Origin: an uncultured Rhodobacteraceae bacterium
Lineage (GTDB): Bacteria; Pseudomonadota; Alphaproteobacteria; Rhodobacterales; Rhodobacteraceae
Direction of reading: 5' to 3'
Assembly (NCBI GenBank): GCA_947499725.1
Contig: CANMPK010000004.1
Coordinates: 211,550 to 275,549 of the forward strand
DNA: 64,000 nucleotides
Positions 1 to 64,000 of this stretch are shown in pieces. The translations under genes and the position numbers were made by a program. A model generated the notes under the pieces. The model saw only the letters and a list, made by a program, of their open reading frames with translations. It made no database searches and was not told the origin of the DNA. Position 1 is the stretch's first letter; every line of letters starts with the position of its first letter.

Positions 1-2
1 AC

Positions 3-194
3 GTTGAAAACAACGGTGTTGAGATCAAGCAGTGGAACGACGCAATGCTGGAAACCTTCCGCACAACTTGGAATGAAGTGGCAGAAGAAGAAGCAGCGAA
101 CGATGAGTTCTTCGCGAAAGTTCTGACTGACCTGAACGAATTCCGTGACGGTTACTCCATCTGGAAAGAAAACGCGTTCCTTCCGCGCAAATAA
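3..194 (+). CDS. C-terminal end of a TRAP transporter substrate-binding protein (partial, runs off left edge)
   Basis: Open frame from base 3 reads VENNGVEIKQWNDAMLETFRTTWNEVAEEEAANDEFFAKVLTDLNEFRDGYSIWKENAFLPRK-stop. This resembles the C-terminus of DctP/TakP-type proteins, and the gene lies directly upstream of a TRAP permease. Confidence 0.75.
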   Translation, partial: VENNGVEIKQWNDAMLETFRTTWNEVAEEEAANDEFFAKVLTDLNEFRDGYSIWKENAFLPRK

Positions 195-229
195 GACGAT
201 TGGTCAGGTTTACCTCCCTGACACCACTT

Positions 230-257
230 GGGGGAGCAGATTTCGCTCCCCCTTTTT
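230..257 (+). terminator. Rho-independent terminator/attenuator after the TRAP SBP gene
   Basis: GGGGGAGC-AGATTTC-GCTCCCCC (8-bp stem) followed by TTTTT. Confidence 0.8.
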
Positions 258-349
258 CATTCTGATTTTCTCAATTTACAGACCCTGACCCAGCGGGATT
301 TCACCCGCATCTTTAAGCGCGTTCAAGCGTGAAGACTTAGGAGGAACCC

Positions 350-2416
350 ATGGCTAGCCATATGTCACCAAGCGACGATCCAGTGGACGTCTATCAGCAG
401 ATCACAGAACACGAAGATCGTGATCGTCAGCCCGTCGCCCTCGCGCTTGATGCAACTGTGAAAACAGTGGGTAAAGTGGTCATGTGGGCCAACTTGCTGT
501 TGGTTCTCGCGATCGTGACGCAGGTTGCGATGCGCTACCTGTTCAACGAGAACTACCCGAAACTGGATGAGATCCAGTGGCATTTCTACGGTCTGGTGAC
601 CATGGTTGGGATTTCCTACGCTTTGGTCACAGACAGCCATGTGCGTGTAGACCTTTTGCACATGCAACTGACCCGCCGCGCGCAGCGTGTGATCGAAGTG
701 ATCGGCATTCTGACGCTTCTGGTGCCCTTCATCTATCTGATGGTGGATCAGGGGTATGACTATTTCTACGAAAGCTGGCGTGTAAACGAACGTTCAGACA
801 GCCCGACAGGTTTGGCGGCGCGTTGGGCTTTGAAATCTGTGATCCCAATCAGCTTTGTTTTGCTGGCTTTGGCTGCGCTTGCGCGTTTGATCCATGACGT
901 ACACGCGCTGTTCGCCAACTACGAAGAAGAGCGCCAAGGCAAAGGCATTCGCATTGTCATCTGGGCTTTGATCGCCTTTGCAGTGGTCGCAACTGCGCTG
1001 ACCTTCTTGGTGGAAACCACCGAAGAAAAGCTGGTGATTGCGATGTTCCTAACCTTCATCGCGCTGCTGTTCACGGGCTTCCCTGTGGCATGGACATTGG
1101 CCGGTGTGGGCGTGGCCTACTGCGGGATCGCCTACCTGTTTGACTGGGACTACATGGCGTGGACGGGTTTGGAATCCACCTTCACAGGTCTTGATTACCT
1201 AACACTCGGCGCCGTGGTGAACCGCGTTTATGCAACCATGTCCAATGCGGTTCTGGTAGCCTTGCCGATGTTTATCTTCATGGGCCTGATGCTGGATGAA
1301 TCCGGTGTGGCAGAGCGTTTGATGACATCCATGCAGCGCCTGTTCGGGACCGTGCGCGGTGGTTTGGCGATCACTGTGACGCTGATCGGTATCATCCTTG
1401 CGGCTTCTACCGGTATCATTGGGGCCTCTGTTGTTCTGCTGGGCGTGCTGTCGCTGCCATCTATGATGGAGCAGAAATACAACCCAGCTTTGGCGGCAGG
1501 TGTTGTGTCGGCCTCTGGGACATTGGGCATCTTGATCCCACCGTCCATCATGCTTGTGATCATGGCAGACCAAATGGCATTGTCTGTAGGCGATTTGTTC
1601 ATGGCCGCGGTCTTCCCCGGTGTGATCATTGGCGCGCTGTATCTGACCTATATCTTCGTGATCTCTCAGATTAAGAAAGACGTCGCACCTGTTCCGGAAG
1701 GGGCGAAAGCGCCTGATTGGAATGCTGTGAAAGACGTTCTGGTGGCCGTTTTGCCAACATTGGCACTGATCCTTGCGGTTCTGGGCTCGATCTTCGCAGG
1801 TCTGACCACTCCAACCGAAGCCTCTGGTGTTGGCGCATTGGGCGCGACATTGCTGGCGCTGGGCTATCGTAAGCTGACACTGCGCAAGCTGATCAACGTT
1901 TTGAAATCTACTTTCAATACAACCGCTTACATCTTTGCGATCTTTCTTGGCGCGACAGTCTTTTCCTACGTTCTACGCGAACTGGGCGGGGATGAGTTGA
2001 TCGAACATATGATCCTGTCCACAGGTCTGGGCCCGAACGGCACGGTTCTGATTATCTTGGGCCTCGTATTCCTGCTGGGCTTTGTTCTGGACTGGATCGA
2101 GATCACGCTGATCGTTCTGCCGCTGATGCGCCCGATCATCAATGCGCTGGGCATCGATATTCCGGGCTTTGGCGCGATTGATGAACCTGCGTTGGTGTGG
2201 TTCGTGATCTTGGTAGCTGTGACCTTGCAGACCAGTTTCTTAACGCCACCCGTAGGATTTGCCCTGTTCTATCTGAAAGGGGTTTGCCCGCCAGAGATCA
2301 AGCTGATGGATATCTATAAAGGGATTATTCCTTTTGTTATCCTACAGTTGACCGGTTTGGCGCTCGTCTTCTTCTGGCCCGCCTTGGCCACGTGGCTCCC
2401 CTCGGTCGCCTATTAA
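350..2416 (+). CDS. TRAP transporter fused small+large permease (DctQ-DctM fusion), probably for lactate
   Basis: 688 aa. The N-terminal ~180 aa are DctQ-like (HVRVDL motif). The rest is DctM-like (ASGTLGILIPPSIML, LTPPVGFALFYLKG). AGGAGG RBS upstream. Adjacent to two lactate dehydrogenases. Confidence 0.85.
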   Translation: MASHMSPSDDPVDVYQQITEHEDRDRQPVALALDATVKTVGKVVMWANLLLVLAIVTQVAMRYLFNENYPKLDEIQWHFYGLVTMVGISYALVTDSHVRVDLLHMQLTRRAQRVIEVIGILTLLVPFIYLMVDQGYDYFYESWRVNERSDSPTGLAARWALKSVIPISFVLLALAALARLIHDVHALFANYEEERQGKGIRIVIWALIAFAVVATALTFLVETTEEKLVIAMFLTFIALLFTGFPVAWTLAGVGVAYCGIAYLFDWDYMAWTGLESTFTGLDYLTLGAVVNRVYATMSNAVLVALPMFIFMGLMLDESGVAERLMTSMQRLFGTVRGGLAITVTLIGIILAASTGIIGASVVLLGVLSLPSMMEQKYNPALAAGVVSASGTLGILIPPSIMLVIMADQMALSVGDLFMAAVFPGVIIGALYLTYIFVISQIKKDVAPVPEGAKAPDWNAVKDVLVAVLPTLALILAVLGSIFAGLTTPTEASGVGALGATLLALGYRKLTLRKLINVLKSTFNTTAYIFAIFLGATVFSYVLRELGGDELIEHMILSTGLGPNGTVLIILGLVFLLGFVLDWIEITLIVLPLMRPIINALGIDIPGFGAIDEPALVWFVILVAVTLQTSFLTPPVGFALFYLKGVCPPEIKLMDIYKGIIPFVILQLTGLALVFFWPALATWLPSVAY

Positions 2417-2427
2417 AGGAAGCACCA

Positions 2428-3573
2428 ATGCGTTTGACACAATGTCATAACTTCCAAGACTTCCGCACGCTTGCGCGCAAACGTCTGCCAGGTCCCATCT
2501 TTAACTATATTGATGGGGCCGCAGATGACGAGGTGACCTATCGCGCCAATACATCTGCGTTTGATCGATGTGATCTGCTTCCCTCGGTTCTAACAGGGGT
2601 GGAAGAGGTCGACATGTCGGTGACGGTGATGGGGCAGAAGCTGGATATGCCGATCTATTGTTCACCAACAGCGTTGCAACGTCTGTTCCACCATCAAGGG
2701 GAACGCGCTGTGGCAGCGGCGGCTGAAAAATACGGCACCATGTTTGGTGTTTCGTCTTTGGGCACCGTAAGTCTCGAAGAAATGAGGAAAAAACACAAAA
2801 CGCCTCAGGTCTATCAGTTCTATTTCCATCGTGATCGTGGCTTGAACAAAGCAATGATGCAGCGGGCGAAAGAGGCTGGGGTAGATGTGATGATGCTGAC
2901 GGTTGATAGCATCACCGGTGGCAACCGAGAGCGTGACAAACGTACCGGATTTTCCATTCCGTTCCGCCTGACACTGGGCGGCATGATCCAGTTTGCGATG
3001 AAACCCATGTGGGGCATCAACTATGTGACCCATGAAAAATTCCGTCTGCCTCAGTTGGAGGAACATGTGGATATGGGCGGTGGCGCCAGTTCGATTGGTG
3101 GGTATTTCTCGGAAATGCTTGATCCGTCGATGAACTGGGATGATGTGGCTGAAATGGTTGCGGATTGGGATGGTCAGTTTTGCCTGAAAGGCATCATGAC
3201 CGCTGAAGATGCACGTCGCGCTGTGGATATTGGCTGCACGGGCATTGTGCTGTCTAACCACGGGGGGCGGCAATTGGATGGTTCGCGCACACCGTTTGAT
3301 CAACTGAAAGAAATCGTGGACGCCGTGGGCGACGATATTGATGTGATCATGGACAGCGGAATTCAGCGTGGAACCCATGTTTTAAAGGCGCTTTCGCTTG
3401 GGGCGAAGGCTGTCGGGGGCGGGCGGTTCTATCTGTATCCTTTGGCTGCGGCTGGACAAAAAGGCGTGGAGCGCGCGTTGGGCCTGATGCATGCTGAGAT
3501 TGAACGCAGTATGAAACTGATGGGGGTGACTTCATTAGATCAGCTTTCCCCTGAAAATTTGCGATTTCGCTAG
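2428..3573 (+). CDS. lldD: FMN-dependent L-lactate dehydrogenase (alpha-hydroxy acid oxidase family)
   Basis: Motifs FNYIDGAADDE, LTVD and SNHGGRQLDG. Start moved to ATG 2428 (AAGGA RBS just after the upstream stop). Confidence 0.85.
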   Translation: MRLTQCHNFQDFRTLARKRLPGPIFNYIDGAADDEVTYRANTSAFDRCDLLPSVLTGVEEVDMSVTVMGQKLDMPIYCSPTALQRLFHHQGERAVAAAAEKYGTMFGVSSLGTVSLEEMRKKHKTPQVYQFYFHRDRGLNKAMMQRAKEAGVDVMMLTVDSITGGNRERDKRTGFSIPFRLTLGGMIQFAMKPMWGINYVTHEKFRLPQLEEHVDMGGGASSIGGYFSEMLDPSMNWDDVAEMVADWDGQFCLKGIMTAEDARRAVDIGCTGIVLSNHGGRQLDGSRTPFDQLKEIVDAVGDDIDVIMDSGIQRGTHVLKALSLGAKAVGGGRFYLYPLAAAGQKGVERALGLMHAEIERSMKLMGVTSLDQLSPENLRFR

Positions 3574-3582
3574 GACGAAAAG

Positions 3583-5265
3583 ATGAACGACCAAGAGCTT
3601 TTGAACACCCTGCGCGAGATTTGTGGTTCGCGTTTCGTGATCACCAAACCAAGTGCGACAGCGCGCTTTCGTAAGGGCTTCCGTTCGGGGCAAGGGGCGG
3701 CTTTGGCTGTTGTGCGCCCTGGCAGTTTGCTAGAGCAATGGAAGGTGCTTCAGGCCTGTGTGGAAGCAGATAAAATTGTTATTTTTCAAGCAGCTAATAC
3801 GGGTTTGACAGAGGGGTCTACCCCTAAAGAAACCTATGAGCGCGATGTGGTTGTGATCAATACGCTGCGTTTGGATGGGCTTCAGTTGATCAATGACGGC
3901 AAGCAGGTTGTTAGCCTTCCGGGGGCAACGTTGTTTGCCTTGTCCAAATTGCTGGGGACAATCAACCGGCAGCCGCATTCGGTGATCGGCAGCTCTAGCA
4001 TTGGGGCGACCGTTGTCGGCGGCGTGTGCAACAATTCAGGCGGAGCCTTGGTTGAACGCGGTCCTGCCTATACAGAGCTGTCCCTGTTCGCGCGGATCAA
4101 TGAAGATGGAAAGCTGTATCTTATCAATAACTTAGGGATGAACCTAGGCGAGAGCCCAGAAGAAATCCTGATGAATTTGGAGCATGGAAATTACAGCGCT
4201 GAGGACGTTTTGAACGACAATCGCAAAGCGTCTGATACGGATTACCAGACGATTGTGCGCGATGTGACGGCGGATACGCCGTCGCGGTTTAATGCGGATA
4301 AGCGGTGTTTGCATGATGCGTCGGGCAGCGCAGGGAAATTGGCGGTGTTTGCGGTGCGTTTGGATACACATCCGCAGTATGAAGAAGAACGCACCTTCTA
4401 CATTGGCACCAATGAGACCGCGCCTTTGACGGAATTGCGTCGTCGTATCTTGTCAGAGTTCAAAACTTTGCCTGTGACCGCAGAGTATATGCATGAAGAT
4501 TTGTTCGATGTGTCAGACACTTACGGCAAAGACACAGCCGTTATGATCGACAAGCTGGGCACGGATCGTTTGCCGATGTTCTTTGCGCTGAAGGGCAAAG
4601 TGGATGGGATTTTGGCGAATGTGCCGGGCATGGGGAATTTCACGGATCGCTTTATGCAATTCGTTATGAAGTTCTGGCCGGATATTCTGCCCAAACGCAT
4701 GCGGGAATACCGCGCGAAATTTCCGCATCATTTGATCCTGAAAATGCATGATGGTGGCATTGAGGAAGCGCGTAACCTTCTGAAAGATATGGAAGAAAAA
4801 GGCGAAATCACCTTTTTCGAATGCGACGCGCATGAGGCGAAAATGGCGGGGCTTCACCGCTTTGCGGCGGCGGGAGCAGCTGTGCGGTATATGGCGGTGC
4901 ATAAGTCTGAAGTGGAAGACATTATTGCGCTGGATATTGCTTTGCGCCGCAATGACACCGAATGGTTCGAAGAACTGCCAAAAGAGATTACAGATCAATT
5001 GGTTAGCCAGCTCTACTATGGGCATTTCATGTGCCACGTGTTCCATCAGGATTATGTGGTGAAAAAGGGCGCTGACCCGAAGGCTCTTAAAGCTAAGATG
5101 CTGGAAATATTGGACAAACGACGCGCGGAATACCCGTCGGAACACAATATGGGGCATTTGTACCCAGCTAAGGAAGATTTGGCGGCCTTTTACAAAGAGA
5201 TGGACCCGACCAACAGTATGAACCCCGGGATTGGCAAAATGTCCCGCAAAAAGAACTACGCTTAA
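3583..5265 (+). CDS. dld: Quinone-dependent FAD D-lactate dehydrogenase (E. coli Dld type)
   Basis: 560 aa with QAANTGLTEGSTP, GGVCNNSGGALV, HFMCHVFHQDY and EHNMGHLY...DPTNSMNPGIGK. Confidence 0.9.
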   Translation: MNDQELLNTLREICGSRFVITKPSATARFRKGFRSGQGAALAVVRPGSLLEQWKVLQACVEADKIVIFQAANTGLTEGSTPKETYERDVVVINTLRLDGLQLINDGKQVVSLPGATLFALSKLLGTINRQPHSVIGSSSIGATVVGGVCNNSGGALVERGPAYTELSLFARINEDGKLYLINNLGMNLGESPEEILMNLEHGNYSAEDVLNDNRKASDTDYQTIVRDVTADTPSRFNADKRCLHDASGSAGKLAVFAVRLDTHPQYEEERTFYIGTNETAPLTELRRRILSEFKTLPVTAEYMHEDLFDVSDTYGKDTAVMIDKLGTDRLPMFFALKGKVDGILANVPGMGNFTDRFMQFVMKFWPDILPKRMREYRAKFPHHLILKMHDGGIEEARNLLKDMEEKGEITFFECDAHEAKMAGLHRFAAAGAAVRYMAVHKSEVEDIIALDIALRRNDTEWFEELPKEITDQLVSQLYYGHFMCHVFHQDYVVKKGADPKALKAKMLEILDKRRAEYPSEHNMGHLYPAKEDLAAFYKEMDPTNSMNPGIGKMSRKKNYA

Positions 5266-5272
5266 GCGTTTT

Positions 5273-5302
5273 GGCCCGCCACCGTGCGGGCCATTTATTT
5301 TT
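5273..5302 (+). terminator. Rho-independent terminator after dld
   Basis: GGCCCGC-CACCGT-GCGGGCC followed by ATTTATTTTT. Confidence 0.7.
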
Positions 5303-5415
5303 GAGAAAGGTGGCAATTCGCCCCTTTCAGGGTCTGAAATGTACATTTGGGCCTTTGCCATAAGGCCGCAGCGCGCTCGGTTGTGTTTCTGCAAAAGCCA
5401 CTGCAAGATTTAGGC

Positions 5416-7131
5416 ATGAGAAATACCCTCGCGATCTTCATCTCGATTCTGGGCGCGCTGATTTTGGTCAGCGCGGTTTTTGTGATCTCGATGGCGCAGT
5501 CTTTGAACGATCTGTCGGACCGAGGGCGCACGGATTTGGCGCTGGCCTCGGATCGGTTGATCAGCGGGGTGTTTAGCCACCGGCAATTGGCCGTGTCTTT
5601 GGCGGCGGACCCGCGGTTTCAAAGCGGGGCGATGTCGCGCGAGGAAATGTCGGATGTTTTGCTAAGGGCCTCGGGCATGTCGGGCGCTTTGGAAATGACC
5701 GTGCTGGATCGGGATCGCAAGATCATTGCCAGCTCGGCTGGGCGCGGCGATGCGGTTTGGCTGGATGCGCCGTTTGTGCAGCGGGCGTTTCATGGGGCGC
5801 TTGGGCGTGCGGCAGGGGTGAGCCCGTGGTTTTCGCGGAGGGTGTTTTATTATGCCATTCCGATTTTCTCGGAAGATGGGCCGGTGGATGGCGCGCTTGT
5901 GACGACCATCGACATTGAAGCCATCGAAGCGGATTTTCGCGGTAGTCGGCCTGCGGTGATTGTCAGCGATGACAGCGGGGTGATCTTTTTCTCGAACCGG
6001 TCAGAGCTGGTTCTGCGCAATCGCAGGATTGCGCCGCCCGGTCCGCAGTTTGTGGATTACACCGAAATGCGCGTGTTCAATCATACGATCTGGTGGATTT
6101 CAGCCACGCGCTACATTCCGCGTATTGCGCTGCATCTGAGCGAGGAGCTGCATCAGATTGGAATGCGGGCGGAGGCGATCAAAGACATCATGCCGGCGGT
6201 GCGCATTGCGAGTTTGCAGGCCAGTATGGTGGGGTTCATTTGTTTGATCCTTGGCAGTGTGATCTTTTTCTTTGGCTACAAGCGACGAGCTTTGGCGCGG
6301 ATCAACTCGGTTTTGGAAGAACGCGTTGCGGCGCGGACGGCAGAAATTAGCGAGATGAACGCATCGCTGTTGAGCGAGGTAGCCGAGCGCAAAGAAACCG
6401 AGGCGGCGTTAAGGCGCGCGCAGCGGGATTTGGTGCAGGCGGAAAAGCTGACCGCTTTGGGGAAGATGTCGGCGGGCATCAGCCATGAGCTGAATCAGCC
6501 GTTGATGGCGATCCAGTCTTATGCAGACAATGCCTCGGCCTTTATTGATCGCAGTCGGGCAGACACAGCCAAGCAAAATATCAGCAAGATTTCTGAGATT
6601 TCCGAGCGTATGGCGCGGATCATTCGGAATTTCCGTGCCTTTGCGCGGCAGGAAAAACAGCCGATGCAGAAGGTTGATCTGGTGCAGGTGGTGCTGGAGG
6701 CGGTTGATACGGTTGAGGCGCGCTTGACCCAGCAGGGGGTGGCTTTGCAGTTGGATTTGCCAGAGGCGGCGGTTTGGGTGCAGGGGGGCTCTGTGCGATT
6801 GCAGCAGGTGATTGTGAACCTTGTGGTGAACGCGCTTGATGCTTTGCAGGACGCGCCGCGCAAAGAGATTTCGATTGGTTTGTCGGCGGATGGGCCGATT
6901 GCCTTGATGGTGCAGGACAGCGGCGCGGGGATTGCGGATGTGGACCGGATATTTGAGCCGTTTTATTCCACCAAGAATGTGGGCAAGGCCGATGGGCTGG
7001 GTTTGGGATTGTCGATCTCTTACGGGATTGTGCAGAGTTTTGGCGGCACCATTCGCGGTGCCAATGCGCAAGAGGGCGGGGCGGTGTTCACGGTTGAGCT
7101 GCTGCCTTGGCCGAAGGAGGATGCCGCGTGA
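5416..7131 (+). CDS. dctB: C4-dicarboxylate sensor histidine kinase DctB
   Basis: Two TM segments flanking a periplasmic Cache-like region. H-box GISHELNQPL, N-box NLVVNALDA, G-boxes DSGAGI and GLGLGLSIS. Start probably ATG 5416. Confidence 0.85.
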   Translation: MRNTLAIFISILGALILVSAVFVISMAQSLNDLSDRGRTDLALASDRLISGVFSHRQLAVSLAADPRFQSGAMSREEMSDVLLRASGMSGALEMTVLDRDRKIIASSAGRGDAVWLDAPFVQRAFHGALGRAAGVSPWFSRRVFYYAIPIFSEDGPVDGALVTTIDIEAIEADFRGSRPAVIVSDDSGVIFFSNRSELVLRNRRIAPPGPQFVDYTEMRVFNHTIWWISATRYIPRIALHLSEELHQIGMRAEAIKDIMPAVRIASLQASMVGFICLILGSVIFFFGYKRRALARINSVLEERVAARTAEISEMNASLLSEVAERKETEAALRRAQRDLVQAEKLTALGKMSAGISHELNQPLMAIQSYADNASAFIDRSRADTAKQNISKISEISERMARIIRNFRAFARQEKQPMQKVDLVQVVLEAVDTVEARLTQQGVALQLDLPEAAVWVQGGSVRLQQVIVNLVVNALDALQDAPRKEISIGLSADGPIALMVQDSGAGIADVDRIFEPFYSTKNVGKADGLGLGLSISYGIVQSFGGTIRGANAQEGGAVFTVELLPWPKEDAA

Positions 7132-8342
7132 GTAAATCGGTTTTGGTGGTCGAAGACGATGCGGATGTGCGTGATGCGATTGGGCAGTCTTTGGAATTGG
7201 CGGGCTATGAGCCGATTTTGACCAGCGCCTTTGTGGTGGCCAAGGATCATATCAGCCGTGATTTTGACGGGGTGATTGTGTCTGACATGCGGATGCCCGG
7301 GCGGGATGGCATGTATCTGCTGAGTTACGCACAGACGGTTGATCCTGATTTGCCGGTGATTTTGTTGACCGGTGAGGGCGATATTCCGATGGCGGTGGAG
7401 GCCACGCAGAAGGGGGCCTTTGCGTTTCTTGAGAAGCCTTGCAGCAATGCGGTTTTGATGGAGATGATCGAAGGCGCGCAGGAGCTGCGGGCGACGGAGC
7501 TTGAGAACCGCTTGATCAAGGCTAAGGCCTCGCAAGGGGATGTGGCGGAGCGGATGATCTTTGGGCAATCCGATACGATTGTTGCGGTGCGGGCGGCGGT
7601 GCGGCGGATGGCTGTGCTGGATGGGCCGGTGCTGATCCAAGGGGCGCCGGGTGCTGGGGTGAGCAAATGCGCGGAGGTGGTGCATCGCTTGTCTGACATG
7701 GCGGCGGGGCCGTTTGGGCGTGTCGTGGCGGCGGGTTTGACGCCTGCGGGTTTGAACGCGGTGTTTGACGAGAACGCGGGCGGTTCGATCTATATCGATG
7801 AGATCGCGCAGCTGACGCCTGAAGTGCAGTCGGCTTTGTTGGCGGCTTTGGAAGGTGGGGTTGGGCCCCGGATTTTGGCGGGGACGGTGCAGGATATCAA
7901 AGCGCTGCCTGCGTTTAATATGGATCTGTTTTACCGGCTTGAGGCGCTGAATGTGTATATTCCGAGCCTGAAAGAGCGGCCTGAGGATATTCCGGTGCTG
8001 TTTCGTCATTACGTGCTTGAGGCCAGTGAGCAATCGGGTGTTGCGGCCCCGCCGGTGACGCAGGAGGTGTTGGCGGATTTGTTGGCGCAGGATTGGCCGG
8101 GCAATGCGCGCGCCTTGATGAATGCGGCGATGCGCTTTGTGTTGGGGTTAAGCACCGATCAAACCGCGCAGGACACGGGGCTTGCAGCGCAGATGCAGCA
8201 GGTGGAGCGCAGTTTGTTGGTGGATGCTTTGCGGCAGAACCACGGGAATGCCAGCGCGACAGCCAGTCAGTTGAAGCTGCCGCGCAAGACGTTTTACGAC
8301 AAGTTGGCGAAACACGGGCTTAAGCCGGGGGCATTTCGGTAA
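7128..8342 (+). CDS. dctD: DctD-type response regulator (receiver, degenerate AAA+ domain, Fis-type HTH)
   Basis: Receiver motifs VEDD, SDMRMPG and FLEKP. C-terminal HTH LPRKTFYDKL. GTG start overlaps the dctB stop (GTGA). Confidence 0.85.
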   Translation: MSKSVLVVEDDADVRDAIGQSLELAGYEPILTSAFVVAKDHISRDFDGVIVSDMRMPGRDGMYLLSYAQTVDPDLPVILLTGEGDIPMAVEATQKGAFAFLEKPCSNAVLMEMIEGAQELRATELENRLIKAKASQGDVAERMIFGQSDTIVAVRAAVRRMAVLDGPVLIQGAPGAGVSKCAEVVHRLSDMAAGPFGRVVAAGLTPAGLNAVFDENAGGSIYIDEIAQLTPEVQSALLAALEGGVGPRILAGTVQDIKALPAFNMDLFYRLEALNVYIPSLKERPEDIPVLFRHYVLEASEQSGVAAPPVTQEVLADLLAQDWPGNARALMNAAMRFVLGLSTDQTAQDTGLAAQMQQVERSLLVDALRQNHGNASATASQLKLPRKTFYDKLAKHGLKPGAFR

Positions 8343-8361
8343 GGGCGTTTCGGTAGGGGCT

Positions 8362-8784
8362 TTACGCGGTTGCTGCGCGTTCTTTGAAGTTCAGTGATCC
8401 GAGCATGAGCGCGAGGAAGATCAGGTTGAGCACCGCGTTCATGGGGGAGCCTGCGACGATGGAGAAGGTGGAATCCACCGCGAACCACACGATTGCTGTT
8501 TGAAGAATAACTTTGCGGCCTGCTTGGGGGGCGAGGGGCATGACATGGGCGGCGATACTGACCAGCATGGCGCCGATGCCTGCGGTGAGGCCTCCGCTGA
8601 TGGCCATGGTCAGGCGTAGGCTGGCGTCTGCTGTGTCGGGGGCTGTGGACAGTGGCCAGTGGGCGAGGTTTAGGAAGAGCTTTGCCAGTGGGTACAGCGG
8701 GCTGAGAACGGCGGCGGACAGCGCGATGCCGAGTACGGCAATAATGATTCCATTGGTGCGCATTTTCTTTTGTTCGTTGGTCAT
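8362..8784 (-). CDS. Hypothetical membrane protein (about 4 TM)
   Basis: 140 aa hydrophobic ORF with AGGAG RBS, divergent from an XRE regulator. Confidence 0.7.
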   Translation of the reverse strand: MTNEQKKMRTNGIIIAVLGIALSAAVLSPLYPLAKLFLNLAHWPLSTAPDTADASLRLTMAISGGLTAGIGAMLVSIAAHVMPLAPQAGRKVILQTAIVWFAVDSTFSIVAGSPMNAVLNLIFLALMLGSLNFKERAATA

Positions 8785-8887
8785 ATCAAGGCTCCTGTGA
8801 TGAGGTTAAGCCTGATGTCTCATGGCGGGATGCGGCAAAACAATTACCTCGTAGGTAAGTGACCTGTGTCATGTCTTTGGCTAGGCT

Positions 8888-9661
8888 GTGGCTATGAGCC
8901 AGTTTTCAGATCATCTGCGCCATTGGCGGCAGACCCGTCGTTTTAGTCAGCTTGACCTTGCGCTGGAGGCCAATGTCAGCGCGCGGCATATTTCGTTTTT
9001 AGAGACCGGTCGGGCAAAGCCGAGCCGCGAGATGATTGTGCAATTGGGGGATGCTTTGATGATCCCACTGTCTGCGCGCAATCAGATGTTGGCGGCGATG
9101 GGGTTTACCCCGCGCTATGACAGCCGCGATTGGGACGAGGCCGAGATGGCCCCTGTGCGGCGGGCGATTGATCATATGTTGCAGCGTCATGCGCCTTATC
9201 CGGGGATTGCGATTGATCGTTTGTGGCGGGTGACGCGCATGAATGTACCTGCGCAGAAGATGTTTGGCGTGTTGGGCCTTGCTGAAGGGGGCAGTATGCT
9301 CGATCTGCTGGCCAATCCGATGCTGCCGCAGATGGTCGAGAATTGGCCGGAGGTGGCCTATAGCAGCATGTTGCGGCTGCGCACGGAAAGCGCGGCGCAG
9401 GGGGGCGTGCCCGAATTGGATGCGGCCGCTTTAGCTTTGGCTGAACATGCGCAGGTGGGGGCGGCTGTCGGGCCGACCGTGCCAACGATCTTTCGACTGG
9501 GCGATCAGCGTTTTGCGATGTTTGGCACGATTGCGCAGTTTGGCTCGCCGGAAGATACGGCTTTGGAAGAGTTGAAGATCGAGCTGTTCTTTCCGTCCGA
9601 TGCGGAAACAGAGGCCGCCCTGAAGATGATGTTTGGCGGCGAGTCGGGCGCGGCTGGTTAA
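8888..9661 (+). CDS. XRE-family HTH regulator with MmyB-like ligand-binding domain
   Basis: N-terminal LRHWRQTRRFSQLDLALEANVSARHISFLETGRAKPS and C-terminal ELKIELFFPSD. Confidence 0.85.
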   Translation: MAMSQFSDHLRHWRQTRRFSQLDLALEANVSARHISFLETGRAKPSREMIVQLGDALMIPLSARNQMLAAMGFTPRYDSRDWDEAEMAPVRRAIDHMLQRHAPYPGIAIDRLWRVTRMNVPAQKMFGVLGLAEGGSMLDLLANPMLPQMVENWPEVAYSSMLRLRTESAAQGGVPELDAAALALAEHAQVGAAVGPTVPTIFRLGDQRFAMFGTIAQFGSPEDTALEELKIELFFPSDAETEAALKMMFGGESGAAG

Positions 9662-9662
9662 C

Positions 9663-9713
9663 TGTGTGGGAATCCGCACAAACCTAAAATCCGGTTGTCA
9701 CCTTTTCCGCACA
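9663..9713. promoter_or_regulatory. Tandem DctD-type binding sites upstream of dctP
   Basis: TGTGTGGGAATCCGCACA (9663-9680) and TGTCACCTTTTCCGCACA (9696-9713), 33 bp apart. They resemble the rhizobial DctD dyad TGTGCGgaaatCCGCACA (recalled, not looked up). Confidence 0.65.
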
Positions 9714-9892
9714 GGCCACGCGCTGGGCTTTGCTCCTGTGGGTTTGCGTCTTTTTAGGGCCTTGAAAATATTAGCGAAAATTTAAAATCCTCGGAGCGGA
9801 GCTGTTGTTATTGTTCCGTTCAGGAAGACACGCGATCAAGGGAATGGGAGAAAATAACCGATTTAATCGGAGTGTTCAGAGGAGGAACCCCC

Positions 9893-10897
9893 ATGAAATA
9901 TTTAACAACAGCTGCGGCCGCGCTTGCGGTATCGATGACAGCCACTGGCGCGTTTGCGGCTTGTGACGCGGGTGAGATGGTTATCAAGTTCAGCCATGTG
10001 ACCAACACAGACAAACACCCTAAAGGCATTGCGGCGTCCTTGCTGCAAGAGCGTGTGAACGAAGAGATGAACGGCAAGGCTTGCATGGAAGTCTTCCCGA
10101 ATTCTACGCTGTACACTGACGAGAAAGCGCTGGAAGCGCTGTTGCAGGGTGACATCCAACTGGCCGCGCCTTCGCTGTCTTTGTTTGAGAAGTTCACCAA
10201 ACAGTTCCGCATTTTCGATCTGCCGTTCATGTTTGCAAACATCGATGCGGTTGATGCGTTCCAAGCGTCTGAGTCTGGTACTGCTTTGAAGAACGCGATG
10301 CAGCGTCGTGGTTTGCAGGGTCTGGAATTCTGGCACAATGGTATGAAGCAGATGTCTGCAAACGTGCCGCTGGTGTCTCCGACAGATGCGAATGGCCTGA
10401 AGTTCCGCGTTCAGCCGTCTGACGTGCTGGTTGCGCAGATGGAAGCGATTGGCGGTTCTCCGCAGAAGATGGCTTTCTCTGAAGTTTATGGCGCGCTGCA
10501 ACAGGGTGTTGTGGATGGCCAAGAGAACACATGGTCCAACATCTTTGGCCGTAAGTTCTTTGAAGTTCAGGACGGTGTGACAGAAACCAACCACGGTATC
10601 ATTGATTATCTGGTTGTGACCTCTGTTGAGTGGCTGAATGCGCTGGATGCGGATACACGCGATCAGTTCCTGACCATTCTGAACGAAGTGACTGAGACAC
10701 GTAACTCTGAGTCCACCAAGGTGAATGGCGAAGCGAAAGACGCGATCATTGCGGCAGGCGGTGAAGTGCGCGCCCTGACGGATGAGCAGCGTGCAGAATG
10801 GGTTGCAGCGATGAAACCTGTTTGGGCGCAGTTCGCGGATGACGTGGGCCAAGAGAACATTGATGCCGCGCAGGCGATCAACGCTTCCTTGAAGTAA
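9893..10897 (+). CDS. dctP: TRAP C4-dicarboxylate-binding periplasmic protein DctP
   Basis: Signal peptide MKYLTTAAAALAVSMTATGAFA. Motifs IKFSHV, GLKFRVQPS and VVDGQENT. GGAGG RBS. Confidence 0.9.
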   Translation: MKYLTTAAAALAVSMTATGAFAACDAGEMVIKFSHVTNTDKHPKGIAASLLQERVNEEMNGKACMEVFPNSTLYTDEKALEALLQGDIQLAAPSLSLFEKFTKQFRIFDLPFMFANIDAVDAFQASESGTALKNAMQRRGLQGLEFWHNGMKQMSANVPLVSPTDANGLKFRVQPSDVLVAQMEAIGGSPQKMAFSEVYGALQQGVVDGQENTWSNIFGRKFFEVQDGVTETNHGIIDYLVVTSVEWLNALDADTRDQFLTILNEVTETRNSESTKVNGEAKDAIIAAGGEVRALTDEQRAEWVAAMKPVWAQFADDVGQENIDAAQAINASLK

Positions 10898-10961
10898 TCA
10901 CCCGACAATTGAAGAGGGAGATCCGGCCTTGGGTCGGGTCTCCGTTAAAGAAGGATTCGAG

Positions 10962-11621
10962 ATGAAACGCTCGTGGACCGATACCATTGAGGAGACGTTG
11001 ATTGCGTTTCTTCTGGGCGCGATGACACTGATCACCTTTGCCAATGTGATTGCCCGTTATCTTTTCAATTCAAACATTCTCTGGGGTCTGGAAATGACCG
11101 TGTTCTTATTCGCATGGCTTGTGCTTTTGGGCGCGCCTTATGCGGTGAAGAAGAATGCGCACCTTGGGGTGGATTTTCTGGTGGAGATGGCGCCAAAGCC
11201 GCTGCGCCGTTTGCTGGGCCTAGTGGCTGTTGGCATCTGCATCGTGTTTTCTTTCCTGATGCTGAAAGGCGCTTGGGACTATTGGGCGAATTTCGCCAAC
11301 CTGCCTGGCACCGAGGGGCGCTGGTTCCCGCTGGGCTTTGAAGAGAGCTTTTTGGCGAAGGGTTGGTATGAGGTTTACGACATTCCACACCCCGGCTTTC
11401 TAGGCTGGATGGAAGGCGTGTTTAACGAGGGCGAAGAATACGAGAAGCTGCCGCGGTTCATTCCTTATGCGGTGCTGCCTTTGTCGATGGCTTTGCTGCT
11501 GTTCCGTTTCATTCAGATGGCTGTGGCGATCTGGAAAGGTGAGGCGGATCGTGTGGTGGCAAGCCATGAAGTTGAAGATGAGCTTGAAGCCATCAAATCC
11601 AATTCTGAGGAACAAGCTTAA
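10962..11621 (+). CDS. dctQ: TRAP small permease DctQ
   Basis: Four TM segments and AHLGVD motif, between dctP and dctM. Start ATG 10962 after AAGGA. Confidence 0.9.
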   Translation: MKRSWTDTIEETLIAFLLGAMTLITFANVIARYLFNSNILWGLEMTVFLFAWLVLLGAPYAVKKNAHLGVDFLVEMAPKPLRRLLGLVAVGICIVFSFLMLKGAWDYWANFANLPGTEGRWFPLGFEESFLAKGWYEVYDIPHPGFLGWMEGVFNEGEEYEKLPRFIPYAVLPLSMALLLFRFIQMAVAIWKGEADRVVASHEVEDELEAIKSNSEEQA

Positions 11622-13036
11622 TGGAAGTTGTCATCCTTTTCACAATGGTCATTGGCCTGCTGTTGATTGGTGTGCCAATCGCCGTGTCGCTTGGCCTGAG
11701 TTCGATCATTTTCCTGCTGAACTTTTCTGACACCTCTATGGCGTCGATTGCGCAGACGTTGTTTTCCGCCTTTGAGGGTCACTTTACCCTGCTGGCGATC
11801 CCGTTCTTTATTCTGGCGTCGAGCTTTATGTCGACGGGCGGTGTGGCGCGGCGGATTATTCGGTTTGCGATTGCCTGTGTGGGGCATTTCCCCGGTGGTT
11901 TGGCGATTGCAGGTGTCTTTGCCTGTATGCTGTTCGCGGCTCTGTCTGGGTCTTCACCGGCGACGGTTGTGGCGATTGGGTCTATCGTGATCGCGGGCAT
12001 GCGTCAGGTGGGGTACACCAAGGAATTCGCGGCTGGTGTGATTTGTAACGCAGGTACATTGGGGATTTTGATCCCGCCGTCCATCGTGATGGTTGTCTAT
12101 GCGGCCTCTGTTGAGGTTTCTGTGGGCCGGATGTTCTTGGCTGGTGTTATTCCGGGCTTGCTGGCTGGCTTTATGCTGATGGTGGCGATTTACGTGATGG
12201 CGAAGGTGAAGAACCTGCCAAAAGGGGAATGGGCCGGTTGGGGCGAAGTCTTTGCCTCTGGCCGTGATGCGGCGTGGGGCTTGTTCCTGATCGTGATCAT
12301 TCTGGGCGGCATCTACGGTGGTATCTTTACGCCAACCGAAGCGGCGGCTGTGGCGGCGTGTTACGCCTTCTTTATCGCCTGCTTTGTCTACCGAGATATG
12401 GGGCCTTTGGCCGATCCGAACCGTCAGACAGGCATGGCGGATGTGTCTGCCTATGAAGGGCCTGATGGGCGTGGCAGCGTGCTGACCAAACCTTGGGCTA
12501 TTCTGACGGCCTTTGTCCACAAAGACACGCAGAAGACCCTGTTTGAAGCGGGCAAGCTGACCGTGACGCTGTTGTTCGTGATTGCGAACGCGCTGATCCT
12601 GAAGCACGTGCTGACTGACGAGCAAATCCCGCAGCAGATCGCGAATGCGATGCTGTCGGCTGGGTTTGGTCCGGTGGTCTTCTTGATCATGGTGAACGTG
12701 ATCCTGTTGATCGGTGGCCAGTTCATGGAGCCTTCTGGCTTGCTGGTGATCGTGGCGCCTCTGGTGTTCCCGATTGCGATCGAGCTGGGCATTGATCCGA
12801 TCCATTTGGGCATCATCATGGTGGTGAACATGGAGATCGGGATGATCACGCCGCCGGTTGGTTTGAACCTGTTCGTGACCTCTGGGGTGGCCTCTATGCC
12901 GATGATGGCTGTTGTGCGCGCGGCGCTGCCGTTCCTTGCGGTTCTGATGGTCTTCCTTGTGATCGTGACCTACGTGCCATGGATTTCGACATATCTGCCG
13001 AACACCTTCATGGGGCCGGAGTTGATCACCAAGTAG
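11621..13036 (+). CDS. dctM: TRAP large permease DctM
   Basis: 471 aa with GTLGILIPPSIVM and ITPPVGLNLFV. Start overlaps the dctQ stop (TAATG). Confidence 0.92.
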   Translation: MEVVILFTMVIGLLLIGVPIAVSLGLSSIIFLLNFSDTSMASIAQTLFSAFEGHFTLLAIPFFILASSFMSTGGVARRIIRFAIACVGHFPGGLAIAGVFACMLFAALSGSSPATVVAIGSIVIAGMRQVGYTKEFAAGVICNAGTLGILIPPSIVMVVYAASVEVSVGRMFLAGVIPGLLAGFMLMVAIYVMAKVKNLPKGEWAGWGEVFASGRDAAWGLFLIVIILGGIYGGIFTPTEAAAVAACYAFFIACFVYRDMGPLADPNRQTGMADVSAYEGPDGRGSVLTKPWAILTAFVHKDTQKTLFEAGKLTVTLLFVIANALILKHVLTDEQIPQQIANAMLSAGFGPVVFLIMVNVILLIGGQFMEPSGLLVIVAPLVFPIAIELGIDPIHLGIIMVVNMEIGMITPPVGLNLFVTSGVASMPMMAVVRAALPFLAVLMVFLVIVTYVPWISTYLPNTFMGPELITK

Positions 13037-13088
13037 CGGGTTCACGCAGTTCCCCGAGTGCCACACCTTCCTTTTGGCACTCCTGAGG

Positions 13089-13122
13089 CAAGCGCTCCGA
13101 GATTTCGGGGCGCTTGTTTTTT
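13089..13122 (+). terminator. Rho-independent terminator after dctM
   Basis: CAAGCGCTCCGA-GATT-TCGGGGCGCTTG followed by TTTTTT. Confidence 0.8.
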
Positions 13123-13138
13123 GTGGAACTGTTCGGGG

Positions 13139-14104
13139 TTAGCTGGCTTTACGGCTGGTGCTGAGGGGGCGTGCCGTGGTTTCGTATGTCGCATTCGGTT
13201 TGGTGGCGGCGATTTCTGCCAATGCAGAAAGCGCGATCAGCTTGGCGTCGCGCAGGGAGGCCACAAGACCGATGGGGCCACGGGTGCGGGCCAGTTGTTC
13301 TTCGGGGATGTCCATGGCGCGCAAAGTATCGAGGCGCGTGGCATGGGTGCGGCTGCTGCCCATGCAGCCGATGAACCGCGCTGGGGTGCTGAGCGCTTGT
13401 TTCAGCAGATCGATTTCCCATTCATGATCGTGGAACAGGGTGAGGAAGCCGGAATAGGTGTCCATCTCTGACAGCAGATCGCTGCCGCTGGACCATGTGA
13501 GCATATGGGGCTCGGACGCCGTGAAGGGCGCGATGGTCTCTAGATCGTCAGCATCCGGCGAGAAGGCTTCGACGTGAAACCCTGTGGCGGCGGAAGCTTC
13601 GACCACGCTGCGAAAGACCGCGCCGCGACCGGCGAGGTAGAGGCGGAATTTCGGCTCATAGATAAAGGTCTTGGTGCCGATGCCTGCATCCGCCGGAGGC
13701 GTAAAGGCGATTTCGGCCAGTTGACGACCGCGCAGTTGGGCGCAGGCCTGCATGATTTGGCTGCGGCTTGGGCTTGGGTCGATCAGAACCCCAAGCGAGC
13801 CGCCGCAGGGCAGGCGAAGGTCGAAGTTTTTCGAGCCTTCGCCGTATTGCACAAATTCCTTAGTGCCGGTGCGCAAGGTTTCTTGCGCACGCAGCAACAG
13901 ATCACGGTCGATACAACCGTTGGACAAATAGCCGAACATGTCCCCGTCTGGCGTGACTACGGCAAGAGAGCCGCAATCGCGTGCAGAGCCGCCTTTGATC
14001 ATCAGGGAGGTGATCAGGGCAAAAGGCTGATCGTTGCGGATGAAGCCTTCGGCTTGGGCCAGAACGTCAGGGGCGTGTTCGGTATATGTGATCTGATCAG
14101 GCAA
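13139..14104 (-). CDS. XdhC/CoxI-family molybdoenzyme maturation factor
   Basis: GYLSNGCID, LPCGGSL, FIGCMGS..TH..R and GPIGL motifs. Last gene of the cox cluster. Confidence 0.85.
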   Translation of the reverse strand: MPDQITYTEHAPDVLAQAEGFIRNDQPFALITSLMIKGGSARDCGSLAVVTPDGDMFGYLSNGCIDRDLLLRAQETLRTGTKEFVQYGEGSKNFDLRLPCGGSLGVLIDPSPSRSQIMQACAQLRGRQLAEIAFTPPADAGIGTKTFIYEPKFRLYLAGRGAVFRSVVEASAATGFHVEAFSPDADDLETIAPFTASEPHMLTWSSGSDLLSEMDTYSGFLTLFHDHEWEIDLLKQALSTPARFIGCMGSSRTHATRLDTLRAMDIPEEQLARTRGPIGLVASLRDAKLIALSALAEIAATKPNATYETTARPLSTSRKAS

Positions 14105-14549
14105 TTTTTTCCTCTTCGATGACCTTCGCGAAGGATTTGAAGAATTTCGCAGCCAGCTTTTTGGCGGTGCTTTGGATCAGGCGGCTGCCCAGCTGTGCCA
14201 GCTTGCCGCCGATTTCGGCTTTGGCATCATAGGACAGCAGGGTTTCATCGCCTTGCGCGGTCAGCGTGACGTCTGCGCCGCCTTTGGCGTGGCCGGCTGC
14301 GCCGCCGTTGCCTTGGCCGGACAGGGAGAACGCATCAGGTGCGCCGGCTGTGTCCAAGGTGACGTTGCCGCCAAAGCGGGCTTTCACCGGGCCGACCTTC
14401 AGCACAACTTTGGCTTCCAGTTCTGAGTCAGAGTGTTTGATCAGCTCTTCGCAGCCTGGGATGCATTGTTTGAGGATTTCAGGATCGTTCAGCGCGGCAT
14501 AAACAACGTCTGTTGGGGCTTTGATCAGAATTTCGTCTTTGAGTTCCAT
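14097..14549 (-). CDS. coxG: CO dehydrogenase accessory protein CoxG (SRPBCC fold)
   Basis: LNDPEILKQCIPGCEEL, KVGPVKARF and GGKLAQLGSRLI motifs. Confidence 0.9.
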   Translation of the reverse strand: MELKDEILIKAPTDVVYAALNDPEILKQCIPGCEELIKHSDSELEAKVVLKVGPVKARFGGNVTLDTAGAPDAFSLSGQGNGGAAGHAKGGADVTLTAQGDETLLSYDAKAEIGGKLAQLGSRLIQSTAKKLAAKFFKSFAKVIEEEKIA

Positions 14550-14562
14550 GGTTTAGTCCTTC

Positions 14563-14664
14563 TTAGCAACAGGGAAACTTGAGGCGAGACAGCACTTCGG
14601 CTTGCTCTGGGGTGAGTGAGGCGCGTTTGCGCAATCCAATGAGACGGCTGAAAAGTTTTCTCAT
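14563..14664 (-). CDS. 33-aa small protein ending KFPCC inside the cox operon
   Basis: MRKLFSRLIGLRKRASLTPEQAEVLSRLKFPCC. ATG overlaps the upstream stop (ATGA), GAAAGGA RBS lies 9 nt upstream, and the stop is 13 nt before the coxG start. Confidence 0.65.
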   Translation of the reverse strand: MRKLFSRLIGLRKRASLTPEQAEVLSRLKFPCC

Positions 14665-15266
14665 GCGGGAATGTCCTTTCTGGCGTTGGCGAGCGCGGCG
14701 TAGGCCTCGGGGGTGTCGATGTCTGTGAAAAAACCGGGGGGCTTCATCGGCAGGCGGGTGACGCATTCGGGGTGATCGCGTGTGAAGCGCATGCAGCCCG
14801 GGCGGTCGGGGTTTTCGGTGAGACGAGGACGCAGGCTGGCGGGCACCACGATGGGATTGCCGCGGTCTTGGCCATGCACCGGAATGGTGATGCGGGTGTT
14901 GATTTTGTTATGGGCCGTCATCAGCGTGGCGATGTCTGTTGGGGTCAGTAGGGGCTGATCGCCGAGGCCTATTAGAAGGTTATCTGATTGCGGCGCGGCC
15001 ATGAGGCCGGTGGCCACAGATGTGGGCTGGCCTTGGGCGTAATCTGGGTTGTGCGCGAATTGCACATCTAGGCCTGCGAGGGCGGCTTGCACGTGTTCTG
15101 CTTCGTGACCGGTGACCACGGTGAGCGTGCCGTCGATGGCGGCAAGATAGGTGCTTGCGACGGCTTGGATCACCGTTTTCGTGGCCCAAGGCAGCAGCAG
15201 TTTGTTTTCTTTGCCCATGCGGGTGGAGAGGCCTGCGGCTAGAAGGATGGCGTTGTACTTAGGCAT
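14661..15266 (-). CDS. Molybdopterin cytidylyltransferase-like nucleotidyltransferase (MocA family)
   Basis: ILLAAGLSTRMGKENKLLL, HNPDYAQG, GLGDQP and DIDTPEAY motifs. Start at ATG 15266 or 15272. Confidence 0.85.
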   Translation of the reverse strand: MPKYNAILLAAGLSTRMGKENKLLLPWATKTVIQAVASTYLAAIDGTLTVVTGHEAEHVQAALAGLDVQFAHNPDYAQGQPTSVATGLMAAPQSDNLLIGLGDQPLLTPTDIATLMTAHNKINTRITIPVHGQDRGNPIVVPASLRPRLTENPDRPGCMRFTRDHPECVTRLPMKPPGFFTDIDTPEAYAALANARKDIPA

Positions 15267-16017
15267 CGGCATCCTCCGGCTGGGTGCGGCGGTGGTGCAC
15301 GAGACCCGCGAGGATCGACAGGGCGATTTCCTGCGGGGTTTGCGCGTTGATGGGAAGGCCAGCGGGGGCGTGGACGGCGGCGATGGCTTCGGCGGCGAAG
15401 CCTGCATCTGCGAGTTTGGCCGAGAGGCTGGCGTATTTCTTGGCGCTGCCCACGAAGGCCACGTATGGGATTTGAGCGGAGAGCGCGGATTTCAGCGCGT
15501 CCAGATCGCCTTGGCCTTGGGTGGCGATAACCACCATGTCTTGCGCTTGTTCGCCCACGGTCCAGCCGAGGTTTGGCGCGAGGCTGCGCAGGGCCACGGC
15601 GACAGGTGAGCCGCCGATGATGGCGAGGGTTGGCGTCGGCAGGCACGGCTCGATGAAGATATCGACAGTGCCTTTAGAGGGGCAGCCGTTGCGGGCGAAT
15701 TTCACGCCGTCCACCGCCGTGCCTGCGGTTACGCCCAGATCAGAGAGCACCTCTTCGGGGGCGACGGTGATGAGTTTGGGGGCATTGGCAGTAAGGGCTT
15801 CGATGGTGGCTTTTTTGACAGCGGCGCGGGTGCAGCCGCCGCCGAGCCAGCCTGCGATCATGGCGCCTTGATCGTCGATCAGGGCCTTGGCGCCGGCTTT
15901 GGCGGCGGTCGAGCCAACCGTGCGCACGATGGTGGCGACGGCGAAGGCTTGGCCTTTGGCCGTAAGGTCTGCAGCGGTTTGCGTTAGGTCGGCGGGGGTG
16001 AATTCGGTGGCGATCAT
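15259..16017 (-). CDS. coxF: CoxF (XdhC-family) accessory protein
   Basis: GWLGGGC, CPSKGTVDIFIEP, YVAFVGS and APAGLPINAQTPQEIALSI motifs. Follows coxE with an ATGA overlap. Confidence 0.85.
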   Translation of the reverse strand: MIATEFTPADLTQTAADLTAKGQAFAVATIVRTVGSTAAKAGAKALIDDQGAMIAGWLGGGCTRAAVKKATIEALTANAPKLITVAPEEVLSDLGVTAGTAVDGVKFARNGCPSKGTVDIFIEPCLPTPTLAIIGGSPVAVALRSLAPNLGWTVGEQAQDMVVIATQGQGDLDALKSALSAQIPYVAFVGSAKKYASLSAKLADAGFAAEAIAAVHAPAGLPINAQTPQEIALSILAGLVHHRRTQPEDADA

Positions 16018-17198
16018 AGGGTTTTTAGCTCCTGTTCCAGAGCGGCGATGTCTTGCAGGGTGGCGGCGGCGACGAAGCGATCCAGATGCGGCATGGCGGC
16101 GGCCATGCCTGCGGCGATTGGGGCGTAGTCGCGCCAGCTTTTCATTGGGTTGAGCCAGATGATTTTGCAGCCGCGTTTGCGCAGTTTGGCGAGGGCATTT
16201 GAGAGCACCTCGGCGGGGGCGGTGTCGTAGCCATCGGACAGGATCAGCACCGTGGTGCGCCCATCAACAAAACGGCGCGCGTAGGAGTCTGCGAATTTTT
16301 GCAGGCTTGGGCCGATGTCTGATCCGCCGCCGAAGCCATCTGCCAACAAAGACAAACGGCCAATGGCGCGCAGGGCGTCTTTTTCGCGTAGGGCTTCGGT
16401 GATGCGCACGAGGCGGGTGTGAAAGAGGTAAGCGTCTGAGGTGTCATCGGCGCGGATGAGGCCCGCGACGAAGGCCAAATAGACCTGTGCGTATAGGGTC
16501 ATGGAGCCGGAGACATCGCAGAGCGAGACGATTTTTTGCGGGCGGTCCGGGCGTTTTTTGCGGATCAGCGCCAGAGGTTCGCCGCCAGTGCCGAGGCTGC
16601 GGCGGATGGTTTTGCGGAAGTGCAGCCCTTGGCCGCGACGGGCCGCGATGCGGCGGCGGGAGCGGCGGTTGCGCATGGCCGCGCCCAAACGGCGGGCGAC
16701 TTTCTCGGCCTCGGCGATGTCTTCGGGGCGGACGAGTTCGCGCAGATCGGTCTGCATCAGGTTTTTCACCTGCGTGGCCATCAGGCGGCCTTCGCCGTCG
16801 CTTTCGCATTCGCCATCGCCGCCTTCTGGGGCTGAGGCTGAACCGGAGCTGCCCATGTCTTCGCCTTGGCCATCGCGGGAGGAATGGATGCTTTCGTCGT
16901 TGGATTTGGTTTGCGGTTTGGGGATGGATTTGTGTTTCACGCGGCCTGCGTCGCGCCAGTAGGAGTCAAACAGGGCGTCGAAGCGGTCGAAGTCTTCTTT
17001 GCAGCCGGTGCAGATGGTTTTGAGCGCGAGGGCGGCGTCATCGGCGTTGCTGGCATTGACTGCGTTGAGGGCTGTCATCATCTGATCCGCTTCGGCCACG
17101 CCAAGGCGCAGGCCATTGTCACGCAAATGCGCCGCGAACCCCACGATGCGGGCGGAGGGCCCGGGGTCACGGGCGGCGAATTTGCTCACGCGGCTCAT
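16014..17198 (-). CDS. coxE: CoxE von Willebrand A domain protein
   Basis: MIDAS-like CDVSGSM, LFHTRL and LSDGYD motifs. Real start MSRVSK at 17198 overlaps the coxD stop. Confidence 0.9.
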   Translation of the reverse strand: MSRVSKFAARDPGPSARIVGFAAHLRDNGLRLGVAEADQMMTALNAVNASNADDAALALKTICTGCKEDFDRFDALFDSYWRDAGRVKHKSIPKPQTKSNDESIHSSRDGQGEDMGSSGSASAPEGGDGECESDGEGRLMATQVKNLMQTDLRELVRPEDIAEAEKVARRLGAAMRNRRSRRRIAARRGQGLHFRKTIRRSLGTGGEPLALIRKKRPDRPQKIVSLCDVSGSMTLYAQVYLAFVAGLIRADDTSDAYLFHTRLVRITEALREKDALRAIGRLSLLADGFGGGSDIGPSLQKFADSYARRFVDGRTTVLILSDGYDTAPAEVLSNALAKLRKRGCKIIWLNPMKSWRDYAPIAAGMAAAMPHLDRFVAAATLQDIAALEQELKTL

Positions 17199-18070
17199 GC
17201 GGCTTTTCCTGCGAGGCGTACGGCCACTTCTGGCGTGATCGCGGCGCGGTCGGTTTGGGTTTTTAGCAAGGTGGACAGGGTGGCGTGCAATGCCTGCGGA
17301 TCGCGGGTGAGATCTGCCACGCCAAGGCCCATGAGGGCGGCGGCGAAGTCGAGGCTTTCGGCGATGCCGGGGGTTTTCTCGAGGTCTTCGCGGCGTAGGT
17401 TTTGCACGAAGTTCACCACTTGCTGCATCAGGCTGAGTTCTGCCTGCGGGCAGCGGGCTTGCAGGATGGCGAGTTCGGTTTCGCGGTCTGGATAATCCAC
17501 ATAAGAGAACAGACAACGGCGGCGCAGCGCGTCTGACAGATCGCGGGTGCCGTTGGAGGTGAGGATCACGATTGGGCGAGTTTGCGCGGTGATCGTGCCG
17601 AGTTCTGGGACGGAGACCTGAAAATCAGAGAGGATTTCGAGCAGGTAAGCTTCGAATTCCTCGTCTGCGCGGTCGATCTCGTCGATCAGCAGAACGGGCG
17701 GTGTGTCTTGGGTGATGGCGGCGAGCAGGGGGCGTTCCAGCAGGAAGTCACGTGAGAAGATACGCTCTTCCACGGCCTTGCCGGTTTCCCCGTCTTCGGC
17801 GGCGGTGCGGATGGTCAGGAGCTGGCGCTGGTAGTTCCATTCGTAGATGGATTGCGCGGCATCAAGCCCTTCGTAGCACTGCAAGCGGATCAGCTTGGTG
17901 TTCTTTTCGGCCGCAAGGGTGCGGGCGATTTCGGTTTTGCCGACGCCTGCTGCGCCTTCCAGCAGTAAGGGCCGCCCGAGGGTCAGCGCCAAGTGCAAAG
18001 CGACAGCGAGATCGTCCGAGGCCACGTAACCGTGATCCCGAAGGCTGTTTTGAAGTGTTGTCCAAGTCAT
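17195..18070 (-). CDS. coxD: CoxD MoxR-type AAA+ ATPase
   Basis: Walker A GAAGVGKT, LQCYEGLD, LLIDEIDRAD and LSDALRRRC motifs. Confidence 0.92.
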   Translation of the reverse strand: MTWTTLQNSLRDHGYVASDDLAVALHLALTLGRPLLLEGAAGVGKTEIARTLAAEKNTKLIRLQCYEGLDAAQSIYEWNYQRQLLTIRTAAEDGETGKAVEERIFSRDFLLERPLLAAITQDTPPVLLIDEIDRADEEFEAYLLEILSDFQVSVPELGTITAQTRPIVILTSNGTRDLSDALRRRCLFSYVDYPDRETELAILQARCPQAELSLMQQVVNFVQNLRREDLEKTPGIAESLDFAAALMGLGVADLTRDPQALHATLSTLLKTQTDRAAITPEVAVRLAGKAA

Positions 18071-18079
18071 TTTGTAAGT

Positions 18080-18110
18080 GGCGGAGCAGGGGGGTGGATC
18101 CTGCTCCGCC
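18080..18110. other. Intergenic 11-bp hairpin between coxL and coxD
   Basis: GGCGGAGCAGG-9 nt-CCTGCTCCGCC, with no U-tract on the minus strand. Confidence 0.6.
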
Positions 18111-18121
18111 TTTCCTCCTAC

Positions 18122-20536
18122 TTAGTCGTGAAGACCAAGGTCATTCGCTGTTTTCCAGATACGCCAGTGGTCGTGTGGCATATGGCTTTGACGCAGGCCG
18201 AAGGCCTTGAATGCATCGTGCACAGCGTTGGAGAAACAAGGGACGCCGCCAACATGCGGGCTTTCGCCCACGCCTTTGGCGCCAATTGGGTGGTGTGGAG
18301 ACGGGGTGACGGTGTAGTCGGTCTCGTAGTTTGGCACTTCCCATGCGGTTGGCAGGAAGAAGTCCATCAGCGTACCGGTTTTCACGTTGCCCAGTTTGTC
18401 ATAGGCGATCTCTTGACCCAGAGCCACGGCGAGTGCCTCTGTCAGACCCCCATGCACTTGACCTTCGATGATCATCGGGTTGATGCGTGTGCCGCAGTCA
18501 TCCAGCGCATAGAAGCGGCGGATTTCTGGAACACCTGTGTCCACGTCGATGTCCATGACGCAGACATAAGCGCCAAATGGATAGGTCATGTTTGGCGGAT
18601 CGTAGTAGCTGACCGCTTCTAGACCCGGTTCAACGCCCGGGATGGCCTGATTGTAGGCCGCATAGGCGATTTCCTTCATCGTTTTGAACTTCTCAGGCGC
18701 GCCTTTCACCACAAAACGATCCACGTCGAATTCAACGTCGTCGTCATGCACTTCCAGCAGGTAGGCCGCGATCATCTGCGCCTTGGCGCGGATTTTACGA
18801 CCGGCCAGCGCGGTTGCTGCGCCTGCCACAGGTGTGGAGCGAGAGCCGTATGTGCCGAGGCCGTAAGGGGCGGTGTCTGTGTCACCTTCTTCGATGGTGA
18901 TGCTGTCCGAAGGTAGACCGATTTCTGTGGCAAGGATTTGCGCGAAGGTTGTCGCGTGGCCTTGGCCCTGAGAGATCGTGCCCAGACGTGCAATCGCAGA
19001 CCCTGTTGGGTGGATGCGGATTTCACAGCTGTCGAACATGCCCATCCCGAGGATGTCGCAGTTTTTCACAGGACCTGCGCCGACGATTTCGGTGAAGAAA
19101 GTCAGGCCGATGCCCATGAGCTTGCGGGTTTTGCCGGCTTTGAAGTCTTCGATACGCTGGGCTTGCTCTGCGCGCAGGCCTTTGTAATCGACGGTTTCCA
19201 GCGCTTTTTCCCAAGCGGTGTGATAGTCGCCGCTGTCGTATTCCCAACCCAGAGGGGCTTGGTAGGGGAATTGCTCTTTGCTGATGAAGTTCTTCATCCG
19301 CAATTCCGCTGGGTCCATATCCAGTTCAATCGCCAGCACTTCGATCATGCGTTCGATGAAATAGACCGCTTCTGTCACGCGGAAGGAACAGCGGTAAGAC
19401 ACGCCGCCCGGTGCTTTGTTGGTGTAGACACCATCAACGCCCAAATATGCGGTTGGGATGTCGTAAGAGCCGGTACAGATGTTCATGAAACCCGCTGGAT
19501 ATTTGGACGGGTCCGCGCAGGCGTCAAATGCGCCGTGGTCCGCGGTGACGTGGCAGTGCAGGCCGGTGATCTTGCCGTCTTTGGTGGCGGAGATCTTACC
19601 CTTCATCCAGTAGTCACGCGCAAAGGCGGTGGACATCAGGTTTTCCATGCGGTCTTCGACCCATTTGACAGGTTTGCCTGTCACGATGGAGGCCACGATG
19701 GAACACACATAACCCGGATATACGCCCACTTTGTTGCCAAAGCCGCCGCCAATGTCTGGCGCGATGACGCGGATGTTGTGCTCTTCGATGCCGGACAGCA
19801 AGGACGCCACGGTGCGCACAACGTGTGGCGCTTGGAATGTGCCCCACAGTGTTAGCTTGCCGTTGACCTTATCCATTGAGGCCACAGAGCCACATGTTTC
19901 CAGCGGACACGGGTGTGTGCGGTGGTAGTACATGGTTTCTTCGGCCACGACTTCCGCATCGTCCATCACTTGGTTGGTCGCGGTTTCGTCGCCCACTTCC
20001 CATTTGAAGATATGGTTGTGGTGATCGCGCGGGCCGTGGGCGCCGTCGGCTTTTGGATCCAGATCTTCGCGCAGCACCACGTCGGATGTCAGTGCTTCGT
20101 ATGGATCGGTGATGACAGGCATTTCTTCGTAGTCAACTTCGACCAGTTCCACAGCATCCGCTGCGATGTAACGGTCTTCAGCGACAACAAAGGCAACCTC
20201 TTGGCCTTGGAACAGCACTTTGCCGTCTGCCAGAACCATTTGTTTGTCGCCTGCCAGTGTTGGCATCCAGTGCAGGTTCAGCGGCGCGAGGTCTTCGGCG
20301 GTGAGAACCGCTATCACCCCATCGATGGCCATAGCTGCATCGGTGTTGATGGATTTGATGCGTGCGTGGGCATAAGGCGAGCGCACGAAGTCGCCAAACA
20401 GCATGCCTGGCAGTTTTACATCATCGAGGTAGTTGCCTTGGCCTTGGGTGAAGCGGGCATCTTCAACGCGTTTGCGTTCACAGCCCATGCCACCGAGGGC
20501 GCCAATGCGGTCTTCGCGTGTGACGTCGTCTTTCAT
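18122..20536 (-). CDS. coxL: Aerobic carbon monoxide dehydrogenase large subunit, form I
   Basis: Active-site loop [10 protein letters not shown], in coxMSL-DEF order. Real start MKDDVTRED at 20536 (GGAGG RBS, overlaps the coxS stop). Confidence 0.95.
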
Positions 20537-21027
20537 TCTGCCGCCTCCTTCGCTGAGTTCATCTCTGCCGCGGCGGCGAGAATGGATTTCACAATGTTTT
20601 GGTACCCTGTGCAGCGGCAGATGTTGCCTGCCATGCCGAAGCGAACGTCTTCTTCGGTTGGGTTCGGGTTTTCTTCGAGCAGCTTGGCTGCGCGGGTGAT
20701 CATGCCCGGTGTGCAGAAGCCACATTGCAGGCCGTGGTGCTCTTTGAAGGACGATTGCAGAACGTGCAGATTGTCCGGTTCACCCATGCCTTCGATGGTT
20801 GTGATTTCTGCGCCATTGGCTTGCGCCAAGAACATGGTGCAGGATTTCACGGATTTGCCGTCGATGGTGACAGTACAAGCCCCGCAGTGTGTGGTTTCAC
20901 AGCCGATGTGCGGGCCGGTGATGTCCAGACGCTCGCGCAGGGTGTGGATGAGAAGTTCACGTGGCTCGGCCAGAAACTCTTCGTCCTTGCCGTTCACATT
21001 GAGTTTGATGTGCATTTTATCTGACAT
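20533..21027 (-). CDS. coxS: CO dehydrogenase small (2Fe-2S) subunit
   Basis: [16 protein letters not shown] and CRC motifs. Confidence 0.95.
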
Positions 21028-21037
21028 GTGCAGTCTC

Positions 21038-21889
21038 CTATGCCCGTGACCATGCGCGCTCGATGGCGCGGCGCAGGATCACGCCTGCAACGTGTTTCTT
21101 GAAAGCGATCGGGCCGCGGTTGTCCTCGGTTGGATCGATGTCACCGAGCATGGCGTCGATGGCGGCTTTGATGGCGGCGTCATCCACGGATGTGCCCACA
21201 AGCGCCTCGCTGGCTTCTTCGGAATAGATCGGCGTGTCGGACAGGTTGGTCATCGCGATTTGAGCGCCGGTGCATGTGCCGCCGTCTTTCACGATTTGAA
21301 CCGCCGCCGCCGCTGTGGCGTAGTCACCGATTTTGCGCTTTTGCTTTTCGTAAGCGAAGCCACCCTGCGGGGCAGGGAAGGACACGGCTGTCAGCACTTC
21401 TTCGTCTTCACGGTCGGTCATATAGGCCGCTTCGTAGAAGTCGCGGGCAGAGACATCGCGTTCGCCTTCTGGGCCAACCAAGTGGAAGGTCGCATCAAGG
21501 CATTGCATCAGGCCCGGCATGTCGTTGCCTGGGTCGCCATTGGCGACGTTGCCGCCCAATGTTCCCATGTAACGCACTTGCGGGTCTGCGATTTGCAGCG
21601 CGGCTTCTTTCAGGATCGGCGCGGCGGCTTCAAGTGCGGCGTCGTTGATCAAAGCGTTTTGTGTGGTCATTGCGCCGATACGGATCGTATCTGCTACGGT
21701 GATACCGGATAGACCTTCTACATCTTGCAGGTCGATCAGGTGAGGCACTTCGGCCATGCGCAGCTTCATCATAGGGATCAGGCTGTGACCCCCTGCCATG
21801 ACGCGCGCATCGTCCCCGTGTTCCTCTAGGATGGCGAGAACGCCCTCCATATCTTTGGGTCGATAGTATTCGAATGCCGCTGGAATCAT
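21038..21889 (-). CDS. coxM: CO dehydrogenase medium (FAD) subunit
   Basis: [13 protein letters not shown] and [14 protein letters not shown] motifs. Confidence 0.95.
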
Positions 21890-22000
21890 CGGCTCTCCTC
21901 CCTTGAAGCTTCAGTTCTGGCTGAGGGAGAGCTTGCATGCGTCGGTATACGGAGGCCCGCTAAAACACCTTATTTTCGCGGGTTTTGCACGAAATGCGCG

Positions 22001-23179
22001 TTAGCCTGCACCAAGTGCGCCTTGGTTTGCGCCCACGAGGTCTTGGATTTCCTTGAGCTTAGAGCGACTCACCGGAACCGGTGGCAAGCTGTCTGTGCTG
22101 AAGGTGCAGCGGCCTTTGTCTTTTTCGCGTTCGAAGCGGGCGATCTTGTCTGGGTTCACCAGATAGGAGCGGTGGGTTTGCACAAAACCGACGGCTTGTA
22201 GGCGTTTGGTGGCCTCGTTGATGGGCCAGACGCAGAACAGGCGATCTTGGTCAGTGTAGATCTGCGTGTAGTGGCCATCGGCGCGCACAAAGGCGATTTC
22301 ACTTGGGGCGATGAAGACTTTGCGGCCCTCACGCTCGCACGGGATTTGCAGGGCCATTGGGGCCGGTGCTGGTTCTGGTGTGGGCGCTTGCGGTGCATTG
22401 GCGGCTGTGGGGGCTTGGCTTGCGCGTGTGGCTGCGGTTTGGGTTTGGCCAAGGTAGGTGGTGGAGACCCACATGCAGGCGCCGAAGATCACGAAGCTGG
22501 TCATGATGACGCCGATGGCGAGGATTTCGTTGCTCATGGCGGGGCCGAAGTCGCCATCGCTTGGCACGGCAACGAAATTGGTGCCGGCCATTGCAAGGAA
22601 GTGCACCGAGGCCACGGCAATGCCAAAGCAGAGCGTGGCGAGAAAGATATTGCGGTTGTTGCGATGTCGGTAGGCGACCCATGTGGCGAGCATACAGGCC
22701 AGAACCGCCACGATGGACGAGAGCGCCACGCCCGGCACGGTGTAGACCGCTTTGCAGAGTTGCAGACCCGCCATGCCCACGTAGTGCATGACCAGAACGC
22801 CGATGCCCAGCCAGCCGCCAGACAGCAGAATGGCGGTGTTGGTGCGCGGCGCGAAGTGCAGCACGATCAGCGCGATGGCCACGATCAGGATCGCCAGAAG
22901 CGCTGAGGCCAGCGTGATGGCGGCGTCGTAGTAGAACAGGATCGGGAATTGTAGGCCCAGCATGGCGACGAAGTGCATCGACCAAATGCCGCCGCCTAAA
23001 GAGACCGAGGCAAGGGCGATCGACAGCTTGCGCTGACCGTCGCTTTTCTGGGACAAATTGCGGGTCAAAGACAGGCCGGTGAAGCCCGCAATAAGTGCCA
23101 CAAGACACCCGAAGGCGACCAGAAAAGGGTTATGGCTGAAGTCCAGAAACTGGAGCTGGCTTAACTCTGTGATTGACAT
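22001..23179 (-). CDS. coxC: MHYT membrane sensor + LytTR DNA-binding regulator (CoxC-like)
   Basis: MHFV/MHYV/VHFL repeats in TM helices, a Pro/Ala linker, and LytTR motifs ADGHYT and THRSYLVN. Directly upstream of coxM. Confidence 0.8.
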   Translation of the reverse strand: MSITELSQLQFLDFSHNPFLVAFGCLVALIAGFTGLSLTRNLSQKSDGQRKLSIALASVSLGGGIWSMHFVAMLGLQFPILFYYDAAITLASALLAILIVAIALIVLHFAPRTNTAILLSGGWLGIGVLVMHYVGMAGLQLCKAVYTVPGVALSSIVAVLACMLATWVAYRHRNNRNIFLATLCFGIAVASVHFLAMAGTNFVAVPSDGDFGPAMSNEILAIGVIMTSFVIFGACMWVSTTYLGQTQTAATRASQAPTAANAPQAPTPEPAPAPMALQIPCEREGRKVFIAPSEIAFVRADGHYTQIYTDQDRLFCVWPINEATKRLQAVGFVQTHRSYLVNPDKIARFEREKDKGRCTFSTDSLPPVPVSRSKLKEIQDLVGANQGALGAG

Positions 23180-23351
23180 TCGGGCATCGTGCCCAATTTG
23201 CGATCAAAAAACAATTCATCTGTTGTACAATTTTGCGATAGCTGTAGGGCGCTGATTTTGAACGGAAAATTGAGTTTTTGCGAATGTGTGGGCCAGCTTT
23301 AAGCGCAGGGTTGTACGGCGCGGCGCGGGCTCGCGTTTTTTCTGGTGGGAT

Positions 23352-26153
23352 TTAGACGGGGCCCAGCAGGTGGTCGCGCAGGGCTTCGATCGGGTGTTGG
23401 GCGCGTTGATCTGAGAAGCGTTGCACTTGGCAGCGGCAGGAAAATCCGGTGGCGAGGATTGGGGTGTCTGCGGCGTCGATTTTTTCGCGCCAAGAGAGGT
23501 CGAAAAGGCGTTTGGAAATGGCCTGTTTTTCCGCCTCGTGGCCGAAGGTGCCCGCCATGCCGCAGCATCCTGTTTGAGGCGTTTCTGAGGGGATGCCGTA
23601 GCGTTGTAGGATGCTGGACCAGCGTTGGCGAATTTGCGGATCGGCGCTGGTCTCGGTGCAATGGGTGAAGAGGCTGACGCCCTTGAGGCTTTGCACGGGA
23701 TTGATGGGGGCCGGCAGGGCGAGGAGCGCTTGGTCGATGGGGGTGATTTGGGGCAGTTCGATCCCTAGGTCGGCGTATTCACTTGCAAACATCGCGGCGA
23801 AGGCGGGTTCTAGCGCGATGAGTTGCGCGCCCTGTTCTTGCAGCGATTTCAAGTGGGTGATGGTTTTGCGCGCGGTCTTGTCGAAGGCCTTTGTGCGGCC
23901 AAGCACATGGGCGGGTTTGCCTGTGTTTAGGGGTTTGGAAATGGTTGCCTTGTAGCCGAGGTGGTCAAACACCTGCTGGGCGGCGTGCAGCACGGCGGTG
24001 TCGAAGGTGGCGAGGAAGCTGTCGGCGATCAGGATGACCTTGGCGTTTTTGTTTGGTTTGCGGCGCAGGCGCTGGACCTTGGGTAGGTCGACAAGGCCGA
24101 ATGACTTGAGCATTGGCGCGAGGGATCTCATTCCCGCGTTTGTAACCGCTGGGGAGAGGCGCATGAGGGGGGCGAGCGGTTCTAGCAGGCTTAGCAGATG
24201 ATGGGCGCGGGGGCGTTTATGGGTCTCGTAGTAGCGCGCGTAGAAGTGGCTGCGCATTTTGGGGATGTCGACTTTGACAGGGCAACTGGAGGCGCAGGCT
24301 TTGCAGCCGAGGCAGTCGGACAGGCTTTCGTGCAGTTTGGCTTCGAGCGCTGGGAGATCGGGGTGTGGTGTGGGTTGCGACTGCATGCGCGCCCAGTTGC
24401 GCAGCAGGACCGCGCGCGCTTTTGGGGTTTTGGTGCGATCGCCTGTGGCTTTATAGGACGGGCACATGGCGTCCTCAAAGGCGCGGCCCATGCATTGGCC
24501 GTTGCCGTTGCATTTGATGGCGAGGGCGAGAGGTTCGCTGAGGACTGGCGAGATTTGCGCATCAAGTGGGCCGCGGAAGGGAACGGCATCCAGAGCGGTG
24601 AGGGGCTGTTTGGCCGAGGGCATGGCGATTTTACCGGGGTTCAGGAGGCCCAGCGGGTCAAACATGGCTTTGATGTCGCACATGGCTTGGTAGAGGCGTG
24701 CGCCATAGACCGATGGGCCGTATTCGCCGCGAAAGCCCTTGCCGTGTTCGCCCCAGATCAAGCCTTTGTGTTGCAGCGCCAGCGCGTTCACCTGGTCAGA
24801 GACCTTGCGGATCATGGCGGCGTCTTCGGGTTTGCGCATGTCCAGCGCGGGGCGTACGTGGACGCAGCCGACATCCGCATGGCCGAACATGCCGTATTGC
24901 AGGCCTTCAGCATCGAGAATGTCGCGGAAGCCTTCGACGAAATCGGCGAGACGTTCTGCGGGTACAGCGGCATCTTCGACGAAGGGGGTGCCTTGGCGGG
25001 TTGGGTCCATGCGGCCCAGTAATCCCACGCATTTCGACCGCAATTGCCAGAGTTCAGCGATGGTTTGCGCGTCGCTGACGGCCTGCGTTTGGATCAGGCT
25101 GGTGGGGGCGTTTTTGAGTGTTGTCAGTTGGTTCAGGTTGGTTTGAAGGGCCTCGGGCGTGTCTGCGATGACCTCGGCGAAGTTCAGGCCTTTGACGGGG
25201 GTGCCTTTGGTGTCCAGAACGCCCGCGATGCTTTCCCAGACTGGGTCTTGCTGGGCGAGAGTGAGGATTTTGTCGTCGATAAATTCGATGGCGGCGGGAT
25301 CGGCGGTGACGAGACGGGGCACGTCGCGCAGGGCCTGCATCATGTCGCTGTAGGCGAAGACCACGAGCGCCTTGTGTTTGGGTTTGGGCAGAAGGCGCAG
25401 TTTGAGGCGTTTGGTGAGGGCCAGCGTGCCTTCGGAGCCGCAGAGCAGTTTGATCAAGCTGCCTTGGGCGGCGTCTTGCAGGTTATAGCCGGTCAGGCCG
25501 CGGTTCATCACAGGGAATGTGCGGGTGATCTCGGGGATTTCTGGCGCGAGGCGCTTGGTGATTTGATCTGTTTGATCTGTCGCGTCGTCTGTGTGCAGGG
25601 GGGCGCCACTTGGCAGCACGGCTTCGATGGAAAGCACATGATCAGAGGTGCGTCCGTAGATGCGGGAGCCTTTGCCGGACGCATCTGTGGCGGCCATGCC
25701 GCCCAAGGTCGCGCGGGAGGCGGTAGAAACCGTGGGGGCAAAGAACAGCCCGTGCTTGCCTGCGACTTGGTTGAGTTGATCGAGGATCACGCCGGGTTGC
25801 ACGATGGCATAGCGTTCTGTGGCGTTGATCTCTTCGATTTGGGTGAGGTAGCGGCTGCAATCCACGCAAATGCGATCGGTTAGGGATTGGCCGTTTGTGC
25901 CAGTGCCGCCGCCGCGGGGGGTAATGGCAAGGGCGGCGGCACTGGAGGCCCGCGCGATCCGGCTTAGGTCGTCCGGTTCGCGCGGGAATACGACTGCCAA
26001 AGGGTGCAGTTCGTACACGGAGTTATCTGTGGCGAAGACAGCGCGGGTGCCGATGTCATCTGCGATGTCACCGGTGAACCCGCTGGCTTTGAGCTGCGCG
26101 GTGAACCGCGCGAGCTTGTCGCTGGCGTCTGCTTTGTCTGTGCCATCCGGCAT
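23352..26153 (-). CDS. ydiJ: FAD-binding Fe-S oxidoreductase, probable D-2-hydroxyglutarate dehydrogenase (YdiJ type)
   Basis: RGGGTGTNGQS, GEHGKG, CNGNGQC, CLGCKACASSCP and CCGMAG motifs. Coupled (TAATG) to hglS. Confidence 0.8.
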   Translation of the reverse strand: MPDGTDKADASDKLARFTAQLKASGFTGDIADDIGTRAVFATDNSVYELHPLAVVFPREPDDLSRIARASSAAALAITPRGGGTGTNGQSLTDRICVDCSRYLTQIEEINATERYAIVQPGVILDQLNQVAGKHGLFFAPTVSTASRATLGGMAATDASGKGSRIYGRTSDHVLSIEAVLPSGAPLHTDDATDQTDQITKRLAPEIPEITRTFPVMNRGLTGYNLQDAAQGSLIKLLCGSEGTLALTKRLKLRLLPKPKHKALVVFAYSDMMQALRDVPRLVTADPAAIEFIDDKILTLAQQDPVWESIAGVLDTKGTPVKGLNFAEVIADTPEALQTNLNQLTTLKNAPTSLIQTQAVSDAQTIAELWQLRSKCVGLLGRMDPTRQGTPFVEDAAVPAERLADFVEGFRDILDAEGLQYGMFGHADVGCVHVRPALDMRKPEDAAMIRKVSDQVNALALQHKGLIWGEHGKGFRGEYGPSVYGARLYQAMCDIKAMFDPLGLLNPGKIAMPSAKQPLTALDAVPFRGPLDAQISPVLSEPLALAIKCNGNGQCMGRAFEDAMCPSYKATGDRTKTPKARAVLLRNWARMQSQPTPHPDLPALEAKLHESLSDCLGCKACASSCPVKVDIPKMRSHFYARYYETHKRPRAHHLLSLLEPLAPLMRLSPAVTNAGMRSLAPMLKSFGLVDLPKVQRLRRKPNKNAKVILIADSFLATFDTAVLHAAQQVFDHLGYKATISKPLNTGKPAHVLGRTKAFDKTARKTITHLKSLQEQGAQLIALEPAFAAMFASEYADLGIELPQITPIDQALLALPAPINPVQSLKGVSLFTHCTETSADPQIRQRWSSILQRYGIPSETPQTGCCGMAGTFGHEAEKQAISKRLFDLSWREKIDAADTPILATGFSCRCQVQRFSDQRAQHPIEALRDHLLGPV

Positions 26154-27517
26154 TAGGCGGCCTTGGTTTTGGCGATCAGATGGGTTTGGCCAAGGGCGGT
26201 GAGCGCCTCGGTCAGGCTGTCGTTTTGAATGCGCGCATAGAGTGCCATTTCGTCGGTCACCTTTGCGCCTAGAGCGGTTTCAAAGGCGTCTTGGTTGGCA
26301 TTGGCGCTGTAGTTGGAGTGATCGTCCGCGCCAAGATTGGATTGGAAGATGCCTGCGGCAGAGACCGGCAGGAAATCTTCGTAGACCTGTGGATCTGCGA
26401 TGAGCGCGCCTGACGCGATCAGATCGTCGATGCTGTCGGCCTGCGGAGCGGTGCCTTCTGCGCGGTATTGGAAGAAGGCGAGGCCTTCGCGGCGCATGGC
26501 GTCATGGCCATCGGTGAAGTCTGCGAAGGCTGTGTTGAGGCAGGTGTCGTAAGGGGCCTCGCCTTTGCTGGCTTCGGCGCGGGCAGCTTTCAGGGTGGTA
26601 TCATAGAGCGCGCGGCCCTTTGGGGTGAGCGCGACGCCACGCTGTTCGATTTCGCCAAAGCGGGCGGTGTGGTGACCGGCTTCGCCTTGGAAGATCACCT
26701 GTTCTTCGAGGGCTTTGAAGGATGTTTGGCGCAGCAGGATGTCGGCCGTGCGGCGCGGTGGGCCTTCGATTACGGCTTTGGGGTCGATGCCGCGTTTTGG
26801 CATTTCGGCTTGTACGGCGTCGATGTCCAAAGTGCGCGGGGTCAGGTGGTTGATGTGCGGGCCTTTGAAGCTGACCACATCGGCGATCAGGCGGTGGGCT
26901 TCTACGAGATCGTTGTAGGTTTGCGCATCCACCGTGGCCTCTGCGTGCCAGCGGAAGGTTTCTAGCGCTTGGTTCACGAAGGTGACGGCTTGGCTTTTGG
27001 TCAGGCCGCCTTGGGACTCGGCGGTTTGGATCATTTCCAGTGCGCCATCGGTGACGATTTGGCGTTTGGAGAGGATGGTTTCGGCCTTTGCAGCCAAGGC
27101 GCGATCTTCGACGAGATCGAGCCGCAAAAGGGATGTGAAGACGCGGAACGGGTTGCGTTTTAGCGCCGCGTCTTCAACGGGACGAAAGGCTGTGGAGTGC
27201 ACGGGAATGCCTGCCACAGACAGATCGTAGTAGCCCACGGGGTACATGCCCATCACCGCGAACATGCGGCGGATCAGGGAAAGTTCCTCGGGGGTGCCTA
27301 AGCGAATGGCCCCATGACGTTCGACATCCAGTCGATCCAGTTCGTCCGCGGCCTTAAGGCGCGCGTGCAAGTCTGGGTCCGCCTTTAGGGTGGCGGCGTT
27401 CACATCATGCACCAGATCGATCAGCGTGCCGTATTGGGGCACTTCGGTGCGGTACATGTCGGACATGGCCTGCGAGAACAGGCTGCGGATGTCATCTGGG
27501 TGAAAGAAAGACGTCAT
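26153..27517 (-). CDS. hglS: 2-oxoadipate dioxygenase/decarboxylase (DUF1338, HglS/YdcJ)
   Basis: ERHGAIRLGT, HINHLTPRTLDID, EIEQRG and YEDFLPVSAAGIFQSNL motifs. Confidence 0.9.
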   Translation of the reverse strand: MTSFFHPDDIRSLFSQAMSDMYRTEVPQYGTLIDLVHDVNAATLKADPDLHARLKAADELDRLDVERHGAIRLGTPEELSLIRRMFAVMGMYPVGYYDLSVAGIPVHSTAFRPVEDAALKRNPFRVFTSLLRLDLVEDRALAAKAETILSKRQIVTDGALEMIQTAESQGGLTKSQAVTFVNQALETFRWHAEATVDAQTYNDLVEAHRLIADVVSFKGPHINHLTPRTLDIDAVQAEMPKRGIDPKAVIEGPPRRTADILLRQTSFKALEEQVIFQGEAGHHTARFGEIEQRGVALTPKGRALYDTTLKAARAEASKGEAPYDTCLNTAFADFTDGHDAMRREGLAFFQYRAEGTAPQADSIDDLIASGALIADPQVYEDFLPVSAAGIFQSNLGADDHSNYSANANQDAFETALGAKVTDEMALYARIQNDSLTEALTALGQTHLIAKTKAA

Positions 27518-27532
27518 GGGGTTGGCCTGTGC

Positions 27533-29032
27533 TTAGATGTCGAAGGAGACGCCCTGCGCCAGAGGCAGCGCAGCGGAGTAGTTCACGGTGGAGGTTTGGC
27601 GACGCATGTAGCCTTTCCACGCATCAGAGCCGCTTTCGCGCCCGCCGCCGGTTTCTTTTTCGCCGCCGAATGCGCCGCCGATTTCAGCGCCTGATGGGCC
27701 GATGTTGACGTTGGCGATGCCGCAGTCGGAGCCGGATGCAGAGATGAAGGTTTCTGCTTCGCGCACGTTCAGTGTGAAGATGCAGGAGGACAGGCCTTGC
27801 GGAACGTCGTTTTGCAGCTCGATCGCTTCGTCCAGCGTGTCGTATTCCATGACATACATGATCGGCACGAAGGTTTCGGTTTTCACGGTCTCTGTTTGGC
27901 CCGGCATTTCGACCAGCGCTGGGGCGACATATGCACCGCCCGGAACGCCTTCGGTGACGGCCGCGCCGCCGAAGACAACGCCGCCTTCGGCTTTGGCAGA
28001 GGCCAGCGCGGATTGCATCGCGTCCAGAGCGCCTTGGTCGACCAGTGGGCCAATCAATGTGCTGTCTTCGCGTGGATCGCCAATCGGCAGGCTGGCGTAA
28101 GCGGCTTTGAGTTTCTCGACAAGCTCTGTCTTGATGGATTTATGCACGATCAGGCGGCGCAGGGTTGTGCAGCGTTGGCCTGCTGTACCGACAGCAGAGA
28201 AGACGATACCGCGCACGGCCATATCTAGGTCAGCGGATGGCGCCACGATCATAGCGTTGTTGCCGCCCAGTTCCAGGATAGAGCGGCCCCAGCGTGCGGC
28301 CACTTTTGGGCCAACGATGCTGCCCATGCGGGTGGAGCCTGTGGCGGAGATGATTGGAACGTCTTTGGAATCCACCAGCGCTGCGCCAAGGTCTGCGCCG
28401 CCGATCACCAGTTGGCTGAGGCCTTCTGGCGCGTCATCGCCAAAGCGCGCAACTGCGCGGTCAAAGATTTTCTGGCAAGCCATGGCTGTCAGCGGGGTCT
28501 TTTCGGATGGTTTCCAGATCACCGGATCGCCGCAGATCAGCGCCAGAGCCGCGTTCCAAGACCAAACAGCCACTGGGAAGTTAAACGCAGAGATCACGCC
28601 AACTGGACCCATTGGGTGCCAAGTTTCGGTCATCTTGTGGCCTGGGCGTTCGGAGGCGATTGTCAGACCGTAGAGCTGGCGGGATTGACCCACTGCGAAA
28701 TCGCAGATGTCGATCATCTCTTGCACTTCGCCGAGGCCTTCGGACGTGATTTTACCAGCTTCCAGCGTCACCAAAGCGCCAAGGGCGTCTTTGCTGGCGC
28801 GCAGCTCTTCGCCCAGCAGGCGGACAAGTTCGCCGCGGCGAGGGGCAGGGACGGTGCGCCATGCTTTGAACGCCTCTTGAGATTTGGCGATAACGCCGGC
28901 CATATCGGCGACGGGCAGTTCAGCCACTTGCGCGACTTCTGCGCCATCTACAGGTGATGTGACTGTCAGCGTGCCGCCGGTCAGTTCGTCTTGTGTGAAG
29001 TCTAGGTTTTTAAGGACGGTTGCGTGATCCAT
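27533..29032 (-). CDS. amaB: Aminoadipate-semialdehyde / piperideine-6-carboxylate dehydrogenase (ALDH7 family)
   Basis: ISAFNFPVAVW, LELGGNNA, TAGQRCT and GAEIGGAFGGEKETGGGRESGSD motifs. Confidence 0.85.
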   Translation of the reverse strand: MDHATVLKNLDFTQDELTGGTLTVTSPVDGAEVAQVAELPVADMAGVIAKSQEAFKAWRTVPAPRRGELVRLLGEELRASKDALGALVTLEAGKITSEGLGEVQEMIDICDFAVGQSRQLYGLTIASERPGHKMTETWHPMGPVGVISAFNFPVAVWSWNAALALICGDPVIWKPSEKTPLTAMACQKIFDRAVARFGDDAPEGLSQLVIGGADLGAALVDSKDVPIISATGSTRMGSIVGPKVAARWGRSILELGGNNAMIVAPSADLDMAVRGIVFSAVGTAGQRCTTLRRLIVHKSIKTELVEKLKAAYASLPIGDPREDSTLIGPLVDQGALDAMQSALASAKAEGGVVFGGAAVTEGVPGGAYVAPALVEMPGQTETVKTETFVPIMYVMEYDTLDEAIELQNDVPQGLSSCIFTLNVREAETFISASGSDCGIANVNIGPSGAEIGGAFGGEKETGGGRESGSDAWKGYMRRQTSTVNYSAALPLAQGVSFDI

Positions 29033-29055
29033 TTGGGTCTCCAGTGTCGGGGCGC

Positions 29056-30237
29056 TTAGCGCAGTTTACTGATTGCTTCGGCCATGCGGGACAGGCCTTT
29101 GGTGAGATCTTCGGGGCTATAAGCGAAGGACAGGCGGGCGTGGCCGGGCAGTCCGAAGGCTGCGCCCGGGACGATGGCGACCTGCGCTTTGGCGAGCAGC
29201 CAATCGCAAGCCTCGCCGCAGGTGGCAAAGCCGCCTTTTTGCATGAGCCCTTCGATATTCGGGAAAACGTAGAATGCGCCGTCTGGTTCGGGGCAAGTGA
29301 TGCCTTGCATGGCGTTCAGGCCACCGACGACGAGTTTGCGGCGGCTGTCAAACAGCTCGAGCCGTTCGGCCAAGACAGCGCGATCCCCTGTGAGGGCGGC
29401 CAAGGCTGCGGCTTGCGCGATGGAGCAGGTGCCAGAGGTGATTTGCCCTTGCACAGCGGCCATGGCGCGGATCAGCGGCTCTGGGCCGACGCCCCAGCCG
29501 ATGCGCCAGCCGGTCATCGCCCATGCTTTGGACACGCCGGAGACGATCAGGGTGCGGTCTGCCAGTTCAGGGGCGGCGGCGGTGAAGCTGGTGAATGGCA
29601 CGTAGCTGAGGTGTTCGTAGATTTCATCTGTCAGCACCCAGACGTGCGGGTGTTTGGCCAGTACTTTGGCCAGCGCTTGGATTTCGTCTTTGGTGTAGAT
29701 TGCACCGGATGGATTGGACGGGGTGTTCAGCATCACCCAGCGTGTTTTGGGGGTGATGGCTTGGTCCAGCGCGTCTGGTGTCAGCTTAAAGCCTTGCTCC
29801 ATCGGGCAGGTAATGGTGACGGGCGTGCCCTCGGCCATGGTCACGATGTCGGAATAGGTTGTCCAGTAGGGGGTTGGGATGATGACCTCATCACCTTTGT
29901 TCAGCGTGGCCATCATAGCGCCGGACAGCACTTGTTTGGCGCCGGTAGAGATCAGCACATTGGCGCGCTGGGCGCCGTATTCTTGCGCAACCGCATCGCG
30001 CAACGCGTTGGTGCCTGCGGTGGCGGTATAGCCGGTTTGGCCATCTAGGGCGGCTTGGTGGGCGGCTTGGATCACAAAGTCTGGCGTTGGGAAATCTGGT
30101 GCCCCAGTGGAGAGCGATACAATGTCATGGCCTTCGCTGCGCATTTGCGCGGCGGCTTCGGCGATTTGCACGATCTGGGAAATTTCGATTCCGTCGATGC
30201 GCTGGGCGCGTTGAAACTTTGGGGCTGAATCTAGCAT
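29056..30237 (-). CDS. PLP-dependent class I/II aminotransferase (probable 2-aminoadipate transaminase by context)
   Basis: NTPSNPSG, DEIYEH and VSKAWAMTGWRIG motifs. First gene of the hglS operon. Confidence 0.85.
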   Translation of the reverse strand: MLDSAPKFQRAQRIDGIEISQIVQIAEAAAQMRSEGHDIVSLSTGAPDFPTPDFVIQAAHQAALDGQTGYTATAGTNALRDAVAQEYGAQRANVLISTGAKQVLSGAMMATLNKGDEVIIPTPYWTTYSDIVTMAEGTPVTITCPMEQGFKLTPDALDQAITPKTRWVMLNTPSNPSGAIYTKDEIQALAKVLAKHPHVWVLTDEIYEHLSYVPFTSFTAAAPELADRTLIVSGVSKAWAMTGWRIGWGVGPEPLIRAMAAVQGQITSGTCSIAQAAALAALTGDRAVLAERLELFDSRRKLVVGGLNAMQGITCPEPDGAFYVFPNIEGLMQKGGFATCGEACDWLLAKAQVAIVPGAAFGLPGHARLSFAYSPEDLTKGLSRMAEAISKLR

Positions 30238-30335
30238 GGTGTTCTCCGTCTTGATGGCAGAAGACCGTATTTTTGATTGACAAAAAACTCATGTATTTGT
30301 CATTTAATCATTCATATCATGAATGGATTGAGTGT

Positions 30336-31247
30336 ATGAGCTTGCAAGATCGATTGCCGTCTTTGGCTGTGATGCGCTGTTTTGAGGCGGCGGCGCAGTA
30401 TCAAAGCTATACGGGCGCTGCCGAGGTGCTGAACCTGACGCAAAGCGCGGTGAGCCGGCAGGTGAAAGAGTTGGAAGACTATGTTGGTGCGCCGTTGTTT
30501 CGTCGTGAAGGGCGCGGGGTGCGGTTGACCGAGGCAGGGAAGGCTTTGGCGGATGAGCTCTCCGGCGATTTGGATCGGTTGCGGCGCACGTTGAACCATG
30601 CGGTGGCGGCGGGCTCTGGTCCGAAGGCTTTGACGATTGGTGCGCCGCCGACCTTTGCGGCGCGGTGGCTCGTGCCGAAGCTGCCGTCGTTCCGTGCGTT
30701 GCATGATGAGGTGCAGTTGGTGCTGTATAGTCGGTCGGAACCGTTTGATTTGATTTCAGAAAAAGTGGATGTGGCGGTGCATTTCGGGGGCTGGGATTGG
30801 CCCGGTGCGCAGTTAACGCCGTTGTGTCCTGAAGATTTGGTGGCCGTGGCCGCGCCGCAATTGGTGACGCAACATCCGATTGAGGGGCCAGAGGATATTC
30901 TAGGGATGCCTTTGCTGCATCTGACCTCTCGGGCGTATTTATGGGAGCAGTTTGCCAAGACGCAGGGGCAGGCGTTTGCGGGGCGGCAAGGCTGTACCTT
31001 TGATCAGATCAGTCTGGTGATTGAAGCGGCGGCTGTCGGCATGGGGGCGGCGATTTTGCCGACCTATTTGATTGAACAAGAGCTGGCCGCAGGGAAGTTG
31101 ACGAAGCTTGCCGATGTGACCAGCAACAGCGCCAATAGCTATTTCGTGGCGACGCCCATGGGGCAATCGACTGAGCTGACGCATTCTTTTACGGCTTGGC
31201 TGCGCAAGCAGGTGGTGCGGCGGGATGGCGGCGAAACGATTGTGTGA
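30336..31247 (+). CDS. LysR-family regulator (GcvA-like), divergent from the aminoadipate operon
   Basis: HTH SYTGAAEVLNLTQSAVSRQVKELE. Start MSLQDRLPS at 30336. Confidence 0.9.
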   Translation: MSLQDRLPSLAVMRCFEAAAQYQSYTGAAEVLNLTQSAVSRQVKELEDYVGAPLFRREGRGVRLTEAGKALADELSGDLDRLRRTLNHAVAAGSGPKALTIGAPPTFAARWLVPKLPSFRALHDEVQLVLYSRSEPFDLISEKVDVAVHFGGWDWPGAQLTPLCPEDLVAVAAPQLVTQHPIEGPEDILGMPLLHLTSRAYLWEQFAKTQGQAFAGRQGCTFDQISLVIEAAAVGMGAAILPTYLIEQELAAGKLTKLADVTSNSANSYFVATPMGQSTELTHSFTAWLRKQVVRRDGGETIV

Positions 31248-31369
31248 AGGCGCGGTTGGTTGCCGCCTAACATGAATCAAAGTAATAATGACCTGCAAGA
31301 ACAATCATTTTACCTCATGTTTTGATTGCGCTATACGGCCCCATTGAATTTCTGGCCGGAAGAAGACCT

Positions 31370-32422
31370 ATGCTTGACCTGACATTGCCGAAATCCTCCA
31401 CTTGGGAGACTCTGCAGCAGATTGCGGCAGAGCGTATCCTGATCATGGATGGTGCTATGGGCACGATGATTCAGACGCTGAATATGTCTGAAGAGGATTT
31501 TACAGCAAAGGGCCATATTCATGGGCCGGGCTGCCGACATCATTATCACCCAGATCACCCGCAGCAGGGTAACAATGACCTGTTGGTTCTGACGCAGCCA
31601 AAAGCGGTTGAGGACATTCAGTTCGAGTTTGCCATGGCCGGTGCGGATATTCTGGAAACCAATACGTTTTCGTCCACCACAATCGCACAGGCGGATTATG
31701 GTCTGGAAGAGGCTGTGCATGATCTGAACGTGGCTGGTGCGCAGGTTGCGCGGCGTGCGGCGGATCGTGCGACAGCGGAAGATGGTAAGCCTCGGTTCGT
31801 GGCGGGGGCTGTTGGCCCGACGAACCGAACCGCATCGATCAGCCCTGATGTGAACGACCCAGGATACCGCGCGGTGAGCTTTGATGATTTGCGGATTGCT
31901 TATGGGCAGCAGATCGACGGTTTGATCGCGGGTGGTGCGGATTTGATTTTGGTTGAGACCATCTTTGATACTTTGAACGCAAAGGCCGCGATTTTTGCAG
32001 CGTTTGAAAGCTTTGCGAAGGTGGGGCAGCGTTTGCCGTTGATGATTTCTGGCACGATTACGGATGCCTCTGGGCGCACGTTGTCTGGCCAAACACCAAC
32101 TGCATTTTGGCATTCGGTTGCTCATGCGAACCCCTTCTCTGTGGGTTTGAATTGCGCTTTGGGTGCTGCGCCGATGCGTCCGCATATGTCCGAGATTTCC
32201 AATGTTGCGAACACGTTGACCAGTGCTTACCCGAACGCAGGCCTGCCAAATGAATTTGGCGAATATGATGAGACACCTGATCAAACAGCTTCTCAGCTTG
32301 AAGAGTTCGTGAAGGACGGTTTGTTGAACATTGTTGGCGGGTGCTGTGGCACGACGCCTGAACATATCCGCGCAATTGCTGAAGCTGTTGCGCCGTTTGA
32401 GCCACGTAAGGTGCCATCATGA
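31370..32422 (+). CDS. metH: Homocysteine-binding (S-methyltransferase) module of a split cobalamin-dependent methionine synthase
   Basis: MDGAMGT, ETNTF, GLNCALG and GGCCGT Zn-ligand motifs. Stop overlaps the next start (ATGA). Confidence 0.9.
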
Positions 32423-35148
32423 CCCGTTATCTTCGCCTGTCTGGCCTTGAGCCGTTTGTTCTGACCCCTGACATTCCGTTTGTGAACGTTGGGGAACGTA
32501 CCAATGTGACCGGCTCTGCGCGGTTCCGTAAGTTGGTTGTAAACCGTGACTATGCGACCGCGCTGGATGTGGCGCGCGATCAGGTGGAAAACGGCGCGCA
32601 GATCATTGACGTGAACATGGATGAGGGTCTGATCGACAGTAAACAGGCGATGGTGGAATACCTGAACCTGATTGCGTCAGAGCCTGATATTGCTCGTGTG
32701 CCGATCATGATCGACTCTTCCAAATGGGAGGTGATCGAGGCTGGTCTGCAATGTGTGCAGGGTAAGTCTGTTGTGAACTCGATCAGCTTGAAAGAGGGCG
32801 AAGAGCAGTTCCGTCACCACGCTGGCCTGTGCATGGCCTATGGTGCGGCGGTTGTTGTGATGGCTTTTGACGAAAAGGGCCAAGCGGATACGTTTGAGCG
32901 TAAGACTGAGATCTGTGCGCGCGCGTATCGGATTTTGGTGGATGAGATGGGCTTCCCGCCGGAAGATATCATCTTTGATCCAAACGTCTTTGCGGTTGCG
33001 ACTGGTATTGAAGAACACGACAACTACGGTGTTGATTTCATTGAAGCCACGCGCTGGATTCGTGAAAACTTGCCTTATGCGCACGTGTCGGGCGGTGTGT
33101 CGAACCTGTCGTTTAGTTTCCGTGGCAACGAGCCTGTGCGCGAAGCGATGCACGCGGTGTTCCTGTATCACGCCATTAAGGTTGGCATGGATATGGGCAT
33201 CGTGAATGCGGGCCAGTTGGCGGTGTATGACCAGATCGATGCAGAGCTGCGCGAGGCTTGCGAAGATGTGGTGTTGAACCGTAAGCCGCAGAATGGCGGC
33301 AATGCGACGGAGAACCTGCTGGAGATTGCCGAAAAATTCCGCGGCGATAAGCGCGAAGAAAAAGTGCGTGATTTGGCGTGGCGTGAATGGACCGTTGAAA
33401 AGCGTCTTGAGCATGCTTTGGTCAACGGCATCACTGAATTCATCGAAGCGGATACTGAAGAGGCGCGTCAAGCGGCGGAGCGTCCGTTGCATGTGATCGA
33501 AGGCCCTCTGATGGCGGGTATGAACGTTGTCGGTGATCTGTTCGGCGCCGGTAAGATGTTCCTGCCGCAGGTGGTGAAATCTGCCCGCGTTATGAAACAG
33601 GCTGTAGCGGTTCTTTTGCCTTACATGGAAGAAGAAAAGCGCCTGTCTGGTGGCGATGGCCGCCAATCTGCCGGTAAGATCCTGATGGCGACGGTGAAAG
33701 GCGATGTGCATGACATCGGCAAGAACATCGTTGGTGTGGTTCTGGCCTGTAACAACTACGAGATCGTTGATCTTGGCGTGATGGTGCAGCCGCAAGAGAT
33801 CTTGAAGGTCGCGCGTGAAGAGAACGTGGATATTATCGGTCTGTCTGGCCTGATCACCCCGTCTTTGGATGAGATGGTGCATCTGGCGTCTGAGATGGAG
33901 CGGGAAGGCTTTGATATTCCGCTGCTGATTGGTGGTGCGACCACGTCGAAAGTCCACACAGCCGTTAAGATCGCGCCGCGTTATAACCGCGGTCAGGCGA
34001 TTTATGTGACTGATGCCAGCCGTGCGGTGGGTGTTGTTGGCGCTTTGCTGAGCGAAGAGCAGAAGCCAGAGTATGTCGCGAAGATCAAAGCGGAATATGA
34101 TGACGTCGCTGAAAAGCACGAGCGCAGTGAGCGGGCGAAGAACCGACTGCCCGTGGCCAAGGCGCGTGCGAATGCGTTGAAGCTGGATTGGGACGATTAC
34201 ACGCCAGCGGCTCCGTCCTTTATGGGCACGCGGGTTTTGCCGGATTGGGATTTGGCAGAGATTGCGAAATACATCGACTGGACGCCTTTCTTCCAGACAT
34301 GGGAATTGCGCGGCGTCTATCCGAAGATTTTGGATGACGAAAAGCAAGGCGAGGCTGCGCGGTCTTTGTTTGCCGATGCGCAGGACATGTTGAAGAAGAT
34401 CATTGATGAGAAGTGGTTCACGCCGCGCGCTGTTGTGGGCTTCTGGCCTGCGAATGCGGTGGGCGACGATATCCGCCTGTTCACGGGTGAAGATCGCAAC
34501 GAAACGCTGGCCATGATGCACACCTTGCGTCAGCAAACCGCGAAACGTGGCGATCGTCCGAACTTGGCCTTGTCAGATTTCGTGGTGCCGGAAGGCAAAG
34601 GCGCAGATTATCTGGGCGGTTTTGTTGTAACAGCAGGCCCTGAAGAGATCGAGATTGCGGATCGTTTGGATGCAGCCAATGACAACTATGGCTCGATCAT
34701 GGTGAAGGCCTTGGCGGATCGTTTTGCGGAAGCCTTGGCCGAGATGGTGCACGAGCATGTGCGCCGTGAGCATTGGGGCTATGCGGCGGATGAAGCCTAT
34801 GATCCACAGGATTTGATTGCGGAGCCTTATAAGGGCATTCGCCCCGCGCCGGGTTATCCTGCGCAGCCGGATCACACGGAAAAACGGACGTTGTTCGAAC
34901 TGCTGAATGCGGAAGAAGCAACCGGTGTGACGCTGACGGAAAGCATGGCGATGTGGCCGGGCTCTTCTGTGTCTGGTCTCTATTTTGGTCACCCAGAGAG
35001 CTATTACTTTGGCGTGGGTAAGGTCGAGCGCGATCAGGTCGAAGACTATGCAGATCGTAAGGGCATGAGCGTCGAAGAAGCTGAACGTTGGTTGGCGCCT
35101 GTTCTGAACTACATCCCAAAGGGCGCAAAGGCAGTTGAGCCGGCCTAA
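32419..35148 (+). CDS. metH: Methionine synthase pterin-binding + B12-binding + reactivation modules
   Basis: [29 protein letters not shown] and [12 protein letters not shown] motifs. Confidence 0.95.
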
Positions 35149-35178
35149 GCTTTGCACCTGCCTTAGCGGCGCTGCTGA

Positions 35179-36108
35179 TCAGTCCTGTTGAGGAACGATC
35201 AGTTTCGCGCCTGCTGGGCTGTCAAAATAGGATACGCAGGCCTCGATGAAGGCCTGTAGCAATCTGCGTTTTGGCCCTGGGGCTGTTCCGATTGAGATCG
35301 TTAAACCGTGGGCGGCCTCTGCCAGTGGCACGCAGGCTGTAGCGCCTTCGGCATAGGCTGGGGTGTTGCCGGGGCGCATGTTCAATAGGGATACGCCTGT
35401 CCCAGCCGCCACGAGCGAACGCGCCATTTCTGTTGAATTGGTCGTGGCGACAATGTTGAAATCCTCTCCGGTCTTTTCGAGAAGTTCCATGTAGTAGGTG
35501 CGTGCGGCGGGGCGATCGAGCAGGACCAGCGGTTCTTGCAGAACGCGATCCATGGAAACCGATTTGCCCTGTGCAATGGGGTGATCTTTGGGGCAGAGGC
35601 AATAAGTCGGCGCGAAGATCAGGGGCAGGGTCTCGATTTGCGGGTTTGGTAGTTCTTCGACAAACAAGATCACATCGCTGTTGCCGTTCAAAAGCCCTTC
35701 TTGCACGGCGCTGTTGTCGCCATCGACAAAGGCCAAAGTGAAATCAGGGCTTGTTTCGCGGAGCTTTGCGGTGATGGCAGGCAAGAAGGCTGGCGCAATT
35801 GGTGCATTATATCCGATGGTGAGCGTGCCTGAGAGGCCTGACTGAAGGTCGGAGACATCGGTCATCATGGAATCGTAGCGTTCCAGCAGATCGTCGATGC
35901 GGCGCAAGACATCTCGACCCGCTGATGTCGGGTAGATGCCCTTGGAGCGTGCGCGTGTGACCAGCGCAATGCCAAAGGTTTCCTCGGCTTGGCCAAGTGC
36001 TGTGGCAATCGCAGAAGGGGCGACGTTCATGGCTTCGCCAGCGGCAGAAATATTGCCTAGGCGAATGGCCGTTTGGACGTAGCGCATGGCGCGTAGGGTG
36101 AGGGGCAT
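35179..36108 (-). CDS. LysR-family transcriptional regulator
   Basis: N-terminal HTH GNISAAGEAMNVAPSAIATAL, ~309 aa. Divergent from the GcvT-family gene. Confidence 0.85.
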   Translation of the reverse strand: MPLTLRAMRYVQTAIRLGNISAAGEAMNVAPSAIATALGQAEETFGIALVTRARSKGIYPTSAGRDVLRRIDDLLERYDSMMTDVSDLQSGLSGTLTIGYNAPIAPAFLPAITAKLRETSPDFTLAFVDGDNSAVQEGLLNGNSDVILFVEELPNPQIETLPLIFAPTYCLCPKDHPIAQGKSVSMDRVLQEPLVLLDRPAARTYYMELLEKTGEDFNIVATTNSTEMARSLVAAGTGVSLLNMRPGNTPAYAEGATACVPLAEAAHGLTISIGTAPGPKRRLLQAFIEACVSYFDSPAGAKLIVPQQD

Positions 36109-36214
36109 GGTGTAAGCTCTGATTTTTAGATTTTATTTCTCTATTAAATCAGTTTTTCAAAGCAAATCAAATTTGTCATGCTGCTCTCGACATATTCCCA
36201 AAGGAGAGCTTGCT

Positions 36215-38650
36215 ATGAAAACCCGCACCAAAGTTGCCGTGATTGGTGGTGGCATTGCCGGTTGTTCAACCCTGTATCATCTGACCGAAGAGGGTTGGTC
36301 CGATGTGGTTTTGATTGAGCGCGATGAGCTGACAAGCGGCACCACTTGGCACTCGGCGGCGCAGGTGACGAATTTCGGAATGAACCAGACGATGGTGGGG
36401 CTGAAATCGCATTCGATTGCGTTGTACAAGAAGCTGCGTGATGATCCTGAATACCCTGTTGGCTACCACCATGGGGATGGGGGCATTCGTTTGGCCAACA
36501 CCGAAGAGCAGATGAGAGCCTATCGTCACTTTGCCTCTATGGGGCGTGGCATGGGTGTTGAGTTTGAGGTTTTGGATGCTGAGGAATGCGCGCGCCGCCA
36601 TCCTTTGATTTCGACTGATAACTTGCTTGGCGGGCTTTGGGATGGCGCCGATGGGGATATTGATCCGGCGCAGCTGTGTCAGGCGCTGGCCTTTCATGCG
36701 CGTAAGGCAGGGGCCGAGGTGTATCGCAACACATCCGTGACGCGCCTGACGCAACATCGCGATGAGACTTGGACAGTGCACACCGATCAGGGTGATATCG
36801 ATGCTGATATCGTGGTGAATGCCTGCGGGTACCGCGTGAATGAGGTTGGCGCGATGATGGGGGTACACCACCCTGTTGCGTCGATGGAGCACCAATATTT
36901 CGTCACCGAAGACATCCCAGCCATTGCAGAGGCGGGCCACAGAATGCCGCTGCTGCGTTGCCCGATCAGCGACTATTACTCGCGCCAAGAAAAAGGCGGG
37001 TTGCTTGTCGGCTTTTATGAGCAGGATTGTAAGACTTGGGGGATGGATGGGATCAGCCCAGATTTTTCAAACGATCTGTGCCCAGATGATCTGGACCGTG
37101 TGATGGATGTGCTGGAGGGGGCGTTCGAGCGGATGCCTGTTTTGGCAGATGTTGGCATTAAGCGGGTTGTGAATGGGCCGATTACCTACACCATCGATGG
37201 CGCGCCTTTGGTTGGGCCGATCCCAGGCAAGCGCAATGCGTTCTGCATTATCGGATTGCGTGCCGGCCTTGGGGAAGGTGGCGGCTTGGGTTGGCTGCTG
37301 GCGCAACAGATTGTGCATGGAGAAGCCTGCTATGACCCTTGGGTGATCGATCCGCGTCGTTTCACGGGCCATACCAACGTCGAGCTGACGGCGCTGAAAG
37401 CGATTGAGGACTATCAAAACGAATTCCGTTTCCATTTCCCGCATGAGCACCGTCCGGCGGGGCGGCCAGCCAAGACCACGCCTTTGACGCCTGTTTTGGC
37501 GGCAGAGGGCGCAGAGTTTACCGTGGTGAATGGATGGGAGCGTGTGGACTACATTAAGCCTTCTGCGGAGTTTCATCCGACGCTGACGTTCAATTTTGAC
37601 GAGGCTTTCGACATCATCGGTGCGGAAGTGAAAAACGTGCAAGAGAATGTTGGGCTTTGCGAAGTGAACGGTTTCAACCGGTTTGAGATCACAGGCAAGG
37701 ATCGCATTAGCTTCCTAGACCGCATGTTCTGCGGAAACGTGACCAAACGCGCTGGGCGCGTTGGGCTCGGCTATTTGCTGAACGAGCACGGTATGGTGAA
37801 GGGGGAGGCGACGGTTGCCAACCTGCCTGCCAGCGATCGGGGGCCAGATCGAACTTGGTATGGCTCTGCGGCGGCTGCGGAATTCCATGACATGGATTGG
37901 CTTTCCTCGCATCTGACCGAGGATGAGGATGTTCAGATCAAGAGTTTGACCAACGATCAAACGATCCTTGTGCTGGCTGGGGCGAAAGCGCGGGATGTTC
38001 TGTCGGCTTGTTCGCGTGAGGATTGGTCTAAAGAGGCGTTCCCTTGGTTGAGTGTTCGGGAGTGCTTTATCGGGTTCTCTCCGGCAACCGTTTTGGGTGT
38101 GAGTTTCTCGGGTGAATTGGCTTATGAAATCCATGTGCCCAATGCCTCGCTTTATGCGGTTTATCTGGCTCTGCGTGAGGCTGGAGAGGCCCATGGTTTG
38201 AAGCTGTTTGGCGCGCGTGCGGTGGATTCAATGCGTGTGGAAAAAGGGTTTATGCATTGGAAAGCAGATTTGCTGACCGAGTTTGATCCTTTTGAGACGT
38301 CATTGGATCGCTTTGTGAAGCTTGAGAAGGAAAGCTTTGTTGGGAAAGAGGCGCTGTTGAAACGACAGCAAGCCGGTTTGACCAAAAAGCTTGTGACTTT
38401 GAGGGTCGATACAACGATTGCGCCTGCGCATGGCGGGGCTTCGGTTATGTTGAATGACAAGGTTGTCGGCACCGTGACGTCTGGTGAATGGGGGTATCGG
38501 GTTGGGATGAACCTAGCCTATGCCTTTGTTGATCCAGAGCTTGCCGTGGTCGGCGTTGAAATGCAGGTGGATCTCTGTGGGGAATTGGTTGGTGTCGAGG
38601 TTATCGCACCTTCACCTTACGATCCGAGCTATGCGCTGATGCGTGTGTGA
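36215..38650 (+). CDS. Dimethylglycine/sarcosine dehydrogenase-like FAD oxidoreductase with GcvT (THF-binding) domains
   Basis: VIGGGIAG, TSGTTWHSAA, NGPITYT, ELAYEIH and SMRVEKG motifs. AAGGAG RBS before ATG 36215. Confidence 0.9.
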   Translation: MKTRTKVAVIGGGIAGCSTLYHLTEEGWSDVVLIERDELTSGTTWHSAAQVTNFGMNQTMVGLKSHSIALYKKLRDDPEYPVGYHHGDGGIRLANTEEQMRAYRHFASMGRGMGVEFEVLDAEECARRHPLISTDNLLGGLWDGADGDIDPAQLCQALAFHARKAGAEVYRNTSVTRLTQHRDETWTVHTDQGDIDADIVVNACGYRVNEVGAMMGVHHPVASMEHQYFVTEDIPAIAEAGHRMPLLRCPISDYYSRQEKGGLLVGFYEQDCKTWGMDGISPDFSNDLCPDDLDRVMDVLEGAFERMPVLADVGIKRVVNGPITYTIDGAPLVGPIPGKRNAFCIIGLRAGLGEGGGLGWLLAQQIVHGEACYDPWVIDPRRFTGHTNVELTALKAIEDYQNEFRFHFPHEHRPAGRPAKTTPLTPVLAAEGAEFTVVNGWERVDYIKPSAEFHPTLTFNFDEAFDIIGAEVKNVQENVGLCEVNGFNRFEITGKDRISFLDRMFCGNVTKRAGRVGLGYLLNEHGMVKGEATVANLPASDRGPDRTWYGSAAAAEFHDMDWLSSHLTEDEDVQIKSLTNDQTILVLAGAKARDVLSACSREDWSKEAFPWLSVRECFIGFSPATVLGVSFSGELAYEIHVPNASLYAVYLALREAGEAHGLKLFGARAVDSMRVEKGFMHWKADLLTEFDPFETSLDRFVKLEKESFVGKEALLKRQQAGLTKKLVTLRVDTTIAPAHGGASVMLNDKVVGTVTSGEWGYRVGMNLAYAFVDPELAVVGVEMQVDLCGELVGVEVIAPSPYDPSYALMRV

Positions 38651-38665
38651 TCGAGCTTAAACGCA

Positions 38666-38691
38666 TTCGGGAGCCCGCTTGGGCTCCCGAA
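38666..38691. terminator. Hairpin between convergent genes, probable bidirectional terminator
   Basis: TTCGGGAGCCC-GCTT-GGGCTCCCGAA, perfect 11-bp stem. Confidence 0.7.
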
Positions 38692-38718
38692 ACGAGTTTG
38701 TAGCTTTAGAAGTAGAGG

Positions 38719-40140
38719 TTACTTCTCTGGGGTTGGCCAAGCTTTTGGGTCAAGATCCAAATCCTTGAACTTCTCAACGCTCAGGACTGGGCGATCAACG
38801 CCTTCTTTCAGCTGTGCGCGGAAGTCTTGCAGGATGCGTCGTGCAATCGGGAAGAGCATCATGATTGCGATCAAGTTGACCACGGCTAGAACGCCCATCA
38901 TTGGATCTGAGAAGAAGAAGACCGCTGTTGCATTCGGAGCAATCGCGCCGAGCAAGATCACACCCATCACCAGCACACGCAGGCCAGTAATGGCGAGCGG
39001 GCTTTTGGAGAGGAATGTGATCGCGTTTTCACCCAGATAGTAGTTGTAGATGATGGAGCTGAACGCAAACAGCAGGATCGCGAAGGTCAGGAAGTACTGT
39101 GTCCATTCACCTAGGTGCGCGACCATGGATTGCTGTGTCAGCGCGACACCGTCAACATTTTCTGCGCCCGGTACATAGACGTCGCCCAACAGGATAACAA
39201 AGGCAGTACAAGAGCAGATCAGGATCGTGTCGATAAAGACAGAGAATGCCTGCGTGATGCCTTGGCTGATTGGGTGACGCACGGTTGCTGTCGCAGCAAC
39301 GTTCGGTGCAGAGCCCAAGCCCGCTTCGTTGGAGAACAGGCCGCGGCGCAGACCCTGCGCGATTGCGGCGCCCATGCCGCCGCCAACAGCTTCTTCCAAG
39401 CCGAAGGCGTTGTTAACGATGGAAGAGAAAACAGCCGGAACTTGGCCAATGTTCATGATGATCACGATGATCGCCAGCGCCAGATACCCCAGAGCCATCA
39501 CTGGTACGACAACATCAGCCGCTTTTGCGATGCGGTGAATCCCGCCAAATACGATAAAGCCGGTGATCGCTGTCAGGAACAGACCTGTCCACAGGCGGTC
39601 GATGCCAAGGCTGTCGTAGGCTGCGCCAGCAACTGTGTTGCCTTGGAAGGCGTTAAAACCGATGCCGAAGGCGGCGATCAGACAGATGGCGTATGTCACA
39701 GCCAACCAGCGGTAGTCAGAGCCGAGACCGTGAATGATCGCGCGCGCTGGGCCGCCGCGGAAGGCGCCATTTGGTTCAGCGCGTTTGAACAGCTGAGCCA
39801 CAGAACATTCAACAAGGCTTGTTGCCATGCCGACAATCGCAATCGCCCACATCCAGAAGACAGCACCTGGGCCACCCAAGGTGATCGCAACCGCAACGCC
39901 TGCGATGTTACCACCGCCGACACGACCGCCGACAGAGATCATAAGAGCTTCGCGTGCAGAGATCTTGTTTGGATCCGCTTCGCGCTTGGTCAGCACGCGG
40001 AACATGCGGCCAAAGAACTGGAACTGAACAAAGCCAGTCGCGATTGTGATAAATACGCCAAATACGACGAGGATTGGGATCAGCGCCCATCCCCATGTGA
40101 GATCACCGATGATCCCAAAAAAACTTTCTAGAAAACCCAT
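38719..40140 (-). CDS. Alanine/glycine:cation symporter (AGCS family) amino acid carrier
   Basis: GRVGGGNIAGVA, GGPGAVFWMW and RRGLFSNEAGLGSAP motifs. Confidence 0.92.
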   Translation of the reverse strand: MGFLESFFGIIGDLTWGWALIPILVVFGVFITIATGFVQFQFFGRMFRVLTKREADPNKISAREALMISVGGRVGGGNIAGVAVAITLGGPGAVFWMWAIAIVGMATSLVECSVAQLFKRAEPNGAFRGGPARAIIHGLGSDYRWLAVTYAICLIAAFGIGFNAFQGNTVAGAAYDSLGIDRLWTGLFLTAITGFIVFGGIHRIAKAADVVVPVMALGYLALAIIVIIMNIGQVPAVFSSIVNNAFGLEEAVGGGMGAAIAQGLRRGLFSNEAGLGSAPNVAATATVRHPISQGITQAFSVFIDTILICSCTAFVILLGDVYVPGAENVDGVALTQQSMVAHLGEWTQYFLTFAILLFAFSSIIYNYYLGENAITFLSKSPLAITGLRVLVMGVILLGAIAPNATAVFFFSDPMMGVLAVVNLIAIMMLFPIARRILQDFRAQLKEGVDRPVLSVEKFKDLDLDPKAWPTPEK

Positions 40141-40283
40141 ACGTCCCTCCGCTGGTGTTCGTGTATTTCATCTGATTTAGATCGGCGGACGATAGGCGGA
40201 TAATGACCGATAAACGATTTGCCTTAGAGAGAAATCTGTATACTAATCGGACTTAAATTAGCGTCAAATAGCGAAGGCTTCAC

Positions 40284-41096
40284 GTGTCCAGAGATCTACC
40301 AGAAAACCTGCGGCTCTTGTGCAGCTATCATAATTCAATTGCAGATGTTTGTCGTCGGCTGAACATCAATCGTTCTCAGTTCAACCGGTATCTGAATGGG
40401 CAAACTTTGCCGTCTCTGCGCCTGATGCGAAAGATGTGCGATTTCTTTGGTGTCGAAGAGGCTGAGATCTTGATGCCGCACGGCCAGTTCAGAGAGTTGG
40501 TGCGGTTAAAACCTGTTGGCAATGCGATCGAGTTGGAAAAAAACTTGGCCATCAGGTCAGCGGAAAAGATCTTGCAGTCGTCGCGTGCTGATTTGGATCC
40601 CTATGTGGGGTACTATTTCACCTATTATAATTCGATGTCCTTCCCTGGGAAAATCCTTAAAGGCATTTCTCAAATTTATCGCACGTCTTTTAGCACCAAC
40701 ATCAAGACGCTTGAGATTATTGGGGAGACGGGAGAAGACACGTTTATCTGCAAATACGAGGGTGCTTGCTACATGCTGGGTGACCGTTTGTTCATTACAG
40801 CGTTGGAAACGTTGACTCAGAACGAAGCGATCCAGATTATCCTTTACCCAAGTTACACCAGCCGAATACGTCACCTGACGGGCATCATGTCTGGCGTGGC
40901 AGCGCAGGCGGGCCGGCAACCGACTGCGACGCGTATTGTGATGGAATATATTGGAACAAGCGTCGATCTCAGAAAATGTGTGAAGACCTGCGGTTTGTTT
41001 GACTACGAGGGGTCTGAAATTCCCCTGCAAATTCAGCGCAATATTTCCGGTGAGTTCAAAGAGGGCACGCATTTGATGGAAGCGTCGACGCGTTAG
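40284..41096 (+). CDS. XRE-like HTH transcriptional regulator
   Basis: N-terminal HTH SIADVCRRLNINRSQFNRYLNG, GTG start, 270 aa. Confidence 0.75.
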   Translation: MSRDLPENLRLLCSYHNSIADVCRRLNINRSQFNRYLNGQTLPSLRLMRKMCDFFGVEEAEILMPHGQFRELVRLKPVGNAIELEKNLAIRSAEKILQSSRADLDPYVGYYFTYYNSMSFPGKILKGISQIYRTSFSTNIKTLEIIGETGEDTFICKYEGACYMLGDRLFITALETLTQNEAIQIILYPSYTSRIRHLTGIMSGVAAQAGRQPTATRIVMEYIGTSVDLRKCVKTCGLFDYEGSEIPLQIQRNISGEFKEGTHLMEASTR

Positions 41097-41100
41097 GCCT

Positions 41101-42042
41101 TTAGCCTAACTCGCCGCAGATTGGCTCTGCTAAGAACGCCGTCAGGTCAGTGATATTTTGGCTGAGTGCGTAGAGCAGTTTGACATAAGCCGCCGCCGCC
41201 GTGGCCCCTTTGCCATCAATCACACCACCTGCCATGAGGCGCGCGCTGGGGGCGTATTTGTCCAGCGCGATGCCGCCTTCCGCGCAGGTGCTGACAGCAA
41301 TGACCGGTTTGCGATCTTGTTTAGCGGTTTCGATGGCCTGATTGATTTCAGGTTTGTCGGGCAGGGTCCCCGCGCCATAGCAACGTAGGATAAGACCGTC
41401 CGCGTGCGAAAGGCAGTCGTTGATAAGCTGACCAGACATGCCCGGTACGAACGTGATGACCGGCAGATTGAAGGCCCGGTAGTCGCGCCACTTTAGGTCT
41501 GCCGCCTCATGTCGCGGCGGGGCGGAGGCCTCTGCATCAAAAAACGCATCCAAAGCGGAGGAGTGATTTTTGCGAACGCGGGCGCCATGCATACGTTTGC
41601 CTGCGAACTGCACCCAAACACCTGCGGGGGCTTGATTAGAAGCAATGATGGCATCTTGCAGATTGCGCTGACCGTCGCTGTTGTCATCGACCAAAGGCAC
41701 CATTGAACCGGTCACAATCACGGGCTTGTCGAGACCTTCTAACCCAAAGGTCAATGCGCAAGCGGTATAGGCCAAAGTGTCAGTGCCATGGACGACGACA
41801 AATCCGTCAAACTGTTCATAGCGGTCTGTGATTTGTGTGCCGATCCAATTCCAGTCGGATGGCTCGATTGCGCTGCTGTCAATCAAGGGGGTGGCTGTTA
41901 CGATCTCATAGGTGCCAAGCGCTTCGCCTGACTGATACAGCTGCTGCAAGGCGTCTTCGACCACGCCAATGGACGGCACAAGCCCTTCGGGCGTGTGCTG
42001 CATACCCATGGTGCCACCTGTGTAAATAAAGAGTGTTTTCAT
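41101..42042 (-). CDS. ansA: L-asparaginase, type I
   Basis: Catalytic motifs YTGGTMGM and HGTDTLAY, plus PVIVTGS. Confidence 0.85.
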   Translation of the reverse strand: MKTLFIYTGGTMGMQHTPEGLVPSIGVVEDALQQLYQSGEALGTYEIVTATPLIDSSAIEPSDWNWIGTQITDRYEQFDGFVVVHGTDTLAYTACALTFGLEGLDKPVIVTGSMVPLVDDNSDGQRNLQDAIIASNQAPAGVWVQFAGKRMHGARVRKNHSSALDAFFDAEASAPPRHEAADLKWRDYRAFNLPVITFVPGMSGQLINDCLSHADGLILRCYGAGTLPDKPEINQAIETAKQDRKPVIAVSTCAEGGIALDKYAPSARLMAGGVIDGKGATAAAAYVKLLYALSQNITDLTAFLAEPICGELG

Positions 42043-42764
42043 CGTTCGCTATTCTCACAGTAGGCTTTTTGGACCAGTCGTTTGGCCAGTAGTTGGGTGA
42101 CGTCTACCAGATTTTTGTCAGTGTCGGGGAGGGGGATCAGAGGAAGTTCTGTACAGGCGAGTAAGACCGTTTCATTTTCCAGCGCGTTCACCAGCGTTGT
42201 AAACCGTTCAATCACCCCGGTATCATGGCCGCCAATCCGTTTCACATCATAGATGATGTGATGCAAGTCAGCTATATTTTCAGGGACCTCAATGTTGAAG
42301 TCTTCGGTGAGGCTTTGATAGACCGACCAAGCATCAAGTTGCATAACCGGAGCCGCGCCGAGCAGTGCCATGCCTGTTGTCTCTGCTGCGTTAAATTCAT
42401 GCCGAATGACATCTAGAACGGAGACCAATTCGGCCTCGCAGGGCAGGGCCTTCAAGGCATGTTGATAGTAATTCAACGTATTGCAGGCGATGGCGATGTA
42501 GTCGCAGTTTTGCGCCAGCTCTTTGTAGATACTCAGTATCTCAGGTCGCACTGTCGCGTCGTTTGCCTTTAGCTCCATCGAAAGACCCAAAATAGGCGAG
42601 GATACGATGCGCACATTTGGGCCATCCAAGTCGCCTTCATATTCCGTGCCAAGCAGAGCTTTTGCTTCTTCGATGATCTTAACCCATAGGTCTGCGCCAG
42701 CTTCAGGGCCGGAGCCAGCAATGATACCGATGCGCTTGCGCTCTGGTCTAGGTTTGAGGGTCAT
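42039..42764 (-). CDS. Aspartate/glutamate racemase family protein
   Basis: Two catalytic Cys motifs, ACNT and ACTEL, with GIIAGSGP near the N-terminus. Coupled to the asparaginase (ATGA). Confidence 0.85.
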   Translation of the reverse strand: MTLKPRPERKRIGIIAGSGPEAGADLWVKIIEEAKALLGTEYEGDLDGPNVRIVSSPILGLSMELKANDATVRPEILSIYKELAQNCDYIAIACNTLNYYQHALKALPCEAELVSVLDVIRHEFNAAETTGMALLGAAPVMQLDAWSVYQSLTEDFNIEVPENIADLHHIIYDVKRIGGHDTGVIERFTTLVNALENETVLLACTELPLIPLPDTDKNLVDVTQLLAKRLVQKAYCENSER

Positions 42765-43155
42765 TTGGTCTCGTCTAGCTGTTCGTCGATTAAGAGCCCC
42801 GCGCGCTGTCGCTGGGCTGGTTGTTATGTTTCGCAGAAGTGGGCGCGATGGAGCTTACGGCTTTTGAGCCGCCCATGGAAACGCAATGAAACACTGCGCT
42901 GCCGATCTCCGAAAGCATCTTTTTCTGACGCCATGCATTCCAACAGAAAAACGCAGGAAGTTAACGTTGTTTTGTGCGAGCTAAGTGTCTCAGGTTGTAT
43001 CTGAAACAGCGTCAGTCAGCATCACTTGAAAAGCCACAGGTCGTTAGCGGAACTGGCCCAAGCAGAGCGCGCTGCGGCACAATTTTCTGGGGCTTTGGTC
43101 ATTTGCCGCCTGAGTGTGGGGCGGTTCAGCAATGAGGCTTTGAGCAAAATAGACA

Positions 43156-43190
43156 CAAAAAGGGCCTGAAGTCTTGCAAACTTCAGGCCC
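43156..43190 (-). terminator. Rho-independent terminator of the RND operon
   Basis: GGGCCTGAAG-9 nt-CTTCAGGCCC with an A-run on the plus strand to its left (U-tract on minus). Confidence 0.75.
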
Positions 43191-43205
43191 ATTTATGCTT
43201 CGGGT

Positions 43206-46200
43206 TTATGCGGTCTGCCGTCGTTCCTTCGGGAAAAATGCGAAGTAGAACACGGGGGCTGCGATCAGCGTTAAGATTGATGCAAAAGCAAGACCGCCCA
43301 TGATCGTGACCGCCATGGATTGGAAAAATGCATCCCAAATCAACGGTATCATCCCCAAAATCGTGGTGGCCGCTGCCAGAATAACGGGGCGCAACCTAGA
43401 GGTTGAGGCAATCACGATTGCTTCTTTTAGGCTCTCTTGTGGGTTTTCACGGCGAACAATGTCGATCTCTTCGACCAAAACGATCCCGTTTTTGATCAAC
43501 ATGCCTGAAAGTGACAGCAAGCCAAGCAAGGCGGTGAAGGTGAACGGTAAGCCGGTTCCCACCAGTGCTAGGCTGACACCGTTCACTGACATTGGCACAA
43601 GCAACCAAATGATCAAAGGTTGGCGCAAAGCGTTGAACAAGAGGATCGAGATCAGCACCATGATGATCAAACTCAGCGGAAGTTGTCCGGCAAGGCTGGC
43701 TTGGGCATCTCGTGAGCTTTCGTATTCGCCACCCCATTCCATTTGATACCCTTCAGGCAAAGGCATCGTATCAATCGTTTGCTGCACGGCGGCCTGCACT
43801 TCGGCGGCTGTACGGCCAAGCGCAACATCAGCACCGACTGTGATGGTTAGCTTCCGGTCACGGCGCATGACGAGCGTGTTCTGCGCATCAAAGACAAAGC
43901 CATCAATGACTTGTTCGAAGGGAACAAAGGTTTGGCCATTCTCGGCGTAGATCACTTGATCTGTCAAAGCCAAGCCCGAGTCTTGGTCGGCGCGGATGAT
44001 AATTGGGATCTGGCGATCCCCTTCACGATAGATGCCAGCCGTGATGCCATCCGTTGCGAACAGCATGGTAGAGGTAATGTCAGATCGGGAAATCCCAGCC
44101 TGTTGCGCACGTTCCGTCGCATAAACAGGGCGGAAGACTTGCTCCATTTCGCGCCAATCGGTGCGGGGCGCAATGATGTCGGCTGACGCCTCGGTCAATC
44201 GGCTGATTGCAGTCTCAGAGAGCTCTCGCAACACAACGGGATCAGGACCAGAAAAACGGACCTGAATTGGATCCCCACCGCCGGGCCCAAAGGCCAAACG
44301 CTTTGCTCTGAATTCGCCTTGCGGCAATGCCTCGAGGGCAAACTGGGTCATCTTCGCGATCAGAGTGGCGATTTCATCAATCGTCTCTGTTCGAATAATC
44401 ATATGGCCGTAGCTTGGGTTTGGGTCTTCGGCTTGATAGGTCAGCATAAACCGCGCTGCGCCTTGTCCTGAGAAGGATGTATAGGCGATGACGTCTTCCT
44501 GCTCGGAAAGCCAGTCTTCCAAAGTGCCGAGGTCTTGCGACACTTCATGGATCGAGGCGCCTTGAGCGAGCTTGTAATGCACGAAGAAGAGCGGGGTATT
44601 ACTGTCAGGGAAGAATTGTTGTTTCACCTGTCCGAATAAGGCAAAGCAAGCGACCGTCACGACCAGCAGGGTTGGGATGATCAGCCACCACAATGTCAGG
44701 CACAATCGCAGAACGCTTTTGTAGGTGCGAAACAGTAAACCGTCATAGGCATCCGTACCGCCCACGGTACCTTGTTTGAAGAAGTAATGCCCCAGCAGAG
44801 GCGTCACTGTCAGCGCAAGCACCCATGACAAGCCAAGCGAGATCGCGATCACCGCAAAGAGGGAGAACAGGAATTCGCCTGTGGCGTCAGGGCTTAGCCC
44901 GATGCCTGCAAAGGCCATAATACCGATCACCGTCGCGCCCAGAAGAGGGATTTGCGTTTTGCTGGCGGCGTCTTCTGCGGCTTCACGTGATGTTTTCCCG
45001 CGGGCCATCGAAATCTGCATGCCTTCCGCCACAACGATGGCGTTATCCACAAGCATCCCCATCGCGATAATCAGCGCACCAAGCGAGATACGCTCCATCT
45101 CGATCGAGAAAATCCCCATGAACAACAAGGTGCCGACAACCGTGAGCAACAAAGTAGAGCCAACAACGACAGCGGCTCGTGGCCCCATGAATAGCGCAAG
45201 GACGGCGACCACGATGCCAACAGACATCGCCAAATTCACCAAGAAAGAGCTGGAGGCCTCATCGACGATTACGTGCTGTTGGTAGATTGGTGTGAGTTCG
45301 ATCCCTACGGGGATTTGCGGGGCAAGTTCTGCGAGTTTCGCGTCTGTACGTTGCCCAACTGTGACGATGTTTTCGCTCGCGAGCCCTGCCACGCCAATGG
45401 TGAAGGCCTCACTCCCGTCATGGCGGATGATCAAATGTGGGTTCTCTTCGCGTTCGCGGGTGACGGTTGAAAAATCGTATAGGTTCAAGAGTTCGCCACC
45501 AACTCCAACGGTCAGGTCTGCGATGTCTTGAACGGTATCATCCCCTTCAGGGCCCTGAAGGAGGATGCGCCCTTCGGTCGATTGGAAAGAACCCGCGTTG
45601 GTGACTGGATTGGCGCCTGCAATGGCGGCCTGCAGGGCAAGGGGCGGGACGTTTTGATTGATACTGAGGGACAGATCGAGTTCGACAGAGACGACTTCGT
45701 TTGGAACGCCAGACACGCTGACATCCGCGACGCCTTCCACGGACAACAGTTCGCGGCGCAGGAAGGTTGATAGCTCATAGATTTCCGCGTCAGTAAACCC
45801 AGGGGCTGTGACCGCATAGTAGATACCGTACACATCCCCAAACCCATCATTCACGAAAGGTGTGGTGGTGCCGCTCGGCAGGTTCGCATTTCCCACCCTG
45901 TTTCGTAGTTTGGTCCAGATTTCAGGGAGCTCTGTGCCGTCATACTGGTCTTTCATGTCAACCGTGATCCATGACAGCCCCGGTTGGTTCATGGAGCGAA
46001 CTTCTTTAACTTCCCCCATCTTTTGGATTTCAGATTCAAGCGGTTCGGACACTTCGCGTGCGACCTGCTCTGCTTCTGCGCCAGGGTATTGAGTGACAAT
46101 TACGGCTGTCTTGATGGTGAAAGCCGGGTCTTCCAATCGACCCAAAGATGAGAACGCCCAGATCCCGCCTAGCAAGCAGCCCAGCATGATCAACCACGTT

Positions 46201-46238
46201 AGAATAGGACGTTCGATAGAACCGCGTGCAATATTCAT
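43206..46238 (-). CDS. RND efflux permease (AcrB/AcrD/AcrF family)
   Basis: 1010 aa with GMLVDNAIVVAE, IKNGIVLVE and RLRPVILAAATT motifs. Confidence 0.92.
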   Translation of the reverse strand: MNIARGSIERPILTWLIMLGCLLGGIWAFSSLGRLEDPAFTIKTAVIVTQYPGAEAEQVAREVSEPLESEIQKMGEVKEVRSMNQPGLSWITVDMKDQYDGTELPEIWTKLRNRVGNANLPSGTTTPFVNDGFGDVYGIYYAVTAPGFTDAEIYELSTFLRRELLSVEGVADVSVSGVPNEVVSVELDLSLSINQNVPPLALQAAIAGANPVTNAGSFQSTEGRILLQGPEGDDTVQDIADLTVGVGGELLNLYDFSTVTREREENPHLIIRHDGSEAFTIGVAGLASENIVTVGQRTDAKLAELAPQIPVGIELTPIYQQHVIVDEASSSFLVNLAMSVGIVVAVLALFMGPRAAVVVGSTLLLTVVGTLLFMGIFSIEMERISLGALIIAMGMLVDNAIVVAEGMQISMARGKTSREAAEDAASKTQIPLLGATVIGIMAFAGIGLSPDATGEFLFSLFAVIAISLGLSWVLALTVTPLLGHYFFKQGTVGGTDAYDGLLFRTYKSVLRLCLTLWWLIIPTLLVVTVACFALFGQVKQQFFPDSNTPLFFVHYKLAQGASIHEVSQDLGTLEDWLSEQEDVIAYTSFSGQGAARFMLTYQAEDPNPSYGHMIIRTETIDEIATLIAKMTQFALEALPQGEFRAKRLAFGPGGGDPIQVRFSGPDPVVLRELSETAISRLTEASADIIAPRTDWREMEQVFRPVYATERAQQAGISRSDITSTMLFATDGITAGIYREGDRQIPIIIRADQDSGLALTDQVIYAENGQTFVPFEQVIDGFVFDAQNTLVMRRDRKLTITVGADVALGRTAAEVQAAVQQTIDTMPLPEGYQMEWGGEYESSRDAQASLAGQLPLSLIIMVLISILLFNALRQPLIIWLLVPMSVNGVSLALVGTGLPFTFTALLGLLSLSGMLIKNGIVLVEEIDIVRRENPQESLKEAIVIASTSRLRPVILAAATTILGMIPLIWDAFFQSMAVTIMGGLAFASILTLIAAPVFYFAFFPKERRQTA

Positions 46239-46248
46239 GATGCGTTCC

Positions 46249-47301
46249 TTAGTTCGCGAAGCCGGTAAACCGGCGCACTGCTTCGCCGTCGGTCAAAAGG
46301 TTTGCACCGCTCGCGACAATCTCTTGGTCGTTCTCTAGGCCCGACACGACAATCACTTCGCCTTTGCTGCTTGGCGTAATTTCTACGGGGACCGCGCGCA
46401 CCGTACCGGTGTCGGCGTCTGTTGGTGTAAAGACCATGACTTCGGTTGCGCCGTCTGCCGTATTAATGACTGCGGAATGTGGAATGATTGTCAGCTTTTC
46501 CTGATCAATTTTGCTCGCAAAGACCGTGACTGAGGAGCCAGGAAGGACGACCAGACCGTCTGGACGCGTCATCCCCAGTGTAAATTGAAACGTTTGACCC
46601 ACTTCAGAGGTCTCTGCGTTGAACTCTCGGACTTGCAGAGGGAACATTTGATCGCTCGAAGGGAATTGCGCAAAAAGCGCGATTTGCGGATTTTCGCCAG
46701 CTTGTTGAAACAGCACTTCTGGCACGTCGATTTCGATCCGCAAATCTGACATGTCGTGCAGTCGCACGATGGGCGTTCCTGCGCCAATCGTGGTGAAGTT
46801 CGCGACGTTGCGAGACGCAATCAAAGCATCGAAGGGAGCCTTAAGCTGCGCATTGCGCAAGGCGCGCTCGGCGTCTCTTACGGCAATTTCGGACAGTTCC
46901 AATTGAGTTTCAGCGTCGTCGACGCTGACTTGGCTCACTGTCCCGCCTTGTAGCTGCTGAAGCCGCTCGAAGGTGCGTGTGGCCTGCGTTCTTTGCACTT
47001 TCGCTTGATCCAAAGCCAGCTCAAAGGGCTCAAGGTCAAGGACGGCAATCACATCACCTGCGGCGATCGTTTCACCTTCATTTATTGGCAGTGAAACAAT
47101 CTGGCCACCAACCTGAAATGCGAGGTCGACGGTTTCTTTCGCAACGACATGCCCGAAAAACTGACGTTGGGCTTCCGTACCGCTTGATGAGACTGTCATC
47201 GTTTTAACGAGTCTCGGTGCGGTGTCTTGCGCATCGGATGCTGTTGATATTACCAACAGGGATAGAGCAAATGTGAGCTGGCCTAAAATCCGTAGTGGCA
47301 T
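46249..47301 (-). CDS. RND periplasmic adaptor (membrane fusion protein)
   Basis: Signal peptide, lipoyl-like DLAFQVGGQI and LKAPFDALIA motifs. Directly upstream of the RND permease. Confidence 0.9.
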   Translation of the reverse strand: MPLRILGQLTFALSLLVISTASDAQDTAPRLVKTMTVSSSGTEAQRQFFGHVVAKETVDLAFQVGGQIVSLPINEGETIAAGDVIAVLDLEPFELALDQAKVQRTQATRTFERLQQLQGGTVSQVSVDDAETQLELSEIAVRDAERALRNAQLKAPFDALIASRNVANFTTIGAGTPIVRLHDMSDLRIEIDVPEVLFQQAGENPQIALFAQFPSSDQMFPLQVREFNAETSEVGQTFQFTLGMTRPDGLVVLPGSSVTVFASKIDQEKLTIIPHSAVINTADGATEVMVFTPTDADTGTVRAVPVEITPSSKGEVIVVSGLENDQEIVASGANLLTDGEAVRRFTGFAN

Positions 47302-47396
47302 TCCAAAGTTCCTGTTTTGTTGTGTGCGTTTTGCAGGTTTAGCGAGGTCGTCGAATTAGCGTTTTCGTTCGTTGAGAGTCGAATGCTCAAAGCCCC

Positions 47397-47960
47397 TTAG
47401 GACATCATATAGGCATCGACCATAAACTGACTCATTGTTTGTGCATCAGGGGTACACCCTGCATCGATCCATTCTAAGAGTACCGCGATGACGGCGCCGG
47501 AATGGAAGGGTGCAATATAGCGTTGAAGCTCTGTTTGCGTTGCGTCAAATCGTTTACTGCGCGCGAGCTTATGTAGGTTCAAGAATTGAGCGCGACATTC
47601 TTCCAAAGCATTAGATCCAGCTTCGCCACTTAGAATCGTGCGGGCGATATGTGGTTCCGCCGCAATACGTTCGAACGCAAAGCGGTGGATTGCAAGCTCC
47701 CAGTCTTGATTAAACTCCGAGCTTTGTTTGGCCAAAGCAAATTGTTCTGCCAGATTTTGCTGGAAACGTTTGTTCAGTAGATCACCAATACTGTCGAAGT
47801 GTCGGTAAAATGTCTGGCGACCAATACTGGCCCGTCGAGACAGGTCGCTTACCGTGATCTCTGAGAAGCTCTTTTCTCTCAATAAGTGATCCAAGGCCTC
47901 AAGGAGGGCAGAGTGTGTTTTCTCAATACGCAGATCAGTCACTTTGGCCCCCGACGGCAA
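47397..47960 (-). CDS. TetR/AcrR-family regulator
   Basis: HTH EITVSDLSRRASIGRQTFYRHF, TTG start. Confidence 0.85.
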   Translation of the reverse strand: MPSGAKVTDLRIEKTHSALLEALDHLLREKSFSEITVSDLSRRASIGRQTFYRHFDSIGDLLNKRFQQNLAEQFALAKQSSEFNQDWELAIHRFAFERIAAEPHIARTILSGEAGSNALEECRAQFLNLHKLARSKRFDATQTELQRYIAPFHSGAVIAVLLEWIDAGCTPDAQTMSQFMVDAYMMS

Positions 47961-47974
47961 TCGTTTGATCTCAT

Positions 47975-47998
47975 GATATGGATCAGGTGATCCATATC
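47975..47998. promoter_or_regulatory. Candidate TetR operator
   Basis: Perfect dyad GATATGGATC-AGGT-GATCCATATC, 14 nt upstream of the tetR start. Confidence 0.6.
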
Positions 47999-48275
47999 GT
48001 CAAGGTGACGTATGTAAATGATAACCATTTTGCGCGTTACAATCGATCGCTCGGCTGGAGAAAGCAGAGGGCAGCCTAGGAAGAGAAGCTTGCCGCTTCA
48101 CAATCCTGTACCAATTGCTGTTTCCGTATTCGTGGGTGCCACTGCTTAGGCAAAATTACAGAACAACAACAAACATCTCAGCGCCGGTGATCGTCGATAG
48201 GATGCACGCGGAAGTGTGAGAAGAAATCAGAGTTACACCAGATGGGCTGGTCGATTTTTAACTCATTGATTTAAA

Positions 48276-48322
48276 TGGAGGCGAGTACCGGAATCGAACC
48301 GGTGTACACGGATTTGCAATCC
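48276..48322 (-). repeat. 3' half of tRNA-Cys(GCA): att-site direct repeat, not an intact tRNA
   Basis: Minus strand reads GGATTGCAAATCCGTGTACACCGGTTCGATTCCGGTACTCGCCTCCA: anticodon loop with GCA, T-arm GGTTCGATT and 3' CCA. D-arm and 5' acceptor strand are absent. Confidence 0.88.
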
Positions 48323-48458
48323 AGAAAGAGGGGCAGCGAAAACAACGACTTAAGGGTACAAAACACACGCTGACAAAAATTGAACAAAAAGCGAAGGTTT
48401 CAACGTCATTGAACGACCTTTTTGTAGAAGGAGCCGCTCAGCCACATGGGGCGTTTCA

Positions 48459-48611
48459 ATGAGCTGGGTGGTTGCAAACGAATGCGCCGAGCGCCGCTTT
48501 GGCAGCGCCGCGCGCAAGCAGATCATCATGTTTCTGGCCGACAAGGCGAGCGATGACGGTTCGGGCATCTGGTGTTCCAAGGGGACGATCCAGCGCCACA
48601 CAGAGCTCAGC
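48459..48611 (+). pseudogene. N-terminal fragment of a mobile-element winged-HTH (replication-protein-like) gene
   Basis: MSWVVANECAERRFGSAARKQIIMFLADKASDDGSGIWCSKGTIQRHTELS, then the frame runs into the antisense strand of the desaturase. Confidence 0.6.
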
Positions 48612-49776
48612 GATGCTCATCCCAGAGGTGGAGGTGCGCACAGCGGAGGCTTTGCCGGAGCGTTATGCGTTTGGTCTGTGCCAGCATCTCGTGATCCTCG
48701 ATCACCTCGGGCAGGCGATAAAACGGAATTCGACTGGCCAAATGATGAACATGGTGAATACCGATATTGCCAGTGATCCAGCGTATAACGCTCGGAAGCT
48801 CGTAATGTGAGCTTCCGTAAAGTGCTGCTTCGTGGATGTTCCAATTTTCTTCGTGCTGCCAACTGGTTTCTTCGAACTGATGCTGGACATAGAAGAACCA
48901 CATGCCGGCGACTGCACCCAACAGCATGGTTGGCAGGAAGACGAACAGAACAACGTCCCAGCCGCCCAGCCATACGATCAAGGTCAGCGCCGAACCAATG
49001 GCGGCATTTGTTCCCATCGCGCTCAGCCAGTATCGCCAGCCCGACCGCATTAAGTGAACGGGCAGTCGGTTCTGCAAAAAGAACGTATAGAACGGCACCA
49101 CCCCGAACAGGAAAACTGGATTGCGGATAAGCCGATAGAGCGCCCGGCCGAGCCACCCCTTTTCTCGGTACTCCGTGACTGTGAGTGTCGGCATATCTCC
49201 GACACCCCGCCGGTCGAGGTTTCCGGTCGTGGCATGATGGATTGCGTGCGTTTTGCGCCAGACGTCATAGGGCGTCAGCGTGATCACGCCGATAACGCGA
49301 CCGATCCAGTCGCACAGGCGCCGACTGCGAAACAGGGACCCGTGACCGCAATCGTGCTGGATCATGAACAGTCGGACGAGGAACGCCGCATTCACCAGTG
49401 CCAGGGCCATTGCCAGCGCAGTACTGATCGAGAGCATCCACCAGGCGACCGCCCATATTGCCACGAACGGTGCCACTGTCACGGTCAGCTCGAAGATACT
49501 GCGCGAATGGATTGGCTGTCGGTATTTCGCCATCGCCCGCGACCAGTCTGACGGAGCCAAATTGGGCTCTTCCCGCATCAGATCAGTCTGACCGGCAGCA
49601 TTTCGCGTGCCCGGCTCCTTACCCGTAATGGACGAGGCCCGCGCTTGTACTTGAGGCTGCGGCGTGCTCAGAGGCTGAGCTTTGCGGACTCGGTTGGTGG
49701 TCTGATCCGGTATCTCTTCTCGATCTCGCCCTTGGCGACGACTGTTGGTTGAATAGGACGAAAGCTTTATCGGCAA
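48607..49776 (-). CDS. Membrane fatty acid desaturase (possibly clipped at the C-terminus; start uncertain, TTG 49776 or ATG 49578)
   Basis: Three His boxes (HDCGH, HAIHH, HHVHH) and TM segments. Confidence 0.85.
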   Translation of the reverse strand: MPIKLSSYSTNSRRQGRDREEIPDQTTNRVRKAQPLSTPQPQVQARASSITGKEPGTRNAAGQTDLMREEPNLAPSDWSRAMAKYRQPIHSRSIFELTVTVAPFVAIWAVAWWMLSISTALAMALALVNAAFLVRLFMIQHDCGHGSLFRSRRLCDWIGRVIGVITLTPYDVWRKTHAIHHATTGNLDRRGVGDMPTLTVTEYREKGWLGRALYRLIRNPVFLFGVVPFYTFFLQNRLPVHLMRSGWRYWLSAMGTNAAIGSALTLIVWLGGWDVVLFVFLPTMLLGAVAGMWFFYVQHQFEETSWQHEENWNIHEAALYGSSHYELPSVIRWITGNIGIHHVHHLASRIPFYRLPEVIEDHEMLAQTKRITLRQSLRCAHLHLWDEHR

Positions 49777-49800
49777 TAGAAATCCTGTGTGATTGAGCGT

Positions 49801-50043
49801 TTACACTTGCGGCCTCCGAACGGAGTTGCCACCAGCAATAATCTGGTTAATGAGTGCCGCAACAGATCGATGCGTTTCCATTTCGCCCTCCGATCCATTT
49901 GCGTTCTCATGGGTTGCTGCGGCGTCGCGAAGAACACATACGATCTCATGCTCCGGCAGCAGTCCGCTATCGTTCATGGCAAGCAGAAGTGCTTCGCAGA
50001 TTGAAAGGGCGGCCTGTCCTGAATGCTCGTTCGCCGTTGACAT
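49801..50043 (-). CDS. Hypothetical protein, 80 aa
   Basis: MSTANEHSGQAALSICEALLLAMND... Stops 24 nt before the desaturase ORF, so probably co-transcribed with it. Confidence 0.65.
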   Translation of the reverse strand: MSTANEHSGQAALSICEALLLAMNDSGLLPEHEIVCVLRDAAATHENANGSEGEMETHRSVAALINQIIAGGNSVRRPQV

Positions 50044-50192
50044 CTTGGAGGTTCCCTTCTTGTTTCGCGATCTAGGTTGAATTCGCGCCGGACCTATCCG
50101 TACTTTTCGCACGAAATGAGCTATGCTGGACTGATCGAGAGCAGTCGAAGAAACCATTTCCACGCGTCTGACGGACCTGTGAAGGAGAAGCT

Positions 50193-50927
50193 ATGACACC
50201 ATTCGTGACCAGCCCGCTCACCCGCAAGCTTTCGGCCTTTGTCGCTTTGTCAAAGGCGGAATTGGATGTGCTCGAGCGCCTACACCAGCGCCGTCGCTCC
50301 TTTGTCGCTGGGCGAGATATGGTGCATCAGGGGCAGTCGGATCAGGCTGCCTATATCCTGTCCGAAGGATGGGTTTGTTCCTACAAGTTCCAGCCTGACG
50401 GGACCCGGCAGATCGTCGATTTCCAGGTGCCAGGGGATTTTCTGGGGTTGCGGAGCGTCCTTTTGCGCACGTCGGACCACAGCTTCGAACCAATCGTCGA
50501 CATCGAGGCTGCGGAAGTGCTTAAGAGCGACCTTCTGAATGCATTCGCGCAGACCCCTCGCCTCGCAACCGCCATACTCTGGGCGGCGTCGCGGGACGAG
50601 GCGATGGTCGTGGAACATCTCGTCGGAATCGGTCGGCGTGATGCGGACGCCCGCATGGCGCATTTCCTGCTGGAGCTGGGATCGCGGCTTGCGCTGGTGG
50701 GCATGGGGACTGAGGATGGGTATGATTGCCCGCTGACCCAGTATCACCTGGCAGATGCCTTGGGACTTAGTGCGATTCACGTGAACCGCGTCCTGCGGCA
50801 GCTCCGTGAACGCGGGCTGGTCACGTTTCGCGGCGGTCGCGTTTCCTTTGAAGACCATCGCGTGCTGGTCGACCTTGCAGAGTTCGATCCGGAATACCTT
50901 GACCAAAATGGTCCACTGTTGAAATGA
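50193..50927 (+). CDS. Crp/Fnr-family transcriptional regulator (HVNR recognition-helix type)
   Basis: cNMP-binding-like domain (GTRQIVDFQVPGDFLG), RMAHFLLEL, and HTH LTQYHLADALGLSAIHVNRVL. GAAGGAG RBS. Confidence 0.92.
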   Translation: MTPFVTSPLTRKLSAFVALSKAELDVLERLHQRRRSFVAGRDMVHQGQSDQAAYILSEGWVCSYKFQPDGTRQIVDFQVPGDFLGLRSVLLRTSDHSFEPIVDIEAAEVLKSDLLNAFAQTPRLATAILWAASRDEAMVVEHLVGIGRRDADARMAHFLLELGSRLALVGMGTEDGYDCPLTQYHLADALGLSAIHVNRVLRQLRERGLVTFRGGRVSFEDHRVLVDLAEFDPEYLDQNGPLLK

Positions 50928-51025
50928 CCTGCGCCGCCCCGTTGATCGACGAGGCGACGTTCTCATTTTTGCCGTGCCTTTGCGCTCGCCTTTATCCGGC
51001 AGAGGTACTCGGAATGTGGATGGGC

Positions 51026-51301
51026 TCAGTCGTCTTCGTTGTCCGAATTGAGCGAATCTAGGCGCTGAAAGACGTTTGCGAGCGTGAGCGTGCCGCATTC
51101 GGTTGGCGACAGCTCAGCTGATTTCTCAAGTTTTGTGCAGGGGCGCACTATGTCCTCCGTTTGTGGTAGTGGAAGTGGTTGGGGGTAAAGGCTTTCCGCC
51201 TGTCCGGCAGCAGCCAAGGAGGCGAAGATCACAGCCGACCCGAAGCGTAGCTTCAGTCGGGCAATCCGGGCAGTCGAGAAAATTTTCGGATTAGAATTCA
51301 T
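51026..51301 (-). CDS. Small putative exported protein, 91 aa
   Basis: Basic N-terminus plus hydrophobic stretch ending AAAGQA, two Cys, AGGA RBS before ATG 51301. Confidence 0.5.
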   Translation of the reverse strand: MNSNPKIFSTARIARLKLRFGSAVIFASLAAAGQAESLYPQPLPLPQTEDIVRPCTKLEKSAELSPTECGTLTLANVFQRLDSLNSDNEDD

Positions 51302-51458
51302 TGGGTAGTCCTTTCCTAGGCACTTCGAGAATAAGAAGCGTGTCGACATGCCGTCCTTTGGAGATCGACACGCCACCCGCTTCTCGGGTACTCGGAAAAA
51401 TGCACCACCGAATGTTCGGCGGAACGTCTCACCTAAACGGAGTCGGCGCCCCGCCGCA

Positions 51459-51472
51459 CTGACGCAGGTTAG
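51459..51472 (-). promoter_or_regulatory. Crp/Fnr-like box 1 (CTAAC-ctgc-GTCAG on the minus strand)
   Basis: 5-4-5 dyad followed after 23 nt by TAGGTG on the minus strand, upstream of the 51301 gene. Confidence 0.6.
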
Positions 51473-51510
51473 CCCCGACGCTTGCGGCAGGACGGTTGCC
51501 CATGCGCTTC

Positions 51511-51924
51511 TCATTTCACCACAGTTTGCTGGTGGGAAATCCTCAGCCATTTGTCGTCATCGACAAGGTACGTTGACGCGCAGAGCGCCTTGTAGATCGG
51601 CACGTCGGTTTTTTCAGCCGAGACGCGATAGGTGAGAATGGCAATATCATGACACCGCGTCACGCGCCGTTCGGCCATGACAACGGTGCGCCAGCCTGTA
51701 TTTTCGCGAAGATGGGGCCAGATCTGGTCGCCCTGGAGGATGCCGGGCGGATAGGGGAAGACCATAACGGCGTTGGTTGCCGTGGTCGCCTGCGCACTGT
51801 CGGCGCCGCTGGTCCAGAACTGTTCCTCTATGCCCCAGAGTTTGCCCTGTTCGTGTGGAGAAAGCGTACCGGACTTGTGCGCTGCATGGTCCGGTCTCCT
51901 CGCGGTCGCGGTTGATACGGTCAT
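51511..51924 (-). CDS. NTF2-like / DUF4440-type protein
   Basis: Size and pattern AILTYRVSA...STY...KWLRISHQQT fit the SnoaL/NTF2 fold. ATGA overlap with the upstream gene. Confidence 0.6.
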   Translation of the reverse strand: MTVSTATARRPDHAAHKSGTLSPHEQGKLWGIEEQFWTSGADSAQATTATNAVMVFPYPPGILQGDQIWPHLRENTGWRTVVMAERRVTRCHDIAILTYRVSAEKTDVPIYKALCASTYLVDDDKWLRISHQQTVVK

Positions 51925-52346
51925 TCGCCTGACCCCGACCCGCCAACCATGAACATCTGAAACAGCAGAATGATAATCGTGAGCACTGTCCAGATCGCTC
52001 TGCTTTTGCCCGGGTGGCCGTCTGGGACGGTCGAAGCAGCTCGCTTCAGGCTACCTGACGTCCGGCCTTCGGGAAGCAGCTGGCTCAGGTCTCGTGCGAT
52101 CCTGCCGTGATCGCTGGCGAGCGCAGGTACGTCTTCAAATCGGGCAAGCAGCGTTCCCAAGCGTGCCTGCGCGGCGTCGTGCCCCAGCATGACCAGTTCA
52201 GCGGTTTCCTTCCATGGATCTAGGCCGAGCTGCGCGAGCGTGGAGAGCACGGTCACGGCATAGCCTTTCCGGTCCTCGCCGACGAACGCATAGAGAAACC
52301 GATCAAACTCCGGCGGGTGCGGGTTGAGAACATTGAGGTCGGCCAT
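51921..52346 (-). CDS. Hypothetical protein with C-terminal TM helix, 141 aa
   Basis: MADLNVLNPHPPEFDRFLYA... with AAGGA RBS, coupled to the DUF4440-type gene. Confidence 0.65.
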   Translation of the reverse strand: MADLNVLNPHPPEFDRFLYAFVGEDRKGYAVTVLSTLAQLGLDPWKETAELVMLGHDAAQARLGTLLARFEDVPALASDHGRIARDLSQLLPEGRTSGSLKRAASTVPDGHPGKSRAIWTVLTIIILLFQMFMVGGSGSGE

Positions 52347-52424
52347 TGCCAATCCTTTCAAGGGTTGCAGGAATGTAGATCATCCCTGTTTTCCAAAGTG
52401 TACGCGCAGGTCGGTTCCCGCGCC

Positions 52425-52438
52425 CTTACACAGGTCAG
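52425..52438 (-). promoter_or_regulatory. Crp/Fnr-like box 2 (CTGAC-ctgt-GTAAG on the minus strand)
   Basis: Followed after 22 nt by TACACT (52402-52397, minus strand), upstream of the 52346 gene. Confidence 0.7.
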
Positions 52439-52486
52439 TGCCCGCAAACCTCTCCAGGGAGTTCGCTACCCGCGCGGCGCCCGGGA

Positions 52487-52500
52487 CTAACATGTGTAAG
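52487..52500 (+). promoter_or_regulatory. Crp/Fnr-like box 3 (CTAAC-atgt-GTAAG)
   Basis: Followed after 22 nt by TACAAA (52523-52528), upstream of the 52619 gene. Confidence 0.65.
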
Positions 52501-52618
52501 CACCAGTCGAACGTTTCCGAAGTACAAAAGGAGAAATCGTTCGACTGGTCAGGTCCGGAATCCAAGGGGCCGTCAACAGTGGCGAGCGACGGATCTGCCA
52601 AAATCGTGGAGGCCAGAG

Positions 52619-52933
52619 ATGAGCTTGCGTTCATCCAGTTTGAGGGTGACTTTCCTGCACCCGTTCAGCCTAGCCGATTTTCCGGACGAACTTCCGGCTG
52701 GGGACTACGAAGTCCTGATTCAGGAACAACTTCTCCGCGGGCAAGGTTTCGAAACGTATCAGAGGACGGCAGCCCATATGACCGTTCCTGGCAGAGGGGA
52801 TCGGGCGGGTTGGATGGAACTGCACAGGATATCAGAGCGCGACCTGAATGAGGCGCTGAGCCGGGATCAGGGTCCGACTGAGATGAACAACCATAGCGAA
52901 GCGGCGCTTTCTCCGCAGGAGGACTTGCAATGA
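52619..52933 (+). CDS. Hypothetical protein, 104 aa (LPAGxYE motif)
   Basis: VTFLHPFSLADFPDELPAGDYEV. ATGA overlap with the next gene. Confidence 0.7.
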   Translation: MSLRSSSLRVTFLHPFSLADFPDELPAGDYEVLIQEQLLRGQGFETYQRTAAHMTVPGRGDRAGWMELHRISERDLNEALSRDQGPTEMNNHSEAALSPQEDLQ

Positions 52934-53274
52934 ATACTCCCGAATGGCTCAAACCCGGCATCTATGGTGCCGTGATCGGTGCTGTCTTTGTCGGCGTCGT
53001 CGGATTTTCATGGGGTGGCTGGGTGACCGGCGGCACTTCGAATGACCGCGCGCTGGCGATGTCTCGTAACGATGTCGTCGCCTCAATGGTACCAGTCTGC
53101 CTCGACATGGCGCGTTCAGACCCGGCTAGGGCGGACAAGCTTGCAACGATCCGGGCAGCCTCGACCTACCAGAGGCGCGACGCTCTCATGACAGCCGGCT
53201 GGGCGACGATGCCAGGAACTGACGCCCCAGACCGAGACATTGCTCAAGCCTGCCTCAAGGAACTGGAACTCTGA
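52930..53274 (+). CDS. Hypothetical membrane-anchored protein, 114 aa
   Basis: N-terminal TM helix (GAVIGAVFVGVVGFSWGGW), two Cys, GGAGG RBS. Confidence 0.75.
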   Translation: MNTPEWLKPGIYGAVIGAVFVGVVGFSWGGWVTGGTSNDRALAMSRNDVVASMVPVCLDMARSDPARADKLATIRAASTYQRRDALMTAGWATMPGTDAPDRDIAQACLKELEL

Positions 53275-53381
53275 GGTCGTGCAGTTCAGAGCCGATGATG
53301 TGATGGCGCAAAACGGGTCGCACCGTCAAACGCGTGAGCTAGGCATCGCACCGAGTGCCGAAACCGAGATAGGAGCTTGCA

Positions 53382-54449
53382 ATGCCTTCTGATGACAATG
53401 GACCGGAAGATCGCGGACCTTGGAAAAACAAGCAGACCCGCGGTCCCCCTGAGGTTGACGCAGTTCTCAGGCGGGGTCGGGATCGGCTGCACGGCATCCT
53501 GCCGGACGGTCTGCCACCGGTGAAGCGTCTTGCAATCGGGGCCGCCATTGCGCTTGCGGCATTTGGGGCGTGGTCCTCATATTATACGGTGCCGAGCGAC
53601 TCCGTTGCGATTGTCCAACGGTTCGGGAAGTACGCGGCCGAGGTCCCTCCGGGGCTGCACTTCAAGATCCCGTTCGGGATCGACGTGACCACGTTGGTCC
53701 CGGTCAAGCGCCAGCTGAAACAAGAGTTCGGGTTCACGACTCCGGGTGCCTCCGATCCCTATCAGAGCCCGACGGACGGTCGCCGCGAGACCGAGATGGT
53801 GACTGGCGATCTTAACGCCGCGCTCGTGGAGTGGGTGGTGCAGTACCGGATTTCCGAACCTCGGAAATTTCTGTTCGAGGTGCGTGAGCCGAGCGCGACC
53901 CTGCGATACGTCTCGGAGTCCGTCATGCGCGAAGTTGTGGGAGACCGCACAGTAGACGAGGTGATCACCGTCGGACGCCAGGAAATCGAAAGCGAAGCCC
54001 TGATGAAGATGCAGGCGCTCGCGACCAAATACGCGATGGGCATCAGCATCGATCAGGTACAGCTGAAGAACATCAATCCGCCCCAGCCGGTTCAGGCCTC
54101 GTTCAACGAGGTCAACCAGGCACAACAAGAGAAGGAGCGGATCATCAACGAGGCCCGCCGCGAATACAACCGCGTCATACCTCTGGCCGAAGGCGAAAAG
54201 GACCAGCGCATCCGCGAAGCCGACGGTTATCGCTTGAGGAGGATCAATGAAGCCGAGGGCGATGCGGCACGCTTCACGGCGCTCCTGACGGAATACCGTC
54301 TGGCGCCCGAAGTTACCCGGCGCCGGATCTACATCGAAACCCTGCAGGATGTTCTGCCGGGAATTGGCTCCAAGATCATTGTCGACGGGTCCACGGCAAG
54401 CATCCTGCCGCTTTTAAACCTGGATCGACAGACAGGAGATCAACCATGA
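53382..54449 (+). CDS. hflK: FtsH protease modulator HflK (SPFH domain)
   Basis: N-terminal GPW...PPEVD motif, TM helix, PPGLHFK, TGDLN and VQASFNEVNQA motifs. Confidence 0.85.
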   Translation: MPSDDNGPEDRGPWKNKQTRGPPEVDAVLRRGRDRLHGILPDGLPPVKRLAIGAAIALAAFGAWSSYYTVPSDSVAIVQRFGKYAAEVPPGLHFKIPFGIDVTTLVPVKRQLKQEFGFTTPGASDPYQSPTDGRRETEMVTGDLNAALVEWVVQYRISEPRKFLFEVREPSATLRYVSESVMREVVGDRTVDEVITVGRQEIESEALMKMQALATKYAMGISIDQVQLKNINPPQPVQASFNEVNQAQQEKERIINEARREYNRVIPLAEGEKDQRIREADGYRLRRINEAEGDAARFTALLTEYRLAPEVTRRRIYIETLQDVLPGIGSKIIVDGSTASILPLLNLDRQTGDQP

Positions 54450-55534
54450 AGACCCTTTCGCTTATTGCCTCGGGAATCGCGGTTGCCGGGGTCGTCGCTG
54501 TGTCATCCGCCGTCTACACGGTCGGCGAGGTCGAACAGGCCATCATCACCCAGTTCGGCAAGCCGGTCGGCGCGCCGATCACCGAGGCTGGTCTCAAGAT
54601 AAAACTCCCCTTCGTTCAGGAGGTTAACCGGATCGACAGCCGGGTTCTGGAGTGGGACGGCTCGCCATCGGACATGCCCACCAAAGACAAGCTCTATATC
54701 TCGGTCGATCTCTTCGCGCGCTGGAAGATCACCGATCCTCTGCAGTACTTTCTGCGCCTGCGCGACGAGCGCAGCGCCCAGTCGCGCCTCGATGATATCC
54801 TCGGCAGCGAGACGCGGAACGCCGTCGCCAAGCACGAACTCATCGAGATTGTGCGCACGACCAGGGGCCGGACACCGCTTCGGGACACGCTTCTGACTGA
54901 TCAGGAGCTTGCGCAGGACATTGGCGCACTGGTTCCCATCACGAAGGGGCGGGCGCTGGTCGAGCAGCAGATCTTCGAGGCGGCGGCGGAGAAGGTGCGC
55001 GTCTTCGGGATTGAGCTTCTCGACATTCGTTTCAAACGCATAAACTACAATGAGAGCGTGCGACCCAAGATCTATGACCGCATGATCTCGGAGCGCCGGC
55101 AGATCGCCGAAAGATTCCTGTCCGAAGGCAACGGTGAAGCGGCCCGTATTCAAGGCAACAGGGTGCGGGATCTGTACAAGATCCAGTCCGAAGCCTATCG
55201 CGCCGTCGAGGAAATCCGCGGTGCCGCCGATGCCGCAGCAGCGGCAATCTATGCGGGCGCTTACAATGTCGATGCCGTTTCGGTCGAATTCTACGATTTC
55301 ACCCGAACCATGCAGGCCTACGGCGACATGATCTCGGACGACACAACGCTTGTCCTGACGACGGACAGCGATCTGTTCCAGTTCCTGCGCGGCATGCAGG
55401 GCGAGGCAAATCCCTTCCTCGATCCCGGCAGTGACCCGGGCGACGGTGGCGTGGCGTCAACCGGCAGGGCCCGACCAGCGCAAGACCCCGCTACGCCAAT
55501 CTTGACACAGACGGAGGTCGAAGCAGGCCGGTAG
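54446..55534 (+). CDS. hflC: FtsH protease modulator HflC (SPFH domain)
   Basis: QAIITQFGKP, RWKITDPL, YDRMISERRQIA and FYDFTRTMQAY motifs. ATGA overlap with hflK. Confidence 0.88.
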   Translation: MKTLSLIASGIAVAGVVAVSSAVYTVGEVEQAIITQFGKPVGAPITEAGLKIKLPFVQEVNRIDSRVLEWDGSPSDMPTKDKLYISVDLFARWKITDPLQYFLRLRDERSAQSRLDDILGSETRNAVAKHELIEIVRTTRGRTPLRDTLLTDQELAQDIGALVPITKGRALVEQQIFEAAAEKVRVFGIELLDIRFKRINYNESVRPKIYDRMISERRQIAERFLSEGNGEAARIQGNRVRDLYKIQSEAYRAVEEIRGAADAAAAAIYAGAYNVDAVSVEFYDFTRTMQAYGDMISDDTTLVLTTDSDLFQFLRGMQGEANPFLDPGSDPGDGGVASTGRARPAQDPATPILTQTEVEAGR

Positions 55535-55662
55535 GTTCATGTTGGAAGGTTTCAAGCATGAATTGAGGGTATCAATTGGGAAGCACGTCAATGACATCTG
55601 GACCACCGAGGTCGGTTTCTGTCCGCTTCTGAGCAAGACACACCCACTTAAATTCCGTGCCC

Positions 55663-55676
55663 CTAACCTGGGTCAG
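55663..55676 (+). promoter_or_regulatory. Crp/Fnr-like box 4 (CTAAC-ctgg-GTCAG)
   Basis: Followed after 22 nt by TAGGTA (55699-55704), upstream of the 55805 gene. Confidence 0.65.
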
Positions 55677-55804
55677 CGCACGATTTACGCTTGGCTGTTA
55701 GGTAGATGGCAAGAGCTGGATCGCGATGAGGCGAGGGCCTGCCTGCACACGCTCGAGCACACGAGATCCAGCGTCACAGCATGCAGCGTGAAGGATGATA
55801 CGCC

Positions 55805-56284
55805 ATGACATCAGTGAAAAATCTTACCAAGACGGCCGCAGAGACAACCGATCTTGAACGTCGTGTACTGGCCCATGAACGGATCCTGCAAGCTCTGATC
55901 GCCTACATGGCCCGTACGGAGCCGCGGTTCATCGATCATTTGAGAGAACGGTTCGTGGAACCGATGAGATTGACCCGGCACGAACATGACCACCGCGAAA
56001 CCGACGACTACGCGGAAGAGTTCATTCGCGCCGTGATGCTCCTCGGAGAAGTGCGCGCGCCCAACGCGAAGGAGCCGGAGATGACCGAAAAACAACCTGA
56101 GCAACCGAAAAGCAGAGGAGAAAAGGGGTCTTTCATGGACCGGCCAACGCAGCGCGATTGGGTTCAGGTAAACGAAAGAAACGGCATCTGGGAGGTTAAG
56201 GTAGATGGTAAGTTCCGCGGCGACTACCACGAGAAGGAGCATGCCCTTGCGGCTGCGGCCTTGCACAAATTGTCGCCCCGATGA
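55805..56284 (+). CDS. Hypothetical protein, 159 aa
   Basis: GAAGGA RBS, ATGA overlap with the next ORF. Confidence 0.7.
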   Translation: MTSVKNLTKTAAETTDLERRVLAHERILQALIAYMARTEPRFIDHLRERFVEPMRLTRHEHDHRETDDYAEEFIRAVMLLGEVRAPNAKEPEMTEKQPEQPKSRGEKGSFMDRPTQRDWVQVNERNGIWEVKVDGKFRGDYHEKEHALAAAALHKLSPR

Positions 56285-57261
56285 CCGTTAGTACTCATCC
56301 GACAGTCCCACAGGACTTCTCGATCCAGGTGGCCGAGAACGAAGGCATGCCATCGATATCGAACTCCAGGGGCTCCCCGCCAATGCCCGCTCGACGGTTG
56401 ACCGGAACGCTGACGCTAGGGCTATCGAAGACCCGCGCGGCAACCCGCGGACTCTGGTCCGCCAAGGAACAAGTTGCGATGAAACATCCCTTGACGAGGC
56501 TGATCGCGAGGACGGCAGCCATAGCCGGTGTGACCGCCTCTTTCGCCTTTCCCGTGCTTGCGCAGGATGGAACCGGCCCAATGCCGGAGAACGCCCAGCC
56601 GCGCAGCTATGGCGGCGGATGGGTCTGCGATCTAGGTTTCCGTGTGGAGGGCGCCGAATGCCTGCCTCTCGATATCCCTGAGCATGCCTATCCAACCGGG
56701 CGCTCCTACGGGACGGGGTGGGAGTGCGACCGAGGGTACGAGGAGGTGGACGGGACGTCGTGCAATCCCATCCCGGTCCCCGCCAATGCCTTCCTCCGGT
56801 CTTCCGGCTACGATTGGCAATGCGAACGCGGGTTCCGGCAGGAGGACGAGGCATGCGTGCCCATCGTTCTTCCCGAGCGTGCCTACCTGACAGAAGATAA
56901 CTCGGGGACGGGATGGACCTGTGATCGTGGCTATGAAGCTGTTGCAGGGACATGTTTGCCGTTTGCTATGCCAGCGAACGCGTATCTGACCAACGCAAAC
57001 TATGGAGACGCCTGGGATTGCGAGCGAGGCTTCGTCAAGATCGACGACCGATGCGACGCCGTTGTCGTGCCATCGCATGCCTATCTGGACGAGGCATCCT
57101 TTGGACCGGGCTGGAGCTGCGAGCGCGGATACGAGCCGCTGAATGGCGCCTGCGTCGCCATCGATCTGCCAGAGAACGCCTATCTCGACCGATCCGGCAA
57201 CCGGTGGAGCTGCAATCGAGGCTTCCGGCTCTCGGACGGGATGTGCATCCTTGGACGGTGA
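56281..57261 (+). CDS. Secreted cysteine-rich repeat protein (7 two-Cys repeats); likely secreted start ATG 56479
   Basis: Signal peptide MKHPLTRLIARTAAIAGVTASFAFPVLA after AAGGA, then 7 repeats of P-x-x-A-[YFQ]-x(5-7)-W-x-C-x-x-G-[FY]-x(6-7)-C. Confidence 0.8.
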   Translation: MTVSTHPTVPQDFSIQVAENEGMPSISNSRGSPPMPARRLTGTLTLGLSKTRAATRGLWSAKEQVAMKHPLTRLIARTAAIAGVTASFAFPVLAQDGTGPMPENAQPRSYGGGWVCDLGFRVEGAECLPLDIPEHAYPTGRSYGTGWECDRGYEEVDGTSCNPIPVPANAFLRSSGYDWQCERGFRQEDEACVPIVLPERAYLTEDNSGTGWTCDRGYEAVAGTCLPFAMPANAYLTNANYGDAWDCERGFVKIDDRCDAVVVPSHAYLDEASFGPGWSCERGYEPLNGACVAIDLPENAYLDRSGNRWSCNRGFRLSDGMCILGR

Positions 57262-57292
57262 TGCGGATGTTTCTCGTCGTGGCAGGTCCGGC

Positions 57293-58099
57293 ATGCGCGT
57301 CCGCATCGGGTGCCGTCTGCGATACAGCTTCCCGCAGCCGACGCCGCTGATTGCGATGCTGAACGTCCACTACTCGCGCTTTGGCGATCTGGAGCGTGCC
57401 GATTACCTCGTGACGTCGCCAAGCGTGCCGCTCGAAAGCTACCGCGACGGCTTCGGCAACTGGTGTACGCGCCTCCTGGCTCCGGCGGGTGACTTCGCGC
57501 TGTCAACGGATGGCATCTTCCGCGACTATGGTCGACCCGATCCCGCGTCCCCTGGCGCGCAGCAGCACGCGGTCCAGGATCTGCCTTTCGAGACCCTCGT
57601 GTTTCTTCGGGGCAGCCGGTATTGCGATACCGATCTTCTTTCGGAGGAGGCGTGGCGTCTTTTCGAGACCACGGACCCGGGATGGTCACGCGTTCAGGCG
57701 ATCTGCGATTTCGTGCATGGGCATGTCTGCTTCGACTACATGCAGGCGAAAGCGACGCGCACCGCATCGCAGTCAATGGCCGAGCGACAGGGCGTCTGCC
57801 GTGATTTTGCTCACCTCGCCATCGCCTTGTGCCGCTGCATGAATATTCCGGCACGCTACTGCACCGGATATCTGAGCGACATCGGTGAATCTCTGCCTCA
57901 TCCGCCCGAGGACTTTGCGGCGTGGATGGAGGTCTTTCTCGCTGGTGAATGGCACATGTTCGACCCGCGGAACAACAAGCCTAAGTTTGCGAGAATTCTG
58001 ATCGCGCGGGGCCGCGATGCCGCTGACGTCCCGCTGACCCAGACATTTGGTCAGAACACGCTGACGGAGTTCAAGGTTTGGACTGATAATCTGGTGTGA
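57293..58099 (+). CDS. Transglutaminase-like family protein
   Basis: Catalytic GVCRDFAHLAIALCR, PARYCTGYL and FDPRNN motifs. Start MRVRIG at 57293. Confidence 0.88.
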   Translation: MRVRIGCRLRYSFPQPTPLIAMLNVHYSRFGDLERADYLVTSPSVPLESYRDGFGNWCTRLLAPAGDFALSTDGIFRDYGRPDPASPGAQQHAVQDLPFETLVFLRGSRYCDTDLLSEEAWRLFETTDPGWSRVQAICDFVHGHVCFDYMQAKATRTASQSMAERQGVCRDFAHLAIALCRCMNIPARYCTGYLSDIGESLPHPPEDFAAWMEVFLAGEWHMFDPRNNKPKFARILIARGRDAADVPLTQTFGQNTLTEFKVWTDNLV

Positions 58100-58227
58100 T
58101 CTTTGTCTTCTTGGCGGCGCGCCATCGTAAATCGGGTCGCCAGCCCCCATATAGGTGGTACCGATGCTAGGCATCCCGGTCCGACATGGACGAGGAGTTG
58201 GCACCGGCCAATCAAAGGATCGATGAT

Positions 58228-58356
58228 ATGTCCTTCAAGGACCTGACCGCCAGGGCTGCGGCCGCAATGAAGCTGAAGCCTGCGAAAACCCCTGCCAAAG
58301 AGAACGAGTCCAAGGCCGTTGGCAAGGAAGCACCAGCGAAATCCAAGACATCTTGA
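58228..58356 (+). CDS. 42-aa Lys/Ala-rich small protein (below the ORF-track cutoff)
   Basis: MSFKDLTARAAAAMKLKPAKTPAKENESKAVGKEAPAKSKTS with AAAGGA RBS 8 nt upstream. Confidence 0.6.
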   Translation: MSFKDLTARAAAAMKLKPAKTPAKENESKAVGKEAPAKSKTS

Positions 58357-58432
58357 GACTTGCACCGGCCACGCGCCCCATTCTCAACGGGCGCGCGGAC
58401 CACCCACAGCAACAAGGGAAAGGTCCATTCTA

Positions 58433-58966
58433 ATGGAAGAATTGACGAGCAAGACCATTGCGGTTTTTTCCCGCCCGTTCACCGATCCGGGCTTCAACGA
58501 GATGCTTCCGGCGGGAGAGTACGAGATCGAAACGGAATTGGTTTCTACCCCGGATCAACAGGATCCCGCAGCCTGGAAAGCCTCAGTCCTGGTTAAACTT
58601 CATCCCCGGACATCGCATCCGGGGCTTACACGGTCTCTGACCGTTTCCCTTGCCGATCTAGACTATGCCCGCGCCAGGGACAAGCTGACAGGCAGAGCGT
58701 TGTCCGACTTCTTCCTTGAGGAAATGCTGGCTGATCCGATGGTGCGCCTCGTGATGGAGGCCGACGGGGTCTCTGCAGCACATATGCGGCATCTTTATTC
58801 GGAGCACCGAACACTCCAGTCTGACAGGGATGTCCTGGACCAGAACCCGGCGCGGCAAGGCTCACATGACATGGCGTCAATCCATGCTGCTGAAAACGAG
58901 GGCGTGCCTCCACGACCGACAGGGACATCGGATATGCCCACGGAAGTCAACACGGATTTGACATGA
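58433..58966 (+). CDS. Hypothetical protein, 177 aa (LPAGxYE, DPMVRLVMEADGV and AENEG motifs)
   Basis: Start ATG 58433 after GAAAGG. ATGA overlap with the next gene. Confidence 0.7.
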   Translation: MEELTSKTIAVFSRPFTDPGFNEMLPAGEYEIETELVSTPDQQDPAAWKASVLVKLHPRTSHPGLTRSLTVSLADLDYARARDKLTGRALSDFFLEEMLADPMVRLVMEADGVSAAHMRHLYSEHRTLQSDRDVLDQNPARQGSHDMASIHAAENEGVPPRPTGTSDMPTEVNTDLT

Positions 58967-59178
58967 TCAGGAACAAAACTTCGGTCGACGTAACATTTTC
59001 GGACATCGCCTGCGGAGGGGTCTTTGGCGACGTACCACGAGAGCGTCCTTGTCTGAGATGCGATGCTGTTTTCTGGAGTGAAGGCTTTGGAGAACGGATC
59101 TGTCGTCGCTGTAAGGGTTTGAGCGCCTGGCGGAACGCCGTTCCCGTCAGCCCTGGTGGTGCATTTCGTCGCCGCTGA
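58963..59178 (+). CDS. Small CxxC-x13-CxxC zinc-ribbon-like protein, 71 aa
   Basis: RPCLRCDAVFWSEGFGERICRRCK. Confidence 0.7.
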   Translation: MIRNKTSVDVTFSDIACGGVFGDVPRERPCLRCDAVFWSEGFGERICRRCKGLSAWRNAVPVSPGGAFRRR

Positions 59179-59408
59179 TCCCCACAGGGCGCGGCGTTGT
59201 CCCAGTACCGTATTGGACCCGTCATTCGGCCTGTCTTGACTTCGCTCGCATCACGCCGACCGGTGTCTTATGGAGCGAAGAGGGCTTGGAACTTCGCTAC
59301 CGTCACAGGAAACGCAGTCGGCTCTATCACAAGGGCAGCTCCGTGATTCGCCTGCGTCCAAGAAACCCAATCAAGAATAGCTGAAGGCCTCTGCCACAGC
59401 CAACTCCT

Positions 59409-59594
59409 TTGCAGGAAGGCGAAGTCGTATCCGTCGGTGCCGACGCAAAAGACAATGCCGGCGTGCGTATCGCAATGGTCGCCAAAGCTGGCGACAAAAT
59501 TCTGTTCGGCAATTGGTCGGGCACGGAAATCAAGATCTGCAGTGAAGAGCTGGAGATAATGAAGGAGAGTGACATCTTTGGCATTAGGGCCTGA
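59409..59594 (+). pseudogene. groS: 5'-truncated co-chaperonin groES
   Basis: QEGEVVSVG...[14 protein letters not shown]...[10 protein letters not shown] matches the GroES C-terminal part. The PLHDRV start and mobile loop are not found in the upstream frames, and there is no RBS. Confidence 0.75.
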
Positions 59595-59604
59595 CCGACG
59601 CTGA

Positions 59605-61272
<1,668 letters not shown>

Positions 61273-61433
61273 AAGCGAACTTTTGCGCGCGGCATTGGAA
61301 CCAATCTTTATGAGCCACGAGCAGTATTTTCCTTAAGACGGCTCGCACCAACGTCCCGACTTTTTCCAGTCGCTCTGCCCCCTGAGTAGACCATGTCGGA
61401 AGGCTCCGCTTTCTGTCATTAAATCGCTCCATG

Positions 61434-61447
61434 CTGATCTGTGTAAG
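61434..61447 (+). promoter_or_regulatory. Crp/Fnr-like box 5 (CTGAT-ctgt-GTAAG)
   Basis: Followed after 22 nt by TAGCTA (61470-61475), upstream of the 61610 gene. Confidence 0.6.
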
Positions 61448-61609
61448 CGTCGAAAACTGGAATGTAAGCTAGCTAGAAAATGCCCGCTGAAAATTCAGCA
61501 GGGCATGTGTTTTCGAGTTTTTAAGCGGCGCGCAAGTGGCGGTTCCCTAAAAGGAATTTCTTCTTTCGCGCTCCGCTCTTTCTCGAAGTGCCCAGGAAAG
61601 GACACCACA

Positions 61610-61798
61610 ATGAAACTCAACACCAATACCATCTCGGAAAAGATGAAGTCCGTTAAAGCCAGCTGTGGAGGCGCACCCTTCGGTGAAAAAAGAACGCAGG
61701 CTTGGAGACATTACAACGCTGCTGAGGCCGCGCACAAAGCGAATGACGACATCAAGACGAAATACGAACTCGACGCTGCCAGGAAAGCCCTTGCGTAA
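61610..61798 (+). CDS. Small helical protein, 62 aa
   Basis: MKLNTNTISEKMKSVKASCGGAPFGEKRTQAWRHYNAAE... with GAAAGGA RBS. Confidence 0.65.
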   Translation: MKLNTNTISEKMKSVKASCGGAPFGEKRTQAWRHYNAAEAAHKANDDIKTKYELDAARKALA

Positions 61799-61909
61799 TT
61801 AATAACGCCCGCGTGAAGACCCGGGCCAGTTTGAGCAAATGCAGAATGCAATACGCCGTGACTTGAACCGCAATCCATGATGGATTGCCCTACCTTGATT
61901 GGAAAAACC

Positions 61910-62158
61910 GTGAAAAATGTAACTCTCGTAGCTGCCCTTGTGACATCCGTCGCATTCTCTGCCAACGCAATGTCTGCCGAAATTGATACTGACGGCGACG
62001 GCATGGCATCCCTCGCTGAACTTCAGGTCTCATATCCTGAACTTACCGAGGAAGTGTTCGGCGACATCGACACAAATAGTGATGGACTTGTCGACGACGA
62101 GGAAATGGCTATCGCCGTTGAGCTTGGCAACCTCGCGGATCCTGAAACCGACTCCTGA
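61910..62158 (+). CDS. Secreted EF-hand (Ca-binding) protein
   Basis: Signal peptide ending SANA, EF loops DTDGDGMASLAE and DTNSDGLVDDEE, GTG start. Confidence 0.8.
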   Translation: MKNVTLVAALVTSVAFSANAMSAEIDTDGDGMASLAELQVSYPELTEEVFGDIDTNSDGLVDDEEMAIAVELGNLADPETDS

Positions 62159-62181
62159 AACCAAAGGTTGGAGTATGCGCT

Positions 62182-62561
62182 ATGCAAAATCGTGAAGTTT
62201 TCAGATGGAGCTTCACAGCTTCACAGCTTCACAGCTTCACAGCTTCAGGGCTTTGGCTCATCTTGTCGCCGTTCATGCTTTTTGGCGGCCAATCGGCTCT
62301 TGGCAATGCCCTCGTTGGCGATGCAGGACTGCTCATTCTCTCGGGTTTTTGGCTTTGACCGTAGCGGATTACGGCCACAACAAGCATTACCTGGTCCAGA
62401 CCTATCTAGGAGTTTCCTACGGTTTGATTTTGGTAGCGGCTCCTTGGCTGTTCGGATTCACCGAACCTGTGACCGCCTGGAATGCCGGCTTCGTCGGAAC
62501 GGCTTTGGTTCTGGCGGGCCTTTATGTGGTGTTTCAGAAAATGCCGAAACATCACGCATAG
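62182..62561 (+). pseudogene. Frameshifted SPW-repeat membrane protein gene
   Basis: Frame 1 (ATG 62182) reads ...GLWLILSPFMLFGG...stop 62358. Frame 2 continues GFLALTV...GLILVAAPWLFGF...stop 62561. The shift lies near 62338-62343. Confidence 0.65.
62209..62247 (+). repeat. Tandem repeat (AGCTTCAC) x 4.9
   Basis: Four exact 8-mers plus 7/8 of a fifth, inside the 5' end of the SPW gene. Confidence 0.95.
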
Positions 62562-62571
62562 TGAAGACACT

Positions 62572-62596
62572 GTGTGGGGCGGAAAACGCCCCACAC
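62572..62596 (+). terminator. Hairpin after the SPW gene, probable terminator
   Basis: GTGTGGGGCG-GAAAA-CGCCCCACAC followed by TTCT (weak U-tract). Confidence 0.55.
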
Positions 62597-63237
62597 TTCT
62601 AGTCGTTGTCCTTGCCAATACTACTCACCCTGCATCTCTTCCGAATATGGCTATTAGGTATTGACCGCGACTCGAACGCTTCGCGACTTTGGGGGAGTGG
62701 ACAGACCGTCCGTCTGAATCAAGGTCGTAGCCACTTCAACTGTGCAACTTGTGTGCAATCCAATTTGAAGGTCCGGAAGGCGCACGAAAGCAGCCTCTTC
62801 CGCAAGCGCAACGAACTCACCCTTTGTCCGCAGACTGTGAATTTGCTAAATCTCAGAATTTGCAGTTGCAGCAAAGGTCTCTTCTGGCGGGCCGCACTGC
62901 GGCATTGGGGCTAATACAAAAATGCCCTCGGTAAAATCAAACAAGCCGATGGCAAAAGAGTGAGTTTTTACACAACCTCGGCCACTAGACTCCGCCAGAC
63001 CCCGAAAAAGAAATTTGGACGAACGCTAACTTCGATCAGCGCCAGCCTGGCATCCGCGCCTTATGGTCTCGCAAGACGTTACGCTTTGCCACTGCACCAG
63101 GAATGCCCAGGGCCAAACAGGGCATATGTCGATCATCAAGGTTCAAACCAGGCCTTGGCTGCAAGGCGTCGACGGTCCGTTAGACGATTAACGAGTATTT
63201 CTAATGACCGAATTTTCTTAGAAAAAGGACGAACCCC

Positions 63238-64000
63238 ATGCGCTATACGATCAAGTCGAGACTTCTTGCAGGAACAACATTAATCGCAGCCGGCTTCCTG
63301 TCCAATGCGGTCGTCGCACAAGAGGTGACGATTGCGTTTCCCGCCGATGAGCTGGGGGCCACATCCTATAATCCGGTGACGTCGAACAACTTAAACTCCG
63401 CCGCGTCCTTGATCTATGACCGGTTGATCGAGCAGGACGCGGACCAGTCCTATCATCCCCATCTGGCCACATCTTGGGAAGAAAGCACGGACGGTATGTC
63501 TTGGACGTTCCACCTCAAGGACGGCGTGACCTTTCACGACGGATCACCGTTCAACGCACAATCGGTTGCCGATTGGATACCGGACTTTGCGGATACAGAG
63601 AACGCCTATTTGGTGGCCGCGGTCGCCTCTGTTGAAGTGATCGACAACCTGACCGTCAAGTTCGTGATGTCACGCCCCGAACCGAGCCTGCTGTACAACC
63701 TGGCCTCGACTTTTATGGGTGTTCCTGGCGCCGCCGCATTTGACTCGATGGGCGACGACTTTGGCGTGTCGGGTGCGGTCGGGACTGGACCATTTAAACT
63801 GGACAGTTTCGCCATCGGGTTAGAGACGGTTCTGGTGCGCAATGACGACTATGCTTGGGCCTCAGATCTGTCCGAGAATCAGGGGCGCGCGCATATCGGG
63901 AAGATCACATTCCGTGAGGTTCCGGACCAGTCCACTGCATTTCTTGAATTGAAAACAGGCGGCATCGACTTGCTGTTGGGTGTCCCGACGCCATTCCTTG
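63238..64000 (+). CDS. ABC transporter peptide/nickel-type (family 5) substrate-binding protein, partial (runs off right edge)
   Basis: MRYTIKSRLLAGTTLIAAGFLSNAVVAQE signal peptide, then LATSWEES.DG.SWTFHLKDGVTFHDGSPFNA and GTGPFKL motifs. AAAGGA RBS. Confidence 0.88.
   Translation, partial: MRYTIKSRLLAGTTLIAAGFLSNAVVAQEVTIAFPADELGATSYNPVTSNNLNSAASLIYDRLIEQDADQSYHPHLATSWEESTDGMSWTFHLKDGVTFHDGSPFNAQSVADWIPDFADTENAYLVAAVASVEVIDNLTVKFVMSRPEPSLLYNLASTFMGVPGAAAFDSMGDDFGVSGAVGTGPFKLDSFAIGLETVLVRNDDYAWASDLSENQGRAHIGKITFREVPDQSTAFLELKTGGIDLLLGVPTPFL

Follow-up and report, generated by a model that had tools for sequence, protein, structure and literature searches.

Gene content and organization

The window, which is the whole 64,000-nt stretch of DNA that was analyzed, holds a gene for a FixK-like Crp/Fnr regulator surrounded by small genes and by several genes of recognizable family:

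48607-49776 (-): fatty-acid desaturase (Pfam/NCBIfam), downstream of g02
49801-50043 (-): g02, an 80-aa uncharacterized protein, divergent from the regulator gene
50193-50927 (+): FixK-like Crp/Fnr regulator with recognition helix SAIHVNRVLRQL and no Fe-S cysteine cluster
51026-51301 (-): g04, a 91-aa secreted protein, its position taken by a g19-like gene in most loci
51511-51924 (-): g05, 137 aa, NTF2-like fold
51921-52346 (-): g06, a 141-aa uncharacterized protein with a C-terminal membrane helix
52619-52933 (+): g07, a 104-aa LPAG-domain protein
52930-53274 (+): g08, 114 aa, membrane helix at the N-terminus
53382-55534 (+): hflK-hflC paralogue pair (HflK 53382-54449, HflC 54446-55534), inserted into the g07 operon
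55805-56284 (+): g11, a 159-aa uncharacterized protein
56281-57261 (+): g12, a Cys-repeat protein with an AENEGMP N-terminal tail, a membrane/signal segment, and seven two-cysteine repeats
57293-58099 (+): g13, transglutaminase-like (PF01841, Transglut_core)
58228-58356 (+): g14, a 42-aa protein rich in lysine and alanine
58433-58966 (+): g15, 177 aa, LPAG domain at the N-terminus and AENEGMP motif at the C-terminus
58963-59178 (+): g16, a 71-aa cysteine-rich protein
59409-59594 (+): groES remnant (3′ 61 codons), with a deletion junction at ~59411-59420
59638-61272 (+): groEL paralogue sharing 76% identity with the housekeeping groEL and having lost its native CIRCE promoter
61610-61798 (+): g19, a 62-aa uncharacterized protein
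61877-62158 (+): secreted EF-hand protein
62182-62561 (+): SPW-like membrane protein gene, frameshifted

An earlier note on this DNA had described a block of approximately 20 genes at 49801-62600, and most of that content is present, with the Crp/Fnr, HflK/HflC, Cys-repeat, Transglut_core, GroEL, and EF-hand identities upheld by Pfam and NCBIfam. Three members needed correction. The desaturase, confirmed by the same libraries, lies just left of the claimed start of the block, and its likely start codon yields a 323-aa product (48607-49578). GroEL is present as reported, but its groES partner is a 5′-truncated remnant without a start codon, and the SPW gene, while recognizable, is frameshifted and contains a 24-nt duplication relative to intact 117-aa orthologues. 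Both groES and SPW are thus broken, and the right-hand end of the cluster is decaying in the present genome.

From the roughly 13 small ORFs listed previously, about 11 small uncharacterized genes are supported (dN/dS 0.10-0.34) and several ORFs are spurious calls (e.g., 50924-51061, 51348-51635, 55539-55808, and 62168-62602). Across all genes tested, dN/dS ranged from 0.08 to 0.34; the 11 small proteins are under purifying selection, and none of them matched a Pfam or NCBIfam family. The reported ATGA coupling reflects five genuine overlaps (g06/g05, g07/g08, hflK/hflC, g11/g12, and g15/g16), and the repeated motifs were also confirmed. The two proteins bearing LPAGxYE are homologous over a domain of ~85 aa (hhalign 97.9%, E 5e-13), and AENEGMP is kept in 13/30 g12 N-termini and 30/38 g15 C-termini. 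The g07 model displayed a beta-sheet plus helix with no fold match in the PDB, and g13 has no signal peptide.

An att-flanked element at tRNA-Cys

The earlier description of the block as island-borne holds, as identical 53-bp tRNA-Cys repeats flank both the block and a neighboring ICE. The cluster sits inside a 22.3-kb att-flanked element that forms a tandem array at tRNA-Cys with a type IV secretion ICE of 48 kb, and two features mark the left end of the 22.3-kb element:

48270-48322 (-): attL, a 53-bp repeat of the tRNA-Cys 3′ half
48448-48604 (+): 5′-terminal remnant of an element gene coding for 289 aa, with 85% identity to the intact copy

Copies identical to attL occur beyond the window, one internal at equivalent positions 70630-70682 and one within the intact tRNA-Cys at 118999-119051, and the intact 289-aa gene is found at the start of the neighboring ICE. 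Only cargo is found in the 22.3-kb element (element 1); the genes for integration and transfer (integrase, relaxase, coupling protein, and VirB4) all reside in the ICE (element 2). The CIME concept was worked out in Firmicutes, whereas the present cluster is alphaproteobacterial. With three identical 53-bp att repeats and neither an integrase nor transfer genes within it, element 1 is nonetheless CIME-like, resembling a CIME in being an att-flanked segment in tandem with an ICE that has an identical att core. Both CIMEs and the tandem accretion of integrated elements have been reviewed (PMC5704250) and are catalogued in ICEberg 2.0 (PMC6323972).

Distribution across Rhodobacterales

The regulator was found in 101 of 401 sampled Rhodobacterales genomes, representing 67 of the 138 genera, and also on plasmids (19 in all), with a patchy distribution that includes its absence from both same-genus relatives (2/2). 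The gene-neighborhood check proposed in the earlier note was run and bears out co-occurrence, as gene order is conserved in dozens of genera and that of the core is unchanged in >60 loci. This core comprises about 12 genes; g02 accompanies the regulator in 77/82 loci (dN/dS 0.13), while hflKC (17/82), the desaturase (21/82), and groESL (30/82) are variable add-ons. The divergent g02 operon, which carries the desaturase in the present genome, carries a CIRCE-controlled groESL in relatives, with or without nhaA.

The regulator and its probable operator

The regulator belongs to the Crp/Fnr superfamily, with an N-terminal cNMP-binding-type beta-barrel (PF00027, 7.5e-12) and a C-terminal Crp-type helix-turn-helix (PF13545, HTH_Crp_2, 1.1e-14). 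Assignment to the FNR subgroup was rejected; the 244-aa protein has just two cysteines (residues 62 and 179), none near the N-terminus, and scored 64.9 bits against NF008365 (cut-off 228). The FixK subgroup was likewise rejected, given a score of 58 bits against NF050806 (cut-off 300), a recognition helix that differs from that of FixK2 (SAIHVNRVLRQL versus LTLETVSRALSQL), and the absence of an FNR/FixK box from the block. The best solved match is FixK2 of Bradyrhizobium (PDB 4I2O, E 1e-18), which shares the two-domain fold family, and like FixK the regulator lacks the FNR Fe-S cysteine cluster. In FixK2, E..SR is the DNA-contacting motif; at the aligned recognition-helix positions, the regulator instead reads IH.NR. 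No FixLJ-type input was evident for the regulator, and in contrast to FixK2 and FNR, its regulon is confined to its own mobile cluster.

A common promoter box had been claimed for the block, and five copies are indeed present, each a version of the non-canonical palindrome CTAAC-N4-GTCAG, which is centered at -41.5 before three to five operons. The regulatory features are as follows:

50044-50192 (no strand): g02/crp intergenic region, lacking the CTAAC box, with conserved palindromes of its own (GACTG-N8-CAGTC and TTTCG-CA-CGAAA)
51290-51427 (-): structured 5′ leader RNA, copy 1
51459-51472 (-): box 1, CTAACCTGCGTCAG, PWM score 31.7 bits
52425-52438 (-): box 2, CTGACCTGTGTAAG, serving g06-g05
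52487-52500 (+): box 3, CTAACATGTGTAAG, serving g07-g08-hflKC
55663-55676 (+): box 4, CTAACCTGGGTCAG, in the hflC-g11 spacer
61434-61447 (+): box 5, CTGATCTGTGTAAG, PWM score 19.5 bits
61478-61621 (+): structured 5′ leader RNA, copy 2

Homologous loci totaling 1.32 Mb contain 161 box copies compared to 15.5 in shuffles, an enrichment of approximately 10-fold. Across these loci, the box is the best-conserved intergenic element and occurs at fixed positions upstream of g07 (61), g19-like genes (57), and g06 (53), with a TAnnnT element starting exactly 22 nt after it, such that the claim of one shared operator stands for the core operons. Relative to the predicted starts, the -41.5 centering is the spacing of class II activation. 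The layout is that of FixK2/FNR-type operators, a 14-bp palindrome of 5-4-5 form centered at the same distance, but the half-site is CTAAC rather than the TTGAT of the FNR type (TTGAT-N4-ATCAA); no canonical FNR box was found in the block. When a PWM trained on other genomes only, with the window left out, was scanned over the 3.15-Mb genome, the block's five boxes were the five highest-scoring sites, indicating that the regulon is self-contained. A factor other than the regulator could bind the box.

The leader RNA, located ahead of one small gene, displays compensatory changes in 22/27 pairs, and an Rfam search over 48000-64000 gave no relevant match at E<=1, including to known RNA thermometers and riboswitches.

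hflKC and groESL

The HflK and HflC proteins form an SPFH-domain pair encoded by adjacent, ATGA-overlapping genes, and both exceed equivalog cut-offs (265 bits versus 159 for TIGR01933 and 232 versus 134 for TIGR01932, respectively). In these respects they resemble the chromosomal HflKC-FtsH complex, from which they differ by their 31-32% identity to the housekeeping pair, their carriage on a mobile element, and their Crp/Fnr-type operon. No FtsH gene is present in the island, the only ones in the genome lying on contigs C1 and C6. A box precedes g11 in 7/8 loci with hflKC and in 0/22 without it, indicating that the pair was inserted so as to keep co-regulation of the genes downstream.

The groESL genes present a different picture. 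An intact operon is not found here, as some 320 bp between CGCAGGAA repeats have been deleted, taking with them the 5′ part of groES and the region of its CIRCE promoter, an element present in relatives' loci L010, L013, and L002. The box is absent from the promoters of g02/crp, the desaturase, and groES, which places part of the proposed 20-gene module outside the regulon; hflKC is within it, and groESL (CIRCE-controlled in relatives) and the desaturase are outside. The idea of a single 20-gene unit is therefore not sustained, given the CIRCE control of groESL in relatives, its broken state here, and a desaturase/g02 operon without a box.

Interpretation

The cluster is real and apparently unstudied, with products that are mostly uncharacterized and membrane-associated. 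We consider it probable that the block represents a self-contained regulon that is conserved and moves horizontally. A FixK-like Crp/Fnr activator with an altered recognition helix (IH.NR for E..SR) would bind the box and activate operons encoding small proteins of uncharacterized families, most of them predicted to be membrane-anchored or secreted. Among these are LPAG-domain proteins, a periplasmic protein with Cys repeats, a transglutaminase-like protein that is a putative cysteine protease, and a tail-anchored protein paired with an NTF2-like partner. The hflKC pair was inserted along with an additional box, by which the genes downstream remain under this control, and other stress cargo rides on the box-less divergent g02 operon. 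The output would remodel the envelope or membrane-protein quality control, and, since the island has no FtsH gene, the target of the HflKC paralogue would be host FtsH. We infer an envelope-stress role solely from the predicted localization of the products and from the named neighbors.

The variability of the add-ons (cargo genes occur in only 5 to 37 of 82 loci), the alternation of the desaturase and groESL at one position, the separate CIRCE of the latter in relatives, and the broken groES and SPW genes would also suit a mosaic without common function, where the conserved core is a landing pad for unrelated, independently selected or decaying cargo (hflKC, the desaturase, groESL, nhaA, transglutaminases, EF-hand, and SPW). 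We regard this as unlikely, since cargo order and orientation are fixed across genera, the hflKC insertion came with a compensating box, and the cargo is narrow in theme, being limited to membrane and proteostasis functions.

It is less plausible still that the core regulon works for the mobile element, for example in its establishment, in exclusion, or in the control of transfer, with HflKC modulating the FtsH turnover of element regulators and not the stress tolerance of the host. The patchy spread over many contigs and plasmids, the lack of strong host targets of the regulon, and the adjoining virB genes on pRIdsm_03 and pP97_c fit such a role, but the cluster resides in the element without an integrase or T4SS and not in the ICE, its proteins contain no conjugation-type domains, and the other 80 loci showed no match within 10 kb to the ICE or pRIdsm_03 VirB4 or to the ICE coupling protein or relaxase. 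A role in anti-phage defence or abortive infection based on SPFH and transglutaminase-like proteins, which mobile-element carriage and many small uncharacterized proteins might suggest, is very improbable, as the composition is envelope- and chaperone-related with no nuclease, ATPase, or NTPase effector, and PADLOC analysis of ten proteins gave a sole, non-significant match (CARF3, E 0.005) in the helix-turn-helix region of the regulator.

Returning to the self-contained regulon, a more ambitious reading, which we offer tentatively, is that of a transferable, self-regulated envelope-adaptation pathway whose parts are nearly all undescribed, with a new Crp/Fnr operator specificity, a new leader RNA switch (translational or thermal), and around eleven new protein families, in which the transglutaminase-like protease might process AENEGMP-tagged membrane proteins and HflKC might re-tune host FtsH. 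If true, recipients would gain tolerance to temperature or salinity.

Comparison with known systems and significance

The earlier note could name no described system of this composition, and none was found in the literature searched. The tLST, or locus of heat resistance, is conceptually alike, being likewise an island acquired by horizontal transfer in which additional proteostasis and envelope genes are grouped. Its markers are ClpK, small heat-shock proteins, YfdX, HdeD, KefB, and DegP; none of these families was among the Pfam/NCBIfam results for the block. The two are unrelated in composition and occur in different host clades, and the present cluster has its own Crp/Fnr regulator and no FtsH.

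The Rhodobacterales (roseobacter group) have a major part in the marine carbon and sulfur cycles, and plasmids and ICEs pass freely among them. With eleven conserved proteins outside any Pfam or NCBIfam family, the cluster constitutes a large unstudied item in this mobile gene pool, present in around a quarter of sampled species and equipped with a dedicated regulator and with an operator and a leader RNA that are both new. Carrier strains are available in culture collections (for example, Roseovarius indicus DSM 26383 and Phaeobacter porticola P97). The cluster provides a ready system in which to study how Crp/Fnr recognition helices acquire new DNA-binding specificities, and is a candidate marine, alphaproteobacterial counterpart to the enterobacterial stress-tolerance islands.

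Gene Content of the Block

The block surrounding the Crp/Fnr regulator gene (crp) had been described in the earlier note, from sequence alone, as an island-borne envelope and protein-quality module. The main genes listed there (desaturase, Crp/Fnr regulator, hflKC, Cys-repeat protein, transglutaminase-like protein, groEL, and EF-hand protein) are all present by ORF translation, Pfam, and NCBIfam, and lie in the window as follows.

48607-49776, minus strand: fatty-acid desaturase (ORF listing and Pfam/NCBIfam; just left of where the earlier note began the module)
50193-50927: Crp/Fnr regulator (Pfam/NCBIfam)
53382-55534: HflK and HflC paralogues (each exceeding its equivalog cut-off)
56281-57261: Cys-repeat protein, g12 (ORF translation and Pfam/NCBIfam)
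57293-58099: transglutaminase-core protein, g13 (Pfam/NCBIfam)
59638-61272: GroEL (Pfam/NCBIfam)
61877-62158: EF-hand protein, secreted (Pfam/NCBIfam)
62182-62561: SPW-like membrane protein gene with a 24-nt tandem duplication (FTASQLHS repeat) and a frameshift
50924-51061, 51348-51635, 55539-55808, and 62168-62602: spurious ORFs from the raw list

The ATGA coupling that had been proposed is a true overlap at five gene junctions. The small ORFs all display dN/dS ratios of 0.10-0.34 (0.08 for the regulator) and are genuine genes on this basis. Two genes were less complete than first described. While groEL is present, groES retains its 3′ 61 codons only, and the SPW-like gene, though present, is not intact owing to its frameshift and 24-nt duplication. 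In four homologous loci (L008, L010, L013, and L061) the orthologue is unbroken and encodes 117 a.a.; the copy here may reflect either pseudogenization or an error in the assembly. Regarding groES, its start and a CIRCE element (TTGGCACTC-N9-GAGTGCCAA in relatives) lie in ~320 bp of extra DNA between two CGCAGGAA repeats in L010 and L013, with CIRCE intact in these two loci and in L002. We noted that at window positions 59263-59420, a ~320-bp deletion between the CGCAGGAA direct repeats took the groES 5′ end and CIRCE.

The host genome retains housekeeping hflKC (31-32% identical to the block copies) and groESL (76% identical to the block copy), and encodes two further desaturases elsewhere. 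No FtsH was found on the island, and scans for sigma-70 promoters and terminators returned counts no higher than chance.

Conservation and Spread of the Cluster

By megablast, DNA identity to the 49.9-58.8 kb region is 85% for pRIdsm_03, a Roseovarius indicus plasmid, and the Phaeobacter porticola plasmid pP97_c matches the block at 80%. The genome collection contains at least 451 relatives of the regulator; the best 80 share 80-93% identity with it, and almost all of these come from Rhodobacterales. In an even sample of this order, the regulator occurs in 101 of 401 genomes and 67 of 138 genera, in 2-4 copies in some genomes, and is missing from both same-genus relatives in the sample; it is also found on 19 PLSDB plasmids.

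The gene-neighbourhood comparison that the earlier note had called for (tblastn of every block protein against 82 loci, read as gene-order strings) revealed co-occurrence in a single canonical layout. On the left, either groEL and groES or the desaturase, all in reverse orientation, are followed by reverse g02; the middle comprises forward crp and reverse g19-like, g05, and g06 genes; and the right comprises g07, g08, an optional hflK and hflC pair, and g11 to g16, all forward, and a second transglutaminase. The core includes g02 (77 of the 82 loci) and g05, g06, g07, g08, and the g19-like gene (54-59 each), and variable genes include groESL (30), the desaturase (21), hflKC (17), nhaA (14), and DUF1611 with a racemase (6); given that contig ends cut many of the loci, these counts are lower bounds. 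Set beside this shared order, a functionless mosaic appears an unlikely description of the block.

Genomic Setting

The window corresponds to C4:211550-275549 of the 3.15-Mb genome (C4 being one of its contigs), and the block has a GC content of 58-61%, compared with 53-56% for the large contigs. The claim that the block is island-borne was borne out by a 53-bp repeat, the 3′ half of a tRNA-Cys gene, which bounds the unit holding it and occurs in three identical copies.

48270-48322 of the window: copy 1
70630-70682 in window-equivalent coordinates (contig C4): copy 2
118999-119051 in window-equivalent coordinates: copy 3, within the intact tRNA-Cys

A tRNA scan of the window found no tRNA genes, the intact tRNA-Cys lying outside it. 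The three repeats delimit a tandem array: first a 22.3-kb unit that has no integrase, then a 48.3-kb unit encoding a relaxase, coupling protein, VirB4, and reverse transcriptase, with a tyrosine integrase adjoining the tRNA; given the relaxase, coupling protein, VirB4, and this integrase, we identify the latter as an ICE. Besides the block, the left unit encodes a peptide ABC transporter and an M81/MlrC peptidase, with no integrase or transfer gene found, and opens with a 157-bp remnant of the ICE's first gene. Taken together, the att repeats, the integrase-free left unit, and the neighbouring ICE place the block in a CIME-like unit formed by tandem accretion, a setting that fits CIME-type accretion as described (PMC5704250). 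An empty-site search with the left flank gave no match in two same-genus genomes. Outside the window, we also noted ICE cargo (L004:13603-19997 and L005:12911-14476) comprising an AAA_13 ATPase, an SbcCD-like pair (Metallophos and AAA_27), and a reverse transcriptase, which may be defence cargo. We regard a role of the block in the mobile element's own life cycle as improbable.

The Regulator and Its Probable Box

The regulator is a member of the Crp/Fnr superfamily that fell outside both the FNR and FixK subgroups in membership tests and, unlike FNR, is without a cysteine cluster. Its closest solved relative is FixK2 (4I2O, E 1e-18), in which LTLETVSRALSQL aligns with SAIHVNRVLRQL in the regulator, a helix difference that fits a half-site differing from that of FixK2. 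The canonical FNR box TTGAT-N4-ATCAA was rejected as the operator, having a single 1-mismatch match in the block, inside hflK, and five matches in the whole window, about the chance expectation. Binding of cAMP was likewise rejected, as E72 and R82 of E. coli CRP are replaced by Leu and His in a by-eye alignment.

The common promoter box that had been reported instead proved to be a CTAAC-N4-GTCAG palindrome with five copies within the block. Matches to the search pattern CTRAC-N4-GTMAG number 161 in the 1.32 Mb of homologous loci, versus 15.5 in shuffles; the full 3.15-Mb genome has 29, of which the block contributes four. With downstream genes anchored by tblastn, oriented boxes stand at a fixed distance before g07 (61), the g19-like gene (57), g06 (53), g11 (10), and g15 (8), and none lie inside module genes. 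Nothing in the aligned promoters is more conserved than the box, and each promoter group has a TAnnnT hexamer starting exactly 22 nt beyond it, which centres the box at -41.5, the class II position. A position matrix trained on 95 distinct sites, all from other genomes, places the block's five boxes (31.7 to 19.5 bits) above every other site in the genome, the next scoring 18.9, so that the putative regulon does not extend beyond the cluster. The highest-scoring box-like site off the island is at G000:C2:283149 (minus strand; 18.9 bits, ACCGCTGACTTGGGTCAGGGCG) of the source genome.

No box is present in the g02/crp intergenic region. This region (window 50044-50192) contains the conserved palindromes GACTG-N8-CAGTC and TTTCG-CA-CGAAA, unrelated to the box, which may be an operator for upstream input.

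Where g11 directly follows g08 (22 loci), no box precedes it; where hflKC lies between them, a box is found in the hflC-g11 spacer in seven of eight loci. As the spacer box accompanies hflKC only, the pair appears to have been inserted such that downstream control was kept. In relatives, groESL carries a CIRCE element of its own; the desaturase here is carried on the box-less g02 operon. The single module of the earlier note thus holds for hflKC and not for groESL or the desaturase, which adjoin the regulon but do not belong to it.

Leader RNA

The g19-like gene is separated from the box promoter by a ~130-nt 5′ leader. In the window g04 has one as well, and both window copies are downstream of box promoters.

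51290-51427, minus strand: leader RNA copy
61478-61621, plus strand: leader RNA copy

The structure of the leader consists of two hairpins, one at the 5′ end and a second that is long; the window copies have folding energies of -53 and -52 kcal/mol (z-scores -4.1 and -3.4). A search of 81 sources with a covariance model detected 67 copies. Compensatory changes were observed at 22 of 27 pairs, with 93% of cells able to pair versus 38-59% when partners were slid, figures that lean in the model's favour as the alignment was fitted to it. Rfam returned no match. A U-rich tract in the leader can pair with the Shine-Dalgarno/ribosome-binding site, and this pairing potential suggests that the leader may act as a translational switch.

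Protein Products and Function

Searches of the small proteins against Pfam, NCBIfam, PDB sequences, and PADLOC gave nothing usable, the sole PADLOC match among ten proteins tested being a non-significant one (E 0.005) at the regulator's helix-turn-helix region; anti-phage defence is a highly improbable role for the block. The g05 product has an NTF2-like fold (model pLDDT 76; Foldseek probability 1.0, TM 0.6-0.7 to 3ke7 and 2r4i). Consistent with the LPAG motif noted earlier in two proteins, g07 shares homology with g15 over the latter's N-terminal half; the g07 model (pLDDT 80) is a beta-sheet plus helix, and nothing in the PDB matches it below E 0.08. This LPAG domain (window 52619-52933 in g07) forms 1,846 clusters at 50% identity among 1.84 billion proteins, is mostly found as stand-alone proteins of 85-130 a.a., and has no Pfam entry; all 693 clusters from the g15 homology search are annotated as 'hypothetical'. 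The second motif, first seen as AENEG, is conserved as AENEGMP in two proteins, g12 (cytoplasmic tail) and g15 (C-terminus), whose genes flank the transglutaminase-like gene; it may serve for processing or docking.

56320-56355 of the window: [SPA]I[QR]xAENEGMP in the g12 N-terminal tail
58880-58915 of the window: the same motif in the g15 C-terminus

Sequence inspection indicates membrane segments in g06, g08, and g12, and signal peptides in g04 and the EF-hand protein.

We found no description of this cluster in the literature; the enterobacterial tLST (PMC8290217) is alike in concept only. The conserved box with its spacing, the changed recognition helix, the shared gene order, and the island structure are established here. 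In the mechanism we propose, the regulator would bind the box and activate the cluster operons, with a presumed signal upstream and a physiological role for their products. The block is probably a self-contained, mobile Crp/Fnr-type regulon with an envelope-associated output, into which hflKC paralogues have been recruited and beside which other stress cargo has become attached.
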